Below, one piece after another: positions 1-64,000 of a DNA stretch of 64,000 nucleotides. The DNA comes from Nannocystis pusilla (GTDB lineage Bacteria > Myxococcota_A > Polyangia > Nannocystales > Nannocystaceae). A program made the position numbers and the translations under genes. Each line of letters begins with the position of its first letter. Within the stretch, counting starts at the first letter, position 1. Below the pieces are notes generated by a model. That model was not told the origin of the DNA. It ran no database searches and worked only from the letters and a program-made list of their open reading frames with translations. The stretch lies in the NCBI RefSeq assembly GCF_051105105.1, contig NZ_CP185339.1; one strand, given 5' to 3'.

Positions 1-873
1 TGCGCCAGCTGCGAGCGGCGATGCAGGAGCTGCTGGCGCTCGGCGACCGCATGATCCCGCAGGCGGTGCGCGACCTGAACCAGTGGCTGCACACCGTCCA
101 GCGCCACATCTACGCCGGGTCGTACCACGAGATCCCGTCGAGCCTACGCGCCGAGACGCGGGAGCTCGAGCGCGGCCTTCTGCGCGAGCGTCGGCTGCCG
201 CGGCCCGACGAGCTGCCGTTCCCGCCGTCGACGATCGCCAACTATCGCCACCGCGTCCCGTGGCCCGACCTGCGCCAGGGCGGCTTCCACAACCCGTCGC
301 ACAACCCGTACCGCAACATCCGCACCTTCAGCGGCAACCTGCAGGCGGTCGCGCTGCGGCACCCGCGGAAGATCTACCGCGTGATCGAGAACGCCGACGG
401 CCGCGCGGGCGCCTTCTGGTCGCTCGAAGAAGCCGGCCAGCGGCCGCGCGTGGCGCGAGGACTACGCGGTGCTCGAGTCGTGGAACAGCGACGGCCACTA
501 CATCGAGTTCGAGATCCCGCCGAACATGACGCTCTACGTGTGGCAGGGCAAGGTGGCCAGCCAGGTCGAGACGGACGCGGCGAAGACGGCGACCTACGGG
601 CAGGTGCTCAACGGCGGCGCGCAGCAGCTGCTGATCGACCTGCGCCACCCGAGCAACGCGTGGGCGATGAGCCACGTCGAGGCGCTGCCGCTGCACCCGA
701 CCGGCTGGCGCGATCACAGGGGCGTGAACGTGCCGAACGAGCAGACCCGTGCCATCTTGCTCGGGCACGCCGAGCGCGCCGAGCGGGTCGGCGAATTCAC
801 CGCGGTCACGCGCGTCACGGGCGCGGCGGTCCGCGGCTCGCAGGCCGAGGAGAGGCGGCAGAGGCAGCAGTGA
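1..873 (+). CDS. Hypothetical protein, 5'-partial because it continues upstream of the window. The reading frame shifts at about 440-450 (frame 0 to frame 1).
   Basis: Protein-like translation in frame 0 (MQELLALGDRMIPQAV...AFWSLEEAGQRP) is continued by frame 1 (AWREDYAVLESWNSDGHYIEFEIPPNMTLYVWQGK...). The ORF is open to position 1. The stop TGA at 871-873 overlaps the GTG of the next gene (caGTGAcgg). Confidence 0.5.
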
Positions 874-1754
874 CGGAGCTCCAGACCATCGTCCGGCCGT
901 TCTCGCCGGCCGAGCTCGCTATCGACGCCACCACCCTCGCGCAGGTGTTCTATCGCCTGCGCCGATACTCGTCGCTGACCTACGTCAAGCGCTGCACCGA
1001 GCTGCTGCAGAAGTTCAGCGCCGGCTTCGACGCCTGGGCCCGCAAGTCGGGGCCCGACCACACCCTGTTCGCCCGCAAGGCGCTGAAGACGGTCTATCCG
1101 CCGCTGGCGGCGCTCGAGCAGGTGCCGGGGCTGTTGCTCGGCAACCAGAAGACGCGGGCCTACGACGCGCTGATCCAGGCCGGCTTCCTCACCGAGCTGC
1201 TCGGCCACGGCTTCGACGGCGGCATGCGCTGGGAGAAGTTCGGCTACAACTACGGCGAGCGGCCGAGCGTGGGCCTGTTCGCGTGGGCCGAGAAGGCGGT
1301 GGTCATGGCGGCGCAGATGCAGCGCACCGCCGAGGCCAGGTGGTCGCACACGCTCATGGCTCTGCAGCGCCCGGCGCCGCCGCACGCCCACCTCCAGCCG
1401 ATGCCGCCGGCCGACGGCGTCGTCGTCGACCTGGACGAGGTCGTGCCGGTCACCGGCGTGTGGGTGCCGATCGACGTGCCGAACGGCTGCCCGAACTACC
1501 TGGTCGAGGGCGTGCCGGCGCCCAAGCTGACGGTCGAGATCCAGCGCGTCGATTCCGAGGGTTACCCCGGCGACCCCGAGAACCCGCCGATCGCGGCCCG
1601 CACCGACTACGTCCACGGCGAGGTGCCGACCCGCTGGCAGCTGGCGTGGGACGACATCCGCTACCGCGCCGGCGTCGAGATCGACGAGCCCGAGTTCCTC
1701 GACGAGGAGACCGAACTCCCGGCCTGGCCGCCGGCCCATCCGCCTTCGCCATGA
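871..1754 (+). CDS. Hypothetical protein of about 294 aa, translationally coupled to both neighbours.
   Basis: ORF-track frame 0 from a GTG at 871 (TELQTIVRPFSPAELAID...). Composition is non-repetitive and protein-like. Its stop overlaps the start of the downstream gene (ccATGA). Confidence 0.55.
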
Positions 1755-2650
1755 GCGCGAGCCCTGCTACGAGCGCGCCTCACGACGGACCGCCCGGCTT
1801 CGGCGGACCCACGCCGCGGCTGGTCGTCGAGGTGCTGTGGGGGCCGGAGCAGGGCAAAAAGGCGGTGATCGCCGCGGGCGGGGCGATCACGGTCGGGCGC
1901 GACGCGGCGGCGGGCCTGTGCCTGGCACACGACGGGGCGCTGGCGCCGATCCACCTGCAGATCGAGTGGGACGGGCGGGTCGCGGCGGTACAGGCGCTGG
2001 TGAACGAACGGACATGTCTCGACGGACAGCCGATGCGCGAGGGCAAGAGCGGCCACGGCGGCTGGGTGCGCGCCGGCGCGTCCGACCTGGCGCTGGCGAT
2101 CGAGCGTCACACGCGGCCCAATCCGCCGCCGACGCCGGAGGTGGTGGCCGCGGCCGCGCCGGCGATCGCGGCCCTGCGGGCGCTGCCGGGCCGGCTGTTC
2201 GCGGTCGCCGACGCGTCGCGCGACGAGCGGGTGCGCGTGCTCCTGCGCGAGTCGCCGGCCCGCCACCGCTCGCTGTTCGACGGCTGGCAGGGCGACGCGA
2301 TCGCCGAGTCTGCGCCGTACCTGGTCGAGCTCGGGCCGCCGCACCCGGAGCTGGTGGGCGATCTGGTGGTCGAGGGCTGGCACACCGACGCCGCCCGACG
2401 CGACGGCGACGGCGGCTGGGCGATCTTCCTGTCGGTGCCCGACGGCCGCGAGTTCGAGGCCGTGCGCCGCCACCTGCGCAAGTTCCTCATGGTCGAGCTC
2501 GACCGCGAGAAGGTCTACTTCCGCTTCTACGACCCGCGGGTGCTGCGGGCGTTCGTGCCGACCTGCAGCGCGGCCGAGCGGCGCGAGTTCCTCGGCGACA
2601 TGGGGTGGCACATCACCTGTCCCGAAGGACTGCTGAGCTTCCGCGCCTGA
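1751..2650 (+). CDS. Protein with an FHA domain followed by a DUF4123 domain (the T6SS adaptor/chaperone Tap/Tec type).
   Basis: The N-terminus has an FHA-like pattern (AITVGRDAAAGLCLAHDGALAPIHLQIEWDGR...ALVNERTCLDGQPM). The C-terminus matches the DUF4123 hallmark (LFAVADASRD..SLFDG..AESAPYLVEL...VYFRFYDPRVLRAFVP...REFLG). The ATG at 1751 overlaps the upstream stop. Confidence 0.8.
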   Translation: MSASPATSAPHDGPPGFGGPTPRLVVEVLWGPEQGKKAVIAAGGAITVGRDAAAGLCLAHDGALAPIHLQIEWDGRVAAVQALVNERTCLDGQPMREGKSGHGGWVRAGASDLALAIERHTRPNPPPTPEVVAAAAPAIAALRALPGRLFAVADASRDERVRVLLRESPARHRSLFDGWQGDAIAESAPYLVELGPPHPELVGDLVVEGWHTDAARRDGDGGWAIFLSVPDGREFEAVRRHLRKFLMVELDREKVYFRFYDPRVLRAFVPTCSAAERREFLGDMGWHITCPEGLLSFRA

Positions 2651-2757
2651 GCGGCGGGCGCGAGCTGTCCCCGAAGGACTGCTGAGCTTCCGCGCCCGAG
2701 CGGCGCGTGAAGCAGTCCGGAGGACCGCTGAGCTTCCGCGCCCGAGCGGCGCGCGCG
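2618..2757. repeat. Three direct copies of a ~45-bp unit (ccgaaggactgctgagcttccgcgccYgagcggcg). The first copy is the 3' end of the FHA-DUF4123 gene.
   Basis: Copies at about 2618, 2668 and 2714 are nearly identical. Confidence 0.8.
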
Positions 2758-3149
2758 AGGGCTCGGGGCACGCGCGGCCGAGGACGACCTCATCCGCCGG
2801 GTCGTGCCCACGTTCGCGGCCTGCGAGGGCCCGGCCCGCGGGCGCCGGGCTCGACCGGTCGGCGGCGCAACTTCACGCCGCGGGGCTTCCGACTCGCGGG
2901 TCCGCCGTCCGACTGCGTGCGAGCGTGACGCGCCGCGCACCCGCCGGGGTGAGGCGCGGCCGGGCCCCGGCGGCCGCGTCTGCGCCCGGCCGGGCCGCGC
3001 GGCCGGAGGCCCCGGGCTGCGCCCGCGCGACCCGGCGCTACGCTTGCCGCTGCGTGCCCGACCCGCGGCCGACAGCCGAGCGCGTGCTCTCCTCCCCGCC
3101 GGAGCCCCCCTTCGCGGGCCGGCTGCGGCCCCGTGGCGCTCGCACCGAC

Positions 3150-3352
3150 ATGGCCCTCGGGACAGGTCACCGCGGCACCGGGCGGGCCGGCGCGCGGCGG
3201 GCCGATGCGGGCCTGCGCGAAGGGACAGGTCGAGGCGCGCCGGCCCGACGCGGCCGCGATGGGGACGACCTGTCCGGAGAGACCCCTCTTCGCCCGCCAG
3301 GCCGCGGGTTTACGCCCGACTCCGCGAGCGACATGTCCGGACGGTCAGCCGC
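3150..3352. repeat. Degenerate copies of the GACATGTCC-family palindromic element, 4 or more.
   Basis: gacatggccctcgggacaggtc, gaagggacaggtcgagg, gacctgtccggagag and cgacatgtccggacgg. Confidence 0.5.
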
Positions 3353-3463
3353 TTCATGGCAGTCACACCGGAACAGCGACGGCTACCCGGGTCCGCTCGA
3401 CGAGTGGATCGGTCCGGTCCTCGGAGCCCCTCCGACCGCGCGCGCGCGCGCGGAGGCCGGGCC

Positions 3464-4444
3464 ATGAAGCTGCGGACGCGGCTGGCGGCGCTGATGTTCG
3501 TGGTCGCGGTGCCGGTCCTGATCGGCGCGAGCGCGCTGCCGGAGCCGCTGCTCGGACGCTCCGGCGCGCTGGCCCTCGGCTTCGGCCTCGGGATCTCGGC
3601 GACGCTCGCGGTCGCCTGGCCGCTGGTCGGACGGATCCGCCAGCTCGCCGCGGCCGCCCGCGACGCCGCCGAGAGCGGCCATCGCCGCGAGATCGAGGTC
3701 GGCGGCGACGACGAGCTGGCCGAGCTGGCCCACAGCTTCAACGCCGCCGGACGGGCCGTGCGCGATCACCTGGCCCTCGGCGAGCGGCGCAACGCGGCCC
3801 TGCGCGACGTCGTCGTCGACGCCACCCACGACGTCATGCTGCCGCTGACGGCCCTGCACGGCCACCTCGGCGACCTCGGCGCGGGCGCGGCGATCGCCGA
3901 GGTCCACCACATCGCCGGGCTGCTGCGCAACCTCGCGGCCGCGGCCGCGCTGGCGACCGAGGTCGCGCCGGCGCGGGCGGCGATCGACCTCAACGCGGTC
4001 CTGCTGCGCGTGGTGGTCCGCACGACCGCGCAGGCGCGCAAGGCGGGGGTCGAGCTGGTGTCGGCGGTGCCCGAGGCGACGGTGTGGATCGACGGGGACG
4101 CGTTGCTGGTCGAGCAGGCGATCGTCAACGTGATCGACAACGCAGTCGCCTACAACTACCGCGGCGGCCACGTGGCCGCCGTGCTGGTCCGCCGCGGCCA
4201 CGACGGCTTCGCCCTGCGCGTCGAGGACGACGGCCCCGGGGTGCGGCCCGACGAGCTGCCGCGCCTGACCGAACGCTACTTCCGCGGCGCCCACGGCCAG
4301 CAGGCCCGACCCGGCGGCCGCGGGCTCGGGCTGCACATCGCCGCCCGCGTCGCCGACGCCCACGGCTTCTCGCTCGAGCTGGCCCGCGGGCCCTACGGCG
4401 GGCTGTGCGTCGAGCTGCGCGGCCGCCGGCGCACGCTCCGGTGA
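3464..4444 (+). CDS. Sensor histidine kinase with 2 transmembrane segments, HAMP, HisKA and HATPase_c.
   Basis: MKLRTRLAALMFVVAVPVLIG (TM); a second TM; HAMP-like (ELAELAHSFNAAG); an H-box (THDVMLPLTALHGHL); N, G1 and G2 boxes (NVIDNAVAYN, DDGPGV, GLGLHIAARV). Confidence 0.85.
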   Translation: MKLRTRLAALMFVVAVPVLIGASALPEPLLGRSGALALGFGLGISATLAVAWPLVGRIRQLAAAARDAAESGHRREIEVGGDDELAELAHSFNAAGRAVRDHLALGERRNAALRDVVVDATHDVMLPLTALHGHLGDLGAGAAIAEVHHIAGLLRNLAAAAALATEVAPARAAIDLNAVLLRVVVRTTAQARKAGVELVSAVPEATVWIDGDALLVEQAIVNVIDNAVAYNYRGGHVAAVLVRRGHDGFALRVEDDGPGVRPDELPRLTERYFRGAHGQQARPGGRGLGLHIAARVADAHGFSLELARGPYGGLCVELRGRRRTLR

Positions 4445-4448
4445 GGGG

Positions 4449-4518
4449 AAGGACATGTCCGTGACGGCATGTCCAGAAGGGCATGTCCGCATGGGCATGT
4501 CCGGAAGGACATGCCCCT
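4449..4518. repeat. Array of five CATGTCC units at ~14-bp spacing. It includes a perfect GGACATGTCC.
   Basis: gaaggacatgtccgtgacggcatgtccagaagggcatgtccgcatgggcatgtccggaaggacatgccc. Confidence 0.85.
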
Positions 4519-4528
4519 ACAGTCAGAC

Positions 4529-5266
4529 TCAGCGGTTGTCGAGCGCGACCCGGCGGAAGGACCCGCACCCGCCGGCCGACGGGGCGCCCGGCGTGGCGAA
4601 GCACGGGATGCCCGGGTCCGGCCCGTCGGCGAGGACGTTGCAGCGCCAGTTCCAGCCGTCGCCGACGGCCGAGGCGTCGGGGAAGGTCGAGACGAGGCGG
4701 AAGGTCGCGCGCTGGTGCGGCGGCAAGGTCGTGACCTCGCGCGCGTCGCGGTCCTCCGGGTCGAGGATGACGTTGCCGCCCGTGGGCGCGAAGCCGACGA
4801 GGCTGACGTCGTGGAGCGCCAGCGGCACCTCGCAGCCGTTGTGCAGCTCCACGACGGCCCGCGGCGGCGCGCCGCGGATCGCCCGCAGCTCGACGCCGAG
4901 GCAGTTCTCGACCCGGCGGCGCTCCTCCTCCGCGTGCTGGCGCTCGAACTCGGCCCGCCGTTCCTCGGCGGCGCGGTCGTCGAGCACGACCGCGACGATG
5001 TAGCCGCCCGCCAGCAGCACGTGCATGACGACGGGTCCCCAGGTGCGCCGGCCGACCCACACCATGAGGAAGGTCGTCACCAGCGCGTAGGCGACGAGGA
5101 TCTCGAGCGTGAAGACGGCGGCCAAGCCGAGGAGAACGTTTTCACCGCGCGGCAGGCCGAGCAGGACCCCGCCGAAAACGTAGAGGTAGAGGACGACCAG
5201 CGCCAGCAGGGCGAGGCCGTGGAGCTGCCAGGCGCGCCGCGTGTCGCGGCGGTCGGGCGCGGTCAC
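4529..5266 (-). CDS. Hypothetical membrane protein.
   Basis: The N-terminal half is hydrophobic (LLALVVLYLYVFGGVLLG...VFTLEILVAYALVTTFLMVWV) and the C-terminus is soluble. There is a 4-nt overlap with the upstream lipoprotein gene. Confidence 0.55.
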   Translation of the reverse strand: MTAPDRRDTRRAWQLHGLALLALVVLYLYVFGGVLLGLPRGENVLLGLAAVFTLEILVAYALVTTFLMVWVGRRTWGPVVMHVLLAGGYIVAVVLDDRAAEERRAEFERQHAEEERRRVENCLGVELRAIRGAPPRAVVELHNGCEVPLALHDVSLVGFAPTGGNVILDPEDRDAREVTTLPPHQRATFRLVSTFPDASAVGDGWNWRCNVLADGPDPGIPCFATPGAPSAGGCGSFRRVALDNR

Positions 5267-5910
5267 TGCTGCGGCGGGGGTTGGGCCGCCAGCGCGTTAC
5301 GGAACTCGGGGGTCTGGGCCAGCTTGACCGAGCCGTCGAGGGTGGCGTCGCCGAACGCCTGCAGGAAGTTGCTCTCCTCCTGGCTGCGGCCCCAGCGGCT
5401 GCTCTTGCCGGCGATCGGGCCCTGCCACAGCGTCGTGCTGTTGCGGTCGATGAGCCAGCCCTGGGCCATCAGCGCGGCCTGGTAGGTGTTGCCCTCGACG
5501 ATCCAGAACTGGTCGAGCTGCAGCTGCAGGGTGTGCGTCGCGGCCTGCGGGTCGGCGGTGACCGGGAAGCCGAGCGCGGCGAGCTCCTTGGCGAACACGT
5601 TGCGGACGTACTCGGTCGGGACCTGGCCGCCGGCGGCGTTGTAGACCGGCAGGTCGGGGTTGGCGTCCTCGCTGACCCCGAGCAGGTGCGGATCGGTCAC
5701 TTGCCGCTTGTCGACGATCTGGGCGATGAAGATGAGGGTGCCCGGGGGGACCGCCGCGAGACCCGCGACCTTCGACGGGTCGGCCTTCTCGCTCGGCGAA
5801 TAGACCAGCGGGAAGGAGATGATGTCGGGGGACGAGGCGCAGGCGCCTGCGGTCAGCGCGGCGGAGAGGAGGCCGCAGGCGAGGAGCGAGGAGCGAGCGC
5901 GGTGCTGCAT
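5263..5910 (-). CDS. Lipoprotein of unknown function.
   Basis: Signal peptide plus lipobox (LLACGLLSAALTAGAC); non-repetitive soluble domain. Confidence 0.65.
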   Translation of the reverse strand: MQHRARSSLLACGLLSAALTAGACASSPDIISFPLVYSPSEKADPSKVAGLAAVPPGTLIFIAQIVDKRQVTDPHLLGVSEDANPDLPVYNAAGGQVPTEYVRNVFAKELAALGFPVTADPQAATHTLQLQLDQFWIVEGNTYQAALMAQGWLIDRNSTTLWQGPIAGKSSRWGRSQEESNFLQAFGDATLDGSVKLAQTPEFRNALAAQPPPQQ

Positions 5911-6110
5911 GGCGGGGCCACAGTAGCACCCCGCGCCGGGCCCGGCGACGCGGCCCGCCGCAGCCGCAGGCAGTGCAAACGGTGACGCCGATCACCGCCC
6001 GCCGCGGCGGGCGCGCAGACGAACGGAACTGCGGTTAACAACGTTCAAAAGCCCGCCAATGGCCGATCGCGGCCGGCTGCGTGCTGCAGACAAGCAGGGC
6101 GTGCAGGGGT

Positions 6111-7746
6111 ATGGTCGCGGTGGTGCTCGCCAACCTCGACGCGATCGACTGGAAGTCCCTGCGCCACGCCTACGGAGAGGCGAGCGACGTGCCGAAGCTG
6201 ATCCGCGCGCTCGTCAGCGATCACCCCGGCAAGCGGGAGGGCGCGCTCGACGCGTTGTTCTCGACGATCTGGCACCAGGGCACGGTCTACTCGGCGAGCC
6301 CCGCCGCGGTGCCGTTCCTGGTCGAGCTGCTCGACGCCGAGGCGCAGGAGGATCTGCCGGCGATCCTCGAGCTGCTGGCGCACCTCGCCACCGGCACGCC
6401 CGACGAGGACGCCGAGGCGCCGCACAACGCCGCCACCGCCGCGCGCGAGGCCGTGTCGCGCGGGATCTCCGTCTACGCGCGCCGCCTCGGCCACCCCGAG
6501 CCGGCGGTCCGCGTGGCCGCGGCGTACTTGCTCGGGCTGTTCGCGGTCGAGGCGGCCCGCGCCCCGCTCGCCGCGGCCGTCGAGGACGACTCCGAGCCGG
6601 CGGTCCGCGCCGTGGCAGCGTTCGCGCTCGGCTGCATCGCCGACCCGGCCCGCGCCGACGAGCTGCGCGAGCGGCTGGTCGACATCAGCGAGCACCCCGC
6701 GGTGCGCCTCTACGCCGGCCTCGGCCTGTCGCGCGGCGGCGCGCCCGTGGAAGGCCCGCAGTTCGCCGCGCTCGCCGAATTGGTCGAGGACGTTCGACCT
6801 GTTCGGCCAGCTCGACGAGCTCCACGACAACGCCGCGCGCATGAGCTACGGCCCGCTCGCTGACGGCCTCGTGCGCCTACCCGCGGCGGCGCGCCTGCGC
6901 CTGGCCCCCGCGCTCGGGCGCGCCCTCGAGGCGGTCCGCGGCCGCGACGCGCTCGGCCTGGCCACCGCGCTGCTCGGGCTCGCCTTCGCCGACGCCAGCG
7001 TGCTCGCGGGGGCCGGCCCGGAGGTCCTCGGCGAGGTCCAGCGCCAGGTGCTGGTGAGCCTCGTGCGCGCCCCGGCGGCCTGGCGCTACGCCAACATCGG
7101 CACCGCGCTGGCCGACATCGGCCTCGCGCCGGCGCTGACCCAGCGCGCCCCGCTGGCCGAGTGGCTCGGCGTCGACGCCAGCGAGCTGGCCGAGGACGAC
7201 GAAGACGACGACGGCGACGAATCCGGCGACGGCGACGAGGACGACGAGGACGCCGGCGTCGACGTCGAGGCGCCCGAGCCCGACCTCGGCGAGCTCGACC
7301 GGATCGGCCGCTTCGTCGCCTGTCTCGACGGCCAGGACTGGCGCGAGGCCCGGCAATGGTTCGCGTTTTATCAGCAGATGCGCGGAGTCGCCCGCGTCGA
7401 GCCGCCGGCGATCGGCCGTTACTTCGGCGCCCACGCCAACCTCGAGGCCGGCTACTGGCTGTACGACCGCGAGCTGTCGCGCTCCCTCGGCACCTGCGTC
7501 CCGCTCGAGCACATCCGTCTGGCCGTCGGGCGCAAGGACTCCGACGACCAGGTGGCCCTGCGGATCCGCGTCGACGACGACTGCCTCGACGCCGTCCTCG
7601 CCGCGATCGTCCGCCACCAGGACCGCGTCACTCCGACCGACTTCACCGCCCTGGCGATCGACCTCATCGGCGCCGCCCCCGAGGTGCTGCTGGAGACCGG
7701 TCGGGCCCAGCGCGCCCGCCTCGGTCGCGCGGCCGGCAGCGCCTGA
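6111..7746 (+). CDS. HEAT-repeat (PBS-lyase-like) protein with an acidic linker. There is an apparent +1 frameshift at about 6792.
   Basis: Repeated EPAVRVAAAYLLG and EPAVRAVAAFALG motifs. The frame-0 part (6111-~6795) continues in frame 1 (FDLFGQLDELHDNAARMSYGPLADGL...). A poly-D/E stretch lies at 7190-7260. Confidence 0.7.
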
Positions 7747-7789
7747 GACCCGTCGCCGATGGGGCAAGGCCCGTCGCGAGGTGGGGCAG

Positions 7790-8250
7790 TCGTGGGCGCC
7801 ATCGGCTTTGCTGGTGGAGACGGGCCGCCGGTGGCCCGTCACTTCCTTGGATGGGAGGAGGCGACCCGCCCGTGTGGCTGTCACTTCCTTTGACGAGTGG
7901 AGGCGGGCCCAGCCTGCGGGCCAACTGCGGATGGGGGGAGAGGGGTCAACCCGTCGCCCCGTGTGGCGGCCGGTCCGCGTGGCTGTGACTGGGGGGTGGG
8001 TGGCGTCGGGACGGTATGACCGTCGCCTGCCTTTATGGACGGAGAGGGGCCAGCCGGTCGACCCTTTGGTTGCGACAGCCGGATAGGTGGAGACGGCGCC
8101 GGCCCGTCGGGCCCGCCTGGCCGCGACGGCTGGATAGGTGGAGACGGGCCTGGCGGGTCGGGCCCGCGTGGCTGCGAGCCGCTGGAGCGATGGAGTCAGC
8201 CATCGGGCCGTGCGACCGCGAATTGCCGCTCCTTTCGCTCGCCTCACCAC
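7790..8250. repeat. Degenerate ~50-bp tandem or direct repeats in a ~1-kb non-coding region.
   Basis: Recurrent ggataggtggagacggGccNggc...gggcccgcNtggcYgcga and ccgtgtggctgtcacttcc units. Confidence 0.6.
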
Positions 8251-8317
8251 CTTCCGCGAGCGCCGGGGGCCTGCGAGGGTGGACCGCGGCGAGGGTTCCT
8301 CCGGGGGTGCTCCCCCG

Positions 8318-8626
8318 CATGTCTCCGGGGACATATGGTGACAGTCGCGGCGGGGCGGCAATCTTCGGATGTCTCTCGGAACATGTGTCCTTTTCGCCAC
8401 GAAATATTTTCCTCCCCCTCGCGCGCCAGCCGCCGGCGGACTGCACGCCGTGGAGGTCTCGGCGGGTCCGGCGGTTCGGCCGCCGGGCCCCACGAGCGCG
8501 GACGGGTACCGCGAATCATCGCATGTCTCGAGGGACATCCGACCACCCAGGCCGCCGGCTGCGGCGGTCCGCGCGCGGCGAGCTCGGCGGTCCGCCGCAT
8601 TGGCATGTCTCGAGGGACATCCCATA
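8318..8626. repeat. Four copies of the palindromic GCATGTCTC..GGGACAT element, upstream of the large lipoprotein gene.
   Basis: gcatgtctccggggacat, ggatgtctctcggaacatgtgtcc, and gcatgtctcgagggacatcc twice. Confidence 0.7.
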
Positions 8627-8775
8627 GAAGTGTTCCTGCGTTCGAGTCGCACGTGCGGGTGTGCAGCGGCCTGGTGGAGAGACCTTGCAGGTCCGCAAGC
8701 CCGACCGCGGCTGCAGAGTGTGCACGGCGCGGCGCACTATCGCCGGAGACGCGTCGCGCATAGAGTCCGGCTCCC

Positions 8776-11025
8776 ATGCGTAGGATTGTTCTGCCTTTCC
8801 CCCTCTCGGTCGCCCTCGCGACCCTCGCCGCTTGCGGCGACGATGCGACCGTCGACACCACCGCGTCGACCTCCGAGACCTCGACCACCGACGACTCCAC
8901 CAGCACGAGCCCGGGTCCGACCACCGACGCGCCGACCACCGGCGTGCCGACCACGACCGACCCGACGACGTCGACGAGCACGACCGACGCGACCAGCACG
9001 ACGACCGACGACACGACGACCACCACGTCGACGACGGACGACACGACCACGACCACGACGACGACCGACACGACCGACACGACCGACACGACCACCGCCG
9101 CCGACAACTGCGGCGACGGCGTGATCGAGGACCCCGAGGTGTGTGACGGCGCCGCGCTGGCCGACCAGGACTGCGTGTCGCAGGGCTTCGACAGCGGCAC
9201 CCTCGCGTGCGCGGCCGACTGCAGCGCGTTCGACATCAGCGGGTGCGTGCTGGCCTCGTGCGGCAACGGCTCGATCGAGGGCGAGGAGTCGTGCGACGGC
9301 GACGACCTGGCCGGGCAGGACTGCGTGTCGCAGGGCTTCGAGAGCGGCACCCTGACGTGCATGGAGAACACCTGCGTGTTCGAGCTGAGCGGGTGCTTCA
9401 CCTGCGGCGACGGCAACGTCTCGGGCACCGAGGTGTGTGACGGCGCCGAGCTCGGCGGCGAGGACTGCGTCAGCCAGGGCTTCGAATCGGGCGAGCTCGG
9501 TTGCGCGGCCGACTGCGGCGCGCTCGACACCAGCAACTGCAGCACCTGCGGCGACAACGCCCTGAGCGGCGCGGAGGAGTGCGACGGCGCCCTCCTCGGC
9601 GGCGCGACCTGCCAGTCGCAGGGCGCCGACTACGGCACGCTCAAGTGCTCGGCCGACTGCGGCTTCGACGTCTCGGCGTGCATCACCGCCGTGGACGAGA
9701 CCGAGCCGAACGACGACGGCATGGTCGCCACCAGCACCAACGACTTCAGCAGCGTCAACGCCAACGGCCCGTACACCGCCGACACCCTGATCAAGGCGAA
9801 GATCACGCCGGCCGGCGACGACGACGTGTTCGCGGTGCAGAACACCGGCGACGGCTACGCCACGCTGCGGCTCGAGACCTTCAGCATCGAGGGCCCGGGC
9901 ACCTGCACCACCATCGACACGGTGATCGACATCCGCACCGCCGCCAACGTCCTCCTCACCACCGACGATCAGAGCGGCATCAACAACTGCTCGCTCATCA
10001 CCAACTACCCGCTGGCGCCGGGCGAGACCGTCTACGTGCGGGTGTACGACTACCTCGACAATTCCGTCATCGACAACTACCTGCTCGACATCCAGCTCGA
10101 TCCGGTGATCTGCGGCGACGGGGCCGTCGGCGCGGGCGAGCAGTGCGACGACGGCAACGCCGTCAACGGCGACGGCTGCAGCGACGCTTGCAAGGTCGAG
10201 GCCGCGACCGGCGAGATCGAGCCCAACAACACCAACGTGCAGGCCGACGCGACCGGGATCGTGTCGACCGGCAACTCGCTGTTCGTCGGCGCGATCACCC
10301 CGAACGCCAACGTCGACCGCTACCGCCTCGACCTCGCCGCCGCGGGCTTCCTGCGCTTCGAGAGCTTCAGCTCGCTGAACGACTGCGCCGGCATCAACAC
10401 GGTGCTGCGGCTCTACAACACCAACAACACCCAGATCATCGCCGACACCGGCAACCTGGGCATCAGCACCTGCTCGGCGCTGGTGTTCCCGCTGCCGGCC
10501 GGGACGACCTACGTCCACCTCGAGGAGAACGGCAACAACGCCGCCATCCCGACCTACCTGCTCCAGACCGCGCTGCTGACCGACGCCGGCGCCGAGACCG
10601 AGCCGAACGAGGCCCAGGCGGAGGCCAACCTCAACATCCAGAGCGGCTCCGACGTGCTGGTGTACGGCGACCACTCGGTCAACACCGACTCGGACTTCTA
10701 CCGCATCGACGTGCCGGTCTCCGGCAGCTCGCTGCGCCTCGAGATCATCGAGGGCGACCGCACCATCGAGACCTGCGAGAACCTGGGGGTCGACTCGCGC
10801 CTCACCCTGTACAACGCCCAGGGCGTGCAGCTCGTCGACGACGACGACGAGGGCCGCGGTTACTGCTCGATGATCGACGGCACCGGATCGACGCCGCTCG
10901 ACGCCGGCGCGCACAACCTGGCCGCCGGGACCTACTACGTCCAGGTGCGCGCGTCGACGCTCTCCCAGAACGGCGCCGCCGGCCAGTTCATCTACCGGCT
11001 GGCCGCCACCGTCCGCACGCCGTGA
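8776..11025 (+). CDS. Secreted lipoprotein. It has a Thr-rich linker, four 'myxococcus cysteine-rich repeat' modules and three pre-peptidase C-terminal (PPC) domains.
   Basis: Lipobox LATLAAC; a T/D-rich linker; CGDGxxE..CDG..L...DCVSQGF.SG.L.C..DC four times; three EPN(D/N)...YR(L/I)D modules. Confidence 0.85.
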   Translation: MRRIVLPFPLSVALATLAACGDDATVDTTASTSETSTTDDSTSTSPGPTTDAPTTGVPTTTDPTTSTSTTDATSTTTDDTTTTTSTTDDTTTTTTTTDTTDTTDTTTAADNCGDGVIEDPEVCDGAALADQDCVSQGFDSGTLACAADCSAFDISGCVLASCGNGSIEGEESCDGDDLAGQDCVSQGFESGTLTCMENTCVFELSGCFTCGDGNVSGTEVCDGAELGGEDCVSQGFESGELGCAADCGALDTSNCSTCGDNALSGAEECDGALLGGATCQSQGADYGTLKCSADCGFDVSACITAVDETEPNDDGMVATSTNDFSSVNANGPYTADTLIKAKITPAGDDDVFAVQNTGDGYATLRLETFSIEGPGTCTTIDTVIDIRTAANVLLTTDDQSGINNCSLITNYPLAPGETVYVRVYDYLDNSVIDNYLLDIQLDPVICGDGAVGAGEQCDDGNAVNGDGCSDACKVEAATGEIEPNNTNVQADATGIVSTGNSLFVGAITPNANVDRYRLDLAAAGFLRFESFSSLNDCAGINTVLRLYNTNNTQIIADTGNLGISTCSALVFPLPAGTTYVHLEENGNNAAIPTYLLQTALLTDAGAETEPNEAQAEANLNIQSGSDVLVYGDHSVNTDSDFYRIDVPVSGSSLRLEIIEGDRTIETCENLGVDSRLTLYNAQGVQLVDDDDEGRGYCSMIDGTGSTPLDAGAHNLAAGTYYVQVRASTLSQNGAAGQFIYRLAATVRTP

Positions 11026-11028
11026 AGC

Positions 11029-11045
11029 CGGGCGCCCGCTCCGGG
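11029..11045 (+). terminator. GC-rich hairpin after the stop codon. It is possibly an intrinsic terminator and has no T-tract.
   Basis: gcgcccg-ctc-cgggcgc. Confidence 0.3.
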
Positions 11046-11063
11046 CGCGCCGCTCGCATGAAC

Positions 11064-11122
11064 GAACGGCCATGTCCTCCGGGACATGGCCGTTCGGCCA
11101 TTCCCGAACGGACATGTCGCCG
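11064..11122. repeat. Perfect 14-bp-arm hairpin of the GACATG family, plus a second half-element.
   Basis: gaacggccatgtcc-tcc-gggacatggccgttc; then cgaacggacatgtcgcc. Confidence 0.8.
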
Positions 11123-11149
11123 CAGACACGGCCGCCGCGCCGGCCCCGC

Positions 11150-11482
11150 CTAGGGGATCTTGCGCAGCCGGACGTCGCCGGCGGGCCCGGCGATGTCGGT
11201 GAAGATGCCGGACAGGCTGGTCGGGCTCTCGACCTTGCCGACGTAGAGCGCGTGGTAGCCGGTCTTCTCGTTGACCTGGCGGATCGAGAACAGGGTCCCG
11301 CGCGGCGACGTGTACAGCGTGCCCTGGAAGTGGCTCGGGTCGTCGCCGGGGAACACGTAGCGGCCGACGAAGTGCTCGGGGTCGAGCTGGATGATGATCA
11401 GCTCGGACGGCACGGTGGTGGGCGCGAGCTGCCCGTTGAGGGTCCGGTCGAAGCTGAATTCCCAACGTCCGCTGAGGTCCAT
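11150..11482 (-). CDS. Small hypothetical protein of about 110 aa.
   Basis: MDLSGRWEFSFDRTLNGQ...LYTSPRGTLFSIRQVNEKTGYHALYVGKVE. Protein-like and non-repetitive. Confidence 0.5.
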   Translation of the reverse strand: MDLSGRWEFSFDRTLNGQLAPTTVPSELIIIQLDPEHFVGRYVFPGDDPSHFQGTLYTSPRGTLFSIRQVNEKTGYHALYVGKVESPTSLSGIFTDIAGPAGDVRLRKIP

Positions 11483-11582
11483 AGGGGCTCCCGAGGCCCA
11501 GACCGTAGGCGCCCGCCCGGCGCCAGTCAATGGCCCCCGCGCGCGCGTTCGCCAGCGCGCACGGCGGGCGGCGGCCGCGGCA

Positions 11583-12893
11583 CTAGTTGTCCTCGTCCGG
11601 CTGGACGCTCTCGCGGTAGCTGACGAGCGGCTTGTCGTCGTCGAGGAGGGTGCCGATGAAGTCGCCCAGGTCGACGCCCTGCTCCTCGATCTCGGTGTCG
11701 AGGTACGAGATGATCGACACGCAGTGGCTGTCGTTGAGGCCGCGCCAGTAGGGCAGGTAGTACGCCATGTTCGGGTGCGGGTCGTACAGCGCGGTCATGA
11801 GGTCGGTGTCCTCGGCCCAGTACTCGAGGATCTTCTCCTTCGTCATGTCCGGGTAGAAGCGCTCGTACGAGTAGCGCGAGTAGTTGAAGTCGCGCTGGAA
11901 GAACACGGTGCTGAGGCGGTCGTCGGGGTAGAGCGCGGCGAGGTGGGTGTTGAGCACGCCGAAGTCGTCGTCGATCTCGTAGCCGGGCGGCAGCTCGGAG
12001 AACACCGAGTCCACGTTCCACGAGGAGCGGATCTTCTCGTGCAGCTTGGCGGACCAGCCGCCGCTCGGGAAGATCGGGCCGGAGTCGTCCATCAGGTAGC
12101 CGCGCTGGGCGTCGATGCGCGAGCGGAAGAAGTGATAGTTGATGAGCGAGCCGGCCCCGCCCGCGCTGCAGCCGGTGACGAACAGGCGGTCGGTGCCCGG
12201 GAACTGGTTCGCCATCCAGTCGGTCGCCGCCATCACGTTGTTGTGACCGTTGTGGTGGAACTCGAGGTCGGGCTCGACGCCCTCGGGGTCCTGGTAGACG
12301 ATCACGTTGTTGCCCGTGTGCACGTCGCCGGTGCAGTAGGGCATGAACACCAGGTTCCAGTCCTTGGTGAGGCCCTCGACGTCGCGGCGCATCAGCGGCG
12401 ACAGGTTCTTCGTCAACGGGTCGAAGAGGAGGTCGTCGGGGACGCCGTCAGGGTGCGCCGCGCCGAGGTCGGCCTTGCCGGAGCAGGTGTCGAAGTCCCA
12501 ACAGGCCCCGCCCGGCTCGAGCATCACCAGCAGGTCCTTGGCGCCCTCGTGCCAGTTGACGAAGATCTTGTACTGGCTGCCGTTGCCGCACACCGCCCCC
12601 TCGAGCGGGACCGTGATCCACTGGTCGTAGGCGGGCGGCTCGATCGGCCCGCCCGTGGTGGCGTCGGTGGTGGTGGTGTCGGCAGAAGTGGTGGTCGGCG
12701 CGTCGGTGGTGCCGTCGGTGGTGGTCCCGCTGGTCGGATCGGCGGTCGTCCCGGTCGGACTCGTCGACGTGTCCGTGTCCGGGATCACCGCGGTCCCGCT
12801 CCCCGTGGTGCCGTCGTCGCCGCAGCCCGTAAACAGCGCCAAAACACCCACGAGCGCGAACCCGTGTCGCGACATCCTTTGCTCGAACTTCAT
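11583..12893 (-). CDS. Pectin acetylesterase/notum-like esterase family lipoprotein.
   Basis: Lipobox (LALFTGC); a Thr-rich linker; GGACWDFDTC, MPYCTGDVHTGN and TGCSAGGAGS are PAE-family hallmarks. Confidence 0.8.
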   Translation of the reverse strand: MKFEQRMSRHGFALVGVLALFTGCGDDGTTGSGTAVIPDTDTSTSPTGTTADPTSGTTTDGTTDAPTTTSADTTTTDATTGGPIEPPAYDQWITVPLEGAVCGNGSQYKIFVNWHEGAKDLLVMLEPGGACWDFDTCSGKADLGAAHPDGVPDDLLFDPLTKNLSPLMRRDVEGLTKDWNLVFMPYCTGDVHTGNNVIVYQDPEGVEPDLEFHHNGHNNVMAATDWMANQFPGTDRLFVTGCSAGGAGSLINYHFFRSRIDAQRGYLMDDSGPIFPSGGWSAKLHEKIRSSWNVDSVFSELPPGYEIDDDFGVLNTHLAALYPDDRLSTVFFQRDFNYSRYSYERFYPDMTKEKILEYWAEDTDLMTALYDPHPNMAYYLPYWRGLNDSHCVSIISYLDTEIEEQGVDLGDFIGTLLDDDKPLVSYRESVQPDEDN

Positions 12894-13072
12894 GCCACCG
12901 CTCCTCAGGCCGTCCACGGTAGCAAAACTCACCTGCCGTTCGCGAGACCATGAAAACGCTGTGTTTCGTGCGTTTCCATGGCGAGTAGAAACCCCTCGCG
13001 CGATACCGCCCGATCACACCCACAGGGGCGCACCGCTTGGTCAGGCCTCGGTCGTAGTGCCATGGTAGGGCG

Positions 13073-14569
13073 ATGAGGCCCCCAGCGCACATCTCAGCCG
13101 CCTTCGTCGCCCTCTCGTTCGCCACCCCGGCCGCAGCCGACGAGCCGCCCGATGTCCTCGGCTTCCCGGTCGAGCCGACCGAGATCTACGGCGGCGTGGA
13201 CACGGTGACGTGCGGCTGGCCGACGACGGTGTCGATGCTCGGCCAGTGCACCGGAACGCTGGTTCACCCGGAGGTCGTCATCTTCGCGGCCCACTGCGGG
13301 TCCGGCTACAGCGGCGTCCTCCTCGGCGAGTCGATCAACGGCCCGAAGCGCCAGGTGCCGACGGAATTCTGCCAAACCTTCCCAGGGGGCGGCCCGGGGA
13401 ACGGCCAGGATTTCGCGTTTTGCAAGCTGTCGCAGCCGCAGCTCGACATCCCCATCGTGCCCATCCTGATGGGTTGCGAGACCGACATCCTGCAGCCCGG
13501 CCAGCAGGTGACGATCGTCGGCTTCGGCAACGCCGACACCGGGCCGTACGGGATCAAGCGCGAGGTCGTCACCACGATCAACAGCATCACCGGCAACAAT
13601 GAGGTCGACATCGGCGGCAACGGCAAGGACAGCTGCCAGGGCGACTCCGGCGGGCCGGTGTTCGTGCAGCTGGCCGACGGCTCGTGGCGCGTGTTCGGCA
13701 TCACCTCGTACGGCGGCGCGTGCGGGACCGGCGGCATGTACTCGCAGATGCACCGCGGCATCGACTGGTTCGAGCAGCAGAGCGGCATCGACCTGACGCC
13801 GTGCCACAACGCCGACGGCACGTGGAACCCGACGCCGGCGTGCAAGGGCTTCCCGCTCAACCCGGGCGTCACCAACGGCGACTGGGGCACCGGCTGCGGC
13901 GGAGGAGAGGTCGGCGGCCAGAGCGTGACCTGCGGCTCGGCGGCCTGCGACGAGGCGGCCGACATGGAGGGCCCGACGGTCAGCGTGCTGTCGCCGGCCG
14001 ACGAGACGGTGCTGATGTCGCCCGACATGGCCGAGAACGTGTCGACGTCGATCAGCATCGGCGCGACCGACAACGCCGGCGGCTGCGGGGTGAAGGAGGT
14101 CCGCCTCCTCATCAACGGCAACGACATCGGCGGGGTCGACATCGCGGAGCCGTACGACTTCACCAACGTGTCGTTCCCGACCGGCTGCTGGGAGGTCGGG
14201 GCCAAGGCGATCGACTGGGTCGGCAACGAGGGCCAGGCCGAGCCGATCACCCTGTGCATCAATCAGGAGCCGCCGCCCCCGCCGCCGCCGCCGCCCCCGG
14301 ACACCACCGACGGCGACAGCGAGTCGGGCGGCGACAGCGACTCCGGCGAGTCGACCGACGGCGCGCCCACGACCGGCACCGACCCGACCCAGGGTAACAA
14401 CAGCGGCAGCGGGCCGGTCACGACCGCCGGGTCGGCGACGGCCGGCGACACCTCGGGCCTCGGCGAGTCGGACGGCTGCGCCTGCGCGGCCGACAGCTCG
14501 GGCGCGCCCAAGGGCGCGGGGCTGATGCTGCTCGGGCTGGCGCTGCTCGGCCGCCGGCGCCGGCGCTGA
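13073..14569 (+). CDS. Trypsin-like (S1) serine protease with a C-terminal MYXO-CTERM sorting domain.
   Basis: AAHCG (His), GDSGGP (Ser); poly-Pro and Gly/Ser/Thr linkers; C-terminal GCACAAD...GAGLMLLGLALLGRRRRR. Confidence 0.9.
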   Translation: MRPPAHISAAFVALSFATPAAADEPPDVLGFPVEPTEIYGGVDTVTCGWPTTVSMLGQCTGTLVHPEVVIFAAHCGSGYSGVLLGESINGPKRQVPTEFCQTFPGGGPGNGQDFAFCKLSQPQLDIPIVPILMGCETDILQPGQQVTIVGFGNADTGPYGIKREVVTTINSITGNNEVDIGGNGKDSCQGDSGGPVFVQLADGSWRVFGITSYGGACGTGGMYSQMHRGIDWFEQQSGIDLTPCHNADGTWNPTPACKGFPLNPGVTNGDWGTGCGGGEVGGQSVTCGSAACDEAADMEGPTVSVLSPADETVLMSPDMAENVSTSISIGATDNAGGCGVKEVRLLINGNDIGGVDIAEPYDFTNVSFPTGCWEVGAKAIDWVGNEGQAEPITLCINQEPPPPPPPPPPDTTDGDSESGGDSDSGESTDGAPTTGTDPTQGNNSGSGPVTTAGSATAGDTSGLGESDGCACAADSSGAPKGAGLMLLGLALLGRRRRR

Positions 14570-14581
14570 GCGAACGAAGAG

Positions 14582-14606
14582 GGCCCGGAGCGCCGCTCCG
14601 GGCCGC
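14582..14606 (+). terminator. Perfect 11-bp-arm GC hairpin directly after the protease stop.
   Basis: ggcccggagcg-c-cgctccgggcc. There is no U-tract, as is common in high-GC genomes. Confidence 0.4.
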
Positions 14607-14751
14607 GCGAGCCCGGCGCGCGGGCCGGCCGCGACGGACGGCGGGTCTCGGCGGCCGCTTCGGCGAGCTTCATGCGCCACGAGTCAAAGCGGCGCAGGGC
14701 GGCGGGTCTTCACGGGTCGCGAGCTCGGCTCGACAAGCGGCGACTGCAAGG

Positions 14752-14818
14752 GCATGTCCGAGAGGGCATGTCACATGTGGCAGGTCCGATCGGGAATGTC
14801 TTTCAGGACATGTCCCAT
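14752..14818. repeat. Four CATGTC units including a perfect GGACATGTCC.
   Basis: ggcatgtccgagagggcatgtcacatgtgg...gggaatgtctttcaggacatgtccc. Confidence 0.8.
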
Positions 14819-14820
14819 GA

Positions 14821-15534
14821 TTAAAACCGGCCGGCGAGCGACAGGCCGACGAAGCGGGGGGTCACGCTCGGCTCGAGCCGCAGCTCGCTCAGGCGCGAGA
14901 CCCGGGCGGCGCGGGCGTACGAGACGCCGTAGGCGAGCAGACCGGCGCCGGCGACGGTGAGCGACTGGCCGGCGGCGGTCAGCACCAACCAGGCGCTCCA
15001 GCGGTCGCGGACGCAGTCCGCCGTCAGCTGGCCCTCCTGGCGGCAGGTCTCGGCCCCGAACCTGTCGCGCCACAGGGCCACCCGCGAACCGACGTACATC
15101 GCCAGGCCGACGGCGAGCAGACCGGCGCCGCCGCCCAGGTAGGCCGGGGCGATCTTCTCGCGGCGCTCGTGTCGGGTCCGGTTCCACGCCGTGAAGCGGC
15201 CGCGCACGGTCCCGCCGCCGGCCGCCAGCCCGACCGCGGCGAAGTTGAGCAGCGGGGCCACGGTCGAGAAGCCGAGGTAGCGCAGCGACTCGTCGATGCA
15301 GGTGGTGACCGTGATCTGCAGCTCGGGGAAGACGTGCTGCTGGCCGTCGCAGCCGCGGCGGAGGATGCCGATCCGCCACACGTGCGCGGCGAGCCCGAGG
15401 CCGCCCGCGACGCCGGCGCTGACCAGAAGGCCGAGGCCCGACAGGGGCATGGCCGGCGGCAGCTCGCGCGCGGGCGCGGGCCCGACCGGCCGGACGAGCG
15501 TGAGCGACACGAACAGGGCGAGCGCGGGCGACAT
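14821..15534 (-). CDS. Hypothetical membrane or envelope protein that ends in ...LSLAGRF.
   Basis: Signal-like N-terminus (MSPALALFVSLTLV); hydrophobic segments; C-terminal aromatic residue. Low-complexity upstream part of the ORF was discarded. Confidence 0.45.
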   Translation of the reverse strand: MSPALALFVSLTLVRPVGPAPARELPPAMPLSGLGLLVSAGVAGGLGLAAHVWRIGILRRGCDGQQHVFPELQITVTTCIDESLRYLGFSTVAPLLNFAAVGLAAGGGTVRGRFTAWNRTRHERREKIAPAYLGGGAGLLAVGLAMYVGSRVALWRDRFGAETCRQEGQLTADCVRDRWSAWLVLTAAGQSLTVAGAGLLAYGVSYARAARVSRLSELRLEPSVTPRFVGLSLAGRF

Positions 15535-15828
15535 CGCCCGCAAGGTGAGGGCGATCGCGGATCGACGCCAGCGCGCGCGGAGGCGCCGCGAGGCCGCCGG
15601 AATCGTCGGTGTGCGCGGCGTCGCAGCGAGCCGGGGCGTGGCGCGAGGCGTGCGAGCGGGCGAAGGATGTCTCGAGGGACAGGTCGAGAGAGCGGGCCAG
15701 AGGAGACGCCCGGAGCCGCGGCAGCGGCAGGTCGCCTCGGACGTTGCGCGGCCGGGGATCGGCTGGCGAAGAGGACATGTCGGAACGGACATATCATCAG
15801 CGGCCCGCGCCGCGGACAGCGGCGCGGC

Positions 15829-16932
15829 TCAGATGTCCGGCGACTGGCAGGTCTCCTTCGGGGTGATCGTGACGAAGGCGAGCAGGCCGTCGTCGCCGGC
15901 GATCAGCGCGCCGGAGGTGTTGCCGCGGGAGACCACGCCCGCGCCGGCGCCGACCGGCGTGGGCTCGGCGAGCATGGAGGACTCGGGCCACCCGCCGAGC
16001 GTGCCGTCGTCGTACAGGGCGACGAGGATGCCGTCGATCCGGCCGAGGCCGAGGACGGGGGTCGCAGGATCGACGGGGTAGAACGAGACCTCCTTGGCGG
16101 CCTGATGGAGGACCTTGCCGGTGGCGGTGACGATCGCAGCCTCGTCGTAGACCTCGGCGATCCGCACGAGGTCGTCGGTCGTGCCGGTGTCGACCGGGGC
16201 CCAGGTGACGCCGCCGTCGACGCTGAGGACCGCCAGGCCGCCGTCGCCGACGGCGACCAGCGGGCTGCCGGTGACGGCGTGGAACGAGCCGGTGGCGGCG
16301 GGATCGAGCGCGACCGGCTGCCAGGTCGCGCCGGCGTCGGCGGAGCGCACGATCACGCCGTCGCCGACGGCGATGCCGTGCAGCGAGGCCTCGCCGTCGA
16401 CGACGAAGTTGAAGAACACGACGTCGCGCAGCGCGGCCTCGGTTCCGAGATCGACGGGGACCCAGGTGTCGCCGTCGTCGACGCTGCGGTGGGCGACGCC
16501 GCCGTCGCCGACGACCATCCAGCTGCTGACATCGATCCGCTCCACTCGCTTCAGGGCCGGATCGGCGGGCAGCGCCAGGGGGTGGAACACGCCGCCCTCG
16601 TCGGGGCGGAACAGGCGACCGTCGGCCGTCAAAGCGAGCGCGCTCTTGGGCCCGAGCGCGGCGACCGACACGAACTCGACCGCCTCGTCCGCGGCGATCG
16701 GATTGACGTTGAGGAGGTAGACGAAGTCCTCGCAGCCGGGGGCGCCCTCGGTGACGGTGGGCGACTCCTCGGTCGGGTCGGGCAGGCTGGTGGTCGGCGA
16801 CGAGGTCGACGAGGACGAGGTCGAGGTCGAGGTCGACGAGGCGCCGTCAGTGTCGGCGTCGGGTTTGGAGCAGGCGAGCGCCAGCGTCGGCAGCACGAGC
16901 AGGAGCGAGGACAGCGAGGGAGGCGAAGTCAT
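15829..16932 (-). CDS. Lipoprotein with BNR/Ycf48-like beta-propeller repeats.
   Basis: Lipobox (LALAC); a S/T linker; repeated D.G.TW..V motifs (DDGDTWVPVDLG, DAGATWQPVALD, VDGGVTWAPVDTG). Confidence 0.75.
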   Translation of the reverse strand: MTSPPSLSSLLLVLPTLALACSKPDADTDGASSTSTSTSSSSTSSPTTSLPDPTEESPTVTEGAPGCEDFVYLLNVNPIAADEAVEFVSVAALGPKSALALTADGRLFRPDEGGVFHPLALPADPALKRVERIDVSSWMVVGDGGVAHRSVDDGDTWVPVDLGTEAALRDVVFFNFVVDGEASLHGIAVGDGVIVRSADAGATWQPVALDPAATGSFHAVTGSPLVAVGDGGLAVLSVDGGVTWAPVDTGTTDDLVRIAEVYDEAAIVTATGKVLHQAAKEVSFYPVDPATPVLGLGRIDGILVALYDDGTLGGWPESSMLAEPTPVGAGAGVVSRGNTSGALIAGDDGLLAFVTITPKETCQSPDI

Positions 16933-17189
16933 GGCAGTCCGTTCAATTGGGCGAGAGCTGCCGGAGCTGTCAATCGCCGGCGGCGAATCACGCGGGGTGC
17001 TGTGGTGAATGCCCGCCCCCGACCCGCGGTGGCGGCCGCCCCCGCGGTGCTGGTCAGCCGCGGAGCGCGGCTCACGGGCCTCCGGCGTGGGTCGACGGCG
17101 CCCCAGCCCAGGCTCGAATCGCGGCAGCATCGCGTCCCCGTTCGCGCGTCGCCCGGCAATGCCGGGACTTCGCGGCGGCGCGCCCGTTG

Positions 17190-17224
17190 AATGTCCTGAT
17201 GACCATGTCTGATGGGACATGTAA
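17190..17224. repeat. Three GACATG-family half-sites in a divergent promoter region.
   Basis: atgtcctgatgaccatgtctgatgggacatg. Confidence 0.6.
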
Positions 17225-17472
17225 TAGAGGGCCGTGGGTCGTGGCCGGGCCCTGCGAATGCACGCAGCGCCCGAGCCCGGCATTCGCAGGAGTGCGGACC
17301 GTCGGCGCGCGGAGGGACGCCGGCCGCGCTCGCATCCGCCCGGGCGACGCCAGCGGCCCGCGCGACCGTGCGCGTTCCCTCCGCCCGGCAAACGGCGGAC
17401 AATGAGGCGGTGACGGCCCCCGATTCGCAGGACCGCGCGCGCGACGGGTTTTATCGCCTGCTCGCGGCGGCG

Positions 17473-18696
17473 ATGACCTACGGCTGGGCGCGGCTGATGG
17501 CGTTCTTGGCCTGGATGGCGCTGCTGGTGTCGACGTACGCGTCGCTCGACGGGGTGATCGGCGAGGGCACCGTGGCGCCGCTCGGGCTCGTCACGCTGAA
17601 GACCGTGCCGCTGCTGCTGGCGGTGCTGGTCGCGCTGCCGAACGTGATGCTGCACATCGTCGCGCGCATGATCCTGTTCCGCTTCTCGCGGCGGAACTTC
17701 AACCTGCTGTGCCGCGACGCGCCGGCCGAGGCGACGCTGCCGGACGAGGTCAAGGCGCGCTGCCAGGCGACGTGGGCCTACGAGCGCGGGCGGGCGCAGA
17801 TGCGCTACGAGTCGGGGCTGCTGCCGCAGGTCGGCGTGTTCGGCCTGCTGGCGTCGGCGATGCTGGCGTTCTGCATCCTCGGGATCCACCTGCCGCCGTC
17901 GCAGCTGTTCCCCAACCTCGGCGGCGAGCTGCCGACCTGGCACATCTGGGTCGCGTGGACGGTGCTGAGCACCGCGACGACCTCGTTCATGCTGTCGGTC
18001 GGCCGGATCCTGGTGCGGATCGCCGGCTACGACGCGACCACCCGCACGTTCGCCGACGCGGCCCGCTCGTTCGGCCTGTGCGTGGTCAGCGGCGGGCTGC
18101 TCGCCTGCCTCACGGTGTCGAGCACCGATCCGAAGACCGCGCAGGCCAGCATCGCCATGGGCATCGCCGTCGGCCTGCTCGGCGACCGGGCCTTCATCGC
18201 GGTGTCGAACCGCGCGGCCGCGCTGCTCGGCACCGAGGTCGAGGTCGTCGAGCCGGGCATCGGCCTGCGGGTGATCGAGGGCGTCGGCGCGGAGGACAGC
18301 CAGCGCCTGCAGGAAGAGAACGTGACGTTGGTCCACGCGCTGGCGTTCGTGCCGGTGCCGCGGCTGTTCTTCAACTCGTCGCTCAACCTGCAGCGGATCT
18401 GCGACTGGCAGGACCAGGCGCTGCTGTTCGTGTACGTCGGCGAGAGCCGGGCCAAGGCGCTGCGCGAGCAGTTCCAGATCCGCGGGGCCATCGACGCCCA
18501 GCGGCTCGGCCGCGGCTTCGAGGACATGCCGGCCGAGGTGCAGCAACAGCTGGTGGTGAGCCTCAACTTCCCGAGCCCGACGCACGCGCGGCAGCTGTTC
18601 GCGCGGCTGGCCGTCGACCCGCGCATCGACGAGCTGCGGGCCTATCGCGCCGCCGAGCTGAGTTTGGAGCCGCTGCTCGACGGCCGGCGGGCCTGA
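17473..18696 (+). CDS. Polytopic membrane protein of unknown function. An alternative GTG start lies at 17410.
   Basis: Multiple hydrophobic helices (LMAFLAWMALLVS, LLLAVLVALPNVMLHIV, VGVFGLLASAMLAFCILGI...); soluble C-terminal domain. Confidence 0.7.
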   Translation: MTYGWARLMAFLAWMALLVSTYASLDGVIGEGTVAPLGLVTLKTVPLLLAVLVALPNVMLHIVARMILFRFSRRNFNLLCRDAPAEATLPDEVKARCQATWAYERGRAQMRYESGLLPQVGVFGLLASAMLAFCILGIHLPPSQLFPNLGGELPTWHIWVAWTVLSTATTSFMLSVGRILVRIAGYDATTRTFADAARSFGLCVVSGGLLACLTVSSTDPKTAQASIAMGIAVGLLGDRAFIAVSNRAAALLGTEVEVVEPGIGLRVIEGVGAEDSQRLQEENVTLVHALAFVPVPRLFFNSSLNLQRICDWQDQALLFVYVGESRAKALREQFQIRGAIDAQRLGRGFEDMPAEVQQQLVVSLNFPSPTHARQLFARLAVDPRIDELRAYRAAELSLEPLLDGRRA

Positions 18697-19089
18697 GCCC
18701 TGCGCACGCTTCGGACGCCGCCGGTGCGCCGCTGCGCGTCAGCCCGACACACGCAGCGACGACACCGGCGACGTCCAAACTCGGGCCCGACGCGGGGCAC
18801 CGCGCCGCCGGTCGGGTGGAGACGAGCGGAGCCGCGGCGCGTACGGTCGCGCCAAAGGCTCGCTGCTGCTGGACATCGGGCGAACACACCAGGGGCTCGA
18901 CCCCAAGTCTGGGCGGAGCGTCGGGGGCGGCAATCCGGCGACGATGACCTGCGCCACGAGCAGGTCGCGCGCGGCGCCGCGGCGTCGGTTCGTCGCGGCG
19001 AGGCGGCGCCCGGGCACGAACGCCGATCGGACAGGTGTCGGCCGCGCAGGTGCGACAGTTCGGCTGTGTCGCCGATTACTCCCGATCGC

Positions 19090-20134
19090 TCAGAATGCGC
19101 CGCTGAGGCCGATGTAGGTGGGACCGAGACGCGCGCGCAGGCGGGTCTTGCCGCGGTCGCGGGTGCGCAGGAGCAGCATCGTGCCGGCGGTGCCGAGCAG
19201 GGCGCCCGCGGCCATCACCGCGGCGCCGCCCCAGTCGGTGTCGAACACGAAGCGGCAGCGGCCCGCGAGGTCGACGTTCGGGGCCGTCGCAGCGCCCCCG
19301 GTACTCGTCGCCGTCCAGCGACAGCAGGCCGAGGCCGATCGCGAACAGCGGGATGCCGGTGAACAGCAGGCCCCAGCCGGTGCCGCGCAGCTTGAGGGCC
19401 TCTGGCGTGCGCCGCAGGTCGATCTGCAGGCTCTCGCGGAGGCCGGCCACCGCGACCAGCTCGCGCTCCTCCGGGACGTACCCTTCGGACATGACCCGAA
19501 CGACATGTTTGCCCTCGAGCACGTTGCGCTCGACCGGCGCGGCGCCGACCAGCTGGCCGTCGATGAACACCAGCGCGCCGGGCGGGGTGGTCGCGATCTC
19601 GAACGCCGGCGGCGGCTTGGCCAGGGCGTCGAGCTTGGCCAGAAGGCGCGCGGCCTGGTCGGCCGTCAGCGCCCGCAGCTCGGCCAGGCCGCACAGCTCG
19701 CAGCCGCGCTCGCTCTCGGCCGCGCGCCCGAGGTCGCGGGTGGCGACGAGCTCGAGCCGCAGGGTGTAGTCGCGGTCGCTGACGGTGACCTGGGCCCGCA
19801 GCACGAACGCGGCGCCGAGCTGGTCGCGCAGCCGCTCGAGGCAGGCGTCGTCGCTGCACGCGCCGCCGGCCACGCGCGCCACCGCCTCGGCGTCGAGCAG
19901 CTGCAGCCGCCCGCGCGCGAGCCCGCCGCGCAGGTCCTGCTCGAGCTGCGAGGCGAGCAGCGGATCGTCGGCCCCGCTGATGGCGATCGGCGCGATCGCC
20001 AGCTTGGGCGCGTCGGCCTCGGGCGCCGCGGGGGCCGGGGCACGGGCGCTCTGGGCCGGCTGGGCGGCCGCGGGCGCGGCGGTCAGCGACATGGCCAAAA
20101 GCACATGGATGCCAGGACATGTCCTTCGGAACAT
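19090..20134 (-). CDS. PEGA-domain protein with a signal peptide and an OMP-like C-terminus (...YIGLSGAF). There is a frameshift at a C5/G5 homopolymer near 19290.
   Basis: PEGA motif (PPGALVFIDGQLVGAAPVERNVLEGKHVVRVMSEGYVPEE). Frame a (to ...LSLDGDEYRG) continues in frame b (AATAPNVDLAGRCRFVFDTDW...GLSGAF*). The N-terminal MFRRTCPGIHVLLAMSLTAAPAAA is encoded by a copy of the palindromic element. Confidence 0.7.
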
Positions 20135-20245
20135 GGCTTCAGCCACCGAGCTCCTCCTGGGACGACCGCGCGGAGCGGAGAGACATGGCGATTGCGACAG
20201 GTCCAGGAAGACATGTCCTTCGGAACATGGCCTCAGCCACCGATC
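20092..20245. repeat. Direct duplication (~40-bp cores, ~92 bp apart). Each copy carries a GGACATGTCCTTCGGAACATGGC palindromic element. One copy spans the kinase stop and the other spans the PEGA start.
   Basis: ccaggacatgtccttcggaacatggcttcagccaccga and ccaggaagacatgtccttcggaacatggcctcagccaccga. Confidence 0.85.
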
Positions 20246-22559
20246 TTCTCCTTGACCTTGTCGAGGCGGCCGGCGGCCTTGGCGTGGCCGAGGCTCGGCG
20301 GCCTTGTCGTACTGGGCCTTGGCGTCGGGGTAGCGCAGGACCTTGAAGTAGGCGTCGCCGAGGCGGATCCGGAAGTCGCCCTTCTTCGGCTCGGCCTTGA
20401 CCGCCCGCTCGGCGAACACCACCGCCTGCTCGAAGTGGCCGCGGTCGAACTCGAACGTCGGACAGGCCCATCAGCGCCGCGCCGTTGCGGTTGTAGGCCG
20501 CGAGCGCCTGGTTGAAGGCGCGCTCGGCCGCCGCGAAGTCGCCGCGCCGACGGGCCGCCTCGCCCTCCTGCGTCAGCTCGTCGGAGCGGGCCCGGTCCTG
20601 GGCCGCCTGCGCCAGCTGCTCCTCGGGCTCCGCGGCCGGCGGCGCGGGGGTCGGCGGGGCGGGCTTGGCCTCGGGCTTCGGCTCCGGCTTGCCGGGGCGC
20701 GGGCGTGGCGGCTCGGGCGTCGGCGCGACGGCGACCACGACCGGCGGCGGCTCGGGCGGCTGGGGCGTCGCCGCCGGCGCGGGGTCGGCTGGCTGTTCGG
20801 GCATGTCCTGCGGGACATCCCGCAGCGCCTCGGGGCCGAGCAGCGCGGCCAGCAATTCGGTCTGGGTGGCCGCGCCGCGCTCGCGCACGAACTTGCGCAG
20901 GCGCTCGTCGCGGTGGCCGCGGTCGTGGTCGGCGAGGATCTCGAGCAGCTCGGCGGCGGCGACGTCGGCGGCGGTGAACTCGCCGCGCTCGGCCTTGGCC
21001 AGCAGCTCGGCCATCTGCCCCGGCGTGTAGAGGCCGCGCTCGCGCGCCTTGGCGTGGTCGGGCTGGAACACCAGCGCCTGCGAGTAGAAGTCGCGCGCGA
21101 ACGGCTTGCCGGCGTCGGTGTCCCAGTAGGTGTCGCCGAGCTCGGCGAGCGCGTCGGCGAACTCCTTGCGCAGCTTCTGGGCCTCGTCGCGCGCGGGGCG
21201 TTCGGCCGGGCCCTCGGTGCGGTCGAGCGCGACGACGCGGAGGATCGATGTGTCCTTCGGGTCAGACGCCGGCGGGTACACCCAGTGGGCCGCGCCGCCG
21301 GCGGCGCGCGCGTCGGCGGCGAGCTGGGCGATGTGGGCCAGCTCTTCGGGGGTCGGCGGGCGCTCGCGGGTGGCGAACAGGACGGCGACCGCGGCCACGG
21401 CGGCGGCGGCGACGGCCACCGCGACGCCGCGCCAGCGGCTCGGGCGCGCGAGCACGAGGTCGCGGGTGAGCGCGGCGAGCAGCGCGTCCATCGACGGGTG
21501 GCGCTGGCCCGGCTCGACCGCGAGGCCGCGGACCAGCGCTTCGTGGATGAACGCCGGCACGTCGCCGGGCGGAGGCTTGATGAGCTGGCCGGAGCACACG
21601 CTGTCGGCGAGGTCGAGCAGGTTGTCGCCGGCGAACGGCGGCTGCTGGTACAGCGCGGTCCACAGGGCGACGCAGAAGCTGAACTGGTCGGAGCGCGCGT
21701 CGGTGGCCTCGCCGCGGTGCTGCTCCGGCGACATGTACGCCGGCGTGCCCATGATCGTGCCGGCCATCGTCAGCGCGGTGCTGAAGGCGTTGTGCCGGCC
21801 GACGCGGAGGGCGACGCTGTCGCCGACGCTCTCGGGGGCGGGGCTCGGCTGCTGGCCGGCGGTCCCGGCCAGGCCGAAGTCGGCCACGCGCGCGCGCCCG
21901 TCGTTGCCGATGAGGACGTTGTCGGGCTTGAAGTCGCGGTGGACCAGGCCCTCGGCGTGCGCCGCCGCCAGCCCGCGCCCGGCCTGCACGAACATGTCCC
22001 GGACCTCGCGCCACGATCGCTTCTGCTCCGAGAGCCATGCCCGAAGGGTCAGGCCCTTGACGAACTCCATGGCGACGTAGATCTGGCCGCCCTGCTGGTT
22101 GATCTCGTGGACCTGGACGACGTTGGGGTGCGACAGCCGGGCCATCGCCTGGGCCTCGCGGACCATGCGGTCGCGGGCGTTCGGATCCTGGGCGGCGTCG
22201 CGGAGGACCTTGACGGCGATCCGGCGGTCGAGCTCCTCGTCGTAGGCGGCGTAGACGACGCCCATGCCGCCCTCGCCGAGGGTGCGCAGGACGGAGAAGC
22301 GGCCGAAGCGGGGCGGGGCGGCCACGGGGCCGACCAGCGCGCCGGGGTGCGAGGGCCGGGTCTGATCGAGCGCGAGGGTGGTGGCGCGGGCCGCCGCGAG
22401 CGAGTCCTCGACCGGTCGGTCGAGCGTCTCGTACAGCTCCTCGCGCGGGCGGGGCGCGACCAGCTGCGCCGGCGAGTCGGCGACGAGCGTGGAGTCGATG
22501 CCTCCCCCGCGCAGCGTGTCAGGAGATTCGCGCAGCGTGTCGGGGGGCTGGTTGCTCAC
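20233..22559 (-). CDS. Ser/Thr protein kinase (Hanks type) with a Pro-rich linker and C-terminal TPR. There are two frameshifts, at about 20456 and about 20297. The N-terminal start is uncertain.
   Basis: GEGGMGVVY..AVK, HRDFKPDNVL, DFGLA and GTPAYMSPE; the TPR tail (FNQALAAYNRNGAALMGLSD | FEFDRGHFEQAVVFAERAVKAEPKKGDF...YDKAAE | LGHAKAAGRLDKVKEKIGG*) needs two frame changes. Confidence 0.8.
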
Positions 22560-22724
22560 GGGGAAGTACGACCCGCCCGTCTCGGCCTGGTCGTCTCTCA
22601 CAAGGCTAGCGCCGAACGGCGCAGGCGTGAAAGTGGCGAGTGCGCGCCGGCGAGCGACGCGCGGGGCAAATTCGCGCGAAAAGCCGCGATTGTCGGCCGC
22701 GAGCGCCTCGTTTACACCAAGACG

Positions 22725-23871
22725 ATGGTGACGCACGCGGTCCGCTGGCGAGCGAGCACGGGGATCGTCGCGGTCGTGGCGTTGACGGGTTGCCTCGACC
22801 GGAACCCCGAGTTCGAGGAGCCGCTATTGCCGACCGCGAGCGGCTCGGGCAGCGCGACCACCACGGGAGATCCGACGGCCGACACGACGTCCCAGGGAAC
22901 GACCGGCTCGCCCACCGCAGGGTCCGCGAGCGAGTCGGCGACCACCGCGATCGACCCGACGGACGGGCTGACGACGGGCATGACGACGACCGAAGGGCTG
23001 ACGACGGGCATCACGACGATGGCGCCGGCGGGCTGCGGCGACGGCATCTTGGCGCCCGACGAGGAGTGCGACGACGGCCCGATGAACGCCGACACCGCGG
23101 CCTGCACCAGCACGTGCAAGCTGGCGAAGTGCGGCGACGGGCTGATCCAGACCGACGTGGAGTACTGCGAGGACCGCAACGACGATCCGGCCGACGGCTG
23201 CGTGAAGTGCTTCGAGCCGCACGTGTGCCAGGAGGTGCTCGACCGGGCCCCCGGCGTACCCTCGGGGCTCTACAAGATGGATCCGGACGGGCCGGGGCCG
23301 GGGCCGCTGGTGCCGGTGTACTGCGACATGACGCTGAAGGGCGGCGGCTGGACCCGCGTCGAGCGCAGCCCGTTCGCCGACCCGATCGCGCGCGCGCTGT
23401 TCGAGGACGTCGAGGTCAACTACGACGACCCGACGAACTCGCGCTATCGCATGGGCAAGGCGGCGATGGTCGTGGTGGGGCAGCACTCGAACGAGATGTG
23501 GATCGAGTGCGGCGGCGTCGACCACCTGTGGACCGACTCCGACTTCCTGTTCGCGGGCCAGGACAACCCGAACTCCTGCGCCAACTACGGCAAGGTGCTC
23601 TACAAGGAGGCGCAGCTGAGCGACATCGTGCTGACCAACGTTCGAGCTGTGCACCGGCTTCACCGGCTTCCTCGACGGCGAGTGCCCGGGCGCGTGGCGC
23701 ATCGACGAGCAGGAGCAGGAGCTGTGCGCGCTGTCCAGCACGCCGTGGATCGACGGGCAGATGTTCACCACGCTGTACTCCGACATCTTCGCGGCCGATC
23801 CGGCGACCGTCGAGCCGGAGGTCCATGATTGCCACAAGCCGGGGGCCATCCGCGCGGTGCTTTTGCGCTGA
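22725..23871 (+). CDS. Lipoprotein, paralog 1 of 3. It has a Thr/Gly linker, Cys-rich repeats and a C-terminal domain with a fibrinogen-like 'YCDM..GGGWT' motif. There is a frameshift at about 23640.
   Basis: Lipobox (VVALTGC); CGDGIL..EECDDG; CQEVLDRAPGVPSGLYKMDPDG...LVPVYCDMTLKGGGWTRVERS; the frame-0 part (LTN) continues in frame 1 (FELCTGFTGFLDGECPGAWRIDEQ...HDCHKPGAIRAVLLR*), matching paralogs 2 and 3. Confidence 0.8.
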
Positions 23872-23960
23872 GCGGCGGGCGCGGTGCGCGAGCGCGGCCG
23901 TGCGCTCCCGCGTGCGCGGGCCGATTGTCGGCGGCGTCGGCGTCGACTACACAGAAATTC

Positions 23961-25103
23961 ATGCGTGCACAGCGGAGCGAGCTTGTCGCGGGCGTCGTCG
24001 TCGCCGCGCTGGTGACCGGTTGCCTCGAGTCGAACCCGTGGTTCGAGGAGCCGACCGCTTCGGGCGCCGCCGCGAGCACGACGCAGGCGCCGACGACCGG
24101 GGGCACGACCGCCGCGCCGCCGCCGACGAGCTCGACGAGCGCGGAGTCGACGACGACGACGACGGGGAGCGAGACGACTGGTTTGACTGCGGACACCGAG
24201 TTCAGCACGTCGTGGCCGCTGTCGACCAGCACGACCGAGTGGTTCTCGACCGGCGACCCGTGGACGTGCGGCGACGGCGTACCCGAGGGCCCCGAGCAGT
24301 GCGACGAGGGCGCCGACAACAGCGACAAGGGCGCCTGCACGACGCTGTGCACGACGGCGGCCTGCGGCGACGGCTTCGTGCAGACCGGCGTGGAGATGTG
24401 CGACGACGCCAACTTCGATCCGAGCGACGGCTGCGTCGCCTGCGTGGTCCCGCACTCGTGCAAGGAGATCCTCGACAACGATCCGCAGGCGAGCCAGGGC
24501 CAGCACTGGGTCGACCTCGACGGGCCGGAGCCGATGCCGCTCATCCCGGTGTACTGCGACATGACGACCGCCGGCGGCGGCTGGACGCTGCTCGAGCGCA
24601 GCCCGCGGAGCGACCCGATCGGCCGCGCGCTCTTCAAGGACGCGCCCGAGAACCCGGGCAACCCGCAGGCGCCGCGGTACCGCATGCCACGCGGGGCGAT
24701 GGGCGCGGCCGCCGTCATTTCGACGGCGATGCGGCTCGACTGCGGCGGCTCCGATTACCTGCTGACCGCCCCGCAGTCGCTGTTCGCCGGCGAGTTCGGC
24801 CCGCCGAACTGCACCAACGCGGGCCCGGTGCTCTACCAGGAGGCGGAGCTCAAGCAGTACAAGCTGACGAACGTGCAGCTGTGCACGGTGTTCGTCGGCC
24901 TCGGCGACGGCCAGTGCGCGGGCGCGTGGAGCATCGACGAGGAGAACCAGTACGACTGCCTGCTCCAGGCTTACCCGTGGGCCGGCAACAACGAGGCGAT
25001 CTCGCCGCCGTCGGCCGACGCGTTCGCGGTCGATCCGCAGCAGGTCGACGCCGGCCACGACTGCCACAAGCCGGACGCGGTGCGCCGGATCATGGTGCGC
25101 TGA
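23961..25103 (+). CDS. Lipoprotein paralog 2 with a fibrinogen-like 'YCDM..GGGWT' C-terminal domain.
   Basis: Lipobox (AALVTGC); CGDGVPEGPEQCDEG; CKEILDNDPQASQGQHWVDLDGPEPMPLIPVYCDMTTAGGGWTLLERS; it ends HDCHKPDAVRRIMVR. Confidence 0.85.
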   Translation: MRAQRSELVAGVVVAALVTGCLESNPWFEEPTASGAAASTTQAPTTGGTTAAPPPTSSTSAESTTTTTGSETTGLTADTEFSTSWPLSTSTTEWFSTGDPWTCGDGVPEGPEQCDEGADNSDKGACTTLCTTAACGDGFVQTGVEMCDDANFDPSDGCVACVVPHSCKEILDNDPQASQGQHWVDLDGPEPMPLIPVYCDMTTAGGGWTLLERSPRSDPIGRALFKDAPENPGNPQAPRYRMPRGAMGAAAVISTAMRLDCGGSDYLLTAPQSLFAGEFGPPNCTNAGPVLYQEAELKQYKLTNVQLCTVFVGLGDGQCAGAWSIDEENQYDCLLQAYPWAGNNEAISPPSADAFAVDPQQVDAGHDCHKPDAVRRIMVR

Positions 25104-25132
25104 ATCGTCAATGAGGGGCCGCCCGACGGATG

Positions 25133-25203
25133 CCGTAAATCATGCGGGAATCGAACCCACATTTTCAGATCTTCAATCCGACGCGTTTACCATTTTCGCC
25201 AAA
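25133..25203 (-). tRNA. tRNA-like remnant or pseudogene (Phe-GAA-like anticodon arm, canonical T-arm). The 5' acceptor strand does not pair.
   Basis: Minus strand reads ...GCG-AAAATGGTAAA-CGC-G-TCGGA-TTGAAGA-TCTGA-AAAT-GTGGG-TTCGATT-CCCGC-ATGATTT-A. The D, anticodon and T arms fold. The first 7 nt do not complement ATGATTT. Confidence 0.45.
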
Positions 25204-25380
25204 GATAGATGACGCCCGCCCACGTGGCGGCCCCTCGCGGCGAGGATGACCGCACGCGGCCGCTCGCGTCAAGCCGCGCCGACGCCGCGCGGGCGGTCCT
25301 GCGCCGTTCTCGACGCATCGCGCGATCTCGCCCGAGCGCCGGGAATTGCTGACGGCGGCGCGCTCGACTACACCGGGGAG

Positions 25381-26415
25381 ATGCGACTTGGCTTGCTCGG
25401 TGCGGGGTTGGTGGTGGCGGTGACGGGGTCGACGGCGTGTCTCGACCGCAACCCGCAGTTCGAGGACCCGCTGCCGACGGGGAGCGCGTCGGACGGGGCG
25501 ACGACGAAGGTCGAGGGGACGACGACCGGCGTGCTGTCGACGACGACGAGCACGACGAGCGCGGGGACCACCGTCGAGCCGGGGACGACGGAGCATGAGG
25601 ACACGCATTGGCCGGTGACGACGACGTCGACGTCGTCGACGACCACGGGCATGACGTTCGTGATGGAGACGTGCGGCGACGGGAAGATCGATGGCGGGGA
25701 GGAGTGCGACGACGACAATACGGACATCGAGGACGGCTGCATCGATTGCAAGGTGCCGCGGACGTGCGCCGATGTCCGCCAGTTCGCGCCGAACTCGGAC
25801 TCCGGCGTGTACCTGATCGACGTGGACGGCATGGGCGCCTACCCGCCGCTGGCGGTCTATTGCGACATGGCGACGACGGGCGGCGGCTGGACGGTGATCG
25901 AACGCAGCCCGCGCGAGGATCCGATCGGGACGCCGCTGTTCGTCGACAACGCGGTCAACTCGGATCTGCCGGAGGAGCCGCGCTTCCGGATCAAGAAGGA
26001 GCCGATCGAGCTGCTCCTGCCGCTGGTGGCGGAGATGCGGATCGACTGCGGCGGCGACGATTATCTGCTGACCGACGCGGGGGCGATCTTCAGCGGCGCG
26101 GGGCTGCCGGTCTGTACGATGGCCAAGGTGTTTTACAAAGAGGCCAGGCTCAAGGGCTACGCGCTGACCGACACGGAGCTGTGCACCGGCTTCCACGGGT
26201 CGGCAGACGGCTGCTGGGGCGCGTGGCACGTCGACGAATACTCGCAGCAAGATTGCAGCCTGCCGCCATTCCCGTGGAACTTCATGGTGCCGATCACGAG
26301 CGACGGCGCCGACGCGTTCGCGGTCGACCCGTCGGCGTTCGACAATGGGCAGCTGATGCCGCCGATCCACGATTGCCACCAGCCGGGCGCGGTGCGCGTG
26401 GTGATGCTGCGGTGA
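25381..26415 (+). CDS. Lipoprotein paralog 3 with a fibrinogen-like 'YCDM..GGGWT' C-terminal domain.
   Basis: Lipobox (VAVTGSTAC); CGDGKIDGGEECDDDN; CADVRQFAPNSDSGVYLIDVDGMGAYPPLAVYCDMATTGGGWTVIERS; it ends HDCHQPGAVRVVMLR. Confidence 0.85.
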   Translation: MRLGLLGAGLVVAVTGSTACLDRNPQFEDPLPTGSASDGATTKVEGTTTGVLSTTTSTTSAGTTVEPGTTEHEDTHWPVTTTSTSSTTTGMTFVMETCGDGKIDGGEECDDDNTDIEDGCIDCKVPRTCADVRQFAPNSDSGVYLIDVDGMGAYPPLAVYCDMATTGGGWTVIERSPREDPIGTPLFVDNAVNSDLPEEPRFRIKKEPIELLLPLVAEMRIDCGGDDYLLTDAGAIFSGAGLPVCTMAKVFYKEARLKGYALTDTELCTGFHGSADGCWGAWHVDEYSQQDCSLPPFPWNFMVPITSDGADAFAVDPSAFDNGQLMPPIHDCHQPGAVRVVMLR

Positions 26416-27226
26416 GCCGCGGCGCGGCGTCTTTTTCTAAATGAATGGACAGAGGCTCTCGCGGCGCCTCGGGGCGTGACCGTCAGGCGGTAATCGGGAC
26501 TGGAGCACGCGAAGCGAGGTCCGCCCTACCATTTTGCCCGCATCCACGGCGTGGACCGGCCGCGGCGCCGCGAGAGCCGGCGAATCGTAGGCGCGGCAGG
26601 GGCCGGTCGCAAGGCCTGGGATCGCCCGCGTGCGGGCCGAGGACGGGCGGTCATGGTCCCACCGCTGCGCGCGAGGTGCCGCGAAAGGCTGGAGCGCAGC
26701 GACGAGCGCGGTGACTCGGTCGAGGCGCAGAGCTACGACCAGTTGACCTCGGAGACGCCGTTTCCGGCCCTGACACCGGTCTTGCGGCGCTGTTCGCCGT
26801 CAGGCCGTGGCGCCCGGGACGGAGCCGCGGCCGCGGGTACATCCCGGTGTGGACGATCGAGCTGCTCGCGCGCGAGCGGCGAGCGATGGAGAGGTGCGGG
26901 TCGAATGGGCATGGTGGTCTGGGAAGGCTCGGTTGGCCTGCCAGGGAGAGGCACCGACTCGCGGCAAGTCGCAGGGAAACTTCAGCGTCGATGCGCGCTG
27001 GAGAGCGCAGGGCCCTTGTCCGGATACACCGCCACCTCATCGGGCCCCGCGGGTAGCGGGGCGATGCGCCGGTAGACTCGCTGAATGGCGGTCAGCCGCC
27101 AAATGCCGCTTTCGCGCAGCAGAGCGGGCGGGCTGATTCGCCCGGCGAAGTGTGCTGCGCACACCTTGCGCTCCTGCTCGCCTGCACAGGCTTGAAACGA
27201 GAGGGGGGTGTGGAGACCATCTAAGC

Positions 27227-28939
27227 ATGGTCGAAATAGTATTGCTCTGTATCCTCGGCCTCGCTCTATTGGGGCTCGGGGGCGTCTTGCGACGGTTGCG
27301 GGCGCTCAGCGCTACGCATACCGAATTACAACGACGATTTGCGCCTGTGGTCGAGGTCGACCTGGAGCTTCAGCGCGTCAAGACGGAGGTGGACGAGGAG
27401 CGTAGGCGCTTCGCTGCCGAGCGCCAACGCGGCGCCTCGGAGGTAGAGACCGCCCGCTCGCAGGTAGCCGCGGAGCGCACCGCCGTCCTTGCGCAGCGCG
27501 CGGCGGCGGCCGCCGAGCTCGACGTGGAGCGTCGCAATCTGGCCGCCGAGATGGATGGGGAGCGCCGCCGCCTGGCCGCCGAGCTTGAAGAGGAGCGGCG
27601 CCACATCGCCGCCGAGCATCAACGCGGCGCAGCGGAGGTGGAGAGCGCTCGTTTGCAGCTCGCCTCGGAGGTCGCCACTTTGCAGGCACAGCGCCAGCGA
27701 AGCGCGGTCGAGATCGACAGCTTTCGCCGCCAGGTCGCCGCCGAGGTCGCAGCGCAGCGCGCTGCTGCCATTGCCGAGGTGGAACAAATCCATGCCGGCA
27801 GCGCCAAGCTGAGGGCGGAGTTCGCGGCTCTCGACGAAGAGAGCAACCTGCAGGCCTTCGCCTTCTACAAGCCACGATACGCGTTCGCCAGCTCCGAGCA
27901 CTATCAGAGCAAGCTGGAAGAGATCCGTGAGCGGCAGAAGCGCATGCTCAAGGACAAGGAGGCGGCGACCTGCGCCGAGGAATGGCTGGTCAATGGCAGC
28001 AAGGTCGAAGGGCGCAAGCAGATCAACCAGACCTTGAAGCTGATGCTGCGCGCGTTCAACGGCGAGTGCGACGCAACCATCCCCAAGGTGCGCTACAACA
28101 ACGTCGGCGTGATGGAAGCGCGCATCCGCAAGGCCTGGGACGTCATCAACAGCTGTGCCGAGGTGCAGCGCTGTACGATCAGCGACAGCTACCTTTGTCT
28201 CAAGCTGGAAGAGTTGAGCCTTGTCCACGAATACGAGGAAAAGGTCCAGCAGGAGAGGGACGAACAGCGCCGGATCAAGGAGCAGATGCGGGAGGAAGAG
28301 CAGGCTCAGCGCGAGCTGGAGAAGGCCAAGCAGGAGGCAGAGAAGGAGGAAGCTCGCTTCGCGGAGGCGCTCAAGAAGGCTCAGGAAGAGGCCCAACGCT
28401 TGTCAGGAGCGAAGCAGCAGAAGCTGATCGCGCAGGTCGCCGAATTGGAGCGGAAGCTGGCGGAGGCCCAAACGAACAAGGCACGCGCGGTCTCGCGGGC
28501 CCAGATGACCCGTTCAGGTCATGTGTATATCATCTCGAACATCGGGTCGTTCGGGGAACACGTGTACAAGATCGGCATGACACGGCGGCTCGATCCGATG
28601 GATCGCGTCAAGGAGCTCGGAGACGCTTCGGTCCCGTTCGAGTTCGATGTTCATGCGATCATATACGCCGAGGACGCGCCGAAGCTGGAGAGCGAACTGC
28701 ACAGAGCATTCCATCACCGGCGCGTCAACCGGGTGAATGAGCGCAAGGAGTTCTTCAACGTCTCGATCATGGAGATCGCCGAGCACGTACGCCTGCATCA
28801 TCACGCCAGCATCGAGATCGTCCACGAGGCCGAGGCCATGGAGTACAGGAAGACGCTGTCCATGACGCAGTCCGCCCCGAACCTCGCGCCCGATCCGAAG
28901 CAAGCGCTGGTCAGGCTCGCGGCGGGGGCCGGCGCGTGA
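27227..28939 (+). CDS. Protein with an N-terminal TM, a long coiled coil, and DUF4041 plus T5orf172 (GIY-YIG/MUG113-like) domains. Its GC content is clearly lower than the surroundings.
   Basis: MVEIVLLCILGLALLGLGGVL; ER/AE-rich heptads; GHVYIISNIGSFGEHVYKIGMTRRLDPMDRVKELGDASVPFEFDVHAIIYAEDAPKLESELHRAFHHRRVNRVNERKEFF; many A/T-ending codons. Confidence 0.8.
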   Translation: MVEIVLLCILGLALLGLGGVLRRLRALSATHTELQRRFAPVVEVDLELQRVKTEVDEERRRFAAERQRGASEVETARSQVAAERTAVLAQRAAAAAELDVERRNLAAEMDGERRRLAAELEEERRHIAAEHQRGAAEVESARLQLASEVATLQAQRQRSAVEIDSFRRQVAAEVAAQRAAAIAEVEQIHAGSAKLRAEFAALDEESNLQAFAFYKPRYAFASSEHYQSKLEEIRERQKRMLKDKEAATCAEEWLVNGSKVEGRKQINQTLKLMLRAFNGECDATIPKVRYNNVGVMEARIRKAWDVINSCAEVQRCTISDSYLCLKLEELSLVHEYEEKVQQERDEQRRIKEQMREEEQAQRELEKAKQEAEKEEARFAEALKKAQEEAQRLSGAKQQKLIAQVAELERKLAEAQTNKARAVSRAQMTRSGHVYIISNIGSFGEHVYKIGMTRRLDPMDRVKELGDASVPFEFDVHAIIYAEDAPKLESELHRAFHHRRVNRVNERKEFFNVSIMEIAEHVRLHHHASIEIVHEAEAMEYRKTLSMTQSAPNLAPDPKQALVRLAAGAGA

Positions 28940-29170
28940 AGCCATCCGATTCTGCTGAGGGGGGCGCGAGGAGTCGTGACCACCGCTGCCCCGCCACATG
29001 AGCCGCGACCGGACGCGGACAGCCGGGTACGAGCCGTGGGACGGTGAGCTGCAGCGGGCGAGTGATGATTCGCGGCATGGGGGTGCCTGTGGGAGCGACG
29101 ACGGGGCCGGAAGGGCCGCGCGGCGCCGGAGGTCATGACGTCGCGGGGATCTCCGGGGCGGGGCGGAGCG

Positions 29171-38837: not shown

Positions 38838-39350
38838 ATGAATCTCTTCGACATCTCGATCCCTCACATGAGCCGCACTCTGGGCCAGGTCCCCGTGTGG
38901 CTCGACAAGGCCCAGGCGTACGCGGACCAGCGGAAATTCGACGTGGGCGTGCTGCTCACCGCCCGCCTGGCGCCCGATCAATGGCACTTCACGCGGCAGA
39001 TCCAGGCCCTGGTGCTGGGGCCGCTGCGGCTGGCCAACCTGCTGCGCGGGCAGGCGCCGGCGGACAACTTCGAGCTCGAGCCGACGGTCGCGGCGGTGCG
39101 GGCCTGCGTGGCCGAGACGCGCGAGAAGCTCGACAAGCTGCGCAGCGACGAGTTCGCGGGCGCGGAGGCGCGGGTGATCCCGCTGCCGTTCCTCCCGGGC
39201 AAGGGCCTGCAGGCCGACGACTTCGTGCAGCAGTTCGCGCTGCCGAACTTCTACTTCCACGCCGTGACCGCGTACTCGATCCTGCGGCACAACGGGGTCG
39301 ACGTTGGCAAGCCCGACTTCCTCGCGCCGCTGGCGTTCCGCGACCTCTGA
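38838..39350 (+). CDS. DUF1993 family protein.
   Basis: MNLFDISIPHMSRTLGQVPVWLDKAQAYAD...LLTARLAPDQWHFTRQIQ matches the DUF1993 N-terminal signature (M.LYD.S.P.F.R.L..L...LDKA.A). Confidence 0.65.
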   Translation: MNLFDISIPHMSRTLGQVPVWLDKAQAYADQRKFDVGVLLTARLAPDQWHFTRQIQALVLGPLRLANLLRGQAPADNFELEPTVAAVRACVAETREKLDKLRSDEFAGAEARVIPLPFLPGKGLQADDFVQQFALPNFYFHAVTAYSILRHNGVDVGKPDFLAPLAFRDL

Positions 39351-39438
39351 GCGGCCCTGTGACGCGGCGCAAGGGTCGCCGCGCGCGCGCGGCGGAGGCG
39401 GTCGGGTCGGGCGGCCGCGTGATAGAGTCCGCGCGCGC

Positions 39439-41050
39439 ATGAGCTTCGATCCCGACGTGTTCGACTACGTGATCCTCGGCGGTGGTTCGGCCGGTTGTGT
39501 GCTGGCCGGGCGGCTGTCCGAGGATCCTTCCGTGCGGGTCCTGCTGCTCGAGACGGGCGACCGGGCCGAGCGGCACCCGGAGTCGCTGCGGGCCGACGGT
39601 TACAAGGACGCGTTCGTCAACGACGCGCTGCTGCACCCCCGCTTCAGCGTGCCGCAGCAGGGCTGCGGGCGCCGTCCGCTGTGGCTCGGCTCGGGCCGCG
39701 GCATGGGCGGCAGCGGCTCGATCAACGCGATGGTGTACCTGCGCGGCTCCGAGGCCGACTTCCGCGCGTGGGACGTGCCGGGCTGGGGCTGGTCGGAACG
39801 TCGTGCCGGCCTACGAGCAGCTCGAGCGGGTGCTCGACGTGCGCTCGCGCGAGCCGACCGAGTTCACCGAGGCGTGCATCGCCAGCGCCGAGGAGGTCGG
39901 GTTCCACCGCGAGCGCGACCTCGACCGCGGCGAGCTGCTCGGGGCGCTCGGCTACGAGCGGATGAACTACCGCGGCGAGCAGCGGCGCAGCGCCTACGTC
40001 GCGTTCGTCCAGCCGCACACGGACCGCATCAACCTGGTCGTGCGGACAGGTGCGCACGCGCACCGGCTGGTGCTCGACGATCGCCGGCGGGTGGTCGCGG
40101 TCGAGTACGAGGAGGGCGGCACGCGGCGCACCGCGAAGGTCCGGCGCGAGGCGGTGCTGTGCGCCGGCGCGCTCGAGTCGCCCAAGCTGCTGATGCTGTC
40201 GGGGGTCGGGCCGCGCGACGTGCTGCGCGCGCACGGGGTCGAGCCGGCGTTCGACCTGCCGGGCGTCGGCGAGAACCTGCAAGACCACCCCAACGTGCAG
40301 CTGTTCTACTTCGGCAAGCGCGCGGTCGACTGCAACTACCCGCAGCTGTACGGCTTCCACCGCGCGCTGCCCACCAGCGACCTGCCGCCCGACCAGGCCG
40401 ACACCTGCTACGTCTTCTACCCGGCGCGCTCGTCGTTCCGCGAGGCGACGATGCGGATGGTGCCGGCGCTGACGGTGCCGCCGGCGCTGTACCGGCGCAC
40501 GCGGCTGCCGCGGGTGGTCAAGGCCGGCGTCGGCCTGGCCTTTCGGCCAGGTTTCGTCCGTCGCGCGGTCGAGCGGGTCTACGGCCTGGTGGTCATCCTC
40601 GGCAAGCCGAAGAGCCGCGGCACCGTGCGGCTGGCGTCGGCCGACCCGCGCGAGCAGGCGCTCATCGACCCGGCCTACTTCTCCGACCCGGAGGACATGC
40701 AGGCGATGGTCGCCGGGCTCCGCCTGGCCCGCCGGATCGCCGCCGCCGAGGGCCTGCGGCCGTGGGGCGGGCCGGAGGTGCTGCCGGGCGCGTTCGTCCG
40801 CTCCGACGCGGCCCTGGCGGCGTTCGTGCGCCGCATGGCGATGACGACCTACCACTACGCCGGGACCTGTCGCATGGGACAGGTCCCCGGCAGCGTGGTC
40901 GACGCGCAGCTGCGCGTGCGCGGGGTCGAGAACCTGCGCGTGGCCGACGCCTCGATCATCCCCGAGGTGCCGGTGTCGGCGCTCAACGCCCCGAGCATGA
41001 TGATCGGCTGGCGCGCGGCCGACCTGCTCCGCGCGGCCGCGGCCGGCTGA
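39439..41050 (+). CDS. GMC family oxidoreductase (choline dehydrogenase-like). There is a frameshift at about 39799.
   Basis: FAD motif DYVILGGGSAGCVLAGRLSED; GSINAMVY; the C-terminal HYAGTCRMG..VVD..LRV.GVENLRVADASIIP; the frame-1 part (to ...GWGWS) continues in frame 2 (RNVVPAYEQLE...). Confidence 0.8.
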
Positions 41051-41170
41051 GGCGGCGCGGCGAGGACGCGCCTTACTGCCAGGACGGCGAGCGCGGCGCC
41101 CTCAACCGCGCATCGCATGGCTGGAAGGACAGGTTCGCGGCGCGGCGTGGGGCGCTCGCCCAGGAGCGCC

Positions 41171-42547
41171 TCACGCGGCCGTCGGCGGGGTCTCGCCCAG
41201 CATGTTCAGGCGGAGCCGCTCGCGCCGCCGGCTGAGCTCTGCCAGCTCGTCGGCGTAGAAGAAGTCGGGCGCGCCGAAGGCCGGGCGCAGCTCGCTGACC
41301 CACGCCGCGTCGGGGTCGTACTCGGCGAGGAAGATGCGGCCGACCCACTCCGGGTTGCGGCCCTGGAGCATCCGCAGCACGAAGTACGGCTTGCCCGCGA
41401 CCTCCGTCACGCCGTCGACCAGGATCTTGCCCGGCGTCGCCGACATCGACGGGCCGCGGACGCTGCGACACAGGCCCGACAGCTGGCGGTAGGCGCCTTG
41501 ATAGATCTGCAGCGCGCGCGCCAGCGGCACCTTGAAGTACTCCTTCGGCCCGGTGTCGCGCTCGATGAACATGTAGTAGGGCACGGCTCCGAGCCGCACC
41601 TGCGCGCGCCACAGGTCGGCCCACACGGCCGGGTCGTCGTTGACGCGGCGGACCAGCGGGGCCTGGCAGCGGACCACCGCGCCCGATTCCCGCACGCGCT
41701 GCAGCGCCGTCGCGGCGGCCGGCGTGGCGAGCTCGCGCGGGTGGCTGTAGTGGGCCATCACCGCGACGTGCTTGCCGGCCGCCTGGACCTCGCCGAACAG
41801 GCGCAGCAGGTCGTCCGCGTCCGGATCGGTGAGGAACCGGGCCGGCCAGTAAGCGAGCGCCTTGGTGCCGAAGCGGATGTGCGCGAGCTGGGGCAGGTCG
41901 GCGCGCAGGAGCGGCTCGACGTAGCGCCGCAGCACGCTGGTGCGCATCACCAGCGGGTCGCCGCCGGTGAACAGGACGTCGGTGACCTCGGGGTGGTGTT
42001 TGAGGTACTCGACCAGCGTCTCGGCCTCGCGGGCCGCGAACTTGAGGTCGTCGAGGCCGACGAACTGGGCCCAGCGGAAGCAGTAGGTGCAGTACGCGTG
42101 GCAGGTCTGGCCCTGCGCCGGGAAGAACAGCACCGTCTGGCGGTACTTGTGCTGCAGGCCGCGCCGCAGGGCGCCGGCCTCGATCGGCACGTTGAGGTCG
42201 ATCTGGCCGGCGGGGTGCGGATTCATCGCCAGCTGGATCGCCCGCGCCCGCGCTTGCAGCTCGGCCTCGCTGCCGCGGCGCACGAGGTCGACCAGCGCGC
42301 TCAGATCGGCGTCGCCGAGCATCTCCGGCTGCGGAATCGTCAATTGATAGATGGGGTCGTCCGGCGCGCGCGACCAATCGATCAGGTGCTCCAGCACGTA
42401 GGCGTTGACGCGGAACGGCAGGACCTGCGCGACCGCTCGCAGCCGCAGCCGCGCGTCGGCCGACAGGGCCGCCAGTTGAGGGATTGCATCAATGTCACGG
42501 GCGGTGAACGCCCGGTACGCACCTGATTTCAACGCGCCATCCGGCAT
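41171..42547 (-). CDS. KamA-family radical SAM aminomutase (lysine or glutamate 2,3-aminomutase-like).
   Basis: CHAYCTYCFR (a CxxxCxxC cluster); TGGDPL; the overall KamA-like layout. Confidence 0.75.
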   Translation of the reverse strand: MPDGALKSGAYRAFTARDIDAIPQLAALSADARLRLRAVAQVLPFRVNAYVLEHLIDWSRAPDDPIYQLTIPQPEMLGDADLSALVDLVRRGSEAELQARARAIQLAMNPHPAGQIDLNVPIEAGALRRGLQHKYRQTVLFFPAQGQTCHAYCTYCFRWAQFVGLDDLKFAAREAETLVEYLKHHPEVTDVLFTGGDPLVMRTSVLRRYVEPLLRADLPQLAHIRFGTKALAYWPARFLTDPDADDLLRLFGEVQAAGKHVAVMAHYSHPRELATPAAATALQRVRESGAVVRCQAPLVRRVNDDPAVWADLWRAQVRLGAVPYYMFIERDTGPKEYFKVPLARALQIYQGAYRQLSGLCRSVRGPSMSATPGKILVDGVTEVAGKPYFVLRMLQGRNPEWVGRIFLAEYDPDAAWVSELRPAFGAPDFFYADELAELSRRRERLRLNMLGETPPTAA

Positions 42548-42972
42548 CCGCTTCCACTCTCCATTGCGAGCGCCCGGCGCCGATGGCGCCGGACGAGTGA
42601 GTGTCTCTTGGGACAGGCGCGTTCGACCTCGGCGGAACACGACGCAAGCAGGCCGCGCTCGTCCGACGCCGGGCCGCGCCTGGCCACAGCGTGTGATTGA
42701 GCCACAACTTAACACGCAACCGAGGATCACCGCAAGGACAAATCGTCAATATCGACGCGTCATCGTATTGGCGAACCGAGGTTCGTAGTATGTCGATTCG
42801 TCGATTACAGCGTCGTAACGCGGTCCGTGGCCGACGCGCGAATCATTTGCGTGTTCTTTGGGACATGTTGCGAGGGACAGCACGGTTGCCGCGGCCGCGG
42901 GACCGCGGTATACCGGCGGCCTGTGCGGGGCGGGGCCGATGCGGCCGCGCCTCGACGGAGGGAGAACGAAGC

Positions 42973-44598
42973 ATGTGTGGAATCCTCGCGGTCTTCGGGG
43001 CCGTCGACGACGCGCTCCTCTCGCAGGCGACGGCCGCGAGCGAGCGCCTGAGCCACCGCGGGCCGGACGGCCACGGCGTGCATTACCAGCGGGGCAAGGG
43101 CGCGCTGATCCACCGGCGTCTGGCGATCATGGATCCGGCCTCGGGGCGGCAGCCGCTGTTCGGCCGCGACGGCGGCGCGCTCGTCCACAACGGCGAGATT
43201 TACGACCACGCGGCGCTGCGGGCCAGGCTGCAGGCGGCGGGGCGGGTGTTCCGCAGCGGCTCCGACAGCGAGGTGCTGGTCCACCTCTACGAGGCCCGCG
43301 GCGACGCGTTCGTCGCCGAGCTCGACGGCGTGTTCGCGCTCGCGGCCATGCGCGACGACGACTGGGTGGTGGCGCGCGACCCGATCGGCGTAAAGCCGCT
43401 CTACTACGGGCGCGACCTCGCCGGCAACCTGTGGTTCGCCTCCGAGCTCAAGGTGCTGGTCGACCGCTGCGCGTGGTTCAAGGTGTTCCCGCCCGGGCAC
43501 ATCTACACCGGCCGGGGCGGGCTGCGCCGCTGGTATGAAAGGACATGGCTCGAAGGACAGAACGACTACCGCCGCGACGCCGCCGGGCTGCGCGAGCGCT
43601 TCGAGGCCGCGGTCGACAAGCGGCTGATGAGCGACGTGCCGCTCGGCGTGCTGCTGTCGGGCGGGCTCGACTCGAGCCTGGTGGCGGCGTTGGCGGCCCG
43701 GCTGGCGCGGCGGCGCGACCCGGGCGCGCGGCTGCAGTCGTTCGCGATCGGCGTCGACGGCGACTCGCCCGACCTGCGGGCGGCGCGCGAGGTCGCGGCG
43801 TTCATCGGCACCGAGCACCACGAGGTCCGGCTCGACCTCGACGACGGCGTCGAGGCGCTGCGCGCCATCATCTGGCACACCGAGTCGTACGACATCCCGA
43901 CGGTGCGCGCGAGCGTGCCGATGTACCGCCTGAGCCGCTACATCCGCGACCAGGGGGTCAAGGTCGTGCTCTCGGGCGAGGGCTCCGACGAGGTGTTCGG
44001 CGGCTACCTCTACTTCTACTTCGCCGAGGGTGAGGACGCCTTTCAGCGCGAGACGGTCGAGCGGGTCAAGAACCTCCACTTCAGCGACGTCCTGCGCGCC
44101 GACAAGAGCACGATGGCGCACGGGGTCGAGGCGCGGGTGCCGTTCCTCGACCTCGCGTTCCTCGACCTGGCGATGACGATCGATCCGGCGCTCAAGCGCC
44201 CGCTGGCGCCCGGCGCCGGCCGCGAGGGCAGGATGGAGAAGGCGCTGCTGCGCGCCGCGTTCGCCGATCCCGGCGATCCGCTGCTGCCGCCGGCGGTGCT
44301 GTGGCGGCAAAAGGAGCAGTTCTCCGACGGCGTGGGCTACGGCTGGGTCGAGCGGCTCAAGGCCCACGCGGAGGCGACCGTGTCCGACCTCGAGATGGCA
44401 GAGGCCGGCGAGCGGTTCCCGCACGAGACGCCGACCACCAAGGAGGGCTACCTGTACCGCGCGCTGTTCTCGGCGCTGTTCCCCGGCGACCACGCGGCCC
44501 GCTGTGTGCGACGATGGGCGCCGCGCTGGCAGGCCGACGCCGACAGCTCGGGGCGGGCCAACCCGCTTCACGCCAGCGCTGTCCGAAAGGCCAGGTGA
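42973..44598 (+). CDS. asnB: Asparagine synthetase B (glutamine-hydrolysing).
   Basis: MCGILAV (Ntn Cys2); SGLDSS PP-loop; the overall domain order. Confidence 0.85.
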   Translation: MCGILAVFGAVDDALLSQATAASERLSHRGPDGHGVHYQRGKGALIHRRLAIMDPASGRQPLFGRDGGALVHNGEIYDHAALRARLQAAGRVFRSGSDSEVLVHLYEARGDAFVAELDGVFALAAMRDDDWVVARDPIGVKPLYYGRDLAGNLWFASELKVLVDRCAWFKVFPPGHIYTGRGGLRRWYERTWLEGQNDYRRDAAGLRERFEAAVDKRLMSDVPLGVLLSGGLDSSLVAALAARLARRRDPGARLQSFAIGVDGDSPDLRAAREVAAFIGTEHHEVRLDLDDGVEALRAIIWHTESYDIPTVRASVPMYRLSRYIRDQGVKVVLSGEGSDEVFGGYLYFYFAEGEDAFQRETVERVKNLHFSDVLRADKSTMAHGVEARVPFLDLAFLDLAMTIDPALKRPLAPGAGREGRMEKALLRAAFADPGDPLLPPAVLWRQKEQFSDGVGYGWVERLKAHAEATVSDLEMAEAGERFPHETPTTKEGYLYRALFSALFPGDHAARCVRRWAPRWQADADSSGRANPLHASAVRKAR

Positions 44599-44601
44599 AT
44601 C

Positions 44602-45873
44602 GTGCAGGGACGTCCCAGCCTCAACCTCCAGGTCCGCGGCCTCTCGCCGTCGGCCACGGTGTCGATCAACGAGCGCAGCAACGACCTGATGGCCGCCGGC
44701 CGCGAGGTGTTCAAGCTCGGCCTCGGCCAGTCGCCGTTCCCCGTGCCCGAGAGCGTGATCGAGGCGCTGCGGGCCCACGCCGCGCGCAAGGAGTACATGC
44801 CGGTGCGCGGGCTGCCGGCGCTGCGCGACGCGGTCGCGGCCTATCACCAGCGCGGCGTCGGCGGCGAGCGCGAGTACAGCGGCGAGCACGTGCTGGTCGG
44901 CCCGGGCAGCAAGGAGCTGATGTTCATCACCCAGCTGGCGTTCTACGGCGACCTCGTGCTGCCGTCGCCGGCGTGGGTGTCGTACTCGCCGCAGGCGCGG
45001 ATCATCGGTCGGCAGGTGGTGTGGCTGCCGACGCGCGCCGAGGACGGGTGGAAGCTGCGGCCCGCCGACATCGACGCGCTGTGCCGCCGCGACCCGGGGC
45101 GCCCGCGAGTGCTCATCCTCAACTACCCGTCGAACCCGACCGGCCAGACCTACGAGGCCGACGAGCTGGCGGCGCTGGCCGAGGCCCTGCGCGCCCACGA
45201 GGTCCTGGTCGTGTCCGACGAGATCTACGGCGAGCTCCACCACGACGGCGCGCACGCGTCGATCGCCCGCTTCTATCCCGAGGGCACGATCATCAGCTCG
45301 GGCCTCAGCAAGTGGTGCGGCGCGGGCGGCTGGCGGCTCGGCACGTTCCTGTTCCCGCGCGAGCTCGAGTGGCTGCAGCGGGCGATGATCGCGGTCGCCA
45401 GCGAGACGTACACGTCGACCAGCGCGCCGATCCAGTGCGCCGCGGTGACGGCGTTCGCGTTCGGGCGCGACATCGCCGCCTACGTCGCCCAGGAGCAGGC
45501 GATCCTGAAGGCGCTGGGCGCCTGGTGCCACCAGCGCCTGAGCGCCGGCGGCATCGCCTGCGCGGCGCCTCGCGGCGGGTTCTACCTGTTCCCGGAGTTC
45601 CACGGCCGCGCGGAGGCGCTGCGGCGGCGCGGGATCGCCAGCGGCGAGGCGCTGTGCGAGCGCCTGCTCGAAGAGACAGGTGTTGCCATTCTCCCGGGCA
45701 GCGACTTCGGCCGGCCCGCGGGGGACCTCACCGCGCGGCTCGCCTACGTCGACTTCGACGGCGCCGCCGCGCTCGCGGCCCACACGGGCCAGGCGATCGA
45801 CGAGGCGTGGCTGCGGCAGTACATGCCGCGCGTGCTGACCGCGATCGAGCGCATCGTCGCGTTCGTCGCCTGA
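44602..45873 (+). CDS. PLP-dependent aminotransferase, class I/II fold.
   Basis: GTG start 4 nt after the asnB stop; ...LNYPSNPTG...; SGLSKWCGAGGWRLG (the Lys-containing loop). Confidence 0.75.
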   Translation: MQGRPSLNLQVRGLSPSATVSINERSNDLMAAGREVFKLGLGQSPFPVPESVIEALRAHAARKEYMPVRGLPALRDAVAAYHQRGVGGEREYSGEHVLVGPGSKELMFITQLAFYGDLVLPSPAWVSYSPQARIIGRQVVWLPTRAEDGWKLRPADIDALCRRDPGRPRVLILNYPSNPTGQTYEADELAALAEALRAHEVLVVSDEIYGELHHDGAHASIARFYPEGTIISSGLSKWCGAGGWRLGTFLFPRELEWLQRAMIAVASETYTSTSAPIQCAAVTAFAFGRDIAAYVAQEQAILKALGAWCHQRLSAGGIACAAPRGGFYLFPEFHGRAEALRRRGIASGEALCERLLEETGVAILPGSDFGRPAGDLTARLAYVDFDGAAALAAHTGQAIDEAWLRQYMPRVLTAIERIVAFVA

Positions 45874-46336
45874 GGCGACGCGGCGGTGCTCGTCCCGCGG
45901 CACCCCGCCCACCAAGGCGCGGGGGGCCGCGACGTTCGAGGGCGATGCGGGTCGCCGGTGCGCGCAGGCGCCGAGCACAAGCCTGGTGAAAGCCGCCGGC
46001 GAGGAGCGAGCCGGACAGGTCCGGCACGAGCGAGCGCTGGGCGGCGGCAGGCGAGGAATCGCTCCCGCGAGCGGCCCCGTCCCTGCACGCCGGGCTTATC
46101 GCCGGACTCGCAGCGAGGGGCGACGCGGCTGCCCGTTCGGAGCACCACCCTTGGAGCGACCGCGAGGCCGCGGCAGGCCCGCCAGCGGCGACGGGCTCGG
46201 CCGCGGCGGTGGCAGACTCGACCGGTCAAACGACGATTCTCGCCGGTCCAGGTGCGATGATTCGCGGGTCCGGTCGATTCGTTGCAGCGACAACGGATCG
46301 CGCTACGCTCCGGTCGGTCTTGCGGAGGAGAAAACC

Positions 46337-46597
46337 ATGGAGTTCATCTGGACATTGATCGTGGGCCTGATCGCGGGCGCGCTCGCCAAGCTGGTCATGC
46401 CGGGTAAGGATGCGGGCGGTGTCATCGCCACCATGCTCCTCGGCATCGCCGGCTCGTTCGTCGCCGCCTTCCTCGGCCGCGCGCTCGGCTGGTACTCGCA
46501 CGTCGACGAGGGCCCGGGCATCATCGCCTCGATCGTGGGCGCGCTGATCCTGCTCGGCATCTACCGCCTGGCCGTCGGCCGCAGCGTCCGCACTTGA
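46337..46597 (+). CDS. GlsB/YeaQ/YmgE family membrane protein (transglycosylase-associated).
   Basis: MEFIWTLIVGLIAGALAKLVMPGKDAGGVIATMLLGIAGSFVAAFLGRALGWY; an RBS ggaggag lies upstream. Confidence 0.8.
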   Translation: MEFIWTLIVGLIAGALAKLVMPGKDAGGVIATMLLGIAGSFVAAFLGRALGWYSHVDEGPGIIASIVGALILLGIYRLAVGRSVRT

Positions 46598-46657
46598 TCT
46601 CGGCCTGCGCCGTTCAGGCCGCTCTCGCTTCGCCGCCGGCGGGCGGATGCGCGGCTC

Positions 46658-48469
46658 TCACCGTGTGAGTAGTTCGTCGAGCGCCAGCATCCACTCGCCG
46701 GCGGGCGTCACCACCCAGGCGCCCGCGGTCAGGCGGGCGCGCACGGCCGCCGCGGCTTCGACCGGCAGGGCGTCGACGATCGCCATCGGGGCGAGCTGAG
46801 CAAATGGGACATCGTCGGCCAACCGACGACAGCCCTCTGGCCACGCGGCCAGGGCGACCCGTCGACCCTGCCGGTCGAGGACCGGCTGGAGGCCCGGCAC
46901 GTCGGCCGCGAGCAGCGCGTCGAGGGCGACGTCGTCCCAGGCGGGCGCCGCCTCGACGACGACGCCGTAGCCGGGCAGACCTGAATCATCGGACATGACC
47001 CCAGGTTCCTGTCCCGTGGGCTCTGTGCTCATGGACAGGTCCCGAAGGTCAGCCACGCGCCGGCGCATGCGCGCGAGCAGGGCGGTCGCGTCGGGGCGGC
47101 GCGCGGGGTCGGGGTCGAGCGCGTCCTCGACCACCGCGCGGGCCTCGGGCGCGCTGCCGCCGAGGTTGCCGGCGACGAGCGCGACCAGCAGGGCGGCGGC
47201 GCCGTAGATGTCGCTGGCGGCGGTGGGGGCCCCGCCGGCGCGGACCTCGGGGGCGGTGATCGTGAGCAGCTCCTCGAGCGCGCCGGTGCGGGTGGCGATG
47301 AGCCCGGCGATCGCGTCGGCGCCGAACGGGCCGAGGAGCGGGCGCCCGGCCGCGTCGCACACGAGCTGGGCCGGCAGCAGCGAGCCGTGGACCAGCCCGC
47401 GCGCGTGAGCGGCGGCGAGGCCCTCGAGCAAGAAGGCGATCAGGGCGCGGGCCCGCGGCAGCGGCATGCCGGGCGGACGGATCAGCGCCCGCAGGTTGTT
47501 GCCAGCCTCCCAGGGCAAGATCAGGATGCCGGCGCGGGCGTCGAACTGGACGATGCCGCGGATCGCCGGGTGCTCGAGCGCGGCGGCGGCGATGGCCCGG
47601 CGATGGAACGCCTCGAGCGCGTCCTGGACCGCGGGGTCGCCGGCGCCGCCTTCTTGAAGCTCGGCGAGGAGGAGGTGGATCTCGACCTCGGCGAGGGTGA
47701 CGCGGTCGATGCCCTCGTAGGCCGCGCCCGAGAAGCTGGCCGGCAGCGAGGCGCGGACGAGGAAGCGCGCCGGCACCGGGGCGCCCTCGGGGGCCTCGCC
47801 GCGGCCCTGCAGGACGATCTGGGCCGCGAGGTCGTGGCCGAGGGCCCCGAGCCCGCGGGCCAGGAGGCGGCTCAGCGCGGCGCGGTCGGCCCCGCCGGCG
47901 CGGATGGCCGCCTGGGCCCGCCGCACCGCGGCCTCGGCGTCGCCCAGCTCCCACGACAGCTCGGCGGCGAGCTGCAAGGTCGGGCCGTGGCGCTCGGGCA
48001 GCGGCTCGAGCAGCGCCAGGGCCTCGCGCACGCGTTCGGCCTCGGCCAGCACGCGCGCGGCCCCGAGTCTGTCGCCGGCGCGCACGAGGGCGCGGGCGCG
48101 GGCCTCGGGGTCGTGATCGCCGAGCGCGAAGATCCGGGCCGCGTCGGCGTGCCGACCCTTGCGCTGCAACATCGCGGCGGCCTGCTGGCGAGTGTCGGCG
48201 TCGGCGGCGGTGAACACCGCGATGATGCGGTCGAGGACGTCGGCCCGGCCGAGCTCGACCGCGGCGCGCAGGGCGTCGAGCGGTCGGCCGGCGCGGGCGT
48301 AGTGCTCGCAGGCGCCGGCGAACTCCCAGATCTGCTCGAGCACCCAGCCGGCCGCGGCGTGCCGGCCCGCGAGCGCGAGCGCGTGGGCGAGGGCCTCGTG
48401 CCGCCCCTGGGCGAGCATGCGCCGCTCGTCGTCGGTCAGCGGCTCGGGCGGGGCCGGGACGGCCGTCAA
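46658..48469 (-). CDS. Protein with a TPR-like N-terminus and a C-terminal kinase-like domain that has a degenerate catalytic loop (pseudokinase).
   Basis: The kinase-like segment has HARGLVHGSLLPAQLV in place of HRDxKxxN. No glycine-rich loop or VAIK is evident. There are Ala-rich helical repeats. Confidence 0.55.
   Translation of the reverse strand: MTAVPAPPEPLTDDERRMLAQGRHEALAHALALAGRHAAAGWVLEQIWEFAGACEHYARAGRPLDALRAAVELGRADVLDRIIAVFTAADADTRQQAAAMLQRKGRHADAARIFALGDHDPEARARALVRAGDRLGAARVLAEAERVREALALLEPLPERHGPTLQLAAELSWELGDAEAAVRRAQAAIRAGGADRAALSRLLARGLGALGHDLAAQIVLQGRGEAPEGAPVPARFLVRASLPASFSGAAYEGIDRVTLAEVEIHLLLAELQEGGAGDPAVQDALEAFHRRAIAAAALEHPAIRGIVQFDARAGILILPWEAGNNLRALIRPPGMPLPRARALIAFLLEGLAAAHARGLVHGSLLPAQLVCDAAGRPLLGPFGADAIAGLIATRTGALEELLTITAPEVRAGGAPTAASDIYGAAALLVALVAGNLGGSAPEARAVVEDALDPDPARRPDATALLARMRRRVADLRDLSMSTEPTGQEPGVMSDDSGLPGYGVVVEAAPAWDDVALDALLAADVPGLQPVLDRQGRRVALAAWPEGCRRLADDVPFAQLAPMAIVDALPVEAAAAVRARLTAGAWVVTPAGEWMLALDELLTR
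46990..47050. repeat. GACATG/GACAGG palindromic element copies. They lie inside the pseudokinase ORF on the opposite strand.
   Basis: cggacatgaccccaggttcctgtcccgtgg...catggacaggtcccgaagg. Confidence 0.5.
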
Positions 48470-48470
48470 C

Positions 48471-49919
48471 TCAGTGCTCCTCCGCGAACAGGTCGCGCGC
48501 GAGCTCGCGGTAGAACTCGAGGTGGTCGAACTTGAGGTCGGTGACGCCGAGCAGCTGCCCGACCTCGTCGATGTGGTCGGCGATCATCTCGCCGCGGTAG
48601 TCGCCCCACTTGGCGCTCTCGACGGTGACGAGGCCGTCGTTGTCGCCGCGCGCGAGCTGCAGCACGGTGTAGCCGAGGCTGATCAGCGGGTCGACCAGGT
48701 CCTGGCAGTGGTTGCCGGGGATGAGGAAGCCGGCGGCGTCGCAGGTGCGGCCGGTGTAGCTGATGTACTTGACGCGCGGGTCGTCGGGGTTCGAGGGGTT
48801 GAACTCGTCCTGCATGTAGTGCTCGCTGAGCGAGTAGAACGAGGCCTCGGCGTCGGACTTCTGCTGGGCCGAGACCGCGCCGACGAAGTTGAGGAGGAAG
48901 CCGAGCGCGGCCTCGACCCCGCCGGGCGCGAGGCCGAGGGCGAGGTCGGTGATGTACGTGCCGCGGTGCGGGCTGGCGATCGTCACGACCACGGAGACGC
49001 GGTCGCCGTAGCCGCGGCTGGCGACCACCGCCCGCGAGTCGATGCCGCCCTGGCTGTGGCCGAGGAGGTCGAGCTTGCGCGCGCGCTGGGCCACCAAAAA
49101 CTCGTCGAGCTGCTCGGCGAGCTGGCCCGAGCGCACCGTGGTGCTGTTGTACGGGTCGAGGATGGCGACCTCGACCGGGAAGCCGAGCGACTCGAGCTCG
49201 GCGGTGACGCCGTAGAAGTAGGTGATGGGACCTATCGCCTCGAAGCCGGTCCAGCCGTGGACGAGCACGATCGGGAAGCGGGTGGTCTCGCGCTCGCAGC
49301 CGATCGAGCACACGAACTCGAGGTTGTAGTCGCTCGCCGCGTCGGGGCTGTCCGATCGGACATGCACCGCGAACTCGCCCGACCGCGGGACGGCGAAGAT
49401 GGCCTCGGCCGGGGCCTCGCCGCTGACCAGCGGGGGCGCCAGCGCGGCCTGCCACACCAGCGCGCCCGGCTCGTCGGGGTAGGCGACGGTAGCCCGCAGC
49501 GGGCCGGCGCCGTCGGTGCGGGTGAGGCGGATCTGCCACGAGCTCTCGTCGGGGAAGGCGACGTACCAGCGGTGCTCGCTGCAGGCCGGCAAGGTCTCGC
49601 CCTTCACGTCCTCGCCGACGCCGAGGTAGTCGCGCTCGACCAGCGTCAAATCATTCGGGTCGCAGGCGGGCTCGCCGGTGGTGGTGGTGGTGCCGGTGGT
49701 CTGGCCGTGGCCGCCGCTGCCGTCGTCGTCCGTGCCCGAGCCGGTGGTGGTCGGCGGGGCGTCGGGCCGGCCGCCGGTGGTGCCGCTGGCGGGGGCGTCG
49801 GAGTCTGTCCCTTCGGTCATCCCCGCGCCGGCGCCGGGGCCCTGCGCGTCGCCGCAGGCGAGGGTCACGAGCGAGACCGCGAGCGCGGCGGTGAGCGCGG
49901 GCGAGCGTGAGGACGACAC
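48471..49919 (-). CDS. Secreted lipase (alpha/beta hydrolase, GHSQGG) lipoprotein with an N-terminal PPC-like domain.
   Basis: GTG start; lipobox (LVTLAC); a Gly/Thr linker; GHSQGG nucleophile elbow; it ends LFAEEH. Confidence 0.8.
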   Translation of the reverse strand: MSSSRSPALTAALAVSLVTLACGDAQGPGAGAGMTEGTDSDAPASGTTGGRPDAPPTTTGSGTDDDGSGGHGQTTGTTTTTGEPACDPNDLTLVERDYLGVGEDVKGETLPACSEHRWYVAFPDESSWQIRLTRTDGAGPLRATVAYPDEPGALVWQAALAPPLVSGEAPAEAIFAVPRSGEFAVHVRSDSPDAASDYNLEFVCSIGCERETTRFPIVLVHGWTGFEAIGPITYFYGVTAELESLGFPVEVAILDPYNSTTVRSGQLAEQLDEFLVAQRARKLDLLGHSQGGIDSRAVVASRGYGDRVSVVVTIASPHRGTYITDLALGLAPGGVEAALGFLLNFVGAVSAQQKSDAEASFYSLSEHYMQDEFNPSNPDDPRVKYISYTGRTCDAAGFLIPGNHCQDLVDPLISLGYTVLQLARGDNDGLVTVESAKWGDYRGEMIADHIDEVGQLLGVTDLKFDHLEFYRELARDLFAEEH

Positions 49920-50058
49920 CCGCCGACTGTAGCAGCGAGGACGCGGGCTTCGCGAGTGCGCGCCGCCGCAATGTGCGCTGGCGCCGGCCGGGCGCCCGCC
50001 CTTGCGGGGGTTGCTGCGGGGCTTTGCCCGGGGCGGCGCCTGGGCTATAGCCGGGCCC

Positions 50059-50775
50059 ATGACCGCGACGAGCCGCTCCAAGCTGTTCTCCAGCGCCGCG
50101 GAGGCGCTGTTCGACGTGCGCGACGGGGCCCAGGTGGCCGTGGGTGGGTTCGGCCTGTGCGGCAACCCGGAGGCGTGCATCGGTGCGCTGGCAGCCTCGG
50201 GGGCGAAGGACCTCGTGATCGTGTCGAACAACTGCGGCAACCAGGGCCAGGGCCTGGCGGTGCTGCTGCAACGAAGGTTGGTGGCGCGGGTGATCTGCAG
50301 CTTCGTCGGCGGCAACCCGGATCTGGAGCAGCAGATGCTCTCGGGCCAGGTCCAGGTCGAGCTCAACCCGCAAGGCACCCTGGCCGAACGCCTGCGCGCC
50401 GGCGGGTCGGGCATTCCGGCGTTCTTCACGCCGACCGGGGCCGGCACCGTGGTGTCCGAGGGCAAGGAGGTCCGTGAGTTCGCCGGTCGCCCCTGCGTGC
50501 TCGAGACGGCGCTCCAGCCCGACTTCGCCATCGTCCGCGCCGAGGTCGGCGACCCGCTCGGCAACCTCCGCTTCTATCGCACGGCCCGCAACTTCAACCC
50601 GCTGGCGGCGATGGCGGCGCGGGTCACGATCGCCGAGGTCGACCGCCTCGTCGACGTCGGCGAGCTCGACCCGGACGATGTTCACCTGCCCGGAATCTTC
50701 GTTCAGCGGGTGATCCACGTGCCCGAGCACAAGAACGTGATCGAGTACCGCACGACCCGCCCCCGCGCCGGTTGA
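50059..50775 (+). CDS. 3-oxoacid CoA-transferase subunit A. No subunit B follows.
   Basis: MTATSRSKLFSSAAEAL..GGFGLCGNPE..; ends ...VIHVPE; the next gene is a DJ-1/PfpI gene. Confidence 0.8.
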   Translation: MTATSRSKLFSSAAEALFDVRDGAQVAVGGFGLCGNPEACIGALAASGAKDLVIVSNNCGNQGQGLAVLLQRRLVARVICSFVGGNPDLEQQMLSGQVQVELNPQGTLAERLRAGGSGIPAFFTPTGAGTVVSEGKEVREFAGRPCVLETALQPDFAIVRAEVGDPLGNLRFYRTARNFNPLAAMAARVTIAEVDRLVDVGELDPDDVHLPGIFVQRVIHVPEHKNVIEYRTTRPRAG

Positions 50776-50918
50776 CCGGCGGCCGCGGCGCTGGCCCCAG
50801 GCCCGCAGCAGGCCCCGCAGGCCCGGTCGGCGGGGCGTCCGCGCGCCTTCGCCGGTTTTTGTCAATTTTGCGAGATCGCGGCTAGCCTCACCGGGCCGGA
50901 AGGATAGGCGAGGGTCAC

Positions 50919-51512
50919 ATGACGGAGGACATGATCGAAGACATCGAGGTCGAATCGACCATCCCGCGCGCCCTGGTGATCCTGGCCGAAGGGGCAGAGG
51001 AGGCCGAGGCCGTGATCGTGGTCGACATCCTCCGCCGCGGCGGGATCGACGTGGTGTTCGCAGGGCTCAACGGCGACAGCCCGGTCCTGTGCGGCCGCAA
51101 GATGAAGCTCATCCCCGACATCGCGCTGTCGGCGGTGACCGGCCACTTCCAGGCGATCGTGCTGCCGGGCGGGGCCGAAGGCGCCCGCCGCCTCGGCAGC
51201 TCGGAGGCGGTCGGCGAGCGCCTCCGCCACGCGGTCACCGACGGCCTGGTCGTCGGGGCCATCTGCGCCGCCCCCCTGGCCCTGCTGGCCCACCAGGTGT
51301 TCGCCGGCAAGGCGATGACCTGCCACCCCAGCGTGGCCTCGCGCATCGCGATGTACGGCAAGCTGGTCCAAAAGCCAGTCGTCGAGGATGGCCAGCTCGT
51401 CACGAGTCAGGGCCTCGGCACGGCGATCATGTTCGGGCTGACTCTGGTCCGCAGGATCATGGGCGACGTCCGCGCGGCCGACGTCGAGCGCGGCCTCACG
51501 CTGCCGCGCTGA
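50919..51512 (+). CDS. DJ-1/PfpI family protein.
   Basis: RALVILAEGAEEAEAVIVVDILRRGG...AICAAPLAL (nucleophile elbow Cys). Confidence 0.8.
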   Translation: MTEDMIEDIEVESTIPRALVILAEGAEEAEAVIVVDILRRGGIDVVFAGLNGDSPVLCGRKMKLIPDIALSAVTGHFQAIVLPGGAEGARRLGSSEAVGERLRHAVTDGLVVGAICAAPLALLAHQVFAGKAMTCHPSVASRIAMYGKLVQKPVVEDGQLVTSQGLGTAIMFGLTLVRRIMGDVRAADVERGLTLPR

Positions 51513-51566
51513 CGAGCGATCCAACGAGCCCTCGAGGTCGAGCGCCTCGCTGGTGGCGAGGCGCGG

Positions 51567-52155
51567 TCACGCGGTCGCGCCGATCGTGCGGGCGAGCGCG
51601 GGCGAGAGCGGGTAGGGCTTCTCGGGCGGCAGCAAAGCCTTGGCCCGCGCTTCGTGGCCGCTCTTGAGGTGGCCGTGGATCTTGCGCACGAGCGGGGTGA
51701 GGTCGGTGATGTCGACGGTCCACGCGTCGGCGAAGCGATCGATGACGTGGCGCGAGAGGCCGACCTGGATGCTGCCCTGCTGCAGGTCGGCGCCGCGGAG
51801 CGAGCGCTCGGGGTCCCACTGGATGTGGACGGCGGCGGCGGCGAACCGCTCGCGCCACTCGTCGGGGTCGCGATACGCCCGGGGATCGTGGCTGGTGAGC
51901 ACGCCGGCGGCGAGCGCCTCCTCCCAGCCGGCGCGGGAGATCCGTACGGCCAGGACGTGCTCCTGGCCGGACTTCTGCGCCCAGTTGCTGCGCTCCATCA
52001 GCCACAGGAACGAGGGCTTGATCCACGTCATGCGCGTCCGCGAAAACGGCGGCACGAAGCGCTTGGCGGCCAGCGCCGGCCTGGCGATCGCCGGCCCGTA
52101 CGCCTGGTAGACGACGATCGTGCGGGCGTCGAAGTCGGCGCGGATCTGGTTCATG
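51567..52155 (-). CDS. DUF4291 family protein.
   Basis: MNQIRADFDARTIVVYQAYGPAIA...RMTWIKPSFLWLMERS. Confidence 0.65.
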
Positions 52156-52210
52156 GCGGCGGGCGAGGGTCGCACGCCGGGCCGGCCGCTGCCACCGGGG
52201 CGGGCGCGGC

Positions 52211-52849
52211 TCAGGAGGCGGGCGGGCCCTGGACGTCGGGGGCGAAGTGCGCGAGCGAGGCCTGCAGCAGGCCGGCGATCTCGTCGGCGGTGGCGGTGCC
52301 CGAGGCAGCCGCGGCGGCGGCCCAGGCGTGCGCGGACTGGCGCGAGAACTCCTGGACCTCGCGCGAGTTGGCGGCAGCGGCCGGATCCTCGACGACGTGG
52401 CCGCGGAGGTACTGATCGAGGCCGAGCAGGCCGGCGTCCCAGCCGGGGCCGACGAACAGCGAGCCGGCGCCGCTGCCCGCCAGCTCGATCGGGACGTTGT
52501 GCTCGACCTCGAGGTTCGTGGTGTCGTTGTCGCCCGCGGCCAGCCGTACCTCGACGATGCTGGTCTCGCCGCCCCAGGTCAGCCTCAAGAGGCGCGGAGG
52601 ATCGCAGCGGAGGATGTCGCCGCCGGCGTTGCCCTTGAGCTGGAACTTGCCGCCCTCGCGTAGATCGCCGCTGACCTGCGCGAACCACCGCTTGACCCGC
52701 TCGGGGTCGGTGATGGCCTCCCACACGTCGGCCGGGGTGCTGTCATAGGTGCGGCGCAGCAGCACCGAGATGCCCTGGCCGCCGGCGGCGGTGGGCCGGC
52801 GGGCGACGTTGCGGTGAATGGCGTTGATCTGGTGGACGATGTCGATCAT
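52211..52849 (-). CDS. SRPBCC/AHSA1-like (activator of Hsp90 ATPase homolog) family protein.
   Basis: ...VWEAITDPERVKRWF...; typical partner of ArsR regulators. Confidence 0.7.
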   Translation of the reverse strand: MIDIVHQINAIHRNVARRPTAAGGQGISVLLRRTYDSTPADVWEAITDPERVKRWFAQVSGDLREGGKFQLKGNAGGDILRCDPPRLLRLTWGGETSIVEVRLAAGDNDTTNLEVEHNVPIELAGSGAGSLFVGPGWDAGLLGLDQYLRGHVVEDPAAAANSREVQEFSRQSAHAWAAAAAASGTATADEIAGLLQASLAHFAPDVQGPPAS

Positions 52850-53205
52850 GTGTCTTCGCTCTCCGTGGCTTGGGCCTTCAATCGTCGTTCACGTTTGCCG
52901 CGCGCGATCTCGGTGGCCAGCGCGTCCAGGCGCTGCTCCCAATAATGGCGGAATGGCGCGAGCCAATCGTCTACCTCCTGCAGCCGCTCGGGCGTGACTG
53001 CATAGAGGCGACGGGTGCCCTCGGGCCGCACCGTGGCGAATCCGTGGTCCCGCAGGACCCGCAAGTGCTGGGATACCGCCGGTTGAGAGATGCCGAATTG
53101 GTCCTGGATCACCTTGGTGATGGCGCCCGAGGATTGCTCGCCGTCAGCCAGCAACTCGAGGATCCGGCGCCGCACCGGGTCGCCCAGGATGTCGAACGCG
53201 TGCAC
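52846..53205 (-). CDS. ArsR/SmtB family transcriptional regulator.
   Basis: GTG start; HAFDILGDPVRRRILELLADGEQSSGAITKVIQDQFGISQPAVSQHLRVLRDHGF; 4-nt overlap with the SRPBCC gene. Confidence 0.8.
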   Translation of the reverse strand: MHAFDILGDPVRRRILELLADGEQSSGAITKVIQDQFGISQPAVSQHLRVLRDHGFATVRPEGTRRLYAVTPERLQEVDDWLAPFRHYWEQRLDALATEIARGKRERRLKAQATESEDT

Positions 53206-53270
53206 GGAGTCAGTCAGTATCAAATTTGGCTTATATAAGTCAACGATGAAGTTTTTTCGGGCTTTTGGGC
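53206..53270 (-). promoter_or_regulatory. AT-rich promoter or operator region of the arsR operon.
   Basis: ttgacttatataagccaaatttgatactgactgac in a 70% GC background (a -35-like TTGACT). Confidence 0.4.
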
Positions 53271-53700
53271 GGGAATTGGCGGCCGGAGAGGCGATGGGCG
53301 GAAGTGAGCGGCGCGAAAACGCGCCAACCCGGGAGCAGACGTTCGGGCCTGGACGCGACCCACGGAGAAGGGTCGGCTCACGGGTGATGAGCCATCGTCG
53401 GCGACGAGTCATGCTTCCGCGGCGTGACTGCGGCAGATGACGAATGCTCGGTGCCGGAGTTCGCGAAGGGTCCGGTGATCCGAACATTCGCCGACGCATG
53501 ATCGCCGCGTGACTCACCGGGATCGGTGTCACGTCATGGGCGGCGGCAACGAGATCGGTAGTTGCTTCGGCGACGAGGCGACCCGCGGCATTACCCGCAG
53601 GCCGGCGCGTCGGCCGAATGCCGCGCCTGTTCGGTCGCTACGTTCGGTCGAGACGACTGGCGGAGGTGGAGGCAGGCCGCGCGAGCGCGCGACCGAGACG

Positions 53701-55800
53701 TCACTTCGCGGGCGCGGAGCGGCGGGCGAACTCGAGGTCGAGACGCACGCGGCCGCCGACGACGTTGCCGGCGAGGCGGAAGCCGCGGCCGCTGAGCCAC
53801 GACTGCAGGAAGCCGGCGTCGCGCGGGCCGTCGTCGAAGCTGCCGATCAGTCGCCACAGGTCGGGCAGCTCGCCGTAGAACGCAGGGTTCGTGTCCTTGT
53901 CGCGCTCGACGTTGGCGAGCAGCCACTTGAGGCGGTCCTGGCCGTCGGCGGCGGCGATCCAGCCGAACTCGACGTCCTTGTCGCCGAGGCGCACGGTGCC
54001 GGGGTCGGTGACGAGGTAGACCTGCACCGGGGCCTCGGCCTCGGACAGCCCGGCCGCCTCGACCTTGGCGTCGACGCCGGCGACCGTGACCGGCGAGAAG
54101 CGCATCGACGACAGCCCGACGAGCGAGCGGAACAGGGCGAGGTCCTGGCCCTGCACCCGCGAGTAGGCGACGTAGTCGGTCTGCACCCCGCGGTCGCCGA
54201 CCTGCAGGCTGCGCAGGCTGCCGCCGAAGCCCTCGACGCGGCCGAGGATGTCGAGCACGGTGCGGATGATGCCGGCCTCCATGCCCTTCTGCTCGCGACC
54301 CCAGCGCTCGAGCATGCCGAGCGCGCTCGGCCAGGTCTCGAGCATGAGGACGACCGGACCGAAGGCGCCGGCGTTCTCGATCGCCTCGCTGAAGGCCCGC
54401 TCGTCGCGGCCGTAGAGGCCGATCGCCAGCTCGCCGAGGCCGGCCAGCGGCGGCAGGCCGGAGCTGCGCCAGCACGCGAGGGCGCCGTCGCACAGCCCCG
54501 CGAGGCTGGGCGCGCCGACGCCGGCGGCGGGGCGCGAGAATGTCTTTTCGGCCAGGTCGGCGGCGGCGGGGTCGACTGGCTCCCAGGACATGGTCATCTG
54601 GACAGTCTCGGGATCGACCGCGGCCTCGAGGCGCATGCCGGAGAACAGGCGCCTCGTTTCGCGCAGCTGCTCGAGCGCGGCCCGCTGCCCGAGCGCGCGC
54701 GAGACTTTCTCCGCCCGCTGCCCGGGCTCGTACCAGCGCAGGTCGCGGACGGTGTCGGCGATCTCGTAGACCTCGGACACCGCGGGCACGGCGGCGGCGT
54801 CGGCGTAGGCCGCGAAGTCGCCGCGCAGGGTCGCGAGCACCGGCAGGTCGGCCGGGCCGGCCGCGAGGCCGCTGGTGACGGTGGTGACGCGATCGGGGTC
54901 CCACGCCGCGCCGGTGCCGGCGGGGAAGAAGAACAGATCGAGGACTACCGCCGCGGCCTCCTTGCGGGCGACCAGCAGCGCGCCGGCGTCGCCGAAGCAG
55001 AACTCGCTCGGACCGATCTGGCCGCACAGGGTCGCGATCTCCGGCGGCCGCTCCTTGTGGACCATCCGCGTCAGCAGGGCCGGCAGGGCGGCGGGATCCT
55101 TGGCGGGCAGGTGGACGCGGTTGTGGAACGCGAGGCTACCTGCCCCTCGGGCCATGGCCTCCTGGTCAGGTGAAGGCGCGTCGGGCGGCGGCGGCTTCCA
55201 CGGCTCGGTGATCGGCGTGACCGGCTGGACCGGCGCCGAGTCGAGGTACGGCTGCGGCGGGCTGGGCGGGGCCGGAGGCTGAGGCGGCGGCGGCACCGGG
55301 CGCGGGGACGGCCACGGGGCGACGTCGGCCGGCGTGGTCGCGGCCGCGGGGAACGGGCTTGGGGCCGGCGAGCTGCCGATCCGTTGCAGGGCCTCGCGCA
55401 CGCCGGGCATGGTGGTCGCGATCGGCCGCGCGATCGTGACTGTGATGAAGGCGTCGGGGTCGAGGCCGAGGCGGGCGCTGACGTCGTCGACGCGCGGGTC
55501 GAAGCCGAGGTCGACGCCGGCGCGGGAGACCTCGCGGGCGGTGTCCGGATCCAGCGGCAGCGACTGCAGGTACTTTTGGATCGCACCTGGCTTCAAGGCC
55601 ATGTAGACGAAACCGCCGGCGACGTACCCGGGGCCCTGGCCGACGGTCGCGCGCTCGAGCGGCGGCATGCGGGCGTGAATCGCCCGCAGCGCGGGATCGG
55701 TGGGGTCGTCGGGGGCCCCGGCGCCGCCGCGGCCGCAGGCGAGGGCGAGGACGGCGGCGAGACCGAGGCCGAGGCGAGGACGCGCGAGGGCGTGAGGCAT
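53701..55800 (-). CDS. Large lipoprotein of unknown function with a Pro-rich linker.
   Basis: Lipobox (LAAVLALAC); a poly-Pro segment (PSPRPVPPPPQPPAPPSPPQP); a long non-repetitive C-terminal domain. Confidence 0.7.
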   Translation of the reverse strand: MPHALARPRLGLGLAAVLALACGRGGAGAPDDPTDPALRAIHARMPPLERATVGQGPGYVAGGFVYMALKPGAIQKYLQSLPLDPDTAREVSRAGVDLGFDPRVDDVSARLGLDPDAFITVTIARPIATTMPGVREALQRIGSSPAPSPFPAAATTPADVAPWPSPRPVPPPPQPPAPPSPPQPYLDSAPVQPVTPITEPWKPPPPDAPSPDQEAMARGAGSLAFHNRVHLPAKDPAALPALLTRMVHKERPPEIATLCGQIGPSEFCFGDAGALLVARKEAAAVVLDLFFFPAGTGAAWDPDRVTTVTSGLAAGPADLPVLATLRGDFAAYADAAAVPAVSEVYEIADTVRDLRWYEPGQRAEKVSRALGQRAALEQLRETRRLFSGMRLEAAVDPETVQMTMSWEPVDPAAADLAEKTFSRPAAGVGAPSLAGLCDGALACWRSSGLPPLAGLGELAIGLYGRDERAFSEAIENAGAFGPVVLMLETWPSALGMLERWGREQKGMEAGIIRTVLDILGRVEGFGGSLRSLQVGDRGVQTDYVAYSRVQGQDLALFRSLVGLSSMRFSPVTVAGVDAKVEAAGLSEAEAPVQVYLVTDPGTVRLGDKDVEFGWIAAADGQDRLKWLLANVERDKDTNPAFYGELPDLWRLIGSFDDGPRDAGFLQSWLSGRGFRLAGNVVGGRVRLDLEFARRSAPAK

Positions 55801-55970
55801 CGGCCGAGGATACGCCGAGCGCCCGGCGGCAAACAGCCCTCGCCGTGGGACCCACGATTCGTCGCACCCGCGGCTGCGAGCGGACGGGCCGCGAGCGCTC
55901 GAAAACGGTCGCGGCCGCGCCGTCCAGGCGACTGCACGGACGGAGCGGCCGGGTCACGCGAACGCGCGAG

Positions 55971-56531
55971 CTATTTGGCGCACCAGATCTCGTACTCGAC
56001 GAGCATGCCCGGGATCGCCAGGGCGTCGACGATCCGCAGGGTGCCGGCCGCCGGCTTGATGTTCACCGGGGCGAAGTAGTCGGCGAACAGGCCGAGGATC
56101 GCGTTGAACTCGCCGTCGGTGACGTCGGTCGTCATCGTGAACTCGATGCGGATGATGTCCTTGCGGTCGTAGCCGGCGTCGTCGAGATATTCGTCGAAGT
56201 GGTCGAGGATGTACTGCGTCTGCCCGACGGCGTCGCCGGGGTACATGATCTGCCCGTTCGAATCGTGCGCGCCGTGGCCGGCGATGAGGAACAGCTCGTC
56301 GATGTTCCGCAGCTTGAGGCCCCAATTGAAGATAGCCCCGAAGTCGGGCGCCTCCGGGTTCGGCACCGCGATCTTCTTGAAGTGACCGTTATTGTTGTTG
56401 TTATTGCCGTGGCCCCAGCCGTTGCCGTTGCCGTTACCGTGACCCCAGCCGTTACCCGATACTACTTGGGGCGCTGCGATCGACATCGAGAGCGCGAGGA
56501 GAATCGTCGAAATGAATACTGGCCGCTGCAT
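55971..56531 (-). CDS. Secreted RidA/YjgF family protein with a Gly/Asn/His-rich N-terminal stretch.
   Basis: Signal peptide (MQRPVFISTILLALSMSIAAPQV); GNGWGHGNGNGNGWGHGNNNNNNGH; a RidA core (..LFLIAGHGAHDSNGQI...EFTMTTDV..); lower-GC codons. Confidence 0.7.
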   Translation of the reverse strand: MQRPVFISTILLALSMSIAAPQVVSGNGWGHGNGNGNGWGHGNNNNNNGHFKKIAVPNPEAPDFGAIFNWGLKLRNIDELFLIAGHGAHDSNGQIMYPGDAVGQTQYILDHFDEYLDDAGYDRKDIIRIEFTMTTDVTDGEFNAILGLFADYFAPVNIKPAAGTLRIVDALAIPGMLVEYEIWCAK

Positions 56532-57054
56532 CCCACACCTCCAACGAGAACACGTTACGGGGCCGGTGATACTCGTGTCAATCGCCATCGATGCGCATGC
56601 ATCAAATTTGGGGCAGCGCCGCGTACCTTGCTTCACTTCACCCACGTCACCCACGGCCGCTGACAGGTGGTTGCGGGCGCAAGCGGGGGTTCATGGCGCA
56701 ATTCGTCGGCAGCCGAGGATTCACCTATGATCATTGTTTCGCGGGGCGACAGACGCCGGCCCGCGCGGGTCACTCTCGGGCCGCGCCTGTCCGCAGCCGC
56801 GTGCGACGAATCGCGGGCGAGGGCGCGCCTCAGAATGTATATAGTCCGAGTGCTCATCGGCGAATCCGGGGGCGCGCAAATGTCATTTGGGGACGTTGCA
56901 CCGCGCGGGTCGTGGCGCCCCTCGTCGATGGCAGTCGACCCCGCGCGCGGTCACTTGTCCGGCTTCCTCTTCCCTCGCAGAGAACACAGTTTTTCGGCGC
57001 TTTCGCGCGGCCCGCACGACCCCGGACGCGGCCGTCCGGATATGCTCGCCGGCG

Positions 57055-57342
57055 ATGTACTTCGTGCTCCGCTACGAACTCGTCGACGATTACCTCGAAC
57101 GCCGTACGCCGCTGCGGCCCGAACACCTGGCGCTGGCCCGCGCGGCCGTCGAGCGCGGCGAGCTGCGGCTCGGCGGCGCGCTGGCCGAGCCGGCCGACGA
57201 AGCCCTGCTGGTGTTTCGCGGCCCCGACCCGTCCGCCGCCGAGGCGTTCGCGCGAGCCGACCCTTATGTCCGTGAAGGGCTGGTCCGCCGCTGGACCGTG
57301 AGGCCCTGGACGGTGGTGATCGGGGCCGACTTCGCGGGCTGA
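57055..57342 (+). CDS. YciI family protein.
   Basis: MYFVLRYELVDDYLERRTPLRPEHLALARAAVERGELRLGGAL. Confidence 0.7.
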   Translation: MYFVLRYELVDDYLERRTPLRPEHLALARAAVERGELRLGGALAEPADEALLVFRGPDPSAAEAFARADPYVREGLVRRWTVRPWTVVIGADFAG

Positions 57343-57710
57343 GGCGCGGCGCGAGAGACTGCGCCAGGCGTCGGGGCGTCGACTTCGCCCGTTCGTAGCA
57401 GCGACTCGGCCCCGCGCTGCTGCGCGCCGATGCCCGTGCGTTGCGGTGCTCCGAGCAGTAGCGACATCGCGGCGGCCCTGCCGGCCGTCGTCGCTCGCGG
57501 AGCTGCTCCGGGGCGGGGCCTTTCGGGTGAGTCGCGGTGAGGTGGCCGGGCCGGGGTGGCCCGGTACCTGTCCCCGCGGACAGGTACTCGACCTGTCGTG
57601 ACGGCCGGCGCCTGTCGAAGCGGCCTGGGTCCGCGTCGTTCGGCGAACGGGGGTCGTGCGGCCCGCTTCGCGGCGATCTGCGGGGCTCCGAGAGACGATG
57701 GCTGTGCGGC

Positions 57711-57895
57711 TCGAAGAGGGTGAGGGCGGCGCGCTTCGAGCGGGCGGTCGCGGCCGTCCGCGCTGCGACTGCGACTCGAAGAGGGTGAGGGCGGCGCGCT
57801 TCGAGCGGGCGGTCGCGGCCGTCCGCGCTGCGACTGCGACTCGAAGAGGGTGAGGGCGGCGCGCTTCGAGCGGCGGTCGCGGCCGTTCGCGCTGC
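57711..57895. repeat. 65-bp tandem repeat with 2 perfect copies and 1 partial copy.
   Basis: tcgaagagggtgagggcggcgcgcttcgagcgggcggtcgcggccgtccgcgctgcgactgcgac, three times. Confidence 0.9.
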
Positions 57896-58026
57896 TCCGA
57901 GGAGCAGCCGCGGTGAGCGGATGTCCTTTCGGGCATGTCCATACCGTGCCGCTCACGGGCGCTGCACGTTTCTGCAGCGCGTGAGCGGCGGGCCTTCCCG
58001 GGCGGCGGTCGGTCGGCGCTTGACAA

Positions 58027-58061
58027 GCGTGCTTTCCATCGTGGAAAGAGTACGTGTCATG
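58027..58061 (+). promoter_or_regulatory. Putative promoter (TTGACA) with a perfect 7-bp-arm operator palindrome CTTTCCA-tcg-TGGAAAG, immediately upstream of the XRE-family regulator gene.
   Basis: cgcTTGACAagcgtgCTTTCCAtcgTGGAAAGagtacgtgtcATG. Confidence 0.4.

Positions 58062-64000: not shown

Follow-up and report, generated by a model that had tools for sequence, protein, structure and literature searches.

A predicted membrane-anchored SNIPE (PD-λ-1) homologue in a strain-variable cassette of Nannocystis pusilla

The gene at positions 27227-28939 of the stretch of Nannocystis pusilla DNA analyzed here (64,000 nucleotides, hereafter the window) is, judged from the sequence of its product, a member of a known and experimentally characterized single-gene system, SNIPE (PD-λ-1). 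It is therefore very probable that the Nannocystis protein provides direct anti-phage defence on its own, as a membrane-tethered GIY-YIG nuclease that would cleave phage DNA during injection.

PD-λ-1 was discovered by functional selection in Escherichia coli (Vassallo et al. 2022, PMC9519451) and has since been renamed SNIPE and characterized (Saxton et al., Nature 2026;653:861, PMC13190303). [quoted passage not shown] It protects against siphoviruses, associating with the tape-measure protein or with entry proteins, as established for the E. coli protein alone, and its mechanism depends partly on ManYZ (PMC13190303). The GIY-YIG nuclease is essential, such that an E414A substitution abolishes defence, and the DUF4041 domain binds DNA and probably tape-measure proteins too (PMC13190303). 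Without its transmembrane (TM) helix the protein cleaves host DNA and is highly toxic as a result; SNIPE does not block plasmid transformation (PMC13190303). Defence is direct: infected cells survive and grow, unlike those of an abortive-infection (Abi) control (PMC13190303). In the family as a whole, 59% of homologues have one TM helix in their first 70 aa, 34% were reported to have none, and the N-terminal "adapter" varies more than any other part of the protein in both sequence and length (PMC13190303).

Assignment to the SNIPE family

A preliminary description of this DNA had proposed an ORF encoding DUF4041 and T5orf172/MUG113 domains and a candidate role in defence. The ORF is intact and encodes 570 aa, and Pfam recovered all three matches, each above its curated cut-off: DUF4041 at aa 271-326 (28037-28204; E = 9.8e-21; 73.8 bits, with the cut-off at 27; covering all 56 profile positions), T5orf172 at aa 431-522 (E = 4.5e-16) and MUG113 at aa 447-522 (E = 3.5e-19). 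What that description missed is that this combination of domains is the known PD-λ-1/SNIPE architecture; the precomputed Pfam label in the contig database reads "PF13250:SNIPE". The proposed role in defence is supported by the PADLOC results. The PD-Lambda-1 profile PDLC03976 matched nearly over its full length (E = 4.1e-162; 538 bits), aa 117-550 aligning with positions 56-476 of the 491 in the profile, and a second PD-Lambda-1 profile, PDLC03977, gave E = 1.6e-159. PHROG 1847, a family of unknown function, also matched (E = 9e-149).

For a direct comparison we used an E. coli homologue, found by tblastn of plasmids, that sits among lambdoid prophage genes adjoining ren and the gene for replication protein P. 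Because this protein has all nine of the residues named in the published work (L253, E264, K305, E223, T319, W257, I308, N250 and E414), we take it to be SNIPE itself or a near-identical copy. The window protein shares 50% identity and 69% similarity with it over 356 aa (aa 194-546; E = 7e-117), and the equivalent gene in the PhiR26_1 phage record, annotated "PD-lambda-1," showed the same 50% identity to our query.

In this alignment the catalytic E414 of SNIPE falls on E488 of the window protein (codon 28688-28690), the putative catalytic Glu of its C-terminal GIY-YIG domain. E488 is invariant in alignments of both 9 and 52 homologues, as are G431, V433 and Y434 (the "GIY" element), K448-I-G450 (the "YIG" element), R453, R454, R460, N501, N504 and E508-F-F510; Y447 of the "YIG" element is invariant in the nine-sequence alignment only.

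Start codon and transcription unit

The NCBI entry "DUF4041 domain-containing protein [Nannocystis pusilla]," carried on a 12.2-Mb contig, is 100% identical to the ORF product over 530 aa. It begins at V41 (GTG 27347) and omits a hydrophobic helix. ATG 27227 is a better start than this GTG because 50 of 52 close homologues start at a TM segment and because the ATG is preceded, at a distance of 11 nt, by a candidate Shine-Dalgarno sequence, GGAG (27212-27215). Only from ATG 27227 would the product carry the predicted membrane-targeting helix, and in E. coli SNIPE the TM helix aligns with these same residues, aa 3-21. The public annotation of the N. pusilla protein clips the very helix on which the SNIPE mechanism depends, and PGAP start errors may explain part of the 34% of SNIPE homologues that were reported to lack a TM helix. 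An in-frame GTG at 27152, 25 codons 5' of the ATG, was considered as the start and ruled out, given where those 50 homologues begin.

The gene appears to be a stand-alone unit. A terminator-like hairpin and T-run belonging to the preceding gene (26416-26428) lie upstream, and the downstream gene is convergent. We found no co-oriented partner gene conserved across the Nannocystis loci.

Domain organization

The features of the gene and its surroundings are collected in Table 1.

Table 1. Features of the SNIPE homologue and its locus (positions in the window)
Feature	Coordinates	Strand	Basis or remarks
Strain-variable cassette with the SNIPE gene	26602..29010		blastn against the N. pusilla Na p29 locus and other Nannocystis loci
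Upstream intergenic region, 811 bp	26416..27226		Terminator-like hairpin and T-run, Shine-Dalgarno candidate; GC normal
Complete CDS, predicted SNIPE/PD-λ-1 homologue	27227..28939	+	ORF and translation; 570 aa plus stop
Region omitted by the NCBI start	27227-27346	+	Comparison with NCBI start at 27347
N-terminal single-pass TM helix, aa 3-21, EIVLLCILGLALLGLGGVL, followed by RRLR	27233..27289	+	Hydropathy, homologue alignment
Alpha-helical stalk, aa 22-199, E/R/A-rich, internally duplicated	27290..27823	+	AF2 model, self-alignment
33-bp tandem repeat (11-aa, hendecad-like), 3.3 copies, within stalk	27508..27617	+	TRF
Globular DUF4041 (PF13250, now named SNIPE), about aa 205-335	27839..28231	+	Pfam, AF2
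Helical hairpin linker, aa 336-427, E/K/R/Q-rich, joining DUF4041 to the nuclease	28232..28507	+	AF2; highly conserved among homologues
C-terminal GIY-YIG-type nuclease domain (T5orf172/MUG113), aa 428-535	28508..28831	+	Pfam

The N-terminal TM helix of the preliminary description is well founded: aa 3-21 have a 19-residue Kyte-Doolittle mean of 2.49, and M1-R25 (MVEIVLLCILGLALLGLGGVLRRLR) aligns with the TM-like segment and LRLRKL-type motif that open 50 of the 52 close homologues. An AF2 model built from 52 sequences (mean pLDDT, 78) predicts an elongated protein in which a single continuous helix (aa 2-199) forms the TM segment and stalk and is followed by the globular DUF4041 domain, a helical hairpin (aa 320-391 and 395-427) and a beta-alpha nuclease domain (aa 431-531). 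DUF4041 is modelled with 10-residue block means of 85 to 98 over aa 221-340, all but the first block reaching at least 89. The coiled coil of about 250 aa that had been described survives as a long helical stalk but not in its length, which is about 180 aa in the model; a second helical element, the hairpin at aa 320-427 (about 105 aa), separates DUF4041 from the nuclease domain. No relative of solved structure turned up when the PDB was searched by sequence, and NCBIfam has no model for the window protein.

The stalk is repetitive. It is 43% identical to itself at an offset of 65 aa, the mark of an internal 65-aa duplication, and within it TRF reported a period of 33 with 79% matches (score, 122; repeat family D1). 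The window protein has 203 aa before the conserved LDEE motif. Among the 52 homologues this region measures 87 to 252 aa, with a median of 156; the corresponding region of the Nannocystis sp. ILAH1 orthologue is 87 aa, about 117 aa shorter. The stalk is the variable "adapter" region of the SNIPE family, and its long, duplicated form is within-family variation, not a new architecture, because the adapter is the part of SNIPE that was found to vary most (PMC13190303).

From end to end, the order of TM helix, helical stalk, DUF4041, helical linker and GIY-YIG nuclease is that of E. coli SNIPE, and both genes are single-gene units. They differ in the N-terminal region, which is unrelated in sequence, is longer in Nannocystis (203 versus ~126 aa before the LDEE-equivalent position) and carries the 65-aa duplication and the 33-bp repeats. 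They also differ in setting, the host here being a myxobacterium with 72% GC and the gene lying in a variable chromosomal cassette instead of a lambdoid prophage. Closer relatives are the DUF4041 proteins of other myxobacteria (Nannocystis sp. ILAH1 and RBIL2, Polyangium jinanense, Chondromyces apiculatus and Sorangium spp.), whose cores are 59 to 87% identical to the query in the best BLASTP alignment. The upper figure, 87%, belongs to the ILAH1 protein, for which identity is 89% over 375 aligned core codons. These myxobacterial proteins share the TM start motif, and the Nannocystis orthologues share a syntenic site as well, although the window stalk is ~117 aa longer than the stalks of both ILAH1 and RBIL2. 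Slx1/HIGLE and other GIY-YIG (URI) nucleases (I-TevI, the UvrC N-terminal domain and PD-T4-3) are only ~13% identical to the window protein, lack the TM anchor, DUF4041 and stalk, and serve in repair, homing or restriction.

Base composition of the gene and its upstream region

The preliminary description had the gene as AT-richer in codon usage than its surroundings. We compared it with the 40 other ORFs of the window that have a coding-type GC pattern, calculating its values from the upstream GTG. Its GC content is 0.638 against a mean of 0.724 (z = -2.7), its GC at codon position 2 is 0.41, the lowest, against 0.535 (z = -2.4), and its GC3 is 0.807 against 0.923, the lowest of the 41 ORFs (z = -2.4; 0.818 if counted from ATG 27227). 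A CAI-like index is the second lowest, at 0.51 against 0.71 (z = -2.0). The claim of unusual codon usage is thus correct as far as GC3 goes, but the GC deficit is split about equally between position 3 and position 2, that is, amino acid content. The position-2 share reflects a conserved E/K/I/N/Y-rich sequence and not codon choice, and to speak of many A/T third positions was an overstatement, as ~82% of third positions are still G or C. The dip falls in the conserved DUF4041-linker-nuclease part, where 200-nt windows over 27800-28900 have GC contents of 0.575 to 0.65; the stalk is native-like, at 0.66 to 0.76. The only ORF of the window with a lower overall GC than the SNIPE gene is at 55971-56654 on the minus strand (GC, 0.614; GC3, 0.84) and has a Ribonuc_L-PSP (RidA-like) domain.

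The ~800 bp upstream of the gene, described earlier as AT-shifted and noncoding, look noncoding and are not AT-shifted. Their GC is 0.702 versus 0.722 (~72%) for the whole window, with 200-nt windows of 0.69 to 0.75 up to 27100, and GC3 lies between 0.68 and 0.74 in all six frames, giving no frame-specific signal. Three ORFs in this region (174, 129 and 109 aa) were rejected as genes, having no Pfam matches and no codon periodicity. Rfam gave no match to 26416-27226, its lone sub-threshold sRNA match falling inside the CDS, and a promoter scan of the upstream region returned nothing usable, its single sigma-70-like site likewise falling inside the CDS.

An accessory cassette at a conserved chromosomal site

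The locus is syntenic across Nannocystis. The SNIPE gene occupies the same site in the window strain, sp. ILAH1, sp. RBIL2 and N. bainbridge and is absent from it in N. pusilla Na p29, N. exedens, N. radixulma and N. punicea (four present, four absent). In Na p29, an unrelated 655-bp filler replaces the cassette between flanks of 88 to 91% identity. The filler (14368-15022 of the Na p29 locus, L013; GC, 0.67) matches the window only in two short stretches within 26862-26977 and, when read by eye, resembled part of a Cys-rich coding sequence running on the opposite strand. In the N. bainbridge orthologue (13006-14756 of its locus, L007), a frameshift within the DUF4041 region leaves two overlapping ORFs, of 282 and 318 aa; either this copy is a pseudogene or the assembly is wrong.

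The SNIPE core differs from that of the ILAH1 orthologue with a dS of 0.58 and a dN/dS of 0.10; the estimates as a whole run from 0.58 to 0.66 and from 0.10 to 0.13. The low dN/dS shows purifying selection on the protein. In the same comparison, dS is only 0.07 to 0.16 for five flanking genes, a 4- to 8-fold excess for SNIPE that its lower codon bias may inflate somewhat. Because of this excess, we suggest that the SNIPE alleles are older than their flanks and that the cassette has been exchanged at a conserved site. Together with presence and absence at one syntenic site and the lowest GC3 in the window, the dS excess upholds the horizontal acquisition proposed in the preliminary description, and a horizontal or cassette-like history of the gene is moderately supported. 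Elsewhere, the family is represented in 201 plasmid and 41 phage records, and copies on plasmids of Hymenobacter (Bacteroidota) have 64 to 66% core identity to the window protein, about equal to that of other myxobacteria. This spread over plasmids and phages fits frequent horizontal transfer.

The locus itself is neither a defence island nor a recognizable mobile element, yet the gene is an accessory cassette. By Pfam, the neighbours are a PEGA-domain protein, a Ser/Thr kinase, two DUF4215/fibrinogen-like paralogues, a 352-aa hypothetical protein, a major-vault-protein-like gene and endonuclease III. The window contains no tRNA gene, and we found no integrase, transposase or other mobile-element hallmark near the gene and no convincing flanking direct repeats; one exact 14-nt repeat has a copy at the left boundary and another within the gene, and we judged it to be due to chance. 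When PADLOC was run on 30 other ORFs of the window, it returned generic Ser/Thr-kinase matches and weak matches only, the latter for a SUKH-like ORF (PDC-M40A) and for the endonuclease III homologue (REase_II), plus one HEAT-repeat match. The PD-T4-6, MkoA and mad6 matches of two neighbouring Ser/Thr kinases were set aside as generic kinase-domain matches in a kinase-rich myxobacterium.

Proposed mode of action and alternatives

By analogy with E. coli SNIPE, DUF4041 would bind DNA and the tape-measure protein of the phage where the genome is being injected. The nuclease, using E488 as its catalytic Glu, would then cut the incoming phage DNA, and the membrane tether would hold the nuclease away from the chromosome. 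Homology is the ground on which defence activity, action at the injection stage and the existence of phage and host partners are predicted for Nannocystis. Four points count against this reading: the E. coli mechanism needs ManYZ in part, the N-terminal adapter has no sequence in common with its E. coli counterpart, the frameshift in the N. bainbridge orthologue implies that the locus can decay, and there is no adjacent defence gene to provide guilt by association.

The preliminary description had offered an abortive-infection type of gene as one option. Such a gene would encode a toxic effector whose nuclease is released or activated against the host chromosome on infection, killing the cell. 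The toxicity of E. coli SNIPE without its TM helix implies that the nuclease is not intrinsically phage specific, and T5orf172/GIY-YIG domains occur in other defence contexts, such as PDC-S57 (E = 5e-19). However, the characterized family member contradicts this option, since it defends directly and the cells survive, unlike those of an Abi control (PMC13190303), and the window protein retains the same TM anchor and architecture; we regard abortive infection as very improbable. We think it equally improbable that the gene is a decaying or silent remnant of a horizontal transfer, nonfunctional in the window strain. Its unusual codon usage (its GC3 ranks lowest in the window and its CAI-like index second lowest), the split N. 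bainbridge orthologue and its absence from half of the eight Nannocystis genomes would all suit a remnant, but the 570-codon ORF is intact and retains all catalytic and family-invariant residues, its dN/dS is low despite a dS of ~0.6, and it has a plausible RBS and an independent transcription unit.

Hardly any credence is left for a role outside defence, whether as the SMC-like "chromosome segregation ATPase" that is the annotation of some homologues or as a homing or mobile GIY-YIG endonuclease. Pfam found no ATPase, Walker or SMC head domain, and the matches to JetC (E = 8.5e-5, at the level of a coiled coil) and LmuB cover low-complexity helical regions only, while the match to the defence family is more than 150 orders of magnitude stronger. 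An intron, intein or target-gene context is absent, and a membrane anchor is unfit for a homing enzyme.

Nothing found here changes the understanding of the SNIPE family. Read as a SNIPE homologue, the gene adds a high-GC myxobacterial example to a family whose mechanism, spatial discrimination of self from nonself at the membrane, has been worked out only in E. coli, and it acts as an exchangeable cassette without a recognizable mobile element. The 117-aa difference in stalk length between orthologues at one locus provides natural variants for the adapter idea. Short-stalk alleles have 87 aa before LDEE and the long-stalk allele has 203 aa, built by the 65-aa duplication and the 11-aa repeats. 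It is conceivable, though rather unlikely, that the site between the fibrinogen-like paralogues and the genes for the 352-aa hypothetical and major-vault-protein-like proteins is a recombination hotspot that swaps, expands or loses divergent SNIPE alleles, and that stalk length and sequence serve as a tunable ruler or adapter setting which phage-entry apparatus the nuclease reaches in the envelope of a myxobacterium, in which a ManYZ-type partner may play no part.

Variation in neighbouring genes

The tandem DUF4215 (myxobacterial Cys-rich repeat) and fibrinogen-C-like paralogues at 23829-26415 number two in the window and three in the other aligning Nannocystis loci, and they evolve fast, with a dN/dS of 0.40 to 0.52 against ILAH1. 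On the other side of the SNIPE gene, the segment 30448-35168, which contains the major-vault-protein-like gene (30648-33368; Vault_3 and MVP_shoulder), is inverted relative to sp. ILAH1, sp. RBIL2, N. pusilla Na p29 and N. exedens and is bracketed by a 30-nt inverted repeat (30448-30477 and 35139-35168; 97% complementary). Within it lies a window-specific insert of 1.47 kb (33668-35138) with a SUKH-1/SMI1_KNR4-like ORF and a weakly NusA_N-like ORF. The SUKH-1 ORF (34329-34985, plus strand) and an Imm72/Imm71 ORF at 21-1754 (plus strand) have domains of the polymorphic-toxin immunity type, which hints at toxin-immunity cargo elsewhere in the window.
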